Source: Mobula hypostoma
Taxonomy: Eukaryota
Assembly: GCF_963921235.1 (NCBI RefSeq)
Contig: NC_086097.1
Location: 27,096,001-27,160,000, forward strand
Direction of reading: 5' to 3'
Length of the DNA: 64,000 nucleotides
Below, in pieces: positions 1 through 64,000 of this stretch (position 1 is the first letter of the stretch; the number at the start of each line of letters is the position of its first letter). Position numbers and translations under genes: made by a program. The notes beneath the pieces are model-generated. The model saw only the letters and a program-made list of their open reading frames with translations. It did not search any database and was not told where the DNA came from.

Positions 1-519
1 TTTTATTTTACATATTATGGATACAATGAGCTAAAAATTCCCATAATAGGTATAAATAAAGTAGAGGAAGAAACACAAAAAGCTGGAAGAACTCAGCAGG
101 TCAGGCAGCATCTCTGAAAATGAATAAACAGTTGAAGTTTTGGGCCGAGACCCTTTATCAAGACTGTAAAAGGAAGGGAGAGGATACAGAATAAAAAAGA
201 TAGGCAGAAAGAAGGAGGGCTAGCTGGAAGGTGGTAGATGTGGCCAGGTGGGTGGGAAACCCAAAGGGCAGGAGGAGGAATCTGATAGGAGAGGAGAGTG
301 GACCATGGGAGAAAGGGAAGGAGGAGAGGCAACAGGGGGAGTTGATAGGCAGGTGAAGAGAAGGGGTAAGAGGCCAGAGTGGGGAATAGAAAAGGGAAGG
401 GGGAGGGGAAAAATGAAAAAAAAATTACCCGAAGGTGAAATTGATGTTCATGCCATTAGGTTGGTGTTTAATGAAGCAGGGAGTTTACGTAAATGTGTAA
501 TGTTTATATGGAGACACCA

Positions 520-790
520 GGGGGCAGCACAGTAGTGTGGCAATTAGTGGAACACTTTACAGGGCCAGTGAATTGGATTCGGTTTTCCCATTGCTGACTT
601 TAATAAGTTTGTACCTTCTCCCCGTGACTGTGTGGGCTTCCTCCCATATTCCAAAGACATATGGGTAGGATTAGCGAGTTGTGGGCACGCTGTGCCGGAA
701 GCATGGCGACACTAGTGGGCTGTGTTGGTCATCGATACAAATGACACATTTCACTGCATGTTTCGATGCACATGTGACAAACAAAGCCAA
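520..790 (+). mobile_element. tRNA-derived V-SINE (HE1-like)
   Basis: tRNA-like head and V-domain-like TTCTCCCCGTGACTGTGTGGG..TTCCTCCCA..TTCCAAAGAC. Other copies at about 11430-11650(-), 21240-21480(-), 21650-21870(+), 29255-29525(+), 53790-54090(-) and 63190-63470(-). Confidence 0.7.
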
Positions 791-1127
791 TCTTTAAAAG
801 AGACAGCAGATGCAGCAACAAACAATTTGCTGGTGGAACTCAGCGGGTCGAGCAGCATCTGTTGTGGGGGGGTGAGCAACTGTCAACATTTCAGATCAGA
901 ACCTTGCATCTGACGGGAAATGATAAAGTGACAAGGTACCTCGTGGCAAGAGGAAATCTTCTGGGTATCAGCAGGGCACATGAAAACACAGTAGGATAGT
1001 GATTGTCAGTGTAGTTTCATTACGTGCAAGGTCTGTGATGAATATGGAATGTAGGGATTGTAAATTTGGACTCTAATCCAGGTTTATGATGTGTTCTAGT
1101 ATTTAGATCTAGTTCTGGTTGTTTTTT

Positions 1128-1725
1128 AGACCATAAGACCACAAGACATAGAAGCAGAATTAAGCCATCTGGCCCATCGAGTCTGCTCCGCCATTCAATC
1201 ATGGCTGATCCTTTTTTTTAATCTCTTCCTCAACCCCAGTTCCCGGCCTTCTCCCCATAACCTTTGATGCCATGTCCAATCAAGAACCTGTCAATCTCTG
1301 CCTTAAATACACACAACGACCTGGCCTCCACAGCTGCACGTGGCAACAAATTCTACAAATTCACCACCCACTGGCTAAAGTAATTTCTCCATATCTGTTT
1401 TAAATGGACGCCCCTCTATTCTGAGGCTGTGCCCTCTTGTCCTAGACTCCCCCACCATGGGAAACATCCTTTCCAAATCTGTCCAGATCTTTCAACATTC
1501 GAAAGGTTTCAGTGAGATCACCCCTCGCCCTTCTAAATTCCAGCGAGTACAGACCCACAGCCATCAAATGTTCTTCGTATTTCATTCCTGGAATCATCCT
1601 TGTGAACCTCCTCTGGACCCTCTCCAATGCCAGCACATCTTTGCTAAGATGAGTCCAGAACTATTCACAATTCTCAAGGTGAGGCCTCGCTAGTGCCTTA
1701 TAAAGCCTCAGCATCACTTCCCTGC
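1128..1725 (-). mobile_element. CR1 3' fragment
   Basis: LERVQRRFTRMIPG...LYSLEFRR and a (TCTTATGG)n-type tail. Similar fragments at about 7760-8420(-), 9240-9725(+), 16850-17290(+), 51560-52365(+), 55405-56135(-) and 62340-62815(-). Confidence 0.8.
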
Positions 1726-2338
1726 ACAGCTAGTGGCAGCAAGGGACATGAGTGATCAGTGGTATAGACCAATCACAGTCTAATTAAGCAGGGCCAACGG
1801 GGCTGAATACCTTTCAAAGCTTTCAAGGGGAATGGAAACCAACAGATATAAATTTTTCTGTTACTACTTTTGGCTGATTTTTGAATCGAGGTGACCTGCA
1901 GAAAATGAACACTGAGCTGAACTGTACTGAAATATACCTTCTGATTTTGTGTTTTATATTCTGTGTTTTTTCTCTTTTTTTGTTGCCATTTGCACATGGG
2001 GGGGTATTTGATATTCAATGTTTTTGTTTAAGCGAGTTGATTCAATGGTTCTTTATTTTGTGACTGCCTGGGGGGAGGACAAATTTCAGAGTTGTATACT
2101 GTGATAATAAATGTACTTTGAAACTGTGTGGATTGCAGTCTGCAGAATACAGTGGTACTGGGTTGCATTGGTGTCAGGGTTACAGTCGGTGCATGACTGC
2201 AGCGATGCTGGGAGTGACGAGATGCATTGTTAGTGGGTTTGCAGAGGATGCGACTGATGCATTGGTTTCAGCAGTGCAGGGCTGGCGGCGAGGCAGCAAT
2301 AGCGCAGGCTCGGAGTGAGGGCGGAAGCTGAGACTCAC

Positions 2339-2509
2339 ACTGGTTGCAGTTGACTGTTAGGTTGTCGAAGCCTCGGAAGACGGCCTCGCACGTTCCACAC
2401 CGGTTGAGGTGGCAGGTCACGTACTCGTTGTACTTGCAGCTGGCGTCCTCGCACACCTCGTCAAACTCACAGTTTTCCCGGGCAGGAGAGGCATCGGGGC
2501 ACTCGTCAT
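2339..2509 (-). CDS. Exon encoding an 8-cysteine extracellular module
   Basis: ccctcctttggtAG acceptor, T|GTGAGT donor; 171 nt, symmetrical phase 1-1. DECPDASPARENCEFDEVCEDASCKYNEYVTCHLNRCGTCEAVFRGFDNLTVNCNQ. CpG-rich relative to flanks; NLT sequon. Confidence 0.8.
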
Positions 2510-3766
2510 CTACCAAAGGAGGGACGGGGTGAACACCGGCTCCCGGCAACAACCTTCCCCTTCCTTACCACAGAAACGGCTCTGCCCAAGACCGCAACAA
2601 ACAGTCACAGACTAGTGGTTAGTTCCAAACAAGGGACCCTGGCTCATCCAGAAAGACTTACTAATGAAGTACCACTTAATTGTAGCTGCCGTTGTACAGT
2701 GGGGAGTCGGCAGCTGAGTAAAATAACACAAGTAGTAATGACCGGAAGACCTCAAGAAATGGGAGCAGGATCTAGGCCACGCGACCTCTCAAGCCGGTGC
2801 TGCCTTTCACCAAGATCATGACTGACCCAACTTTTCTTAAGTTCACACTCTAATTCGGAATCCCTTGCCAATTAGAAACCTATCCGTGTCAGCTTTGAAT
2901 ATGTTCAAAGATTCACCCGCACAGGAATTCCAGAGACAGACAACTCCTTAAAGAAGGAAATCTTCACTTCCTGGTCTAAAATGAGCACCAACACTCCAAG
3001 ACCATGCCCTCTGGTCCTAAACTTTCCATCAGTGGGGAAACACCCCCTCACCATTGACCTTGATAAGCTGCCAAGGATCTAATGTTTCTACGAAAACACC
3101 TCTCGTTCTCCTGCAACTCGGAGATTGCAGACCGGACTGTGCATAGAACATCGAACAGTATATTACAGCCAGGACAGGCCTGTCAGCCCACGGTGTTGTG
3201 CCGACCTTTTAAATCAGCTAACCCTTCCCTCCTACATTTTTCTATCTTCCATGTGCCTATCTAAGAGTTTCTTAAATGCTCTAATGCACAAGGGGGCTCC
3301 ACACACCCACCACTCTTTGTGTAAAGGACTTACCTCTGACATCTCCCCTATACTTCCCTCCAATCATCTTAAAATTATGCCCCCCCCAGAGAAAATCTCT
3401 GGCTGTCCACTCTGTCTAAGCCTCTATCAAATCACCTCTCACCCTCCTTCACTCCAAACAGAAAGCCCTCGCTCACTCAACACATCCTCACAAGACATGC
3501 TCTCTAATCCAAGCAGCATCCTGGTAAATCTCTGCACCCTCTCTAAAGCTTCCTTAAATGAGGTGCCCAGAACTGAACACAATACGCTCTGGGTGTTCCA
3601 GCTTGTTCCATTTTCCCTTGTAAGGTTTTCTCTCCAAAGCTGTTGTCATCCTAGCATAGCTCCTCTCCCATAACATTGCCTTCCCTTAAGGCCATCACAA
3701 CAGCACAGCGTACCACTGGTTCTCCCTGGGTCGCAAACACCTGACTTGTGTTCATTCTGTACATAC

Positions 3767-3829
3767 GAGTGTGTGCTTGGGAGACTAGCGGGACAGATCT
3801 GCCAGCTGCTGCGGGTCTGAAGGCATCTT
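3767..3829 (-). CDS. Possible second exon (linker) of the same secreted-protein gene
   Basis: ttctctcctggcAG acceptor, C|GTATGT donor; 63 nt, phase 1-1, open frame (E)DAFRPAAAGRSVPLVSQAHT. No homology evidence. Confidence 0.4.
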
Positions 3830-3999
3830 CTGCCAGGAGAGAACTGAGTTCATGGTTGCATTTCTGACAAGAACTGTTCCAGTTACGAATAGTTCTTAGG
3901 AACAGAACCTTACAGTGACCTGGGAAGGGACGTGTATTCTAGATTTGACTAATCACTTAGAGTGAATTAAAAATGCTATCGTTATTGTTGGCCGAATCC

Positions 4000-4770
4000 C
4001 AGAGGGTGATGAGGGAGATCGACCGGCTGGTTGAATGGGGTCCCAGAACAACCTGGCACTCAGTGTCAGTAAGCCCAAGGAGCTGATTGCGGACTCCAGG
4101 AAGGGGAATTCGGGAGAATGAGCACTGGTCCTTATCGAGGGATCAGCAGTGGAGAGAGTGAGCAGCTACAAGTTCCCGGGTGTCAACATCTTAGAGAGTC
4201 TACCCCCGGTCCAACACATTGATACAGTTGAGCAAGAAGTCATGCCAGCAGCCGTATTTCATTGGGGTTTTGAGGAGATTTGGTGTGTCACCAGTGTACA
4301 AGAGAGCACTCTGACTGGTTGCATTGCAGCCTCGTAGGGAGGCACCAGTGCATATGATCAGGAAAAGCTCCATAAGGTTGTAAACTCAGCCAGCTCCATC
4401 ACGGTACTAGCCTCCCTGCCATTGAGGACATCTTCAAAAGGAGATGCCTTAAGGAGGCATCCATCACTGGGATCCTCACCACCCAGGACACGCCATCTTC
4501 CCCTTACCACCATTGGGGAGGAGGTTCGGGAGCCTGAAGACGTACACTCAATGTTTTGGGAGCAGCTTCTTCTCCTCTGCCATCAGATTTCTGAACAGTC
4601 CATTAATCCATGAACACTACCATGCTATTTTGCTCTCTGTTTGCACTATTTATTGATTTTCTTACAGTACATATTTCTTATTTATAGAATGTTTTCAATG
4701 TATTGCTGCTGCAAAACCACAACATTTCACAACATACGTTACTGATAGTGAACCTGATTCTGCTCCTATT
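4000..4770 (+). mobile_element. Old Rex1/Babar-type LINE 3' fragment
   Basis: ERVSSYKFPGVNI and a 3' UTR shared with the other Rex1-like copies. Similar fragments at about 12085-12600, 22430-23140, 31225-31935, 32790-33460 and 60690-61520. Confidence 0.7.
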
Positions 4771-5059
4771 CCTGGAAATACCGAGAAGGACAAACGGTTT
4801 CCATGGCGAAGAGTAATCAACTCTCCGTCAAAGCCTCTGGTCAAATACATTAACCTTGTTTCCCTCTGCATGCATGCTGCCTGACCTGCCAAGTGCTCTT
4901 GTCTGCAACAGCATTTCTGTTACAAAGTACAGTCCGGACCCTAAGGCCCATGAGTTAGTGCTAACCTTTTAACCTTCTCCGAGACCATTTAACTCTTCCC
5001 TCCCACATAGTCCTCCATTTTTTCTTTCATCCATGTGCTTGTCTAACAGTCTCTAATGT

Positions 5060-7500
5060 AACTGACAGGTTACACTTGAACCCGAGGGGGACCAATATCT
5101 TTACGGGCAGGTTTGCTAGAGCTGTTGGGGAGGGTTTAAACTAACTTGGCAGGGAGATGGGAACTATGGTGATAGGGCTGAGGCTGGGGCAGTTGGTATA
5201 CAAGTACGAGGGGTGATTAATAAGTTTGTGGCCTAAGATAGAAGGAGTCAATTTTAGAAAACCTAGCACATTTATTTTTCGCATAGTCTCCTCCTACATT
5301 TACACTCTTAGTCCAGCGGCTGTGGAGCATACGGATCCCTTCTTTGTAGAAGTCGGTGTCTTGGACCTCCAGAAAGTGGTCCACAGCAGGGGTGATTGAA
5401 AAGTTTGTGGCCTAAGGTAGAAGGAGATGAGTTATTAACTTCAAACTTTCTGCATAATCACTCAAAGAGTTGAACTGCATGTGCATGTAATGAGAGCTGT
5501 ATAACTCATCTCCTTCCACCTTAGGCCACTAACTTATCAATCGCCCCTCGTAAATGCAGTGTGTAGTGAGACTGAGAGGAGTGACTGGCAGATGATTGGT
5601 CAAATTTGCAGTCAGTGGGATGAATTGAAGTGTAACATGGGGGCAAAATTGAAAAGCGTGATGAATACAAGACTAGTGGTGTTATACCTGAATGCACACA
5701 GCAGATGATCTTGTAGCGCAGTTAGAGATTGGTATCGTTGATCCTTTGAACCTTTAACCTTCATCAGGGATTGTGGGCGCCCATGAGTCATGTCTGAAAG
5801 ATCATACTTGGGAGCTTAAAATCCAAGGATACGCATTTTATCGATAGGACAGGCAGGTAGGCAAAGGGGGTAGGGTGGCTTTGTTGGTAAAAAAAAAATG
5901 AAATCAAATCCTTAAAAAGAGGCGACCTAGGATTGAAAGGTGTAGAACCCTTATGGGTAGAGTTATGTAACTGCAAGGGTAAAAAGGCCCCGATGGGTGT
6001 TATATACAGGCCTCCAAAAAGCAGCCAGGATGTGGGATATAAATTACAACAGGAGATAGAAAAGGAATGTAAAAATGGCAATGTTATGACAGTCATGGGG
6101 ATTTCAATATGCAGTAGATTGGGAAAATCAAGATGATGTTGGATCATGAGAGAATATTTGTAGAATGCTTACAAGATGGCTTTTTAGAGCAGCTTATGGT
6201 TGGGCCCACTAGATGAAAAGCAATTCTGTACAGGGTCAGGAGAGGGAAAGACCAGAGATTGACCAGAGATTTTGATGGAAGGTTAATCCCTTTTCTCCAT
6301 GGAAACTGTTTGTTCTGCTAGACATCTCCAGGAATAGAATCAGAATCAGGTTTATTATCACTAACAAGAGAAAATCTTCAGATGCTGGAAATCCGAGCAA
6401 CAGACACAAAATTCTGGAGGAACTCAGCAGGCCAGGCAGCATCAATGGAAAAAAGTAAGTCAACGTTTCAGACTGAAACACTTCAGCAGGAGTCCAGCCA
6501 AAGGGTTTCCGCCCAAAAGGTCAACTGTACTTTTTTTCCATAGATGCTGATTTCCCCCAGCATTTTCTGTGTGTTGCTCTGTAAAGGATGCTGCGTGATG
6601 AACCTGATTGAATTAGTAAAGGAACCCTTAGGATGCAGTGATCATAATATGATAGAATTTATGCTGCAATTTGACAGGGAGAAGATAAAGTCAGATATAT
6701 CAGTATCACAGTGGAGTAAAGACTATTACAGAGGTATCTGAGAGGAGCTGGTCAAGGCTGAGTGAAAGGGAACACTAGCACAGATGACGGCAGAACAGCA
6801 ATGGTTGGAGTTTCTGGGAGCAATTCAGAAAGTGCAGGACGGATACATCGCAAGATGAAGAGTATTCTAAAGGGAGGATGAGGAAATTGTGGCTGACAAG
6901 GGAAGCATAAAAAGAAGAGAGCCGATAATATAGCAAAAATTAGTGGAAAGTTAGAGGATTGAGAACCTTTTAAAAACCAACAGAAGGCAACTAAAAAGCC
7001 ATAAGGAGAGAAAAAATGAAATATGAAGGAAAGCCAGCCAATAAAATGAAAGTGGACACCAAAAGTTTTTCTCAGATATATAAAAAGTCAAAGAGGCGAG
7101 AGTGAGTATTGGACCACTGGAAAATAATAGAGGTAGAGGTAGAGGTAGAAAATAGAGAGGTAGTAATGGGAGACAAAGAAATGGTGAATGAATTTAATAA
7201 TATTTTGCATCAATTTTCACTGTGGAAGACCCTAGCAGTATGGAAGAAATTTGAGAGTGTCAGGGGGCAGAAGTGAGTGTGGTTGGTATTACTAAGGAGA
7301 AAGTGCTTGAAAAGCTGAAGATTCTGAAGGTGGATAAGTCACCTGGGCCAGGTGGATTACACGCCGGAGCTCCGAAAGAGGTAGCTGAAGCAATTGTGGA
7401 GTAATGATCTTTTAAGAATCACTAGATTCTGGAATGGTTGCAGAGGACTAGAAAATTGTGAATGCCACTCCACTCTTTAAAAAGGGAGGCAGAAGAAAGG
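5060..7500 (+). mobile_element. Degraded long CR1 LINE (ORF1 esterase C-terminus, ORF2 endonuclease, start of RT), interrupted by other elements
   Basis: DRLHLNPRGTNIFTGRFARAVGEGLN* (SGNH-like ORF1 end, about 5064-5144). GVIYRPP, LGCSDHNMIEF, DKSPGP and ATPLFKKG motifs with many stops and frameshifts. Confidence 0.8.
5207..5550. mobile_element. Mariner-derived MITE with TA target-site duplication
   Basis: TA|CGAGGGGTGATTAATAAGTTTGTGGCCTAAG ... CTTAGGCCACTAACTTATCAATCGCCCCTCG|TA. Internal minus-strand remnant FLEVQDTDFYKEGIRMLHSRWTKSVNVGGDY resembles the mariner transposase C-terminus. Confidence 0.9.
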
Positions 7501-8821
7501 AAATTATATTTCCCTTCATTCCCACTCTTTGCCTCCTGCCAGTCAGCCAATCTTCTATCCATGCTAGTATCTTTGCTGTAATACCAGGGAGGAGGCAGGA
7601 GAATGGGATTGAGAGGGAGAATAAATTAGCCATGATGGAATGGCAGAGCATACTTGACAGGCTGAATGGCCTAATTCTGCTCCTATGTCTTACGACTCTA
7701 CCACCACACCTGGCAGTGTGTTCCAGGCACCCACCACTGTAAAAACTCTATCTCCAACATAAAACATAGGAGAAGAATTAGGCCATTCAGCCCATCAAGT
7801 CTGCTCCGCCCTTCCACCATGGCTGATCCTAGATCCCACTCAACCCCATACACCTGCATTCTCGCCATATCCCTTGATGCCCTGACCGATCAGGAAATGA
7901 TCAACTTCTGCCTTAAATGTACCCATGGACTTGGCCTCCACCACAGTCTGTGGCAGAGTGTTCCACAGATTTACTACTCTCTGGCCAAAGAAATTACTCC
8001 TACCTCCATTCTAAAAGGTTGCCCCCCTCTAGTTCTGGACACCCCCACCATAGGAAACATCCTCTCCACATCCACCCTATCTAGTCCTTTCAACATTCGG
8101 TAGGTTTCGATGCGATACCCCCCACATTCTTCTAAATTGCAGTGGGAAAGCTGCCAAATGCTCCCCGCATGTTAACCCTTTAATTCCCAGAATCATCCTT
8201 GTGAACCTCCTCTGGACTCTCTCCAAAGACAACACACCCTTTCTGAGATATGGGGCCCAAAACTGGTGACAATACTCCACGTGTGGCCTGGCTAGTGTGT
8301 TATAAAGGCTCAGCACTATCTCCTTGTTTTTATATTCTATTCTCCTTGAAATAAATGCCAACATTGCATTTGCCTTCTTTACCAGACTCAACCTGTAAAT
8401 TAACCGTCTGAGAGTCTTGCACAAGGATTCTGGTCCCTCCCTAAACATCCCCCCCCCCCCAAACTTTCCTTCATTCACAAGGACGTTCTCTGGTATTAGC
8501 CATTGCCGCTCTGGGAGAAAGATGCTGTCTGTGCACTCTTTTGATATCTCTCACCTCCAACAAATCCTGCTTCTCTCCATTCTCCATCTCATCCTCCTCC
8601 TCCACTCCAAAAAGGAAAGCCCTTTCCCCATAAGGTGTGATCTCTAATCCAGGCAGTATCCCAGTAAATCTCTGCAGCCTCTCCCATCGGAGAGGTATTT
8701 ATCCAAACATCCTGCTGTTGGATCCTTTTACGTTACACTAGAGCACAGATGAGTTTTGCATTATCCTCTATCAACCACGGAGCTGCAAACCCTGCTAGAG
8801 AAATTAGCACAACGGGCTTAC

Positions 8822-8894
8822 CTGGTATGGCAGAATTTGTGCAGAGACGACCCATCAACACCGCCAGGAGAAGCAGGTAGCTATCTCTGCCCAT
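8822..8894 (-). CDS. First coding exon (signal peptide) of an unidentified secreted-protein gene
   Basis: Good Kozak context gaacATGG. MGRDSYLLLLAVLMGRLCTNSAIP has a hydrophobic core and small residues before a likely cleavage site. Consensus donor CAG|GTAAGC in phase 1; lies in non-repetitive DNA. Confidence 0.7.
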
Positions 8895-10766
8895 GTTCCG
8901 TGCCTCTCGCACTGGAGCTGTGTTAGAAATGGCAAGCCTCCCTGTCTCCTCACAGAGTCTGAGGAGCTAGTGAACAGAATGCCTTCAGCTCCAGGGGAAG
9001 GGTTAAGTCAGCCAGATAAACTCAGCTGGTTTAAGTTTAACAGCCCCAGTTTGTTGTTACACCTGCAAGGCATGAACAATATCAAAAACTGGAAGCAAGC
9101 ACGGGCTGGCAGGTGGGTTTGATAGAAGGTTAGGTATGTTCAGTCGCTCTGGAAAACTTCTACAGATGTACTGAGGCGTTCTAAGCCCCTGCTCAGATCG
9201 CACTTTAGGGTACAATACCCAAGAGGAGCTGGGATTGGATAAAGTCCAGAGGTTGTTTATGAAAATGATCCCAGGAATGAAAGGGTTAAAGTATGAAGAG
9301 CATCTGATGACTCTGGGTCTGTACTCGCTGGAGTTTATAAGAATGGAGTGGGGGAGACCTCATTGAAACCTGTCGAATATTGAAACGCCTAGAAAGAGTG
9401 GACGTGATGAGAATGTTTTCTATAGTGCGGGAGTGCGGGACCAGCAGGCGTAGCCTCAGAATAGAACAGAGATGAGGAGGAATTTTGACAGCCAGAAGAT
9501 GGCAAATCAATGGAATTAATTGCAACAGACTGCTGTGGAGGGCAAGTCATTGGGTATATTTAAAGCGGAGCTTGATAGGTTCTTGATTAGTAAGAACATC
9601 GAAGGTTATAGGGAGAAGGCACGAGAATGGGGTTGAGGGGGAAAATAAATCAGCCCTGATCAAATAGCACAGCAGATTGGATGGATGAATGGCCCAATTC
9701 TGCCCCTTTGTCTTAGGGTCTTATAGCTGTCCTGACAGGTTGCATCATGGTCTGCGACAGCAATCTGGATGTTCAGGAATGCATGAAACTGCAGAGCAGG
9801 GACTCAGCCCAATACATCACAGGCACATCCCTCCCTGCCGTCAGCAGTACCTATAGGACGTTTAGCCTCAAGAAGGCAGCATCCATTATCAAAGATCCCT
9901 ACCATCTGGGCAATGCCATCTTCTCACAGCTACCATAGAGGAGGAGGTACGCCACCTGAGGTCCCACACCACCAGGCCTGTCTTATTGGCCTTCTTTTTG
10001 TGCTGCATCAGATCCGGAGTAACAATTACTTCATTCTCCTTTAGACTTGTGCACTGCAAATGACTTTAAACCAATCTTGAATCTGACTGGTTGTGTCAGC
10101 ACCTGGCATGGAGGTTCGCAAAAAGCCACAGAAGGTTGTAGACTCGGCCAGCTCCATCGTGGACTCTTCCCTCCCCACCATCGAGGAGACCTTCAAGAAG
10201 CCGTGTCTCAGGGAGGCAGAATCAAACGTTAAAGACTCTCACCATGCGGGACAGGCCCTCTTCTCCTTACTGCCATTAGGGAGAAGGTACTGCAGTGAAG
10301 ACCCACACTCAACTACTTCTTCCCTTCCACGGTCAGGTTTCTGAATGGTTCATAAACCCATGACCACCACCCTGTTAGTCGTCTTTATTTATTGGTAACT
10401 TAACAGTAGTTTTTGTCTTGCACTTGCTGCTGCTGCAAAACAACAAATTTCACGCCGTCAGTAATAACAAACTCGATTGTGATGAGGAAGGAAGCTGAAG
10501 GTACTGGCTGTCAGAGAGCTCACAGGAAAGGAACAAAGGGCTTGTTCTTGGCACAGTGGCATCGCTACTGCATGGATCACAGTCGAGCCCAAGTTATGTA
10601 CAACATACAGAGGTTAAGTAAGTGCAAACAAGGCTTCCTTTTTCAAACTCTCAGACGTCCAGCACACCCACAAGCAACGCAAGTTATCTGGGACGTCAGG
10701 CACTTTGTGGAGAAAGTTTAATACTTAACACACAAGCAGATAACAGCAGTTAATGCAAAATAAATA

Positions 10767-10772
10767 TTTATT
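10767..10772 (-). promoter_or_regulatory. Probable NRDE2 polyadenylation signal (3'UTR about 10750-11168)
   Basis: TTTATT on + (AATAAA on -), about 400 nt after the stop. Followed on the minus strand by T/GT-rich sequence. Confidence 0.7.
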
Positions 10773-11168
10773 AAACAATCTTACAAATGAACAATCTGAT
10801 AACTTTGGATGAGATGATGGGCTGCCTGTCTGCTGGATGTTAAAGATTCCTTGGCACAGCTGGGAAGGCCAGGAAAGTTTATGGGGATGCTATCGGCATT
10901 CTTCCCTCAGCCTGCATCACCAGCGCCGGAGATGATCCATTTATTTCTCAGAGTGCTGGGAGGGAGAAACATTTCCGTGGGTAAACCCTCTGTCATTAAT
11001 AGTAGTCTTGGCTACAGCTTGGCACTCAGCCAGGGTAGTACTGCCCTCTGATGGGGCTATGAGTGGAGGAACCGTCTGCCTCCATTTCTCAAACTTTGCT
11101 CCCCCCCCAGGTGTTTGGAGGCATCACAGGGAAGTGAAGGAAGCCACAGGAATCCAGCTTGTTCCTGA

Positions 11169-11294
11169 TTAATCTTCCATGAGAATTTCCAGCTCCTCTA
11201 GGGGAACCCGGATCCGGATTTCCTTCTCGGTCATCAAGTCGATGATTTCTTGAAGCTGCTCTGGTAACAGTCTGACTGCGTCCAGATACAGGAC
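11169..11294 (-). CDS. NRDE2: NRDE2 last coding exon with TAA stop
   Basis: VLYLDAVRLLPEQLQEIIDLMTEKEIRIRVPLEELEILMED* matches the NRDE2 C-terminus. cctcAG acceptor at 11296-11295. Confidence 0.96.
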   Translation of the reverse strand, partial: VLYLDAVRLLPEQLQEIIDLMTEKEIRIRVPLEELEILMED

Positions 11295-12769
11295 CTGAGG
11301 AAGGAGAGTGGTACTTAGTGATTCCAAGATTCTAGGCTCCTCATTTCCTTACAACACAGGAAGTGGAAATGTGGCCTATCAAGTCTCTGCCAGCTCTCAG
11401 AGCGATCCCATTCCCCATTAACTTTCCCAATTCCCATCGACCCCCCCCCCCAAATTCTACCACCTACCCACACACTAGAGGCAAATTACAGTGGCCAGTT
11501 AACCTACCAATCTGCACGTCTTTGGGATGTGTGAGGAAATTGGAGCACCACACAGTCACAGGGAGAACATGCAACCTTCACACAGACAGCACCCAAGGTC
11601 AGGATCAAACTCGGGGTCACTGGAACTGTGAGGGTGCAGCCACCCTCTCTGTCCCTTTTCTTTCAAAGGGTGTCCTCGTCCCACTGACGGAAGATCGGAG
11701 TGGACTGATGCATCTTCCGTGGCACACCAATAACCTCGCACACAACACCAGTAAGACCAAAGAATAGAGTGTGGAGAACGCAGAACATAAAATGGAACCG
11801 CATTTCGGCCCTCAATGTTGTGCTGACCCTTTAACCTACTTGAAAGATCAATCTAATCATTCTCTCCTATATAGCCTCCATTTTTAGATCATCCTTATGC
11901 CTATCTAAGAGTTTCTTAAATATCCCTAATGTATGAGCCTCTACCACCTCCCCTGGCAGTGCATTCAATGCATCCACCACTCTCTGGGTAAAAAGCTTAC
12001 CCCTGGCATCCCCCTAATACCTTCCTCCAATCACCTTCAAATTACAGCCCTTGTATTAGCCATTTCCACCCTGGAAAAATGTCAAACACACACCAGTCCT
12101 CACTGAAGGGTGAGCAGTGGAAATGGTGAAAAGCTTTAAGTCCTTGAGCATCAACATCTCAGAGAATCTACTCTGGGTTCAACACACTGACACAATTACA
12201 AGGAAGGCATGCTGGCAGCCTTCCTTAATTACGAGTTTGAGGAGATTTGATATGCCACCAAAGACTCCAGCAGATTTCTAGAGATGTCCCACAGAGAGCA
12301 TTCCGCCCGACTGCATCACCTCTGGTGTGGAGGCTCCAATGCACAAGACCGAAGGAGGCTAGACTCAGCCTGCTCTATCATGGGCACAACTCTCCAAACC
12401 ATCAAAGACATCTTCAAAGGGTGCTGCTTCAGGAAGGTGGAATCCATCACGAAGGACCCTCACCACTCAGGACATGCCCTCTTCTCATTGCTACCATTGG
12501 GGATGAGGGACAGGAGGCTGAAGACCTAGACACAACTATTCAGGAGCAGATTCCCCCTCTCTGCCTTCAGATTTCTGAATAGTCCATGAACACTACCTCA
12601 TTATTCATAGTGTCAAGAAGCACTACAGCACAGAAACAGGCCCTTTGGCCCATCTACTCCATGCCAGATTGTAATTCTGCCTAGTTCCATTGAACTGCTT
12701 CTGGAGCATAACTCTCCATTCCCCTCACAGCCATGTACCTTTCCAAACTTCTCTTAAATATTATAATTG

Positions 12770-13333
12770 CAGCTATATAGGACCCTGGTCAGGCCACTCT
12801 TGGAGTACTGTGCTCAGTTCAGGTCGCCTCACTACAAGAAGGATGTGGAAACCATAGAAAGGATGCAGCGGAGATTTACAAGAATGTTGCCTGGATTGGG
12901 GAGCATGCCTTATGAGAATAGGTTGCGTGAACTTGGCTTTTTCTCCTTGGAGCGACGGAGGATGAGAGTTGACCTGATAGAGGTGTACAAGATAATGAGA
13001 GGCATTGATCATGTGGATAGTCAGAGGCTTTTCCCCAGGGCTGAAATGGCAGGCACACAAGGGCACTGTTTTAAGGTGCTTGGAAGTAGGTACAGAGGAG
13101 ATGTCAGGGGTAAGTTTTTTTATGCAGAGAGTGGTGAGTGCGTGGAATGGGCTGCCAGCAGCGGTGGTGGAGGCGGAAACGATAGGGTCTTTTAAGAGAC
13201 TCCTGGATAAGTACATGGAGCTTAGAAAAATAGAGGGCTATGGGTAAGCCTAGGTTGTTCTAAGGTAGGGACATGTTCGGCACAGCTTTGTGGGCCAAAG
13301 GGCCTGTATTGTGCTGTAGGTGTTCTATGTTTC
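12770..13333 (+). mobile_element. Young CR1 3' fragment nested in an antisense CR1 3' end (about 12606-13590)
   Basis: LYRTLVRPLLEYC...ERRRMRVDLIEVYKI, TTCTATG tail. TAATTG duplicated at 12764-12769 and 13334-13339. Confidence 0.9.
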
Positions 13334-13760
13334 TAATTGAATCCACATCCACCACTTCCATTAGCAGCTCATTCCACACTCTCACCAATCTCTGAGTGAA
13401 GACGTTCTTCTTTGAATAATTCACCTTTCACTCTTAACCTATGATCTCTAGTTCTAGTCCCACCCAAACTCAGTGGGAAAAGCCTGCTTGCATTTACCCT
13501 ATCTATACTCCACATAATTTTGTACATCTCTATCAAATCTCTCATCATTGTCCTATGCTCCATAGAATGAAGTCCTAACGTATTAAAAGTTACAAAAATA
13601 AATCAATAGTGCAAAAGAAGAATAACAAGGACTGTTTGGAAATATGATAGCAGAGGGAAGAAGCAGTTCTTAAAACATTGAGTATAGGTTTTCAGGCTCC
13701 TGTACCTCCTACCTGATGGTAGTAACATGAAGAGGCCATGTCCCAGATGGTGAAGGGTGT

Positions 13761-14064
13761 CACTCTCCTCCCATCCGGTAGGCACTACAGGAGCCTCCGC
13801 TCCCGCACCAGCAGGCACAGGAAGAGCTTCTTCCCTGAGGCTGTGACACTGCTGAACCTCTCATCACAGCGCTAAGCAGTATTGCACCCATATTGTACTG
13901 TCTCAGTACTTTTATACTTGTGTGCTGTAGCACTTTTTCATTCGCAGTTATTTTGTAAATAGCACTATTCTTTGCATTTCTGGTCAGATGCTAAATGCAT
14001 TTCATTGGCTTTGTATCTGTACTCAGCACAATGACAATAAAGTTGAATCTAATCTAATCTAATC
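13761..14064 (+). mobile_element. Rex1/Babar-like LINE 3' end
   Basis: LLPSGRHYRSLRSRTSRHRKSFFPEAVTLLN, followed by AATAAA and an (AATCT)n tail. Confidence 0.75.
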
Positions 14065-15573
14065 GTGTGGTGACTCTAGTATCCAATGGCACAATACCAT
14101 TTAAAGGGATAAAGGGATATCCATATAGAACAGAGATGATGTCAATTCCTTCAGCCAGAAGGCGGTGAATCTGTTGAATTCATTGCCACAGACAACTGTA
14201 CAAGCTATGTCATTGGCTGTTTTTAAGGCAGTGATCAATAGATTGTTGATTGGAAAGGTGGTTCTGAGTAAAGGAGGGGAAATGGAGCAATGTCAAATAA
14301 CATTACAGCACAGTACAGACCCTTTGGCCACTTTGTTGTGCTGACCCCTTAACCTACTCCAAGATTAATATAACTCGTCCCTTCCCACATAGCCTTCCAT
14401 TTTTCTATCCCCCATGTGCCTATCTAAATGTTTTTGATGTTTCTACCTCAACTGCCACCCCTTGAGGGACCTAATTCTGCTAATGAACCTACCAGCCGGC
14501 AGTGTTTGGAACGTGGAAGCTAACTGCACTCAGAAGAAGACTACACAGTCACAGGGACAACGCGCAAACTGTAGACACTGCCCAGGGTCAGGAATGTGTC
14601 AGGCCAGAACACAGGTCTCTGGTGCAGTGAGGCAGCAGCTCTACCCAGAGCGTCACCAAGCTGCCCACTTTTGGCAAAAGGTGGTAGGCACCTTCATACG
14701 GCTCCCCGTGAAATAAACATTTCATCTAAAGTTACACATGGAAAAATCAGTGGGGCACTTGGCAGGTGGGAAGTGATATAGGGAGGTGGCAGGTGAAATG
14801 AGAATTGAGGACCAGGTGAGCTGCAATCCAGGCCAACTGGCTCCAGGTGACAGAATGCACAATGTCCAAATCTGAAGATGGTTCTGGGCAACCAGGTTGC
14901 TGGAGGTTAAAGCCCATGGACTCTGACCAAGGGGAGAGTGCCCAGTGCATTTGAAACTATAGTCAAGCACCTTCGGTCTGTTGGCCACAAAAGGCAGGAT
15001 CTCCTGGATGCCAACCATTTCAATTCAACTTTCCATTCACTTTCTGACATGGCCTCCTCTACTCTCCTCCTCATGATGAGGCCAAACTCAGGTTAGAGGA
15101 GCAACAACTTCTGTCTGGGTAACCTCCAACCTGATGGCATGAACATCATTTTCTCTAACTTCCAGTAACTCCACCCCCCCGCTCTCATTTTCCATTCCCC
15201 ATTTTGGTTCCTCTATTACCCCATTCACCTGCCCATCACCTCCCTCTGGTGCCTCTCTTTTCCTTTCTCCTCTACTATTAGATTCCTCCACTTCCAGCAC
15301 TTCTCCTCTTCCACCTCTCACCTCCTAGCTTCTTACTTCATTACCCCTCACCTGTCCACCCTCTTCCCACCTTCCCCCTCACCTGGTTTCACCTAACACC
15401 TGCCACTTTGTACTCCTCTCCCTGCCCCTGCCTCCTGCCCCTTCTTTTCCAATGGCCCGAGAAAACAAAAGTTCATTTCTTTCCATACATGCTGCCTGAC
15501 CTGCTGAGTTCCTCCAGCGTTTTGTGTGTGTTGATCTAATAGTTGAAGCAGGGAGCCTCACTTGCTGGCTTAC

Positions 15574-15645
15574 CTTTGCCCACGGGCAATGCTGGAGTGC
15601 CCTGTAGAACACACCTTTCGTCCTCTCCCCATTCCCTCGCTGTGA
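15574..15645 (-). CDS. NRDE2: NRDE2 penultimate coding exon (SQRGNGERTKGVFYRALQHCPWAK)
   Basis: Matches NRDE2 VSLGNKERSKGVFYKALQNCPWAK in length and sequence. aatgtAG acceptor, AAG|GTAAGC donor; 72 nt. Confidence 0.92.
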
Positions 15646-15829
15646 CTACATTGTTGGAGGATGGAAAGAAATGGCACATTAGTACTGGAACTCAGCAGTG
15701 ACGGGAACGTCCCAGTGGCAAACCGGGACTGAAAGGGACAGCACAGTAACAGCACCGAGCACCTAATCATTTGACTACAGGTTATCAGTTAGGCCACTGG
15801 TGTCGTAAGCCTCCCTGTGGAATGGATAA

Positions 15830-16000
15830 TGCTGCGGGGAGGGGCAAATGGAAAGGGGCGGGGAGGCCAGGGGCTGGAGGGTGGGGCAGGAAGAGGGGCG
15901 AAGGGTGAGAGGGTGAGGGAATGGGAGGGGAAGGGAAGGAGGAGGGTAGGAAGAAGAGGTGAGGAGAAGGGTAGGAGGAGGCCAGGAAGGTGGGGGGGCA
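15830..16000 (+). repeat. Low-complexity purine/G-rich tract in an NRDE2 intron
   Basis: Dense GGG/GGGG and GA runs on the + strand. Confidence 0.75.
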
Positions 16001-16221
16001 CAGGGTTGAGGAGTGTCCTCTCAAACTCTTTCGAGGAGCAATCAAGTGAGTCCTACTCCCATCTAACCCACCAGGGAACTGGAGCTGGAAGACTGTGGCA
16101 AGTGAAGGATAGATGGGTGGAGTCCAAAAGGAGAGAGAGAATAAAGGGGGGAAAGGAGGGAGGAAGGTGGGGCTGTGGCATGTGGGTGATAATGATGGTG
16201 ATAATCCCAGGTTGCTTCTAC

Positions 16222-16360
16222 CGTAAATTGCAGGAACATCCTCCAGAGCAGAACACAGTGCACACCGGCCTCAGACTGGACCGCATGCTCAAACAGTGCT
16301 CCGATCCGATTGACCAGGCCCGTCTCCGGCAGCGTGCTGTGCACGATCCCAACACTCGCC
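16222..16360 (-). CDS. NRDE2: NRDE2 coding exon (ASVGIVHSTLPETGL...RMFLQFT)
   Basis: HSTLPETGLVNRIGALFE...CVLLWRMFLQF. tcctcAG acceptor, weak ACG|GTAGAA donor; 139 nt, phase 2 to 0. Confidence 0.9.
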
Positions 16361-17294
16361 CTGAGGAGGAGGAGAGGGGAGAAAAAAAATTAGCATCGTA
16401 TCCATCCTTATATTGTCCCAAAGTTCTTCCCATCCAACTAGGTACCTCTCAAGACATGCTCTCTAATTGAGACAGCATCCTGTGCACTCTAAAGCTTCCA
16501 CGTCTGTAACGAAGCGTCCAGAACTGAGGTATTTCTAACACCCTCCATAGGTCAGTTCAGCACAGGAACAGGTCCTTTGGCCCACAATATCTGTGATTGG
16601 CATGATGCCAAATTAAATTAATCCCTTCTGCCTACACATGATCCATATCCTTCCATATTCATATGCTTATCTAAAAGTCTTCTAAATGCCACTTCTTCCA
16701 TCTCCAGCACTGGCGGCCAGTTCCAGGCAGCCACCACTCTCTGTGCGAAAACTTGTCCCACATGTCTCCTTTAAATTTGACCCCTCACCTAAAAGCTAAT
16801 GCCCTCAGGTATCTGACATACCTACCCAACAGCTGTAGTAATGTTCAATTGTCACGGAGATTTACCAGGGCATTTCTTAACTTGGAGATCATGTCTCACG
16901 AGGAGAGGTTGAGTGAGGCTTTTCTCTTTGGACTGAAGGAGGATGAGAAGTGACTTGATAGAGGTGTACAAGGTGATAAGAGGCACAGACAGAGTGAACA
17001 GTCAGATATTTTCCTCGGGTGGCAATGGCTAATACGAAGAGGAGTAACTTTAAGGTGACTGCAAGTATGGGGGTGATATCAGAGGTAAGATCTTTTTCAC
17101 ACAAAGTAGTGGGTGCATGGAACATGTTGCCAAGGACGACGGTAGAGGGACATTTTAGAGACTGTTAGATGGGATGTGCATGAAATTAAAAAAGTGAGGG
17201 CTGTAAAGGGGGGAAGACTTACATTGATATTTGAGGTTAGAAGGTCAGCACAATATTGGGGGCCAAAGGGACTTTACTGTGCTGTAGTGTTCTA

Positions 17295-17832
17295 CACTCA
17301 GCAACCACTTTGTTAGGTATACCTGCTCATTAATACAGATATCTAAACAGCCAATCATGTGGTAGCAACTCAATGCATAAAAGCATGCAGACATGGTCAA
17401 GAGGTTCAGTTGATGTTCAGACCGAACATCAGAATGGGGAAGGAATGTGATCTAAGTGACTTTGACCGTGGAATGATTGTGGTGCCAGATGGGGTGGTTT
17501 GAGTATTTCAGAAACTGCTGCTCTCCTGGGATTTCCACGCACAACAGTCTCTACATTTTACAGAGAATGGTGCAATGAACAGAAAACGTTCCGAGAGCAG
17601 CAGTTCTGTGGGTGAAAATGTGTTGTTAATGAGAGAGGTCAGGGGAGAATGGGCAGACTGGTTCAAGCTGACAGGATGGCAACAGTAACTCAAATAACCA
17701 CACGTTACAACAGTGGTGTGCAGAAGAGCATCTCTGAATGCACAACACATTGAACCTTGAAGTGGATGGGCTACAGAGCAGAAGACAATGAATAGGTATG
17801 GGGGGGTATCATAATAAAATGGCTACTGAGGA
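17295..17832 (+). mobile_element. Non-autonomous Tc1-like element
   Basis: TA|CACTCAG... left end and degenerate ...CTACTGAGGA|TA right end. MGKECDLSDFDRGMIV Tc1 HTH N-terminus; no DDE domain. Confidence 0.85.
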
Positions 17833-17892
17833 TATGTTATACCTTGAATATTCTATATTCCATCTTCTATGAGAGTTGAGGACTATTCTCAC

Positions 17893-18812
17893 CTCTGGAT
17901 AGTGTCAACCCGTTCCTTCCTCTGCTCTTCGGCGTGGATTGCGAATAACCAGGGTAACACAATGTCTTTTGTGGCCCTGGTCAGGCGGTCGAAGAACTTG
18001 CGGGCTCTGCTGCCACTATGTGACCTGTTTTCCACCTGCACGTAGAACCTCCAGAGATCAGGGTTGCTGGGAAACTGCTGCAAAGCGCCAGCAAGTGTTT
18101 CGCAAAGGGGATGCAAGGGATAGATGCCAGCCTTCATGTGGAACCTCAGCAGCGCCACGTGCAGTGTGGCCAGGCGTTCAGAGGCGGAAGCCCCGGCGCT
18201 GGCGAGTTTCACTTCAGTCGATGGGCAGAGGCTGACAAGCCTTTCAGAAGCCTGCCTGTACAGTGTGTCGGCAGCCTGAATTCCCACCGTCAGGTACTGG
18301 AAGAGAGCAAAGCAAGCTACCAGGGTTACTAGGTGGGAAGCTCCCTCTGGTCTTTCCCAAGCACCCTGTGGGGGAAATTCACTGGATAAGCAGTGCTGAT
18401 AAGCATGTTCGTAACTCTTCCGGGCTTTCAACACACTCACTGGCGGCACCTCCCCGCAGTAAGGCGAGTAGCCGCTCCCCTGGGCAAACCGAGTCAGGAT
18501 GTAGAGCGGGCGGCATGACGCTACTCCTTCCAGGCCCCCCATTAACTCCAGCTCCAGCGAGGCGTAGAGGAGGCAGAGGTCACACAGAGGGGAGCTGCTC
18601 AGGCCCTGAGCAGCCGCCATCGTGAGGGCGGTGTCAAAGACCCTTCGCGAGTCCTCCACGTTGCCCAGCAGCCACTCCAAGTGGGCATACTCTTTCCAGA
18701 GGGCCAAATCGTTCCGGTTCTCTGCTTCCTTTAGAAGGCTTTTTGCCAGTTTCTTGCTCCTCTTCCCCTGAGATTTCAGCCTCTTGTTCCCAAGCTGCAG
18801 ATTCTGTAGCAC
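17893..18812 (-). CDS. NRDE2: NRDE2 largest coding exon (VLQNLQLGNKRLKSQGK...DTIQR)
   Basis: KRLKSQGK, LWKEYAHLEWLLGN, LKARKSYEHA, LFQYLTVGI, PWLFAI motifs. ccccAG acceptor, AG|GTGAGA donor; 920 nt, phase 0 to 2. Confidence 0.97.
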
Positions 18813-20352
18813 CTGGGGAGGGAGGGTGATGGATTAGCTCACAGACTGGACACAACCAACACAAATCCCAGGCACAAGATCATCCCCCACTGGATCCCAG
18901 GCGGTATCACTAAATGACGGGGGATTGCAGAGATTTCAAACTCGGGGTCCTGATGAAGGGTCTCGGACTAAAAAAATTTACTCTTTATTCTCCTCCATCA
19001 ATGCTGCCTGGCTTGCTGAGTTCCACTAGCATTTTGTATGTGTTGCTCAAACCTAGGAGTATTGGTTTACTGTTGTCACATATACCAAGATCCGGTGAAA
19101 AACTTGTCTTGCATGCTGTTCCTACAGATCAAATCATTGCACAGTGCACTGGGGTAGGACCCAGTAAAACAATAACAGAATGCAGAATGAAGTGTAACAG
19201 CTACAGAGACAGTAAACAGTAAAGTGCGCGATCAGAACGGGGTAGATTGTGAGGCCAAGAGTCCATCTGATTGTACAAGAGGGCCATTCAAGCATCTGAT
19301 AACAGTGGGACAGGAGCTGACATCAAGCCTGGTGGTACGTGCTTTCAGGCCTTTGTATCTTCCGCCCGATTGTAGGGGAGAGAAGAGGGAATGTTCCAGG
19401 TGAATGGAGTCTTTGGTTCTACTGACTGCTTTCCTGAGGCAGTGAGAAATACTGAGAGTACATGGAGTGAGGGCTGGTTCCTGTGATGTGCCAAGCTGTG
19501 TCCACAACTCTGCAGTTTCTCATGGTCGTGTTCAGAGCCGTTGCCGCACCAAGCTGGGGGTGGTGAGGGGGGAGATCACAGTCTTCAGACCATTTAAAAT
19601 GGATAGGGTGGGGGGGTGGGGATACATGGGGAAGCCATTAATTAAGATCTGGATCTGAATTCACTGCAAGGTTGACAAAATGGAATCAATGCCTTCAAAG
19701 CTGAATTTGATAGGCACTTAGGAGAGAAAAGGTCAGGAGGGCATTAGTGAAGGATAGTGATAGGAGGAAATATTCTGATGGTATTGTTCTACTGAGAGCT
19801 AGAAAAAAAAAGTGGGCCAAATGGCTTCTTCCTGTCTCCTAACAACTCTATGACTGCAATGGACTCACCGCTCTGATCCGATGAAAAACTGGGGTGAGCA
19901 TTAAGAAGCACTCTCAGAACTGAGGCAAGTGGATCTCGTCTGAGGCACTAACAAGATAATTTACCTTTGGACCCCAGATAGTAATATTACAGGACAGGAG
20001 AATGCAGATATATCAAACCTGGGATCTCTAGATTTATGTGGCACCAACTGTGTGTCAGTGGAAGACCAGTCTTTGCACAGGAAAGTCCCATCAAAAACAT
20101 GATCGGGAAAGCTGGACTGGTGAAATAGGAACAGAAAATGCAGGGGACGCTCAGCAGGTCAGGTAGCAAATGGGAAAAGGGAAACGGCTAACACGTCAGG
20201 CGTGATACAATACCTCTCTCACAGAGTGGTGGCTGCCTGTGAGGGTGCTGGAAGCAGACACAATATTGGTGTTTAAGTGGCATTTAGACAGGCACATGAA
20301 TATCTAGACACAGGGAGGGATACGGATCAAGTACAGGCAGGGAGAATTAGTT

Positions 20353-20760
20353 AGATAGTTAGTTTGTCATACTTTATTGAAGCCGAGGGAAATTGGTTTT
20401 CGTTACAGTTGCACCTTAAATAATTAAATAGTGATACAACCATAAATAATTAAATAGTAATATGTAAATTATGCCAGTAAATTATGAAATAGGTCCACGA
20501 CCAGCCTATTGGCTCAGGGTGTCTGACCCTCCAAGGGAGGAGTTGTAAAGTTTGATGGCCATAGGCAGGAATGACTTCCTATGACGCTCTGTGTTGCATC
20601 TCGGTGGAGTGAGTCTCTGGCTGATTGTACTCCTGTGCCAAACCAGTACATTATGTAGTGGATGGGAGACATTGTCCAAGATGGCTTGCAACTCGGACAG
20701 CATCCTCTTTTCAGACACCACCGTGAGACAGTCCAGTTCCATCCCCACAACATCACTGTT
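20353..20760 (-). mobile_element. Young LINE 3' fragment (Rex1/Babar-like C-terminus)
   Basis: ILDNVSHPLH...PRCNTERHRKSFLPMAIKLYN, AATAAA and a short microsatellite-like tail. ATTAGTT duplicated at 20346-20352 and 20761-20767. Confidence 0.8.
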
Positions 20761-21967
20761 ATTAGTTTAATTTGGCGCTGTGGACAGCGTAGTTATCGTG
20801 AGCTGTTACTGTTACTGTACTGTTCTATTAGCTAGGGATTCTGGGAGTGTTGGGAGAGCCGATGCAGCAACTTCAGAATCAGATTTAGTGTCACTGACAT
20901 ACAGTATGCCATGAAATGTGTTGTTTTGTGGCAGCAGTACAGTATATACTATAAATCACAATTATATACATATTAAAAAATTAAATAAGTAGTGCAAAAA
21001 TAGTGAGGTAGTGTTCACAGACTGTTCCAAAATCTGACAGTGCAGGGGAGGAAGCTGTTCCTCGAGCATCCAGCGTGTGTCTTCAGGAACAGCTTCTTTC
21101 CCCTTCAGGAGGGGAGAAACAAACATCAAACAGAAGGAAAAGGCCCAAAACCTCAGCACTGAAAAGCCACTGCCTCACAGTGCCAGCAACCCTGACCCAC
21201 TGTCTGTGTGGAAGTTTTATCTATTTGTTTCTTACTGGGAGATTCAGTACAGTAACAGGTCCTTCTGGCCCATCCAGCTCTCACTGCAGAACTACACCCA
21301 TGTGACCAGTGACCCCACTATATCTTCTGGCATGTGGGAGGAAACTGGGACGTCCAGAGGAAACCCACACAGTCACAGAGGGAACGTACAAAGTCCTCAC
21401 ACATATCTGCAGAACTGAACCTGGGTCGCTGGCGCAGTGATAGCGTAATACTAACCACTATGCTACCATACCACCACGCTCTTCCTGTGGCGGTTCTTCC
21501 CAGCACCCCTGGGTGCTCTAGTTTCCTCCCACATCCCAACAACATGTGGATTGCCGGGTCAGTTGGCTGCTGTAAATTGCCCCCAGTGAGAGGTGGGAGG
21601 GGTGGGGAATCACTCCTGGGTTTGTAAGGGGAGTTGATTACAGTGTGTAGTAGTTTAGCAGTTAGTATAATTCTATTATAGTGCCAGAGAGCCAGGTTCA
21701 ATTCCACTGCTGGCTGTAAGGAGTGTGTATGTTCTCTTTATGAACATGTAGATTTCCTCCATTTGCTCCAGTTTCCTCCCACATTCCAGATTTGTTTGGG
21801 GTTAGAAACTTAATTGGTCACATTGGGCTGGAAGAGCCTGCTATTGTGCTGTATCTCTAAATAAAAATTAAATAAATGGGATTGCTCTGTGATCCTGACA
21901 GACTTGATGGGCCAACATACCTGCTTATACACGATAAGGAAACATATTCCCATGTTCCTGATCCTAC

Positions 21968-22354
21968 CTTGGACTTCTCGTACAGCAGCCAGCTCCGTAT
22001 CAACTCTGACCGCTCTTGCCCGGAAAAGTGAGGCAGTGCTTGCTGAAACACAATCCGGATGAAGTCCTCTCCGGCCCTGCAGTGCCCAGCCGCCCTTTTC
22101 CGCCTGGGCTTGGCAGCCATAAATCCGACACAGCCGACCCCAGAGGCCGGCGGATCCGAGCAGTCCAGAAGCCTCTTGCCATCCAATCCACTGCTGAAAA
22201 GGGCTGGCTCATCCAGCGCCAGGTTCAGGCAGGAGCAGGGGAGAGCTCCCCCAGCCGGAACGCCCAGGAACTGCAAAAAAGAGGCCATGAGCTGGAATTT
22301 CAGCTCTGGCTTGGAGATCCTGAGCATCGAGGAACCAATGTCATCGAACAGCAC
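21968..22354 (-). CDS. NRDE2: NRDE2 coding exon (VLFDDIG...YEKSK)
   Basis: VLFDDIGSSMLRIS...FLQFLGVP...SWLLYEKSK. ttatcAG acceptor, AAG|GTAGGA donor; 387 nt, phase 0 to 0. Confidence 0.95.
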
Positions 22355-23487
22355 CTGATAAATAGAAAGAAAACTGTTGGTGACTTCGGACTCTAGCAAA
22401 CTTCTACAAATGTACTGTGGAGAGTATTCTGACCATCATTAGCAACTCTACAGTTAGCATAGTGTCAACATTCAGGTTCCCGGGCATCATTATTTCACAG
22501 AACCTCATGTGGGGGAACCATATTTCCTTCATTCATAAAAAGTCTCAGCAGAGGATGCATTTCTTGTGACAGCTGGTGAAATTCCACTGGTCCTGGAACA
22601 TACTGGTGCAATTCTACACTGCCATCATAGGGAGCATCCTCACATCAGCCACAGCATACAGAAACTACAGCCACTCTCAGGTCAGCAGGAAAGATCATTG
22701 GCTGCAGTCCACCGTCACTGCAGGACCTGTATGTGTCCAGGATGAGGAAGTGGCAGGAAAATTACGGCAGATGCTACCTACCCTGCAAGCTGCTTTTTGC
22801 AAAAGCTCCCTTCTGCGAAGTGCTATAAGGCTATTAAAACAAAAACTTTACACCATCTTAGAAGTTTCTTCCCCAAGGTATCTGATCAACCATTCTAGTT
22901 AGTCCCCACCTCTCTATCACCCAGTCACTGCACTGTAAGCACTTTAAACTACTTTTTATAATGCTGTTTACATACTGGCATTTATCTATTTGTGCACATC
23001 TTATTCCATTTCTGTGCTCCCAACTTCATTTTTATAGAATTACTTATACAGTATAATTTTTGAATGTTGACGTTTTTGTCCCACGTCACACCAACACAAC
23101 AAAGTGATTTCCTAATACGTCTCAATGTATATGGCGAGTAGAGATGCTCTTTGATCCTGGTATGAAAGCACCAGTGCACAGGATCGCAGGAGGCTGCAGA
23201 GAGTTGTAAACTCAACCAGCTCCACCACAGGCACAAGCCTCCCCACGATTCAAAATGTGAAGGCAGCATCCATCATTAAAAACCCTCACCATGGGGGATA
23301 TGCCCTTCTCTCGTCACTGCTGTCACGAAGGTTGTACTGGAGCCTGAAGACCTGCACTCAGTGTTTTGAGAACAGCTTTTCCCCTCTACTATCAGATATC
23401 TGAATGGTCCGTGAACACTATCACGCTATTCCTCTTTTGCACTTTTTAAAAAAATCACTGACAATCAACACTGACACACCTCAAGAA

Positions 23488-25831
23488 CATAGAACATAGA
23501 ATAGTACAGCACAGCACAGCACAGGCCCTTCAGCCCACAATGTTGTGCTGACCCTCAAACCCTGCCTCCCATATAACCCCCCACCTTAAATTCCTCCATA
23601 TACCTGCCTAGCAGTTAAATTTCACTAGTGTATCTGCCTCCACCACTGACTCAGGCAGTGCATTCCACGCACCAACCACTCTCTGAGTAAAAAACCTTCC
23701 TCTAATATCCCCCTTGAACTTCCCATCCCTTACCTTAAAGCCATGTCCTCTTGTATTGAGCAGTGGTGCCCTGGGGAAGAGGCGCTGGCTATCCACTCTA
23801 TCTATTCCTCTTATTATCTTGTACACCTCTATCATGTCTCCTCTCATCCTCCTTCTCTCCAAAGAGTAAAGCCCTAGCACCCTTAATCTCTGATCATAAT
23901 GCATACTTTCTAAACCAGGCAGCATCCTGGTAAATTTCCTCTGTACCTTTTCCAATGCTTCCACATCCTTCCTATAGTGAGGCGACCAGAACTGGACACA
24001 GTACTCCATGTGTGGCCTAACCAGAGTTTTATAGAGCTGCATCATTACATCGCGACTCTTAAGCTCTATCCCTCGACTTATGAAAGCTAACACCCCATAA
24101 GCTTTCTTAACTACCCTATCCACCTGTGAGGCAACTTTCAGGGATCTGTGGACATGTACCCCCAGATCCCTCTGCTCCTCCACACTACCAAGTATCCTGC
24201 CATTTACTTCGTACTCTGCCTTGGAGTTTGTCCTTCCAAAGTGTACCACCTCACACTTCTCCGGGTTGAACTCCATCTGCCACTTCTCAGCCCACTTCTC
24301 TCTGCAATCTTTGACAATCCTCTACACTATCTACAACACCACCAACCTTTGTGTCGTCTGAAAACTTGCCAACCCAGCCTTCTACCCCCACATCCAGGTC
24401 GTTTATAAAAATCACGAAAAGTAGAGGTCCCAGAACAGATCCTTGTGGGACACCACTAGTCACAATCCTCCAATCTGAATGTACTCCCTCCACCACCACC
24501 CTCTGCCTTCTGCAGGCAAGCCAATTCTGAATCCACCTGGCCAAACTTCCCTGGATCTCATGCCTTCTGACTTTCTGAATAAGTCTATCATGTGGAACAT
24601 TATCAAATATCTTACTAAAATCCATATAGATCACATCCACTGCACTACACTTATCTATATGCCTGGTCACCTCCTCAAAGAACTCTATCAGGCTTGTTAG
24701 ACACAATCTGCCTTTCACAAAGCCATGCTGATTGTCCCTGATCAGACCATGATTCTCTAAATGCTTATAGATCCTATCCCTAAGAATCTTTTCCAACAGC
24801 TTTCCCAACACAGACGTAAGACTCACTGGTGTATAATTACCCGGACTATCCCTACCACCTTTTTTGAACAAGGGGGCAACATTTGCCTCCCTCCAATCCT
24901 CCGGTACCATTCCCGTGGACAACGAGGACATAAAGATCCTAACCAGAGGTTCAGCAATCTCCTCCCTCGCCTCGTGGAGCAACCTGGGGAATATTCCGTC
25001 AGGCCCCGGGGACTTATTTGTCCTAATGTATTTTAACAACTCCAACACCTCCTCTCCCTTAATATCAACATGCTCCAGAACATCAACCTCACTCACATTG
25101 TCCTCACCATCATCAAGTTCCCTCTCATTGGTGAATACCAAAGAGAAGTATTCATTGAGGACCTCGCTCACTTCCACAGCCTCCAGGCACATCTTCCCAT
25201 CATTATCTCTAATTGGTCTTACCTTCACTCCTGTCATCCTTTTTTTCTTCACATAATTGAAGAATGCCTTGGGGTTTTCCTTTACCCTACTCACCAAGGC
25301 CTTCTCATGCCCCCTTCTTGCTCTTCTCAGCCCCTTCTTAAGCTCCTTTCTTGCTTCCCTATATTCCTCAATAAACCCATCTGATCCTTGCTTCCTAAAC
25401 CTCATGTATGCTGCCTTCTTCAACCTGACTAGATTTTCCACCTCACTTGTCACCCATGGTTCCTTCACCCTACCATTCTTTATCTTCCTCACCGGGACAA
25501 ATTTATCCCTTACATCCCTCAAGAGATCTCGAAACATCGACCACATGTCCATAGTACATTCCCCTGCAAAAACATCACCCCAATTCACACGCACAAGTTC
25601 TAGCCTTGCAGCCTCATAATTTGCCCTTCCCCAATTAAAAATTTTCCTGTCCTCTCTGATTCTATCCTTTTCCATGATAATGCTAAAGGCCAGGGAGCAG
25701 TGGTCACTGTCCCCCAGATGCTCACCCACTGAAAGATCTGTGACCTGACCCGGTTCATTACCTAGTACTAGATCTAGTATGGCGTTCCCCCTGGTCAGCC
25801 TGTCCACATACTGTGACAGGAATCCGTCCTG
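23488..25831 (-). mobile_element. Young 5'-truncated CR1-clade LINE (ORF2: end of endonuclease, RT, C-terminus)
   Basis: ORFs 24287-25807 and 23608-24276 carry CR1 motifs (KSPGPDG, YMDFSK, GVPQGSVLGPLLF, FSDD, MEFNPEKC, ERRRMRGD). (TTCTATG)n-type tail; TCAAGAA duplicated at 23481-23487 and 25832-25838. Confidence 0.95.
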
Positions 25832-25838
25832 TCAAGAA

Positions 25839-26615
25839 TGTGTGCTTAGCCCACTGCTCTATACTCTCTACACCCACAATTGTCTAGCAAGGCACAGCTC
25901 AAACGTCATCTATAAATTTGCCGACACACAACTGTTGGGAGAATTTCAGACAGGAACAAGGAGGCATACAGAGGCGAGATAGATCAGCTGGTTGAGTGGT
26001 GTTGCAACAGCAACTTTGCACTCAACGAGGGATCAGCAGTTTCAATTTCCTGGGTGTCAACATCTCTGAAGATCTATCCTGAGTCTGACATATTGATGAC
26101 AGTGGCTATATTTCATTCGGAGTTTGAGGAGATTTGGTTTGTCACCAAAGACACTGGCAAATTTCTACAGCTGCATGGTAGACAGTATCACTGCCTGGTA
26201 CGGAGGGAACACTGCACAGGATCGGAAAAATCAGCAGTAAGTTGTAAACTCAGCCAGCTCCATCAAGGGCACTAGCCTCCCCATCATTGAGGACACCTTA
26301 AAAATGCGGTGGCATCCATCATTGAGGACCCCTTTCACCCAGGACATGCCCTAGCATCAGGGACAAGGCACAGGAGCCTCAAGACACAGACTCAATGTTT
26401 CAGGGACAGACTCTTCCCCTCCCCTATCAGATTTCTGAATGGACAATGAAACCATGAACACTACCTCATCTTTTTGCTCTCTTTTTGCACTAAATTTAAT
26501 CTTTAAATGTATATTTATTGTAATTTATAGTTAAAAATTATGTATTGTAATGTACCGCTGTTGCAAAATAACAAATTTCATGACATTTGCCAGTGATATT
26601 AAAAACGATTCTGAT
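25839..26615 (+). mobile_element. Rex1/Babar-type LINE 3' portion; continues 23455-23487 and hosts the CR1 insertion
   Basis: TINTDTPQE|CVLSPLLYTLYTH...YKFAD reconstitutes across the CR1 insertion. Confidence 0.8.
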
Positions 26616-27176
26616 TTTTTTAAATTGTGACGTCATTTTTTTAATGTCCTGCACTGTACTGCTGCCACAAAACAACAAACTTCACTACATACATTAGTGA
26701 TAATTAATCTGATCTTGATTTGAATGACGCTCACACATTTTAAACATACTCTCCGTTTAAAACAGAGTTTGAACCAACACAGACTATTTGTCAGTGTGAC
26801 ACCATCCAAATGGTGGAGAGGCTCAGCAGTTCAGGCAGCATCTATGGAGTGGAATCAAGAGTTGACATTTTGGGCCAAGACTCTTCATCAGGACTGAAAA
26901 ATGAAGTCTTTAGTCCTTTCCACAGATGCTGCCTGACCTGCTGTGTTCCTCCAGCATTTTGTGTGTGTTAGTCCGGATTTATAGTATCTGCAGAATCTCT
27001 TGTGTTTATGACATCCTTGGGTGTGGTGGTTGTTAAGGAAAATGACACATTTCACTGCATGTTTCGATGTGCACATGATAAATAAATCTGAAATAAATGG
27101 AATAATTTTTAACCCTGTTTTTAAACTGCCTTTAAATGTTTTTGATTGAGATCTGGATGCAAACTGTTTGACTCAC

Positions 27177-27349
27177 CTGTCTGTCAGGGTCCTCACAGTC
27201 ATCCTCCGTTTGACCCTTTGCCTTACTAGCTCGCCATGGCAACCAGTGCTTGGAATCCCGGGCACTTTCCACCTGCATCCAGAGCTGCCACTTGGGTAGG
27301 GTCTTGTCTTTGATTTCTTCTTCATCTTCATCCTCTTCTTCGTCATCTC
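27177..27349 (-). CDS. NRDE2: NRDE2 coding exon (GDDEEE...EDPDRQ)
   Basis: Acidic stretch followed by EIKDKTLPKWQLW...HWLPWR...CEDPDRQ. ggctAG acceptor, CAG|GTGAGT donor; 173 nt, phase 1 to 0. Confidence 0.95.
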
Positions 27350-29549
27350 CTAGCCATGTTAAAAGGAGAGGATTTGAACAAGAAACAGAATACCTCGGGG
27401 CCTGGGTACTCAAGTTTTTGTAGTGGCACCACAGATTAGAATGGCTGTCAAAACCTTTCATCCTAAAGCTATGGTCTCTGGTTCTAGTCTTACCAAATCT
27501 GAAGGGAAAAAGCCTGCACGCACTCTTCCTATCTATACCCGTCATAGTTTTGCACATCTCTAAGACCTCTCTTTACAATCCTGCTGCTATGAAAGCATTG
27601 TGGATCTCCATTCACAGGTCCCTTTGTTCTGTGGCACACATCAGAGCCCTACCATTCATTGTGCAAGTCTTACCTAGTTGCTACATGCAACACCTCACAC
27701 TTTTCTACATTAAATTCCTCTGACATTTTTCACTCCATTTTACCAGGTAGTCCAGATCACGCTGCAGGCTTTGATACCTCCTACTACAGCCCCACTTTGG
27801 CTCTCATCTGCAAATTTACTGATCCAGTTTACCACATTATCATCTACATCATCAATATAGTTAATAAACAATGGACCCAGCAGTGACCCTTGCGCACACC
27901 ATTAGTCATAGTTCTCCAGTCAAGAGAGAAGACCACCTATTATTTTTGCTAACGTCCACCACCTTTCCTTCATCAACCTTCTTGGTAACCTCCTTGAAAA
28001 ACTCGATACAAAATTGGCTAGACCCAGTCTACAATACACAAAGCCATGTTGACCATCCCAAATCAAGACCTGTCTATCCAACTACTTCTGTATTTTATTG
28101 TTTTACCTTGTTCTACCTCAATGCACTATGTAATGATTTGATCTGTGTGACAGTATGCAAAACAAGCCTTTCGATGTGTCTTGGTACATTTGACAATAGT
28201 AAACCAACATCAATAAATTCAATACAAATGCTTATGCTCAATACAATGTATCCTGTCCCTGAAAATACCTTCAAATAAATTATCCATGACTGATGTCAGG
28301 CTCACTTGCCTATAATTTCCTGGCTTATTTCTAGAGCCTTTTTCCAACAATGGAACAACATTAGCCATCATCCAATCCTCTGGCACCCCTGCCAGTGTCA
28401 TTACAGCATCACCATCCTCCAGCAATTAAGAAAAGGTAAAGCATCAGGAACCACGCTAGACAGAATCACTAGGATTGGGGTTTGGATGACTGATGTGTAT
28501 TTAGGAAACCCGGTCAAAGATGTTGAAGGAAGCAAATAGAACAAGGGGTATAGTAATAAAATACATTTTCAATCCAGCCTTAAACTTACAAAATCTTCAC
28601 AAAGCAATAGCATATAGGACTAGCTCTCCCTAGCATACCCTTAGCAAATGTACAGTCACTGGAGGATAGAGGATCTAAGGGCAAAATTGCTGTGTTGGAG
28701 GGAAATGAATGATTGCTGCATTCTCTGTTTCACTAACACATGGCTCACCCTCAACACTCCAGATGCGGCACTCTAGCCTGAGGGGTTCTTAATCTACCAG
28801 ATGGACTGAACTGCGGCATCAGGAAAGGACAGAGGTGGTGGATCACCCAGGACATGCTGCCTCTGGGAAGTAGGTACCGGAGCCTTAGATCCCATGCCGT
28901 CAGGTTCAGGAACAGTTATAACCCTTCAACCATCAGGCTCCTTGACCATTGTGGGTAGCTTCACTCACCTGAACTCTGAACTGATTACATAACCTATGGA
29001 TTCACTTACAAGGACGTTACGACTCATGTTCTCAGTATTATTTATTTATTTTTGTTTAAATTTGTACAGTTTGTCTTCTTTTGCACATTGGTTGTTTGTC
29101 TATCTTTGTATATATTGTGCAGTCACCGCTACAAAATCAAACACGAAGAGGGAAGGTCTGCCTCAAAGGAGGGGCTCAATGCCACGGACCTAGGACAGCA
29201 AAGCCCAGCAGGACAATATCCTTGGACAGTCACCGAAACGTATCTGGATAGCATGGTAGCATGGCGGTTCAGCTCAGTCGCTTTACAGCGGCAGCCATCA
29301 CCAACCGGGTTCAATTCTGTATGTTCTACCCCACGGCCAAGCGAGTTTCCTCCGGGTGCTCCAGTTTCCTCACACGTTCCAAAGATGTACCGGTTAAAGT
29401 CGAAGGCATGCTACGTTAGCACAGGAAGCTAAGTGGTACTTGCAGGCTGCCCCCTAGCAAAATCCTCACTGATTTGATTTGATGCATTTCACTGTCTGCT
29501 TCGATGTACATGTGACAAATAAAGCTTCTTTAAGCAGAAAGTGACCCAC

Positions 29550-29673
29550 CTTCCTCGTTGACGATTACCCATCCACCCTTCTCCTGCTGCCGCATCCACG
29601 CCCTCCAGCCTCTCCCTCCTACTTCTCCGAATCGGGGTTCACCACTATCCCAGAACGGCTCAAAGAATTCCAC
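29550..29673 (-). CDS. NRDE2: NRDE2 coding exon (VEFFEPFWDSGEPRFGE...GGWVIVNEE)
   Basis: Read manually; absent from the ORF track. VEFFEPFWDSGEPRFGEVGGRGWRAWMRQQEKGGWV. aaacAG acceptor, G|GTGGGT donor; 124 nt, phase 0 to 1. Confidence 0.95.
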
Positions 29674-29958
29674 CTGTTTGGGAAAACAGATGCAACATGT
29701 TTAGCATTGATAAGAGTCAGAACTACCTGGGAAGGCCATGTGCAGGGCCTAGTGTTATTTGCTGACGTCAGCCAGTTCAGCAGCTCGTACTTATCTCTGG
29801 TTACAATGCCGGCTACAGTTCATAGCTTGGTGTTTGTCATCGAAGTTTAGTATAATAGTTCTCTTCTCACCTTAAACCTGTGCCCTCTCTTTTTTGACTC
29901 CCGTTCCCTGGAAAAGATTGTGTACATTCACTCAATTATTGCCCCTCTTGACTTTATA

Positions 29959-30472
29959 CACTCAGTGTTAGGTACACCTGCTTGTAATGCAAATATCTAA
30001 ACAGCCAGTCATGTGGCAGATACTCAATACATAAAAGCATACAGACATGGTCAAGTGGTTCAGCTGTTGTTCAAACCAAGCATCAGAATGGGAAAGAAAT
30101 ATGATTTAAGTGACTTTGACCATGGAATGATTGTTGGTGCCAGATGGGGTGATTTGAGTATCTCAGAAACTGCTGGTCTGAGACCTTCAGTCACAACAGT
30201 CTCTAGAGTTTATAAAGAATGGCAAACTTTCAGTGAGCAGCTGATCTTTGGGTGAAAAGGCCTTGTTAACGAGAAAGGTTAGAGGAGATTGGCCAGACTG
30301 GTCCAAACTGACAGAAAGGTGACATTAACTCAAATAACCATGCCTTACAACAGTGGTGTGCAGAACAGCATCTCTGAACACACAACATGTCGAATCTTGA
30401 AGTGGATGGGCTACAGCAACACAAGACAACACCAGGTTCCAGTCTTGTACCTATCAAAGTGGCCTCTCACTA
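29959..30472 (+). mobile_element. Second copy of the non-autonomous Tc1-like element
   Basis: TA|CACTCAG start, MGKKYDLSDFDHGMIVGARWGDLSISETA; colinear with 17295-17832. Confidence 0.85.
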
Positions 30473-33400
30473 TATATCCCTTATGACTTACACAACTCTA
30501 CAAGGTCTTTTTATTTCTGAGCAAAAGAAGCTGAGGGATGATGTTTTAAAGATCAGGGTCACATAGAAAGATGTGGATCAGGAAAGCAGTTTATCCTGCC
30601 CTTGATCAACAACCAGCAGGATTTTCCTTCATAGCCCCAAACCAGAATGAGGTTCTCCATGCTGCTCCCTGGACAGTCTATATCAACACTGGGTGCAGCC
30701 CAGTCATAGGGAGGGGATCAGGGCTCAAGAATAGGGATGTCAGCGAACGTACCGGACAGCAGATACGCCAGTTCTGTCAGACCACCATCTGCCAGCCTCA
30801 TTAACATCCTCTTTAACACAGCTGGACAAAAGCTTGTAGCAGAGAGAATTACAATCATGCACTAAATTACAAAGCTTCTTTTCACTAAACTGGGATGGCC
30901 TCTTGACCTTGAGATCTCAGTGAAATCTTCCAAATATTGAAAGGCCTAGATAGAGTGAATGTGCAGAGGATGTTGCCAATAGTGGGACAGCATAGAACCA
31001 GAGGGCATAGCCTCAGACATAAAGAACAGGGAACAGAGACGAGGAGGATTTTCTTTAGCCAGAGGGTGGTGAATCTGCAATTCACTGCCACAGATGGCTG
31101 TGGAGGCCAAGTCATTGGGTATATTTACAATGGAGGTTGAGAGGCTATTGATGAGTAAGGTGATCAAAAGTTAAGGCAGAAAATTGGGTTGAGAGGGAAA
31201 GTCAATCAGACTTGATGGGACAAATGTTAGCAAAATCACAGGTGGTGATGAGGAGGTGTATTGGAATGAGATAGACTGGCTGGTAGAGTGGTATCGCAGC
31301 AACAAGCCTGCACTCAACATCAGTGAAACCAAGCAATTGATTGTGGACTTCAGGAAGGGGAAGTTGGGAGAATACACATCAGTCTTCATCGAGGAGTCTG
31401 TAGTGGAAAAGGTGAGCATCTTCAGCTTCCTGAGTATCAACATCTCTGAAGATCTATCCTGCGCCCAACATATTGATGCAGTCACAAGACGGTATGTCAC
31501 CAAAGACTCTAGCAAATTTCTACAGATGTGCTGTGGACAGCATTCTGACTGGTTGCATCACTGTCTAGCACGGCATCAGGAGGTTGTAAACACAGCTAGC
31601 TCATCATGGGCACCTGCCACCCTGCCATCGAGGACATCTTCAAAGGAAGGTAGTATCCATCACAAAGGGCCTTCAGCATCCAGGACATGACCTCTTCTCA
31701 TCACTATCTTCAGGGAGGAAGTACAATGTTTCAGGAATAGCTTCTTCCTATCTCTGCCAACAGATTTCTGTTCGATCCGTGAACCCATGAAAACTACTTA
31801 GCTCTCTTTTTGCACTACTTTTTAATATATTTCTTATTGTAACTTATAGTATTTTTTATGTATTGTACGGTCCTGTTCCCTCAAAACAACAAATTTCACA
31901 ACAAATATCAGTGATAATAAATCTGATTCCAATTCTTAAATTAAGCAACCAGGCAAATTAGCAACTGCTCTACAGTCTCCTGACTAAAGGCCTGGCACAT
32001 GGGGAACTAAGATCACCATGCCATTGCAGCCAACCAGGAAATAAATAAATGCGTCACATTATGAAGGGCGTGACCAAACATGGAATGGGGCTCAGTGGGC
32101 TTTCCTCTGTACTGGTCAGTGTCAGACACTACCACCTGACTGAGTAACTGAACAAGACAGCCCTTGTGTCCTGGAGCAGACTTGGAGGGAATCTGAAATG
32201 ACAGAACCAAGGTGAGGCAGAGTTGAAGCAGCAGAGCCCGGGCCTGTGAGCAAGGAACAAGCCGAGGTTAGACCGGTTTAAGCCCCAGGCCGAATTGGAA
32301 AGGTCGGGTACAGGCCGAATCAAGGTGGCAGATCCCAGGCCCGAGAGCATATTGAAGTGTCAGGGCCCAAGTCCAAGTGCAAGGGACAATGCACTGTTTG
32401 GCTGATTTAAGTACCAGGCCAGATTGAAAAGATCAGAGTGTTGGGACCGGAGGTGAAGTGTGGACTGATTTTCAACTCGCTGCTCTGCGAAGTTTATTGT
32501 CTCTGTGCTGAGCTAAGACTGCGGCCTGCAGGTAACAGACTCCTCGATCGGCTGTGACAGGCTTCGTGGCTGTTGACTCACTTTTGTGAACTACAGTTTT
32601 GAAAGTTATTTGTGTATTTTTATTGGTAGCATGATTTGCTTTTTTTTCTGCACATTGGGTGCTTGACAGTTTTTTAAAATGAATTCTACTGGGTTTCCTT
32701 GTTTTGTGACTGCCTGTAAGGAGACAAATCTCAAGGTTGTATATGGTATACATACTTTGATAGTAATGTACTTTAAACGTTGGAGGGTTGTACTCATTGA
32801 TTTCAGGAAGGGGGACGGTGCACAGTGTTGAGATTGAGAAGGTTGAGCGCTTCAAATTTCTGGGAGTGAACACTGTCCTAGTCCAATCACATACATGTCC
32901 TGGCCAAGATAGCTTATCAATGCCTCTACTCCCTCAGGAAGTTAAAGAAATTTGGCATGTCTCCATCATCTTAATCAATTTTATCAATGCGCCATAGAAC
33001 GGATCATAATGGCTTAACAACCACTCTGTATGTGACTGCAAGAAACATCAGCACAGCCCAGCTTCCCCTCGATGGACTCTCTCTATATTTCTCACTGCAT
33101 CAGTAAAGCGGTCAGCATAATCAAATACACACCCTACCCAGAACATTCTTTCTTTTACCCCTTTCCATCAGGCAGAAGATACAAAAGCTTGAAAGTATGC
33201 ACCACCAGGCACAAGTACAGGTTCTGCCCCGCAGTTATAAGACTATTAAATGGTTCCCTTGTACAATGAGTTGGTGTCTTGACCTCACCATCTACCTCAT
33301 TATGATTTTGCATCTCACTGCACTTTCTCTACACTTTATTATACATTTTGTTATTGCTTCTACCTCAATGCACTGGGTAATGACCTGTTCTATATGAACA

Positions 33401-36400
33401 GTATGCAAGACAAGCTTTTGACTGTCTCTTGGTGCATGCAACATTAATAAACCATTTCCAATTCAATGACTTAAAGCCCACAGGAAAGTCTTCAGATGCA
33501 TTATGGATACCAGCCCATTTTGTCTGGTTATCACAATGATACTCATTTATATCAGGTTAAGAACATGTTTGCAATTCTACAAAATGAACCATCCAAAGTG
33601 AAAATAATGAGAATAAAAATTGCCTTGATTCCTGCTGCCTCAATTTAAAGCTTACATAAAAGGAGATGACAAATTGTATTATTTACAGGCAAGAGTAATA
33701 TGTCACCTCTTGCTGACAGGGGAAGCTTGCATTTAATCCGCTTGAAATTTTCTGAAGCCTCTGTAATTTGTACCCTGTCACCAAGTGCAGGGAAGAAAAT
33801 CCACTGGGAATGTGCACTGCTGCCTCATCCTTAATCCATGGAAAATCCATACGCTTAGCCATAAGTAATTAAAACTTTTGTACTGCACTGTCATACTGCG
33901 GTAGAACAGTGAATCCACAGGGAAGTCTCAATTACCAGCATGGAGAATGGATTACAGTGACCTCTCAGATTCTTTGCTGAATATGAGGAGCATCTGAAAG
34001 TGAGGATTCCTCCGTCTGCCCTCCCTGGCGGAGGTAAAATATCTTTTGGCACTGTCCTATGAATGGAGAGGTCCTCCCTGGAGCCAAGGCCGACATTTAA
34101 TCCTCAACAGACAGGTTATCCAGGCATGATCACGTTGCTGGGCAGAACTTGGCATCATCACCTCTACTGCAAAGGAATTTTGGCATGACCCTCACTAACT
34201 TTTATAGATGCACTACAGAGAGCATCCTATCAAGATGCAACACAGCTTGGAATAGATTAGATTATTTTTAGATTGGCTTTATTTGTCACATGTACATTGA
34301 AACGTGTCATTTGCATCAATGACCAATACAGTCCGAATATGTGCAGATGTTTCAAGAAGGCGTTTGCGACCGATGGCAACGTCCTGCAGACAGTCACAAA
34401 ACTGTTTCTTTTACTACCTCTTCTTTCAAATATGATTCTACTACTAAGCTGCGTGTGATTGGAACCTGCGATTCACATTTTGACGGTGTGTCTTTGGACT
34501 GATTGAGCGATCTGGCACTTTGCTGGCTCCGTGGGAGTTTGATGAGGTAGGGAGCAGGGTGTGCGGCCTAGAGCCCATGACTGACTCTGGTGCTCCTCTC
34601 CAGTTGTGGCGTTGAGCAAGACTGGAGTCGGTGAGGATGAAAGTGGAGAACGGTGGTTGCTCGCCGCTGTCTGACTGCGTTTGACCAAGTCTTCCTCTCC
34701 CTCCCACTAGCTGCTGTTGGGGGAAAAGTGCAGTTTTGTGCTCTGCGTTGTAAAGACTGACGGTGAGGCTCGAGGCTGTGGACTCATTTTGAGGGTCTTT
34801 GAGATTCATGTTGCAAGTACTACTGGATTCCAGTTACTCTTTTTATTCCTGTTTTAGAGTGGTTGGTTTGGGATGATTGGTGAGGCCAGGGGCACTCCGG
34901 TGAGCCTGGCTCTAGGGCCTGCAGTCGGCTAGCAGCATTGAACTGAACTGAACTGAACGCTCCTGGACTCTTAGGATCAATGTTGATATTCTATGCGTTG
35001 TTCGCTCGCTTCTTGTCATTTGCGCAGTTTTTTTGGCATGTGGGATGTCTGATGTTTTCCCTGGAACGGGTTCCATGCTGTTTCTTTGTTCCGTGGCTGC
35101 CTGTGGGAGGATGGACCTCAGAGTTGTAATTCTGTAAGGGTACTTTGACAATAAATGTACTCTCAACTTTGAACTGTCACCATGCTTTTGGCGCCAACAT
35201 GGCGTGCCCAGAGCTTAGTAACCCCAACCGAGCACGCGGAGGAAACCCACATGATCGCAGGGGGAACATTCAAACTCCTGACAGTGGCGGGAATTGAAAC
35301 CTGTAAGGTGCTGTGCTAATCGCCATGCTACCAACGGCTCGGACTAAAATTATAGAACAGTGCAGACACAGCTCAATCCATCACGAAAGCCAATCTCCCC
35401 TCCATTGATACGAACAGACCCCTCCCTGCCTCAGTAGAGCAGACAGCATAATCGAAGATCCCTGTCACCCTGGTCATTCAATCTTCTCCCCACTTCCATT
35501 GGGCAGAAGATGAGAAGCTTGAAAACACACGCCACCAGACTCAAGGACATGTTCTACCTCACTGTGATAGACTCTTGATTGGACAATTTGTCTGATAAAG
35601 GTGAACTCTTGATCTCCCAACCTTTCTCAAGGAAGCCCTTGTACCTTATTTGTCAACCTCCACTGTACTATCTCCGTAACTGTACAGTACTGTAACTATG
35701 CTGCAATATGCTGCTGTTTATTTTCTTTGTAATGCCTTGATATCCTTGTGCCTGGGTTAATATAAACAAACGCTTTCTGCTGCATCTCAGTGTGACAATA
35801 ATGACCTAATTACCAGTTGTTCCCCATGCCACAGCAGTGGAGGGGGTGGGGGAGTGATGTGGCGTTGTCACTGGATATAAAATAGCATAGGGCATTTGAC
35901 CTATGAAAGCTGGGGTCATGGCATCAAGGTCAAAGGGTGAAAGGATAGAGAGGCTGTTTGGAAAAATCAACATTGAATTATGAAAAGGAAACCTGTTATG
36001 AGCTTTTAGAGACTATAGTCAGCAGAGTAGAAAAAGTGAAGAAATTGATGTGGTGAACGTGGGGGATCTCATTGAAATCTGCTGAATATTGAAAGAAGGA
36101 AGGGATGCTTCCAGTAGTGAGAGAGTCTAGGACCAGAGGGCACAGCCTCAGTATTAAGAAAATCCATTCAGAACAGAGATGAGGAGAAATTTCTTTCACC
36201 AGAGGGTGATGAATCTGTGAAATTCATTGTCACAGATGGCTGCGGAGGTCAATCGTTGGGTATATTTAAAGAGGAGTTTCTTGATTAGAAACGGGGGCAA
36301 AGAGTACAGGGAGAAGGCAGGGAATGAGGTTGAGAACAATAATGGCGAAGTAGATTCAATGGGCCGAAGAACCTAATTCTGCTCCTGTGTCTTATGGCCT

Positions 36401-38475
36401 TGCAAAGGAAAGGGGTGGAGCAAGAGCTGGCAGGCGATGGGTGGATCCAGGTGAGGAGGGGTGACAGGCAGATGGGAAAGGGGAGAGTGATCAAAGCTGG
36501 CAGGCGATGGGTGGAGATGACAAAGGGCTGAGTGGTGGGTTTGGTGGTGGAGTTGGATACATTAGGGACATTTAAGAGACTCTTAGGCATATGGATGAAT
36601 GAAAAAAGGAGACAATGTGGGAGGGAAGTGTTTGATTTTAGAGTAGGTTAGAAGATCAACACAACACAGTGGGCTGTACTGTGCGGTAGAGTTCTATATT
36701 CTTTATCCCATCAGATACATCCTACCTTTCCTGCAGTTCAACAAGTTGCTTCTGTCTCCGTTCCAGTTGTGGCGGAGGGTTTTCAATCTGAAACGCTTGC
36801 TCTGTTTCTCCTTCCACTGATGCAGCCTGGCCTAGACTACTTGCAGCATTTCTGCTTTATTTTAAATACCCAACATCTGCAGTTTGGAGGGTTGACTGAG
36901 GTTGCAGAAATTCAGGGGGTTAGCAGCAGAGCAACAGAATGAGGCAGAGAATTTTAAACTTGGAAGAACCAAAGAACACATGTTAGAACACAGAACAGAG
37001 ACCAGTACAGCACACGGACAGGTCCTTCAGCCCACAGTGTTGTACCAAACCAATTAAAAAACGAATCACATGGCTAACTAAACTAATCCATTCTGCCTAC
37101 ACAATGTCCATACTCTTCCATTTCCCTCACATCCATGTGCCTATCTAAACATCTCTTAAAGCCCTCTAATGTACCTGCCTCTACCATCACCCCAGGCAGT
37201 ACATTCCAGGCACCCACCACTCTATGTGTAAACAAACTTTCCCCTCACAATACCTTTGAATTAGCCCCTTTCACCTTAAATGCATGCCCTCTGCTATTAG
37301 ACTTTTCAACACTGGGAAAAAGTTAGAGTCCTCCTACTCTATCCATGCCTCAGATAATCTTATAGATCTCTATCAGATGTTGGGTGAGATTGGTAGGAGA
37401 GTTTTGGATAAATTATGTTCTATGTGCTTCACCCCATCATATACGTCCTTCCCTGCAAGTTGTTTGTGTTTGCTTTGGTTAAGCTGCAGTTAAAGGATGA
37501 TGGAAGCTTGGCCAGGAGACTGTAGAATAGCCTTGGGTGGAAGGAACAAAGGCATCTGTTCAAGTTATATTTTATGTCCTTCAGTGAAGCTGTACTTCAC
37601 AGAAGGCTTCTATTTTAAATAAATTATTTAATAGGTATGCCTTTTCAAATTAAATATGCTCATCAAAGTGCAAACAGATCAATGGCTGGATATTTCGGCT
37701 CAGCGGTGGCGAGCTGACTTCTGTCAGAAAGCCTTGGTTTCAAGTTCCACTTCAAAAACTCAATCAGTGTGTTCTATGGTACAGGAAAAGGCCCTTTGGC
37801 CCAAATTATCTGTGCTAATCACAGTTACTCTAATTTGTCTGCATTTGGCCCATACCTCTCCAGATCTTCCCTATGCACGTATCTGTTTAAATGTTGTTAA
37901 ACATTGTAATTGTACCCATCTCCACCCCTCCCTCTGATAGCTCATTCTACGTCCCTATCACCCTCTTTGTAGAAAACCTGTTCCTATTAAATCGTTCTTC
38001 ACCCACCCTAAAACTATACCTTTCAGTTTTAGACTCTCCTATCCTGAAAAAAAAGACCGTGACTATTCACCTTATCTAGGCACCTTAGGATTTTATAAAT
38101 CTTTACACAATTACCCCTCAATCTCTTACCCTGTGGCGGCACAGTAGCTTCAGAATAGAAGGATGTCCCTTTAGAACAGATAAGAGGAAACATTTCTTTA
38201 GCCAGAGGGTTGTGAATTTGTGGAATTCATTGCCACAGACAGCTGTGGAGGCCAAGTCATTGGGTATTTTTAAAATGAAGATTGACAGGTTCTTGATTAG
38301 TAAGGACATCAAAGTTACGGGGCGAAGGCAGCAGAATGGAGTTGAGAGGGAAAGTAAATCAGCCATGATCGAATGGCAGAGCAGACTCGATGGGCCAAAT
38401 AGCCTAATTCTGCTCTTATGTCACATGGTCTCCCAGCAGAGTCTACTTTACTGAAGTAGATTTCTTTCATATAGG

Positions 38476-39036
38476 TGTAGCATGCTGTAAGGTTTCACTG
38501 CTAATGTAATGGCTTCTTTGTAATGTTCACTGCTGAGGTAATGGTTTCTCTGTAGCAGCAATGTTTGGGTTATTGCTGGAGATAACGGGATGCATGTAGC
38601 CAATACAAGATTTGTGGCTCTGTCTTCTGATTCTGGAAGCAGTTGCTTTCGCAGGCTTTTGCCAGAGTGAGAGAGGGAGATGAAGAGAGAAGACGCGAAT
38701 GGAGCGATTTGGTAGTCCGCTGGATGGGGTGGACTCGGAGCGAGGGAGAGACGGACAGTGACAGTCGAAGGAGGATCAGCGAAGGGGAAACCGTGAGCTC
38801 CAACTTTGTATGCACAGATTTGGGTCCTTTTGCTTTTATATTTTGTTTCTCTACTAACCATATAGTCAGAGTTATAAAGCTCAATTGTTTAATCACATAT
38901 TGTGTACTGTTTGTTATTCCGAGGTACTGATTTGTAACAGGGGACACATCACGCAGCATCCACCCAAACAAGAAGTTTGGCCGGGCAGGGGGTTATCAAC
39001 CCCCATATTAAGCCGCTAGGCGAATTGAGTGTTACA
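38476..39036. mobile_element. Solo LTR (probably Gypsy-type)
   Basis: 561 bp bounded by TGTAGCA...TGTTACA, flanked by the direct repeat TAGG (38472-38475 and 39037-39040). Confidence 0.75.
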
Positions 39037-39479
39037 TAGGGTAATCCACCAACCATGGTGTAGACATAGGTTGAAAAATATCCACTGCTTCAAGCTCCAT
39101 TCATCATTAAAGGACCTTAACTGCTTTAAATTCTGCAAAGAATTGTAAAACTCTCTTGTAAAACTATTCCACCACTTGGGGGCACTCCAAGTCCATTTCT
39201 TAACCAACTGACCTTTTCCAATACATGCATTTTCTGTTAAAACTTGTGTTTTAAAAAACAGTGGTTTTAATTGTTCCTTTAAGCTTTAAAAGTATCTGCA
39301 GAATATTGGTGGATACACTCCTTTTGATTCAGGCGCGTTATGTTCTAATAGACAGCTGCTACTGCACTGCAGATATCTGGGAGGATTGCTGTCATCTCTC
39401 AATTTCATACGGTTATCTAGGGCATTTAAAAATACGCCTGTGAGTAATGTAGCCCATCTCAACCACAGTAGTCAACCAC

Positions 39480-41400
39480 TAGCCTCAACACTTTTGGACC
39501 TGTGGGGAGCACATCAAAAAAATATCTTTACATCACCCATTTAATGGAGGTTCATCATCTGCTGAGGGCTAGCTCTGTGGCATTGTCTAGTGACCTAGGT
39601 CTGTACAAGAAAACCAGATATGACTTGCGGAGGGCTATTTCAAGAGCAAAGAAACAATTACAAGCGAGGTTGGAGGCGACATCGGATGCATATCAACTCT
39701 GGTATGGTTCGCAGGAAGTTACTTCCTATAAGTAAAACCCAATAGCATGAATGGCAGCGATGCTTCACTACCAGACAAGCTCAACACCTTCTATGCCCAC
39801 TTTGAAAGGGAGAATATGACTACAGCTGTGAAGATCCTTGCTGCACCCAGCCACCCTGTCATCTCTGTCTCGGAGGCTGATGTTAGGCTGTCTTTCTGAA
39901 GTGTGAACCCTCACAAGGCTGCAGACCCCGATGGAATAACTGGTCAGGCTCTGAAAACTTGTAGCAACCAACTCTCACTGCTATGGTCGGAAGTTCCTAC
40001 CTGCTTCAAAAAGACAACAATTATACCAGTGCCCATGAAGAGTTGTGTGAGCTGCCTTAATGACGATCACCCAGTAGCACTCACATCTTGCGTGAAGAAA
40101 TGCTTTGAGAGGTTGGTCATGGCTAGGATCAACTCCTGCCTCAGCAAAGACCTGGATCCATTGCAATTTGCCTATCGCCACAATAGGTCAACGGCAGGCG
40201 CAATCTCAATGGCTCTTTATGCAGCCTTCGATCACCTGGACAATACAAACACCATGTCAGGATGCTGTTCATTGACTATAGATCAGCACTTAACACCATC
40301 ATTCCCACAGTCCTGATCAATAAGCTACAGAAACTAGGCCTCTGTACCTCCCTCTGCAACTGGATCCTCGACTTCCTAACCAGGAGACGACAATCTGTGC
40401 AGATGGAAATAATATCTCCTCCTTGCTGGCAATCAACACTGGCACACCTCTGCTCTCTCTAGACCCATAACTGTGTGGCTAGATATAGCTCAAATGCCAT
40501 CTATAAATTCCCTGATGATACAACCATTGTTGGCATTGTTCTCAGATGGAGACGAGAGGGCACGCAGGAGCGAGATATACCAGCTAATTAAGAGGTGTGC
40601 AGCAACAACCTGGCACTCAGTGTCAGAAAGATCAAAGAGCTGATTGTGAACTTCAGGAAGGGCAAGGCGAAGGAACACATACTAATTCTCACAGAGGGAT
40701 CAGAAGTGGAAAAAGTGAGCGATTTCAAGTTCCTGGGTGTCAAAATCTCTGAGGATCTAACATATCAATGCAGCTAAATAGAAGACAAGACAGTGGCTAT
40801 ATTTCATTAGGAATTTGAGCAGATTTGAATTGTCACCTAAAACACTTGAAAACATCTGCAGACGTACCATGGAGAGCTTTCTGACAGACTGCGTCACTGT
40901 CTGGTATTGGGGGGGGAGGGGCACAGGACCGAAAGAAGCTACAGTAAGTTGTACAATTAGTCAGCTCCATGGTGGGTACTAGCCTCTGCAGTATCCAAGA
41001 CACCTTCAAGGAGTGGTGCCTCAGAAAGGCAGCGTCCATTATTAAGGACCCCATCACCCAGGACATGCCCTCTTCTCATTGTTACCATCTGGTAGGAGGT
41101 ACAGAAGCCTGAAGGCACACACTCAGTGATTCAGGAACAGCTTCTTCCCCTCTGCCATCCGATTCCTAAATGGACATTGAACCCATGAACACCACCTTGT
41201 TTTTTTTTTGTTTTTATATTATTTCTGTTTTTGCACTATCCTTAATTTAACTATTTAATATACATACACTGTATATACTTACTGCAATTGATTTATTTAT
41301 TTTATTTCTCTCTATATTATCATGTATAGCATTGTACTGCTGCCACTAAGTTAACAAATTTCACAACATATGCCGGTGATATTAATCCTGATTCTGATGA
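39480..41400 (+). mobile_element. Degraded Rex1/Babar-type LINE (RT and 3' end)
   Basis: [55 protein letters not shown] motifs. 3' tail ending in CTGATTCTGAT. Confidence 0.85.
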
Positions 41401-42409
41401 ATGCAATGAAAAGATCCTAAGTCACTTCACAAAAATTACACTTATGACGTAATGAGGTACCAAAAGCTATTAAGGGGCTTCTTAAAGAGGCTTCACAGCA
41501 AGAGCTGAGAGTGAGATTAGTCCGAATGTCTCTTTCTCAGACGGTTTGTAAGTCCTTTGATACAATTAATTTGTCTAATTCATGAAAAGGAAAATGGCAT
41601 AGAAAGGGAATCCATGTACACGGACTTTTGGCATCCAAGGACATGGCTGGCAACAGAAACTAACCGGAGGATGAACAAGAAGCTGGAACACGATGATCCA
41701 TGGGCTGAACACTGCAGAAGAGACTCAAAAGCAACATTGAGAGACGTAAAACCAGAGAACCTCAAAGTGGGTGTCAACTTCTGGCACCAACATATATATT
41801 ACTTACTATAATTCACAATTTTTCCTGGTATGTATTGCATAACAACAAATTTCATGACAAATGCCGGTGATATTAAACTTGATTCTGATCTACTGCATGG
41901 TTTCCAGGCAAGGATAGAAACAGGCAAGTGCTCATCAGGCACTTTTTAATGAAGATAAAGTACAGACATTTGTCTGAAAAGGTACAGACAGGTCAGAAGG
42001 TACAAAGATCAATTATATTGGCACGGCACAACACAAATGACTCTGGTTAGAGACATTGCAGTAAAGTAACGGAGGAGAAAACATGACTGGAAGCATTCAA
42101 ACAAAAAAGGCATGGCTTGGAGAACTGGGAGGCTGGCGATGAAACACGAAGGGTCAGAGAGTTGGCGGCATGTTTGGAAATGAAGGTGATTGACTAGAGA
42201 GGAGAAAAGTGCCCAGTGAGAAAAGGAATAACTGTATCAGCCAGTGCTTAGGGTAAGACAAGAAGCTGTATTCTCAGCAGTTTAGTGGAATATCAAATTC
42301 AAATGATCAGAATATGTCTCTCAAGGACAAAGCAAGTTTGGAGTTAGCATGGGAGGGAAAGATTAGATTGATCTTGGAGTAGGCTTAGCACACGGAATAT
42401 TGTGTTATC

Positions 42410-42710
42410 GCATGGCCAAGTGGTTAAGGGGTCGGTCTAGTGATCTGAAGGTCGCTAGTTTGAGCCTCAGCTGAAGCACTGTGTTGTGTCCTTGAGCAAG
42501 GCACTTAACCACACATTGCTCTGTGATGACCCCAGTGCCAAGCTGTATCGGCCCTAGTGCCCTTCCCTTGGACAACATCGGTGGTGTGGAGAGGGGAGAC
42601 TTACAGAATAGGCAACTGCCGGTCTTCCATACAACCTTGCCCAGGCCTGCACCCTGGAAACCTTCCAAGGAGCAAATCCATGGTCTCACAAGACTAACGG
42701 ATGCCTATTA
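42410..42710 (+). mobile_element. tRNA-derived SINE
   Basis: A-box TGGCCAAGTGG (42413-42423), B-box-like AGTTTGAGCC (42457-42466), then the common SINE core TGTGTCCTTGAGCAAGGCACTTAAC. Confidence 0.75.
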
Positions 42711-42769
42711 TCTATTCTGGTCACCTCATTTGAGGAAGGATGTGGAAGCTTTAGAGAGGGTGCAGAGGA

Positions 42770-44780
42770 ATCAGAATCAGATTTAGTATCACCTGCATAC
42801 GTCATGAAATTTGTTAACTTTACAACAGCAGTACAATGAAATACAGGATAAATAAATACAGAGAAAAAAGTTACATTAAATATACATATGTCTATTAAAT
42901 AATTAAGTTAAAATAAATAGAGCAAAATAACAAAAATTTTAAAAGTAGTGAGGTAGTGCTCATGGGTTCACTGTCCATTTAGAAATCAGATGGCGAAGGG
43001 GAAGAAGCTGTTCCTGAATCGCTGAGTGTGTGCCTTCTGGCTCCTGCACCTCCTTCCTGAAGATAACAGTGTGAACAGGGCAAGTCCTGGGTGGTGGGGA
43101 TCTTTAATGACGAAAGCCACCTTCCTAAGGCACCACTTCTTGAACATGTCTTGGATACTACAGAAGCTAGACACCAAGATGGAGCTGACTAATTTTTACA
43201 AGTTTCTGCAACTTGGTTCGACCTTCTGCTATAGCTCTCCCCACCTTCCCATACCATTTAGTGATGCGGCAGTCAGAATGTACTCCATGGTACATTTGTA
43301 GAAGTTCTCAAGTGTTTTAGTTGACAAACCAAATTTCCTCAAATTCCTAATGAAATATAGCCACTGTCTCGCCTTCTTTATAGCTGCATCAATATGTTCT
43401 GTCCAGGTTAGATCCTCAGAGATATTGACACCCAGGAATTTGAAATTGCTCACTCTCTGCTTCTGATCCCTCTATGAGGATTGGCTCGTGTTTCCTTGTC
43501 TTACCCTCTCTGAAGACCACAATCAGCTCTTTCATATTACTGACACTGAGTGCAAGGTTGTTGCTGTGAATATTTTGCTCCTGTATGTCCTTTTGTCACC
43601 ATCTGAAATTCTGCAACATTGGTTGTATCATCAGCAAATTTATAGATGCTGCTTGAGCTATGTCTAGCCACAAAGTCACGGGTACAGAGGGAGTAGAGCA
43701 GTGGGCTAAGCACACATCCCTGTGGTGCACAGGTGTTAACTGTCAGCGAGGTGGAGATGTTATTTCCAACCTGCATAGATTGTGGTCTTCTGGTTAGGAA
43801 GTCGAGGATCCATTTGCAGAGGGAGGTACAGAGGCCCAGGTTCTGTAGCCTTTCGAGCACGACTGTAGGAATGATGGTATTAAATGCTGAGCTGCAGCCA
43901 ATAAACAGCGTCCTGACATAAGTATTTGCACTGTGCAGGTGATCCAAGGCTGCGTGGAAAGCCATTGAAATCACATGTGCTGTAGATGTATTATTGCAGT
44001 GGGTCGAGGTCCTTCCTGAGACAGTTGTTGATTCTTGCCATGGCCAACCTCTCAAAGGATTTCGGCACTGTAGATGTGAGTGCTACTAGATGGTAGTCAT
44101 TGAGGCAGCTCACACTGCTCTTCTTGGGCACTGCTACAATGGTTGCTCTTTTGAAGCAGGTGGGAACTTCCAACTGTAGCAGTGAGAGATTTAAATTGTC
44201 TTTGAATACTTCCACCAGTTGGTTGGCACAGGTTTTCAGAGCTTTACCAGGTACTCCATCGGGCCCTACTGCTTTGCAAGGGTTCACCCTCTTGAAAGAC
44301 AGCCTGACATCGGCCTCCAAGACAAGAGATCGGGTGATCCAAGGATCTTCATAGCTGTGGTTTTATTCTCCTTTTCAAAGTGAGCAGAAAAAGGTGTTGG
44401 GCATGTCTGGTAGTGAAGCATCACTGCCATTCACGTTGGGTTTTGCTTTGCAGTAAGTAATGGCTTGCAAACCCTGCCAGAGTTGACTTGCATCCGATGT
44501 CACCTCCAACCTCTCCCTGAATTGTTTCTTGGGTTTTGAAGTAGCCCTCCACAAGTCATACCTGGCTTTCTCATACAGACCTGGATCGCCAGATTTAAAT
44601 GCCACAGATCTAGCCTACGGCAGACTACAAACCTCTTGGTTCATCCACAGCTTTTGGTTTGGGAATGTACAGCAGGTTCTCGTAGGCACACACTCATCTA
44701 CACTGTTTTAATGAAGTCAGTGGCAACTTATCCAGGCTCGAAGATGACTCTCTGAACACAGTCCAGTCCACTGACTAAAA
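42770..44780 (-). mobile_element. Degraded Rex1/Babar-type LINE, inverted relative to 39480-41400
   Basis: KAVGPDGVPG, APQGCVLSPLLYSL, KFADDT, FKFLGVNISEDLTW motifs. (GAATCA)n tail at about 42768-42781. Confidence 0.88.
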
Positions 44781-46504
44781 AGAGATTTACTAGGAAGCTG
44801 CCTAAACATGTCTTATGAAGGTAGGTTAAGTGAGCCAGGTCTTTTCTCTTTGGAGTGAAGGAGGATGAGAGGTGACTTGATAAAGATGTACAGGATGATA
44901 AGAGGCATCAACTAAGTAGAAAACCAGACTTTCCAAAGCAGAAATGGCTTATACAAGGGGGCATAATTTTAAGGTGACTGGAGGAAAGTATAGGGGAGAA
45001 ATGTCAGAAGTTTTTGTTTTTACACAGAGCGGTGAGTACATGGAAAACTCTACCTGGGATGGTGGTAGAGGTAGACACATTAGAGACATTTAAGAGACTC
45101 ATTTATGGAAAAAAAATGGAGGGCTATGGGGAAGGGAAGGGCTAGATTGATGATGGAGCAAGTTAAAGGGTTGGCATAATAACATGAGTCTTAGGACCAG
45201 TACTGTGCTGTAATGTTCTATGTTCTCAAAGGTCAGGACCACATTGTAGGCTGAAGTGCCTATACTGTGCTGTAATGTTTCATATTCGATGAAGGGAGAT
45301 AGGAGGTGCAATTTATGGGAGACAGGTTGGAGAATTTTATCAGGAACCCCATTTCCTGTACTCCTCAGATAGAAGTGAGTGATCCACTTCTACAGAATTT
45401 CTCCACTGTATCCTGCTTTATTTTTATCCCTCAGTGAAAATCACCTCAACAGTTTGATGAAGGGTCTTGGCCCAAAACACTGACTGTTTATTCCTCTCCA
45501 CAGACACTGCCTGACCTGTTGAGTTCCTCGAGCATTTTATGTGTGTTGCTCTGGATTTCCAACATCTGCAGAATCTCTTGCGTTTACCTAAACAGTTTGC
45601 TGTTTTGGGGCCATTAACTGTGAGAACTATGCTGCAAATGCTTGATCTTGGAATAGTCATGAAATTAGTGCCAAAGTTTGACATTTTTAGTGTAAAGTGC
45701 GCTGGAGTGCGCTGCCTGGTATGGTGTTAGAGGCAAACACATTGGAGGCTTTTAAGAGATGTTTGGACAGGCACATGGATGTAAGGAAGATGGAGGGATA
45801 TGGACATGGTGGAGGTAGGAGGGATTAGCGTTTGAGTGTTTCCGATTTGCTTTTTAGCTGGCTTGACAAAATAGTGTGGGCCAAATGGCCTGTTCCTGAG
45901 CTGTATCGCTCTATGTTCCATTTTAAAATTACTGTAGATAGGCAAATTCTTTTTGGATTAATATGGAGCTACCATGCCATTATGTTGCTGATATGTTCAT
46001 ATTTTAATGCTTTCACATTTTTGAGTTACACAGCATGGAAACAGGCCATTTAGTCCAATCCATGCATTCAGACCAAGATGTTTATCAAACTAGTCCCATT
46101 TTCTGGAATTTGGCTCATATCCCTCTAAAGCTTTTCTATTGGTGTAACTGTCAAAATGTCTCCTACATGTTATAATTGTACCCACCTCTACGGCTTCGTC
46201 TGATAGCTCGTCCCATATACTCACCACTCTCTATATGAAAAGTTTCCACTCAGCTTCTTCTTTAAGTCTTTCCCCTCACACCTTAAACCCATGTCAAAAA
46301 CATTAAAGATTCTGTACATGCATGAAATCTTGAGGAACTCAGTAAGTCAGGCAGCATTGATACAGGGAAATAAACTGCAGATGTCCCAAGCAGAGATGTT
46401 AAACCTACGTCCTCTGGTTTAGACTCCCCTACCCTGACAGAAAAAACACTGTGACCACACACCTTACTGTATCAATCCAAACACAGGACAGTCTGCTGAT
46501 TCCA

Positions 46505-47420
46505 GCATCACACACAAAATGCTGGAGTCAGTAAGGCAGGCAGCATCTATAATTAAAGAGTACAGTCGACTTTTCGGGCTGAGACCCTTCAGCAGGACTG
46601 GAGACAATCAGATGAGGAGTCAGAAAAGATGGGGGGAGGGGAGGAAGAAACACAAGGCGATAGGTGAAACCGGGAAGGCAGGGGGGAGAGAGGTGAAGTA
46701 AAGAGCTGAGAAGACGATTGGTGAAAGGGATACAGGGCTGGAGAAGGGGGAATCTGACAGGAGAGGACAGAAAGCCATGGAAGAAAGGAAAGGGGGAGGG
46801 GCACCAGAGGAAGGCAATGGGCAGGCAAAGTGAGAGAGGGAAACGGGAATGGAGAATTGTGAAGGGGGGTGCCATTACCGGAAGTTTGAGAAATAGATGT
46901 TCGTGTCATCAGGTTGGAGGCTACCCAGATGGAATACAAGGTGTTGCTCCTCCAACCTGAGTGTGGCCTCATTGTGACAGTAGAGGAGGCCATGGACTGA
47001 AATGTCAGAATGGGAAAGGGAAGTGGAATTAAAATGGGTGGCCACTGGAAAGATCCCACTTTTTCTGGTGGACAGGGTGTAGGTGCTTGGCAAGGCGGTC
47101 TCCCAATCACACCAGATCTCACTGACGCACTGGATACAGTATATGACTCACAGGTGAAGTGTTGCCTCACCTGGAAGGACTGTTTGGGACCCTGAATGGT
47201 ATTGAGGGAGGAGGTGTAGGGACAGGTGTAGCAGGGGAAAGACATGCATGATAGTGGGATCTCCCGGCAGAAGTTACGGAGAATTAAGTGGTGGATGTGG
47301 AGGCTGGTGGGGCGGTAGATGAGGACAAGAGGGTGGCGGGAGGATGGGGTGAGGGCAGAAGTGCACAAAATGGAAGAGGTGCGGTTGAGGAAAGCGTTGA
47401 TGGTAGAGGAAGGGGAAGAC
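46505..47420 (-). mobile_element. Penelope-like element fragment (GIY-YIG region and terminal repeat)
   Basis: CYTCPYT...IQGPKQSFQVRQHFTCES, PVATHFNS, LEEQHLVFHLGSLQPD. Pyrimidine-rich 3' region and hammerhead-like terminus. Confidence 0.8.
46563..46600 (-). ncRNA. Degenerate minimal hammerhead ribozyme motif in a Penelope terminus
   Basis: Minus strand CAGTC-CTGCTGA-AGGG-TCTCAG-CCC-GAAA-AGTC-GACTG. Helix I CAGTC/GACTG and helix II GGG/CCC; the core differs from CUGANGA at one base. Confidence 0.6.
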
Positions 47421-49174
47421 CCTCATTCTGCAGATCCAAAGCATCACACAGCATCTATGGAGAGGAATAAACAGTCAAAGCTTCATTATCTCCACAACTG
47501 TACAGCTACCTTGTGCTGTACAGCCGCTCCAAAGCAATGAATTTCACGACATTTTGTACGTCAGTGATAATAAACCTGATTCTGATTTGTGCTTTTCGAA
47601 ACCTTTCTAAAGGTCACCCATCAGCCTCTGACTTTCCAGGAATAAAAGATCCAGCCTACCCAGCCTCTCACTGTAACCAAAGCCAAGAGCACACTGCATA
47701 CGGTTTACAGGTTTTATAATTTGTAACAGCCAGGATGACGTGGTGGGTCGACTTGGTTCAATAAAGAACACTACCAAGCAGCTTCAGCTTCTTAGTGATC
47801 CTGAGCACTCCGTCAACCCTACCTCACTGAAGACGAGGATATACTGCTCCTGACAAGGGTTGGGGTGGGGAGGGCCGAAGAAGCGGAAACAATCAAGGGT
47901 TGTCAAAGATCCAGAAGCCTATGTGCCAAATATTTAACAATTAACTGTTGCTCCACTCAAACAACACCTTTAATGCCACCAAAAGGTCTTGGGGCCTTTC
48001 ACAGGACTGAGTCAGACTACATTAGACAATTATAAAACCGCTAACCTTTGCAAATGGCTCTTATAGCTCCTTTGCAAGGTATTCATGTCAAAAGTAATAA
48101 ATACAGCTTTACAGCTGCCCATGCACTTTAGCAGTTACACTAACTGTGGCATTTACAGAGCAAATGCAAGCACACAAAGGCCAGGCTGGTGATAAATTCT
48201 GCCTCAATATAAAGGGCATGCAACATGCATAATCAACAATGAAAAGCTCCTTGTGGTTTCGTTTTTAACTACAGTTCTGTTTCAATCTAAAGAATTGCCT
48301 TGACCAAATTAATGGTACTTGCATTAAGTATAAGCTTTCAGCAATATAATAAAGGTTTTAGGGATAGTGATGTGTGGGGGGGGGGTTAACGGTTAGATTA
48401 GGGTATAGGGACAGGAATGTTGAGGTGGTAGAGGTCAGCTCTGCGTTCAAAGGCCAGCGATGTGGGTAGGTGAAGGGCACCCGTAGTCTATGCCTCCGCT
48501 CGGTGCTCAGAGTCCAGCGACGTGGACAGATGAAAAAGGACATCCGTGGATGCCGAGCTGGCCCAGGTTGGTGGATCCCATGATCGGACTGAGGAAGCAC
48601 AAGGATCAGTCAGTCAGCAGTCCTGGAGTTCGAGGTGATATCAGCCAGTCTGGGAGTCAATACCAAAGATTGAAGCCGAAGTCTGGAAATTGAAGCTCAA
48701 AGGCCAAAGCCTAGAGAGTGGAGACTTGTTCTGGAGTTAGAGGGGCGCCTGTCTGTCTATCTGTGTGTCTCTGTGTATATATGTAACAGGACTTGTTTTG
48801 CTGTTGTTGTTTTGTTGCTTGTTGTGTTGAGTTTTTTGTGTTCTATGTTGTTCTGCTAGGCGTTTTGTGCATGCTATATTGGCACCAGAACGTGTCGTGA
48901 TGCTTGTGGGCTGTTCCCAGCACATCCTAGGTGTGTTGGTTGCTTCAATGTGCGTGTGATAAATAAATCTGAATCTGAATTTGAGATATTGATCTTATCT
49001 TTTTGCTTTCCGAAGACACTAGCCTTACCTCGAGGGAGAGCTGGCAAAGGACAAGATGCTTGAAGTTGCAAAACAGAGATCCAGGGAGAGATTGATACAT
49101 CTTAAGCCACAGGACAGCAACCAGTAATGAGATTTTGGGTTGTATTATCTCCCTTCTTTGTCCAGGGATAGTGA

Positions 49175-49868
49175 TATTATCATCGTCGTTAGGTCACATC
49201 CAGAATTTCCAGTTGGCGGATGATTTCCCTCCACGCCGCTCTGTCCCGACACTTGTTCACAACGTCCCTAGTCTTGTCCAGCTTGGTCCAATCCTTGACA
49301 TTATCCAGCCACATTGTTCTTTGCCTTCCTTTCCTTTCTTTCCCTCCACCTTTCCATATAGCAAGTCCAACAAGATATTATCACTCCGTGTAACGTGTCC
49401 ACAATTAGCAACTTTTAACTTCATAAGCTTCTCCAGCAATATCCGTGGTCTATCAACTTCAGACAAAACCCTCTCATTTGAAACTTCCTCTACCCAGCTG
49501 ATCTTCAACATTTGTCGATAGCACCACATTTCAAAAGCATTCATTCGTTTCATATCATCCTCCTTCAGGGTCAATGTTTCTGATCCATAACTCAGTACTG
49601 ACCATACGAAACACTCGGGGAAATGGATTCTACTTTGGATGTCTACCTTCCGATTGCATAGTAGATCTTTTAGCTTCATGCACTGGGTCTTAGCTATACC
49701 TATTCGCCGTCTGATTTCAGCTTCACATCTCCCGTCATCTGTCAGACAACTGCCAAGATAATCAAACTTTCACACCTGTTCAATGTCTTGTCCATTCACT
49801 TGTAACATTACCATCATGAATGAGTCTTCAGTGTTTGATTTGCTTACCACCATCGATTCTGTTTTCTT
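49175..49868 (-). mobile_element. RTE-clade LINE 3' fragment
   Basis: FDYLGS...EIRRRIGIAK, VWSVLSYGSETLTL, AFEMWCYRQMLKISW, GHVTR and GKVEGK motifs; short (GAT/GAC)n-like tail. Confidence 0.85.
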
Positions 49869-50035
49869 TAGGTTGATAACAAATCATCAAAACATCTCTG
49901 CTGAGATAAGCACCAAGAGAGCACAAAATCCGTGCAAAAGGGCACCAGACAACTGAGTAATCGGATGCCCCTTACTGTGTAATACATGGAACCTCTGGTG
50001 AATTCATTAACGCGATGAAGAAAAGCCAGCTTTAC

Positions 50036-50169
50036 CTGTGCCTTGGTTGTCAGCCCAGCAACGCTCTCGGGTTTGAAGAAGGTGAAGTCAATGAGGGCCT
50101 GGAAAAGGGCAATGGCTTTTTCCGAATGGCCGGTCTGTCGCAAGAAATGACATTGTTGCAGGAAAATAG
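50036..50169 (-). CDS. NRDE2: NRDE2 coding exon (AIFLQQCHFLRQTGHSEKA...TTKAQ)
   Basis: Close match to NRDE2 LFLQQCHFLRQAGHSEKAISLFQAMVDFTFFKP. ttttacAG acceptor, CAG|GTAAAG donor; 134 nt, phase 1 to 0. Confidence 0.96.
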
Positions 50170-50464
50170 CTGTAAAAGGAGAGAAAATCAGTTAGTCACA
50201 TCTATGAATGTAGCAGAACAAAGTGTTACAAATGCCAAAAGCAACTCCTAGACTTTTACTTAGTATGTAGAACAGTACCGACCCTTCAGCCCACGAAGTT
50301 GTGAAAATGTTTAACTTACTCTAAGATCCATCTACCCCTTCCCTCCCACACAGCCCTCCATATCTCTTTCATCCATTAGCCTCTTAAATGTCCTTAATGT
50401 ACCTACCTCCATCAGCATGTTCCACACACCCATGTACAGAAAATTACTTCTGACATCCCCCTAC

Positions 50465-51210
50465 AACACACACAAAATGCTGGAGGAACTCAGCAGGCCA
50501 GAAAGCATCTATAGAAAAAAGTACAGTCGATATTTCGGGCCGAAACCCTTCGGCGGGACTGGAGAGAAAAGCTGACGAGTGAATCTGAAAGGTGGGGGGG
50601 GGGGGTAGGGGAGAGAGAAATGCCAGGTAATAGGTGAAACCTGGAGGGGGTGGGATGAAGTGAAGAGCTGGGAAGTTGATTGGTGAAAGAGACTGAAGGC
50701 CATGGAACAAAGAAAAAAAAGGCGGGGGGAGCGAGGGAGAAGGAACACCAGAGGCAGACTATGTACGGGCGAGGAGATAACATGAGAGAGGGACAAGGGG
50801 ATGGGAAACAGTGATGGGGGGGGGGAGGCATTACTGGAAGTTTGAGAAATCAATTTTCATGCCATCAACTTGAAGCCTACCCAAACGGAATACAAGGTGT
50901 TGTTCCTCCAGCCGAAGTATGGCCTTATCCCGACAGTGGAGGAGGCCATGGATGGACATATCGGAATGGGAGTGGCAAGTGGAATTAAAATGGATGGCCA
51001 CTGGAGGATCCTGCTTGCTCTGGTGGACGGAGCATAGACGCTCAGTGAAGCCATCTCCCAATCTACGTCAGGTCTCATCAATATACAAGAAGCCTAACAC
51101 AGTATATGACCCCCAACAGACTCACAGGTGAAGTGTCACTTCACCTGGAAGGACTGTTTGGGGCCCTGAATGGAAGTGAGGGAGGTGTAGGGGCAGATGT
51201 AACACCTGTT
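50465..51210 (-). mobile_element. Penelope-like element fragment (GIY-YIG C-terminus and terminal repeat)
   Basis: LYIDET*RRLGDGFTE, PVAIHFNS, RLEEQHLVFRLGRLQVDGMKIDFSNF. Same family at about 70-465, 15010-15535 and 59025-59425. Confidence 0.8.
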
Positions 51211-54154
51211 CGGCTATCCCCCTCATCCTTTACTCCAGTCACCTTAAAATTATGCCCCCTCATATTAGCCATTTCCACTCTGGGAAATAAGCCTCTGGCT
51301 ATCCACTCGATCATTATGGTTTTCCAATGGCACCTCATGCAAAAGAGGAATCCAACACTGATCATATGGGTTTCATCTGGGTGTTTCCTTCCACAGTCCA
51401 AAGACATACGTGATTGTGTTTTAATTCATCGCAGGCTTGTTCAGCTGGAAGGGCCTGTCACTGTGCTGTATCTCTAAATAATTAACTAATTAAAAAAATA
51501 TATACCGAGGAGGAGGGTTGAAGGATATTTCGATTGGCTGAGGGATGATGTATACAGATATACAAGCAGCAGATGGAACACACTGTAGAGAAGTGTATGG
51601 TCATATTCTTTGGTATAAAGAATAAAGGCATCAGCTATCTTCTATATGAGGACCAAATTCAGAAATCAGAGGTGCAAACAAACTTGCGACCTCTCGTGTA
51701 GCATTCCCCAAAGGTTATCTTGCAGGTTGTGTTGGTGTGAAGGAAGGCAATTGCAATGTTAGCATTCATTTTGAAAGGACGAGAGTATAAGAGCAAGGAT
51801 GTCATGCTGAGGCTTTATAAGGCACTGGTCAGATCGCACTTGGGAGTGTTGTGAGCAGATTTGAGCCCCATATTTGGTATCGGAGAAGGTCCAGAGGAGG
51901 TCCATGAGAATTATCCTGGGAATGAAAAGTTTAATGCATGAGGAGCATTTGCTGGCTTCAGGCCTGTACTGACTGGAGTTTAGAAGAATGAAAGGGGGAT
52001 CTTGTTGAAACTTATAGAACATTGAAAAGCCTAGGCAGAGTGGTGGATATTTCCAATAATGGGCGAGTCTAGGCAAAGATTCAGAACACAAGGACGTCCC
52101 TTCAGAACAGAGATAAGGAGGAATTTCTTTAGCCAGAGCGTGGTGAACCTATGGAATTTATTGCCACAGATGCTGGAGGAGGCCAGGTTATTAGACCCAT
52201 TTAAAGCGGAGGTTGATAGGTTCTTGATTATTAAGGGCATCAAAAGCTACAGGAGAAGGCAGGAGACTGGGGTTGAGAGGGATAATAAATCAGCCACGAT
52301 GGCATGGCAGAGCAGACTAGATGAGCTGAATGGCCTAATGCTGCTCCTTTGTCTTATAGTCTGGTGCAATGAGCAGAGCCATTACGTTTGGCATGGATAA
52401 GGTGGGTCCATTGTTTTTGCCGTATGTTTATTAACATTGTGGATAAATTTGACATAAACAGCTCAAAAAGTTCCAGTGTCATGCAAACAATATCAGATTA
52501 GCCTTCTGTCAGACACAACTCCACTGACTTCAATGGGATTGAAAATCTGGATGGGTAGAGGTAGGTGATACATCCAGTGGGGTAAATTATCATTAACCCT
52601 TTCATATCCCTACTTAAAGACATCAACCTTCACTGCTCTAGGGAAAAAATCCCCAGCCTGTTCATTCATTGCACACTGATCTAACTTCAGCTCCAGCATC
52701 ACTCTGTCTCTACCTTCTGCAGAGTGCCTAGATTTATTTATCATCAAAGCATACAGTGAAATGTGTCATTTGTCTTAACAACCAACACACCCAAGGATGT
52801 GCTGGGGACAGCCCGCAAGTGTTGCCACACATTCTGATGCCAACATGGCATGCCTACTATACCACAATGACAGGAGCTAGAAGAGCCTATGGTGCTCTTG
52901 ATGACACGAGATGGTGGATGCAGGGACAAGCAGCAAGAAACAAACTGCTTGAGAAACTCAGTAGGTCGAGCAGCACCTGTGGGGAGAGGTGAGGTGGGAT
53001 TGCCAACACTTCAGATCAAGACCCTTTATCAGGTCTGAGATCAGAGAGGAGTGATAAGCGGTATAAAGAACCCTATCCATACTAGCTATCTTTCATCTCC
53101 ACTCTCAGACCTGATGTTAGCTCTCAACCCAAAATGGTGACGATTCTTTCCTCACTCCACCCCCTCCCTTGGTGCTCGAGTCATAGAATTGTAAAGCAGA
53201 CACAGACCCTTCTGCCCACCTGGTCTATGCCAACCAAGGTGCACCATCCCAGCTAGTCATTTTTGCTAGCATTTGGCCCGTAACCTTCTAAACCTTTCCT
53301 ATTCATGTATCTGACCAACCGACTTTAACCAAGTTGTTAATGTACCTGGCTCAACCACTCTCCTCGAGTCACTCATTCCGTATACATACCATCCTCTGGA
53401 CTTTTTAAAAAAAGTTGTTCCTCAAGATCTTACTGAATTTTTCCTCTTCCACCTTAAATATATGCCCTCTAGTTCTTGATTCCTCAACCACGGGAAAAAG
53501 ACTGTGTGCGGTCAATCCATTTATAGCCCTCATGATTTATTAAGATCACCTCTTAATAAAGTCATTGCCTGACCAACCTCTTTGTATAACTCAGTTCCTG
53601 AGTTGCAAATCTGAGACACCAGAGATTCTGCAGATGCGGGAAATCTTGAGCAACACACACAAAATGTTGGGGGAACCCAGAGGCTGAGGCAGACTCTATG
53701 GAAGGACAATAGTCGACATTTCAAGCCAAGACCTTCCTTCAGGACTTTGCAATTCTTTGCTGCACTCTTTCCAGTTTAAAGTTAAAGAGTAGCTTTACTT
53801 GTCACACATACATTAAAGCAGACAGTGAAATGCATTGCTTTGCATCAATGACCAACACAGTCTGAGGATTGTGATCAGGGAAGCCCCCAAGCATGGCCAC
53901 AGCTCACTAACCCTAACCTTAACTATATGTCTTTGGAATGTGGGAGGAAACCAGAATCCTTAGAGAAAACCCACGTGATCACGAGGAGAACGTACAAACT
54001 CATTACAGTCAGTGATGGGAATGGAGTCCCAATCGGTGATCACAGGGCACCATAAAGCGATTGCGTTAACCGCTGTGATACCGTGCCACCCATCTTAAAC
54101 GTTTCCTGTAGTAGAGTAACCGAAACTGCTGAGTTCATTTGTATCCCACCTTAC

Positions 54155-54560
54155 CCAGCATAGCTTCTTCTGTATCAGGAAGTGCAGGATGAGACACGAG
54201 GGTACCATCCAGGACAGCGGCCAGAGTGCTCAGGCATTTGCCGTAGATGCCATTGACCTTGGAGGTCGAATAGGTGCTGAATTGACTCTGGCAGAACACG
54301 AGATACCTCTGCCATAGAGTGGTGTTGTTCGGGTGAAGAAAGACCACTTTCTTCCATTCATTCACCAGATCAGACGGCTCCCAAGATTCTTTACAGAGCT
54401 CCAGCCGGGCTACCTTCAGCTCCGCGTGGTTGGGGTTACTCTCGATAGCTCGCTCCAAAATGGCCAGCTTCTTCTCCAAGGTAATCTGGTGCGATCTCTT
54501 CCTCTTCTCAGATTCTGCGGCAGCTACGGTGAACGGACTTGGACCTTGCATTAACTCATC
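54155..54560 (-). CDS. NRDE2: NRDE2 coding exon (DELMQ...EEAML)
   Basis: EKKLAILERAIESN, FLHPNNTTLWQRYL, CQSQFSTYS, YGKCLSTL motifs. cttcAG acceptor, G|GTAAGG donor; 406 nt, phase 0 to 1. Confidence 0.96.
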
Positions 54561-57500
54561 CTGAAGGAGGGAGGGAAGGGAGGAAACCTCGTGAGGAGAT
54601 TCAGCAATGACACAGCACACTGTCCAATGTATGCCTTAGACACAGAAAACACGGAGAGACCATTCAGTTGCAATTTGATCAGCACACTCTAACTTGCATT
54701 TTCCATGATACTGAAAGGTCACCGTGGCAATAATCCTTTCCTTTCCAGTCCTGAAGGGTCTCAGCTCAAAATGTTATTCCTCTCCATAGATACTGCCTGA
54801 CCTGCTCAGTTCCTCCAGCAATTTGCGTGTGTGTTGCCATGGCAGTAATCTCACAAAGATTACACTGATGGAACAGTACTGCATGGAACCCATCCTTCAG
54901 CTCACTATGTCTGTACTGACCATGTAGTAAAATTAAACTAAGGCTATCTGCCTGCACATAATCTTTATCCTTCCGTTCCCTGCACATTCAAGTACCTTTC
55001 CAAATTCCTCTTAAACATAACTATCCCGTGTGCTTCAATCACACTCTGGCACTATGTTCCAACACCTACCAATCTGTGTAAAAAAAACTTGCCCTGCACA
55101 TCTCCTTTAAAAACTTTCCCTCTCTCACCTTACACCTATGCCCTCTAGTTTACAACATTTCCACCCTACCTGTGCATCTCATAATCACATAAACATCTAC
55201 CAGGTCCTCCCTCAGCCTCCAGTCCGCCACAGAAAACAAGATTACCTAACCTTTCCTTCTAACTGATTAGCGTTTAAGCCTTTCCTTTTATTGCAACTAT
55301 TTATTATCATTTGGGGACGTGTTCTTCTGTACAATAACCCTTTCTGTTATTCAAGAGCCACATGCTTCCCTGGAGGCCCCTCACCTCACCAATTGCTTCT
55401 TGCCTTAGAACACAGAACACTACAGCACAGTAAAGGGCATTCAGCCCCCAATATTGTGACGACCTTTTAACCTGCTTTGAGATCAACCTAGCTCTTCCCT
55501 CCTACACAGCCCTCTATTTTTCTATCATCCATGTGCCTACCTAAAAGTTTCTAACTTGCCCCTTATCACCACCTTCACTCACCCCCTTCCTCTCACATCC
55601 ACCCTATACTTTCCAATAATCACCTTAAAATTATGCCCCCATTATTAGTCATTAATATCCTGCAAAAAAAAGTCTGAGGTTATCCCCTTTATCTATGCAT
55701 CTTATCATCTGGTTCATCTCTATCAAGTCTCTTCTCATCCTTCTTCCCTCTAAAGAGAAAACCCGTAGCTTGCTCAACCTTTCCTCATAAGTCATCCTCT
55801 CTAATCTAGACAGTATCCTGGTAAATCTTCTCTACACCTTCTCTAAAGCTTCCACAATCTTCCTATAAAGAGGTGACCATAACCAAGCACAATATTTCAA
55901 ATGTGGTCTAACTAGGGTTTCTGTAGAGCTGCAACATTAGCTCGTGGCTCTTGAACTCAATCCCCCGACTAACGAAAGCCAACACACCATATGCCTTAAC
56001 AACCCTATCAACTTACACAGCAACTTTGAGGGATCTATGGATGTGGACCCCAAGATGCCTCTATTCCTTCACACTGCTAAAAATCCTAACGTTAACTGCC
56101 TTCAATTCAACCTTCCAAAAGGAATCACTTCACACTCATTCTTGCCTTCTGGAAAGTGTTGTGGAAGATGCAGAAAGGCGAGGGTTAAAATGGAGTGCTG
56201 ACAGAACAGAGTGCAGACCGTGGGCAGTATCAAGCTGAGCAAAAACCTTTGAGAGCCGAATTCCCCTTTGTATATGCTTTTCATATGGAAAGTTCTAAAT
56301 AAAGTACATACCTGTATATGTCACCATATACAACCCTAAGACTCATTTTCTCATGGGCATTCACAGTAAATACAAGGAGCACAACAGAATCAACGAAAGA
56401 CCACACCCAATGGAACAACCAATTTGCAAAAAAAAAACAGACTGCAAATACACAAAGAAAAAGAGAAATAATAATAATAAAACATATTGAGAACATGTGA
56501 TGAAGTGTTGAGGGGTAATAACTGTTCCTGAAGCTAGTGGTGTGGGTCCTGAGGCTCCTGTACCTTCTTCCTGGTGGCAGAAGCGAGAAGAGAGCATGGC
56601 CTGGATGGTGGGGGTTCTTGATCAAGATGATAAACTGACAGAGACAGTATGCAGACACGGTGCAGTCACCCAGGCAGAAGGTGGCCCTTGAAAGCCAAAT
56701 TCTCCTTTGTGTAGCCTGGGAACCAAGATCAGCAGGCAGACCAAGACAAGAAAAAGATGCAAGCAAGGGATTGTAGGGCAACATTTTACTACTGGCAATT
56801 ATTTTACTAATTCTCAAGTATTACTGGCCTTTAACATGGAGATTTAATTGATTAACATTCAAAATACGTATTATGATTGATTCTTAAATATGCAAATAAT
56901 GCGATTCAGAAGTGCACTAAGTTTCTACGGGATCAATATCTGTATCCAATTAGTCAATTTCTGTATAAAAATGGCACTCCTCTATTCAAACTTCAGAAGA
57001 GCTTGGTGATAGAGGTCGGGCTGTTCTCCTTGTGCACAAGTGAATGAAGTGTTTCTGGTTTAAGATGCAGCTGGTGAAGCCCAGCTGCAAACGAAACAGA
57101 GAATACATCTAAGTACCTTATTAATAACACTTTCTCCTGGTAAAACGTATGGTAAACAACCACCGCAAACAATGGAGAGGTGGATGGAGGCAAGGAAGAA
57201 TCGAGGGTCGAAGTGAGTGGCAACGAGGCTGGGTCAAGGCAAGCAGAGGTGAGGAAGAGTCGAGACCCATCCACCTAAATCGAGCATGAGAAAAGGCCCA
57301 AGGTTTGATTGATCAAAGCGCCCAGCCCATTTGGAAAGGTCAGGTATGGGCCGAAATGTGGCAGCAGAGCACGTCAAAGCGACAGGGCCCGGGTCTTAGA
57401 ATGTGAAACAAGTGAAACGCTGGGCCAGATTGAAAAGGCAGGGTGTTGGGACCAGAGGCGAAGATCGGGCTGGTTCTGCTCGCTGCTCCATGCCGTTTAC

Positions 57501-60500
57501 TCGGCTCCGCACTGAACTGAGGCTGTGGCCAGCTCAGGCTGCTCTGTGTCTGTAGACTCACTTTCATTCTGAATGCTATTTGCTTACCTTTATGCTTTGC
57601 ATGTTTTTTTTTTGTCTCTGTACTTTGGGCGTTTTGGGTGTTTGGTGGTTTTTTTTTAAATGATTTCTTTTGGGTTTCTATATTTTATGGCTACCTGTAA
57701 GGAAACAAATCTCAAGATTGTACAATGTATACATACTTTGATAACAAATGTACTTTGAAATTTGTGATTGAGGAACAAGTGTGAGCTGTGAGAGTAGTTA
57801 ATCGGCAAAGACAATGGGGGAAAGAGTGCAAGTAACTGAGCCAATGACCTATTCGGCAAGGAGATCACAGAATGTGCACTAATAACCGTCTGCTCAAGGG
57901 CGAAGTATACTTCTTCCCGCAATGTTATAAATGTATAAAGGAATACAACTGGGCAAAGTCCTTGAGATGGGTTGATATATTTATCATTTTGATTCTGAAG
58001 GAGCATTCTTGCAGCTTAAGGCCAGATCTGGAGCATTCTGTTTTGATGCAGTCAATCTAAACTGCTTGTGTTCTTGCAGATGAAGCCAAAGGCAAGAAGC
58101 CAGAGACACTAGAATGATTTCTCCCCTCGGCCCCAACGTGCCTGGAAAGTGAAGCTCCTGCTTCAGCGCGGGGATAACTCTTAGAATTCTACAAAGTTGC
58201 TGTCTCCAGTAGCTAAGTCAGCATAGAGCTCCTCCTGCATTTTGTGTGTGTTGCTTGGATTTCCCGCATCTGCAGACTTTCTCTTACTTGTGAGCTAAAT
58301 CATGTTGCTCCAACCTTTGTATCTGTTGGATTGAGGTGCAGAATTGTTATTTTTCTTGTAGTATAACTTTCCTATGCTTGCTTGTATTTTCTAGCTGGCA
58401 CCAAATCAGATCGACTGCAGGAAAGTGGCAAGGGCGGATGCGGCTGATCGACCGCACAGTGAGCCAACTGGACTTGCTATGCACGGAGGTTTTTCTCTTT
58501 TCACACATGCTTTTCAGTGCACGTCTTTCATCTCAGCGGGCCCAGATCCTCACACCCACGCTGTAAGTTGCTCTGTGTGTAGGTTACTAATATGACTCAG
58601 TAAAAATGTTTAATCACACTACTCCATTGTCAATCTTGCTCCATGCATACGTAACATAAATGATCATCTATATCCGTGTAACACACACCAAATGCTGGAG
58701 GAACTCAGCAGGCCACGCAGCGTTGATGGAAAAAAAGTACAGTTGACATTACAGTTTTCTCGGCCCAAAACGTCGACTCCCTATGCACCACCATCAGGAC
58801 TCAGTGTACTTCCTATTATTCAAACACATTCTTACAAGGATTACCCCTCAATACTAATGATCAGTTAGATACAGAGGGAATCTATATTTACTGAGAAGTG
58901 CCTTTATTGGGTCAGCTAACAATCCATGAACTTACACAGCTAAATAACCGTCTGCACACCCACTAGTTTTCCCTGACACGCCATGAACCGTCAAAGGAGA
59001 GAAAAGGTAATATCTGGGAAAAGGTTAAACACAAGAAAATCTGCAGATGCTGGAAATCCACAGCAACGCACACAAAACGCTAGAACTCAGCAGGCCCAGC
59101 AGCATCCACGGAAAAGAGTAAACAGCCAACGTTTCATGCTGACACCCTTCTTCAAGACTGAAAAGGAAGGGGGAGGATGCCTGAATTAAGAGGAGGGGGA
59201 GGGAAAGAGGCTAGCTGGAAGACGATAGGTGACGCCAGGTGGGTGGAAAAGGTCAAAGGCAGGAGAAGAAAGAATCGGATAGGAGAGGAGAGTGGACCAT
59301 AGGAGAAAGGGAAGGAGGAGGCAGGTGAGAAGAAGTAAAAGGTTAGAGTGGGGAATAAAGAAGGGGGGCTTGTTAATTGAAAGGAGAAATCAATACTCGT
59401 GCCATCAGGTTGGAGGGTACTTAAACAGATTATCATGCTGACCAGTTGTTTTCCTTGATCCTGATCTAATCTCCACATTTTTGATGTGGAGTCATCCACT
59501 TTTGCGACTGTTGGTATCCACAGAGCTGTCACTAACTGTACTTCTGAAATTCTCCACTCTTATTCATTTCTTTATAAGATCAATCTATGTGGTTTCAGTT
59601 TCCTTGGCTCTAGGTCATCTGACTGACCTGTGTCAGCTTCTCATTGGAAGTGGCCCAAGACTACAAACAGTATTGCTTTATGGCTCTCACTTCAGCCTTG
59701 TACCTTAGGCCAGTTCTTTCATTCTGTCCAACTCAAACCAGCCTAACCAGGTCAGCCAAACACTGGGCCCAAATGACCAGATCACAGACTGTTCCTTCTA
59801 CATAATAACAGCTTCTTATTTGAGAATGGTCTCAAGTTTAGCAGATCATTAGCAGGAACTCCTTGTGTCCACGTTTAACTGCTCTCATTAAGTTATCCTA
59901 GAGCAAGAATCAGTTCACCAAACAATTCACAAAATGGTGGCTGCAAGGACAGTTTCAGAAAATGGCCACCTCCATTCCTGTAATCACATAGCAAGAACAG
60001 CGACTTTTGCTCTGTATGTTTCCAAGGCCTTGTTGCATTTCTGTTCTTTAATTTATAGATCGTAGTTCATTCTGGCCATCACAATGATATCCCTAATTCA
60101 TTCCAACATCTCAACTGTTCTCTTAAGAACAGCAGTGTCCCCGGAAATATTACCGGGTTAACTTTCTGTTACAACCAGTCATGGGGCCATTGTCGACTGC
60201 CCAGGATTTTCAACAGATCGAGGTTTAAGCTCACGGGTACAGACCCGGTGCCAGATATAAAGCAAATTTATGAAGCTGAGATAGTCTGCAGAGGTACTAC
60301 AATGTTTAACTAGCATTGAGATGAGCACAAGAAACACCATGGCATGGAAGGGTATGAGGTGAGTGCTGGAAAATATGATCCAAGTTGCTAGGTGTGAATA
60401 TCACCAATAGTCTATCTTGGTCCAACCATAAGGAGCAATTTCTTTAGTCAGAGGTTGATGAATCTGTGGAATTCACTGCCACAGACGACTGTGGAGACCA

Positions 60501-61589
60501 AGTCATTGGGTATATTTAAAGCGGAGGTTAATTGATACTTGATCAGTGAGTGCATCAAAGATTATTGGGAGAAGGCAGAAAAATGGGATGAGAGGGATAA
60601 TAAGTAAATTAGTCATGATGGAATAGCAGAACAGACTCGATGGGCCAAATGGCCTAATTCCACTTCTGTGTCTTATGATTTTATGTTGATGTCATGGCCA
60701 AAAAAGCTCACCAACGCCTCTACTTCCCCAGAAGGCTAAAGAAATTCGACATGTCCCTGTCAACCATTACCAATTTTTCATCACTGCACCTGTTTGGATA
60801 CATAACAGCTCGGTATGGCAACTGCTCTGCCTGTGACCGCAAGAAACTGTAGAGAGCTGTGAACACAGCTCAGCACATCACAGGAACCAGCCTCCCCTCC
60901 ATGGACTCTGTCTGACTTCTCAATTCCTCAGTAAAGAAGACAGCAAAATCAAAGACCCTACCCACGTCGGCCATTCTTTCTTCTCTCCCCTCCCTTCAGA
61001 CAGTACGTACAAAAGGTTAAAAGCACATACCATCAGGCTCAAGGACAGCTTCCATCCCACTGTTATGACTTATGAATGGACCTTGTGTATACTACAATAG
61101 ACTCTTGGCCTCACGATTTACCTTGTTATGATCTTGCACTTCATTGTTTATCTGTACTGCACTTACAGAAGCCTGAAGGCACACACTCAGCGAATCAGGA
61201 ACAGCTTCTTCCCCTCCACCATCCGATTTCTAAATGGACATTCAACCTATGAACACTACCTCACTTTTTTCAGATTTTAATTTAACTATTTAATGTACAA
61301 TTATAGTAAGTGTTTGATTTATTTTTTCTATATTTACCATATATTGCATTGTACTGCTGCCACTAAGTTAACAAATTCCACGACATGCGTCGATGATATT
61401 AAACCTGATTCTGATTCTCAGCAGCTTTTGCATTTTATCTCAATGCACTGTGTAATGATTTGTAATGCAAGACAAGCTTCTCACTGTATCTTGGTACACA
61501 TGATAATCATAAACCAATACCCATAGTACTTGTTGGCAATTAGACATGTACATGTTCATCTGGAAGGTCTTTTACTATGCTGTACCCAC

Positions 61590-62058
61590 CTGAAAATGAA
61601 CAAATTCTATCCAGGTTTGGATATTACTGGGGTCCTCTCTCAACAACTTGTTGTATCGTTCCACTTTGGCCATCATGGCAGAATTTATCCTCCTATTGCT
61701 GTCCATGGGCGCACAGGTCTCCTGCTCCAGCTGGCCCTTCCCTTGTAGCCACAGCGTGGTGGAAGCATCGTAAATCCCAAGTGGATTGACCGAGGTGATG
61801 GCCCCTGAGAGCGTACTGTCACTCTCTTCCCAATCTGGAACAGGAATAAAAGACGCTGGAGCAACACAAGATTGACCTTGTAAACCATCTTCACGGTAAA
61901 CAGGGACTGTGTCAGTGCTTAGGAGCTGAAGGCTGGACGGGCTGTAATATCGATCCTCCTTCTTCTTGATCTTTTTCTTCTGTTGGTTTGAATCTTCCCA
62001 AGTAATCCACTGCTTTTTGGGATCAAGACCAATGCAGACATCCCCCTTCCTCTTGTAT
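61590..62058 (-). CDS. NRDE2: NRDE2 coding exon (first in window; RYKRKGD...IEFVHFQ)
   Basis: Translation YKRKGDVCIGLDPKKQ...NPLGIYDASTTLWLQG...KVERYNKLLREDPSNIQTWIEFVHFQ matches recalled vertebrate NRDE2. Acceptor tattacAG at 62060-62059, donor CAG|GTGGGT; 469 nt, phase 2 to 0. Confidence 0.95.
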
Positions 62059-64000
62059 CTGTAATACACAACCACCATGTTTAACTATTTATTGATGAGC
62101 AAGTCTAATATACAAGTCCTGAATACAACAAGCAGTCCTGATGAACGGTTTTGGCAAAACACTGCCTGTTTATTCCCCTACGTAGATTCTGCCTGACATG
62201 CAGAATTCCTCCAGTATTTTGTGTATTCCATAGCCTTGTGCGTTCCCTCACCCATCAGCAGATCTCTGCACTAGCCTATTTCTCTGAATTGATAAAATCT
62301 CCAGTGTGCACCACTGTATCATTAGCAACCATGCCTCAGACCACAAGACTGTAAGACACAGGAGAATTAGGCCCTTTGTTCCATCAAGTTTGCTCTGCTC
62401 ATGGCTGATTTATTTTCTCTCTCAACCCCATATTCCTGCCTTCTCCCCATAATCATTGTAGGCCTTACTGATCAAGAACCACTTTAATTATCCACAATGA
62501 CCTGGTCTCCACAGCTGTGTGTGGCAATGAATTCCACAGATTCGGCACCTTCTGGCTAAAGAAATCCTTCATCATCTCTATTCTGAAGGGACATTCTTCT
62601 ATTCTGAGACTGTCCCCTCTGGTCCAACACTCTCCCACTATTGGAAACATCTGCTGCACATCTAGTCTAAGTCTTTCAATATTCAGTAGGTTTCAATGAG
62701 ATCTCCCCTCATTCTTCTAAACTCCAGCAAGTACAGGCCCAGAGTCATCAAATGCTCCTCATATATCAACACTTCCATGGCCAGGATCATTTTCATAAAC
62801 ATTTTCTGGACCCTTTATCTATCTGGACTCATAATTTTGGAATTCCCTTTCTATAACTCTTTCCAGGATGCTCCTTAAAAGAACTAGATAATCTTACAGG
62901 AGTCAATGTTGAATCTAATTTGATTCTGCTGTTAAATTCCGTGGGGAATTTTACAGTATTAAAGGCTCGAGTTACTGGGCAGTCACTGTGGTGTCTATTA
63001 CAGATTTTCTGTCAGCATGGTCATTTACTGGGGTAAAGGTCACAGGGATGGATGGGGGAGATGGGGAGGGAGGTTTGGCAGCAGTTATACTGAATGCACA
63101 GGCTCCATGAAAGGAAATATACCGATTCAAAGTTAACACGATAACATGGATCAAATTGTCAGTCGAGAAAAAGATAAAGATCTAAAGATTAGATTTACTT
63201 GTCCACCAAAACACACAGTGAAATGCACTGATGACGTCAATGACCTATACAGTCAAGGCTGGACTGGGGGCAGCCTGCAAGTATCGCGAAGCTTCTGGTG
63301 CCAACACAGAATGCTCACAACTTACTAACCCTAATCTGTATGTCTTTGGGGCGCGAGAGTTAACAGAGCACCCATGCGGTCACAGGGAGAATGTACAAAC
63401 TCCTTACACACGGTGGTGGAATTGAAGCACAGGACTCGATACACAATGTTAAGCTAGCTGCTATGCTGCTGGAAAAGCCTATTTTTCAATAAATCACTGA
63501 ATTCTACAGTGCAGGAGACTGCTCAATTTAACATGTCTGTTCCAGCTTTGGCCTTGAAAGATTAACAAATTTGTCTAACACCTCCTCTTTTTTTCATTAC
63601 ACCAATTCTTCCCTTTGAAGAATGTATCCACGTCCATTTTAACAGTAATCTATAAATTATCTTCCACCACCCATTCCATAAATACATTCCAGTTAATCAG
63701 TAGTCATTCTCCTTGAAGTAATGAAGGTTTCAAAGATCTAATAGAGGTGTTCAATATTGTAGTCTGAGAAGCAAAAGTCATACATTGAGAGCGATGGGTA
63801 ATAGATGAAGAGGTGGGATGTGGGTGAGAGAACATGGGGGAAAATATTTTGTTGTACACAGACAGTGGTTTTGATCTGGATCATCACCTGTTACTGAAAC
63901 ATTAAGTCAATCTCTTTCACGAAAAGGAACTGGAAGCAGAATAATTTGTAGAAATGCAGACATGGATTCAATGGGCCAAGTGACCACCTCTTATGCCACA

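Follow-up and report, generated by a model that had tools for sequence, protein, structure and literature searches.

Gene structure beside NRDE2

The window, a stretch of 64,000 nucleotides of a ray contig (C1), contains the 5' part of a minus-strand gene flanked by NRDE2 on one side and a PSMC1-like proteasome ATPase gene on the other. Exons matching the NRDE-2 Pfam family occupy window positions 29548-54563 on the minus strand, upstream of the gene, and proteasome-ATPase exons are found 12 kb downstream of it in convergent orientation. The gene comprises nine exons over roughly 20 kb, the first two of which lie within window positions 8894-2339; exons 3-9 are located 2.0 to 11.1 kb past the window start, in agreement with the initial annotation, which had put the 3' end probably to the left of the window. 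The features are listed below in the direction of transcription (window positions unless a contig is named).

11214..11330, minus strand: most 3' coding exon of NRDE2 found, identified from the NRDE2 portion of the fused model P0052
8895..9060 as a minimum, minus strand: 5' UTR (X1 record 4 covers 8822-9060)
8822..8894, minus strand: coding part of exon 1, ATG and signal peptide, 24 codons plus 1 base, phase 1 end
2510..8821, minus strand: intron 1, 6312 nt, GT-AG, mostly high-copy repeats
3767..3829, minus strand: proposed 63-nt 'linker' exon, unsupported, inside intron 1
2339..2509, minus strand: exon 2, 8-Cys N-module, 171 nt, phase 1-1
G000:C1:27093964-27084893, minus strand: exons 3-9, left of the window

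The start codon at 8894 has the context aacATGg, and exon 1, which encodes MGRDSYLLLLAVLMGRLCTNSAIP, ends in phase 1 at 8822 before a GTAAGC donor; its peptide matches the N-termini of the annotated proteins P0059, P0060 and P0063 exactly and is 80% identical to that of a stingray orthologue. Exon 2, with ttggtag at its acceptor and GTGAGT at its donor, encodes DECPDASPARENCEFDEVCEDASCKYNEYVTCHLNRCGTCEAVFRGFDNLTVNCNQ, with the cysteine spacing C-x9-C-x5-C-x4-C-x7-C-x4-C-x2-C-x13-C and an NLT sequon (N74-L-T). The initial annotation had proposed both exons, the first with the same coordinates, a good Kozak context and the same donor, the second as a 171-nt phase 1-1 exon with this spacing and sequon, and both stand as described. 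These boundaries are the sole solution that rebuilds P0060 exactly from genomic DNA.

Four runs, none recorded as RNA but presumed to be so, were available as contigs that carry no strand, tissue or expression level. Two contigs from two studies, X1 record 4 (0 mismatches) and X3 record 19 (from a related organism, covering 8822-9199 on the 5' side), join position 2509 straight to 8822, which bears out the earlier claim of a real spliced gene at one of the three junctions it had listed. X2 record 9 spans exon 2 and continues for 30 letters that fall outside the stretch. A retrocopy is unlikely as the source of these contigs because a single copy of the 8-Cys module was found in the genome. Exons 1 and 2 are real and expressed, the contigs being RNA-like and presumed RNA. 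Across most bins of intron 1, summed contig depth is very high.

The encoded protein and its fold

The protein P0060 (337 aa) was rebuilt letter for letter from the nine exons, which are separated by seven GT-AG introns and one GC-AG intron. From the hydrophobic signal at its N-terminus onwards, the order of parts is signal peptide, 8-Cys N-module, thyroglobulin type-1 (TY) domain, EpCAM/Trop-2 C-domain, transmembrane helix and short cytoplasmic tail. The TY domain is encoded by exon 3, which follows the N-module exon immediately through a phase-1 join, and P0060 matches Thyroglobulin_1 (PF00086) at residues 86-154 with 56.2 bits (cut-off 20.6) and EPCAM-Trop-2_C (PF21283) at residues 177-267 with 32.1 bits (cut-off 25.9). 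EpCAM_N (PF18635) reaches only 16 bits at residues 48-85 (cut-off 27.5), a model that does not discriminate here, since the canonical ray EpCAM (P0085) scores no EpCAM_N match either. Exon 7 encodes a predicted transmembrane stretch, AAIIIIIALAILTGIAVFVVV, after which come RRRAKED and some 35 further residues; the structural model has a helix at 280-320. By its predicted topology the product is a single-pass type I membrane glycoprotein, and it belongs to the EpCAM/Trop2 (TACSTD) family.

When the P0060 model (mean pLDDT 69.9, below 50 in the N-module part) was compared with solved structures by Foldseek, the top ten chains were all EpCAM or Trop2 (6i07, 4mzv, 7e5n, 9pi9, 7pee, 7e5m), with E values of 7.5e-17 to 1.9e-14 and target-normalised TM scores of 0.73-0.81. 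By sequence, the frog orthologue P0005 gave its best match, with E 5.8e-37, to TACSTD2 (7e5n), and matched EpCAM (6i07) with E 3e-29. The predicted ectodomain fold matches the crystal structures of EpCAM and Trop2.

Synteny, phylogeny and constraint

The same genome possesses a second EpCAM-family locus (C22:30832227-30838358), the canonical EpCAM, whose TY exon is 43% identical to that of the gene beside NRDE2; introns 1 and 2 interrupt the same codon in the same phase in both genes. The canonical gene has MutS-family exons, MSH2- and MSH6-like, as its neighbours: multi-exon MutS_III matches at a distance of about 32 kb and a large MutS exon some 0.5 Mb away. A separate TTC7 paralogue accompanies each of the two EpCAM loci, with TTC7_N exons at 27.56-27.78 Mb of C1 and at 31.53-31.60 Mb of C22. 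In human, the corresponding arrangements are TTC7A-EPCAM-MSH2-MSH6 at 2p21 and TTC7B-NRDE2-PSMC1 at 14q32, the same order as at the two ray loci. The gene is most likely the whole-genome-duplication twin of EpCAM, a mode of duplication that rests on two syntenic paralogue pairs and the human map positions.

In a tree of 23 sequences of the 'like' type and 16 canonical sequences, which has no outgroup, the two groups separate at 100/100. Cartilaginous as well as bony fishes are present in both, and lamprey, on a long branch, groups with the 'like' clade. Among 48 proteins, 'like' orthologues come from lampreys, cartilaginous fishes, several ray-finned lineages, lobe-finned fishes and amphibians, a distribution much wider than the retention in cartilaginous fish that had been suggested for an ancient gene; the gene seems to be absent from mammals. 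Sequence comparison places the origin of the paralogue before the jawed vertebrates.

An old small-scale duplication of EpCAM, either segmental or tandem with later translocation, and separate from the vertebrate whole-genome duplications, is an unlikely origin. It could draw on the small number of syntenic pairs behind the whole-genome reading (TTC7 and EpCAM on both contigs) and on the rootless tree with its long lamprey branch, but both loci keep the gene order of human 2p21 and 14q32, and the duplication is older than the divergence between cartilaginous and bony fishes, and probably than that of the lampreys as well.

The gene evolves much more slowly than EpCAM: for the same pairs of species, identity is 98.2% for the gene versus 83.3% for EpCAM, and 88.1% versus 71.4%. 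Among 45 sequences drawn from both paralogues, the A292-x3-G296 pair in the transmembrane helix shows conservation of at least 90%. We conclude with high confidence that the locus is a nine-exon gene whose product, a type I membrane glycoprotein, belongs to the EpCAM/Trop2 family, and that it is an ancient paralogue distinct from canonical EpCAM.

A proposed linker exon within intron 1

Between the signal peptide and the N-module, an optional 63-nt linker exon had been proposed at 3829-3767. It possesses an open frame in phase 1-1, a polypyrimidine/CAG acceptor and a GTATGT donor, and if it were a genuine alternative cassette exon it would add 21 residues at this point. However, it is absent from all three annotated isoforms, none of the 30 orthologue N-termini examined has an insertion at its position, and both contigs that bridge exons 1 and 2 (X1 and X3) skip it. 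Intron 1 contains 298 open AG..GT phase-1 candidates of 30-150 nt, four of them with a comparably good context. No contig among the matches listed touches 3829-3767, which is uninformative either way. The segment is best read as a chance pseudo-exon and the proposed linker is abandoned; as a real cassette exon it is very improbable.

Names and position in the literature

The three annotated isoforms (P0059, P0060 and P0063), whose lengths are, in no stated order, 337, 338 and 342 aa, carry the public annotation 'epithelial cell adhesion molecule-like'. The gene is therefore not new, automatic annotation already having it under a '-like' name, and the earlier description of an unidentified gene does not apply to proteins identical to annotated ones. 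The phrase 'epithelial cell adhesion molecule-like' also occurs in three papers, two of them on proteomes and one on RNA-seq as judged from their titles and abstract openings.

Names within the family are inconsistent, salmonid members being called 'epithelial cell adhesion molecule' and lamprey and conger members 'TACSTD2-like', as might be expected if the gene simply corresponded in the ray to canonical EPCAM or to TACSTD2 and bore a wrong '-like' label. This can be given hardly any credence, because the genome holds a canonical EpCAM beside MutS-family exons on C22 and the two clades separate at 100/100, and because TACSTD2 is described, in the available parts of PMC10797630, as a retrogene without introns, of amniote origin (a retrogene also according to the available parts of PMC8508679), whereas this gene has nine exons. 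Equally negligible is the reading initially put forward, of a soluble, secreted, novel Cys-rich protein assembled from shuffled modules and confined to cartilaginous fishes, which drew on the signal peptide and on a Cys-rich exon of phase 1-1 lacking a Pfam match, but is contradicted by exons that run on into the TY domain, the EpCAM C-domain, and a transmembrane helix (exon 7) with a cytoplasmic tail, by the exact reproduction of the annotated protein, and by the many vertebrate lineages represented among the 48 proteins.

In the available parts of PMC10797630, EpCAM and Trop2 are presented as a family of two, represented by one gene in fishes and lacking invertebrate roots. A description of the NRDE2-linked EpCAM paralogue was not found in the literature searched, and this old vertebrate paralogue apparently has never been studied.

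The 8-Cys N-module and its invertebrate counterpart

The 8-Cys module is conserved in all 30 orthologues examined. With the 56-aa module alone, a Pfam search returned no families, consistent with the earlier statement that it is not an EGF, WAP, Kazal, Kunitz or TY module, and a PDB sequence search returned only zinc-finger noise (E 0.7-1). The misfit to thyroglobulin-1 holds for exon 2 but not for the gene as a whole, the very next exon being a thyroglobulin type-1 domain. AlphaFold prediction of the isolated module reached a pLDDT of 47.5 and gave no usable fold or disulfide map.

A resemblance to an invertebrate module of the form C..DPC....C.......C..NYCGGC.A.F, pointed out in the initial annotation, was upheld by sequence comparison. 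The N-module matches tandem 8-Cys repeats of Rotaria sordida (P0007 and P0069), of the sea cucumber Apostichopus japonicus (P0083) and of three unnamed proteins (P0012, P0206 and P0207), with phmmer E values of 8.9e-19, 1.0e-07 and 4.0e-04 and an HHalign probability of 96% (E 4e-9), for which controls gave at most 29% (EGF) and at most 1.1% (reversed copies of the two modules). No Pfam family was found for the invertebrate module, and the ESM Atlas yielded no named cluster; its sole match was an unnamed cluster from rotifers with values of 0.76 and 0.82, short of the meaningful level. A word-based search with the rotifer protein yielded only four longer proteins, so the taxonomic range of the module is poorly sampled.

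The position and phases of exon 2 are identical to those of the N-domain exon of canonical EpCAM. HHalign gave the isolated canonical N-domain a probability of 2.2% against the 8-Cys module, and 2-3% against the module or the invertebrate repeats, values that are not significant. The case for homology of the two N-domains is therefore built on the full-length alignment together with the position and phase of the exon, and not on the domain profiles.

Possible role and significance

We incline, without strong conviction, to the view that this is an ancestral, intron-containing second gene of the EpCAM family ('EpCAM2'), situated between NRDE2 and PSMC1, the whole-genome-duplication twin of EPCAM, overlooked by the published picture and under much tighter constraint than EpCAM, and that it keeps in full the 8-Cys module, arrayed in tandem in invertebrates, of which the 6-Cys N-domain of EpCAM and Trop2 is a cut-down derivative. 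Epithelial integrity depends on EpCAM and Trop2, both of which serve as major markers of carcinomas and as drug targets. If the 'EpCAM2' view is correct, the N-terminal building block of the family is older than vertebrates, and the N-domain targeted by therapeutic antibodies derives from an old metazoan module.

By analogy with EpCAM and Trop2, as portrayed in the available parts of PMC8508679, the protein would act as a cis-dimeric epithelial surface protein, its transmembrane helix would associate with claudins and stabilise them, and cleavage in the TY loop would regulate it; the enlarged and very conserved N-module may provide a membrane-distal binding surface. The 'like' clade as a whole does not conserve the dibasic GGRR found in the TY loop. 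As a third, older member of the family, found from lamprey to frogs, the gene offers a natural comparison for the ancestral functions of EpCAM and a clue to the origin of its odd N-domain, and it is open to knockout in Xenopus.

Comparison with EpCAM, Trop2 and invertebrate repeat proteins

The invertebrate module has nearly the same spacing as that of the ray gene (C-x8-C-x4-C-x4-C-x7-C-x4-C-x2-C-x13-C), and the motif C..C.A.F/W...G..V.C is common to both. Invertebrate proteins carry between 2 and 11 copies of it in an array, either by themselves or combined with EGF, lustrin-Cys or fn3 domains; unlike the module of the ray gene, it has no TY or EpCAM C-domain partner in the proteins seen.

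Trop2 (TACSTD2; 7PEE, 7E5N) is the best solved-structure match by sequence (as found with frog P0005) and possesses the same domains and fold, but is the product of an intronless amniote retrogene according to the available parts of PMC10797630, in contrast to the nine coding exons of the ray gene.

EpCAM (TACSTD1; 4MZV, 6I07) shares with the gene the order signal peptide, N-domain, TY, C-domain, transmembrane helix and short tail, the positions and phases of the first two introns, a fold match of TM up to 0.81, and the AxxxG-like A292/G296 transmembrane pair conserved in both paralogues, at an identity of about 29-33%. Whereas the N-module exon of the gene has 171 nt and 8 Cys, that of EpCAM has 108 nt and 6 Cys, and the N-module and TY domain together contain 14 Cys in the gene but 12 in EpCAM and Trop2. 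Compared with EpCAM, the gene has a shorter TY loop and a different tail, and it is located beside NRDE2 and a PSMC1-like gene rather than, as EpCAM is, beside an MSH2-like gene.

Gene structure and transcription

The gene that runs leftward out of the window on the minus strand had initially been described as unidentified, but a model for it is present in public annotation as an epithelial cell adhesion molecule-like (EpCAM-like) gene, here called the "like" gene. One single set of nine exons, recovered by script from genomic DNA, rebuilds the 337-aa ray protein P0060 exactly. Exons 3 to 9 (C1:27093964-27084893) lie left of the window, which spans C1:27096001-27160000, on the side where the initial annotation had thought the 3' end probable.

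Exons of the EpCAM-like gene in window coordinates (negative values lie left of the window start); every exon belongs to the exact reconstruction of P0060
Exon 1: 8894-8822, minus strand
Exon 2: 2509-2339, minus strand
Exon 3: -2036 to -2273, minus strand
Exon 4: -3245 to -3316, minus strand
Exon 5: -4297 to -4360, minus strand, GC donor
Exon 6: -5684 to -5782, minus strand
Exon 7: -7799 to -7981, minus strand
Exon 8: -9713 to -9772, minus strand
Exon 9: -11054 to -11107, minus strand

The proposed signal-peptide exon was recovered in all its features: the ATG at 8894 (minus strand, context aacATGg) starts the peptide MGRDSYLLLLAVLMGRLCTNSAIP, the coding part of which closes at 8822 in phase 1 and is followed by a GTAAGC donor. 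Exon 2 (171 nt), flanked by a ttggtag acceptor and a GTGAGT donor, encodes in phase 1 an NLT sequon and eight cysteines with exactly the spacing first proposed (C-x9-C-x5-C-x4-C-x7-C-x4-C-x2-C-x13-C); a whole-genome search, within its sensitivity, found this module at a single place. Within the 60 kb scanned to the left of the window, exon 3 proved to be a thyroglobulin type-1 (TY) exon some 4.4 kb past exon 2; its domain is markedly EpCAM-like, and the phase-1 junction T|TG encodes Leu. The donor of intron 5 is GC (ATCACG|gcaagt, L002:5639-5640, left of the window), and the remaining seven introns are GT-AG. Three isoforms, P0063 (342 aa), P0059 (338 aa) and P0060, share the 90% cluster of a stingray protein and differ only at the 3' end (L003:8940-8950 / L002:220-290): the TAGCAG tandem acceptor of exon 9 accounts for a one-Gln difference (EQGQ versus EGQ), and the 342-aa isoform owes its altered tail to read-through of the exon 8 donor.

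Four sequencing runs, presumed to be of RNA, contain exon 2, and their contigs were aligned to window positions 1-9200. The 8822-2509 junction was found as a direct join in two contigs of these presumed RNA runs: record 4 of run X1 (440 nt, no mismatch) joins 2339-2509 to 8822-9060, and record 19 of run X3 (1155 nt, from a related organism in a second study) joins 2339-2509 to 8822-9199. Record 9 of run X2 spans 2339-2509 and carries 30 letters from outside 1-9200. Because the two bridging contigs lack the 6.3-kb GT-AG intron and the module is single-copy in the genome, spliced RNA is the best explanation for them. In window 1-8600, high-copy repeats account for most of intron 1 and of the sequence past exon 2; all four runs have them abundantly in their contigs, with summed contig depths from thousands to more than 100,000 in repeat bins such as 1-307, 1229-1535, 6141-6447 and 7983-8289, unlike exon 2 and the region around 3829-3767, which are low-copy.

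That 63-nt segment, 3829-3767, had been proposed as an optional linker exon. Its phase-1 frame is indeed open and its splice signals are plausible, but it is absent from all three isoforms, skipped in both of the bridging contigs and absent from all 30 orthologue N-termini examined, in which VP/IP-DDEC follows the signal peptide at once. A count of open AG..GT segments in phase 1, 30-150 nt long, gave 298 for intron 1; four of them lie in good splice context, and three of these use the same donor as the linker. Since contigs and orthologues skip the segment and intron 1 offers such chance candidates, the linker is most likely a chance pseudo-exon.

Protein architecture

In P0060, Pfam recognizes Thyroglobulin_1 (56.2 bits) and EPCAM-Trop-2_C (32.1 bits) above their cut-offs and EpCAM_N (16 bits) below it. 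The frog orthologue, P0005, matches the solved structures of Trop2 (7e5n, E 5.8e-37) and EpCAM (6i07, E 3e-29) along almost all of its sequence. An AlphaFold model of full-length P0060 was built from a 45-sequence alignment (mean pLDDT 69.9), and in Foldseek its top ten hits are chains of EpCAM and Trop2 (target-normalised TM 0.73-0.81). Exon 7 encodes AAIIIIIALAILTGIAVFVVV, then RRRAKED, then a short tail. Because of these domains, structural matches and the sequence of exon 7, the product is a type I membrane glycoprotein and not the soluble secreted protein initially supposed. Residue 215 of P0060 (REICIRL, exon 6, in L002, a contig piece left of the window) is an extra, apparently unpaired cysteine in the C-domain, common to the ray and shark proteins examined; the sequences read from sturgeon, coelacanth and frog have Ser or Val at this position.

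Relationship to canonical EpCAM

The second family locus of the ray genome, on contig C22 (C22:30832227-30838358), is canonical EpCAM: its TY exon shares 43% identity with that of the "like" gene on contig C1 and 99% with a manta-ray protein titled "epithelial cell adhesion molecule". N-domain, TY and transmembrane exons were seen there, the N-domain exon being 108 nt long, phase 1-1, with six cysteines. Intron 1 falls within an Asp codon (G|AT) right before the first cysteine, and intron 2 within the Leu codon ahead of TPKC, in the two genes alike, so their N-domain exons are positional homologues, 21 codons apart in size.

The surroundings differ. Canonical EpCAM has multi-exon MutS_III (MSH2-like) matches 32 kb away (C22:30778711-30800347), a large MSH6-like MutS exon 0.5 Mb away (C22:30324805-30325761) and, on the opposite side, TTC7_N exons at 0.7 Mb; we take this order to match TTC7A-CALM2-EPCAM-MSH2-MSH6 of human 2p21. 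The "like" gene has NRDE-2 exons on its own strand (window 29548-54563, the most 3' coding exon found being at about 11214-11330, minus strand), convergent proteasome-ATPase exons 12 kb past its 3' end, and a second TTC7 gene at 0.45 Mb. This order presumably matches PSMC1-NRDE2-CALM1-TTC7B of human 14q32, where PSMC1 and NRDE2 adjoin with no known EpCAM-like gene between them. The C1 gene is a paralogue of EpCAM, distinct from EpCAM itself, and synteny separates the two loci. Only some 2 kb separate the 11214-11330 exon of NRDE2 from the transcribed 5' end of the "like" gene, which follows it in the same orientation. NRDE-2 sequence and an EpCAM-like protein are fused in a whitefish gene model, P0052 (580 aa); the close tandem is therefore preserved in a teleost, and it leads gene predictors astray.

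By maximum likelihood, 23 "like" proteins separate from 16 canonical ones at 100/100, in a tree with tetrapod EpCAM and TACSTD2 left out and midpoint rooting for drawing only. Both clades contain cartilaginous and bony fishes in species-tree order; the tree has no outgroup, and in it the lamprey sits on a long branch basal to the other "like" proteins. The "like" protein is much better conserved than EpCAM over the same species pairs: identity to the ray is 98.2% versus 83.3% for stingray, 94.4% versus 83.2% for sawfish and 88.1% versus 71.4% for catshark. Ray and sturgeon "like" proteins are 73.5% identical, and ray and gar canonical proteins 50.7%.

A word-based search with P0005 listed 48 proteins, nearly all titled "epithelial cell adhesion molecule-like", from amphibians, sturgeon, bichir, gar, eels, bony-tongues, salmonids, lungfish, coelacanth, sharks, rays and lampreys, together with an alligator fragment. 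This fragment, P0056 (228 aa), is the sole amniote match; it lacks the 8-Cys module and has unrelated Cys/His-rich sequence in place of the transmembrane region. The "like" gene may be decaying in the alligator lineage.

Invertebrate relatives of the N-terminal module

No Pfam family exists for the 8-Cys module. An exhaustive phmmer search with its 56 residues found ten proteins at E <= 0.001: seven vertebrate proteins or fragments (92-363 aa) and three repeat proteins, invertebrate or unnamed. The invertebrate motif to which the initial annotation had likened the module is real: tandem copies were found in Rotaria sordida P0007 (nine by pattern, eleven matched stretches by phmmer), in P0069, a 138-aa secreted protein of the same species (two), in the sea-cucumber EGF protein P0083 (five) and in the unnamed ENA protein P0012 (eight), spaced C-x8-C-x4-C-x4-C-x7-C-x4-C-x2-C-x13-C. 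Aligned with HHalign, 16 vertebrate modules and 22 invertebrate repeats matched at a probability of 96% (E 4e-9), compared with at most 28.7% for the EGF repeats of P0083, at most 1.1% for reversed copies of the vertebrate and invertebrate modules, and at most 2% for every reversed control. Two further proteins join the module with lustrin-Cys or fn3 domains. The isolated canonical N-domain has no significant HHalign similarity to the vertebrate modules or the invertebrate repeats, so the proposed reduction of the 8-Cys module to the 6-Cys N-domain of EpCAM draws on the homology of the paralogous exons, not on direct similarity.

The family is described as having two members, a single intron-containing fish gene and no invertebrate relatives (PMC10797630). 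No description of the paralogue was found in the literature searched. We would place the gene in a known family, as a so far uncharacterised member whose evolutionary history is of modest interest.

Comparison with EpCAM and Trop2

EpCAM and Trop2 reportedly form cis-dimers from N-domain, TY domain and C-domain; they hold claudins, which are destabilised when matriptase cuts at an Arg in the TY loop (PMC8508679). By analogy, the "like" product would be a dimeric epithelial surface protein and a partner of claudins, with its enlarged, near-invariant N-module as an outward-facing binding surface, a proposal whose chances we consider evenly balanced. In the TY loop, the "like" proteins of cartilaginous fishes carry GGRR, whose doublet is not conserved in other lineages. 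Claudin-7 binding is mediated by an AxxxG motif. A claudin-partnering dimer would be expected because the "like" protein retains the fold, the six TY cysteines and the C-domain of EpCAM and Trop2, together with A292-x3-G296 in the transmembrane helix, which is at least 90% conserved over both paralogues, "like" and EpCAM.
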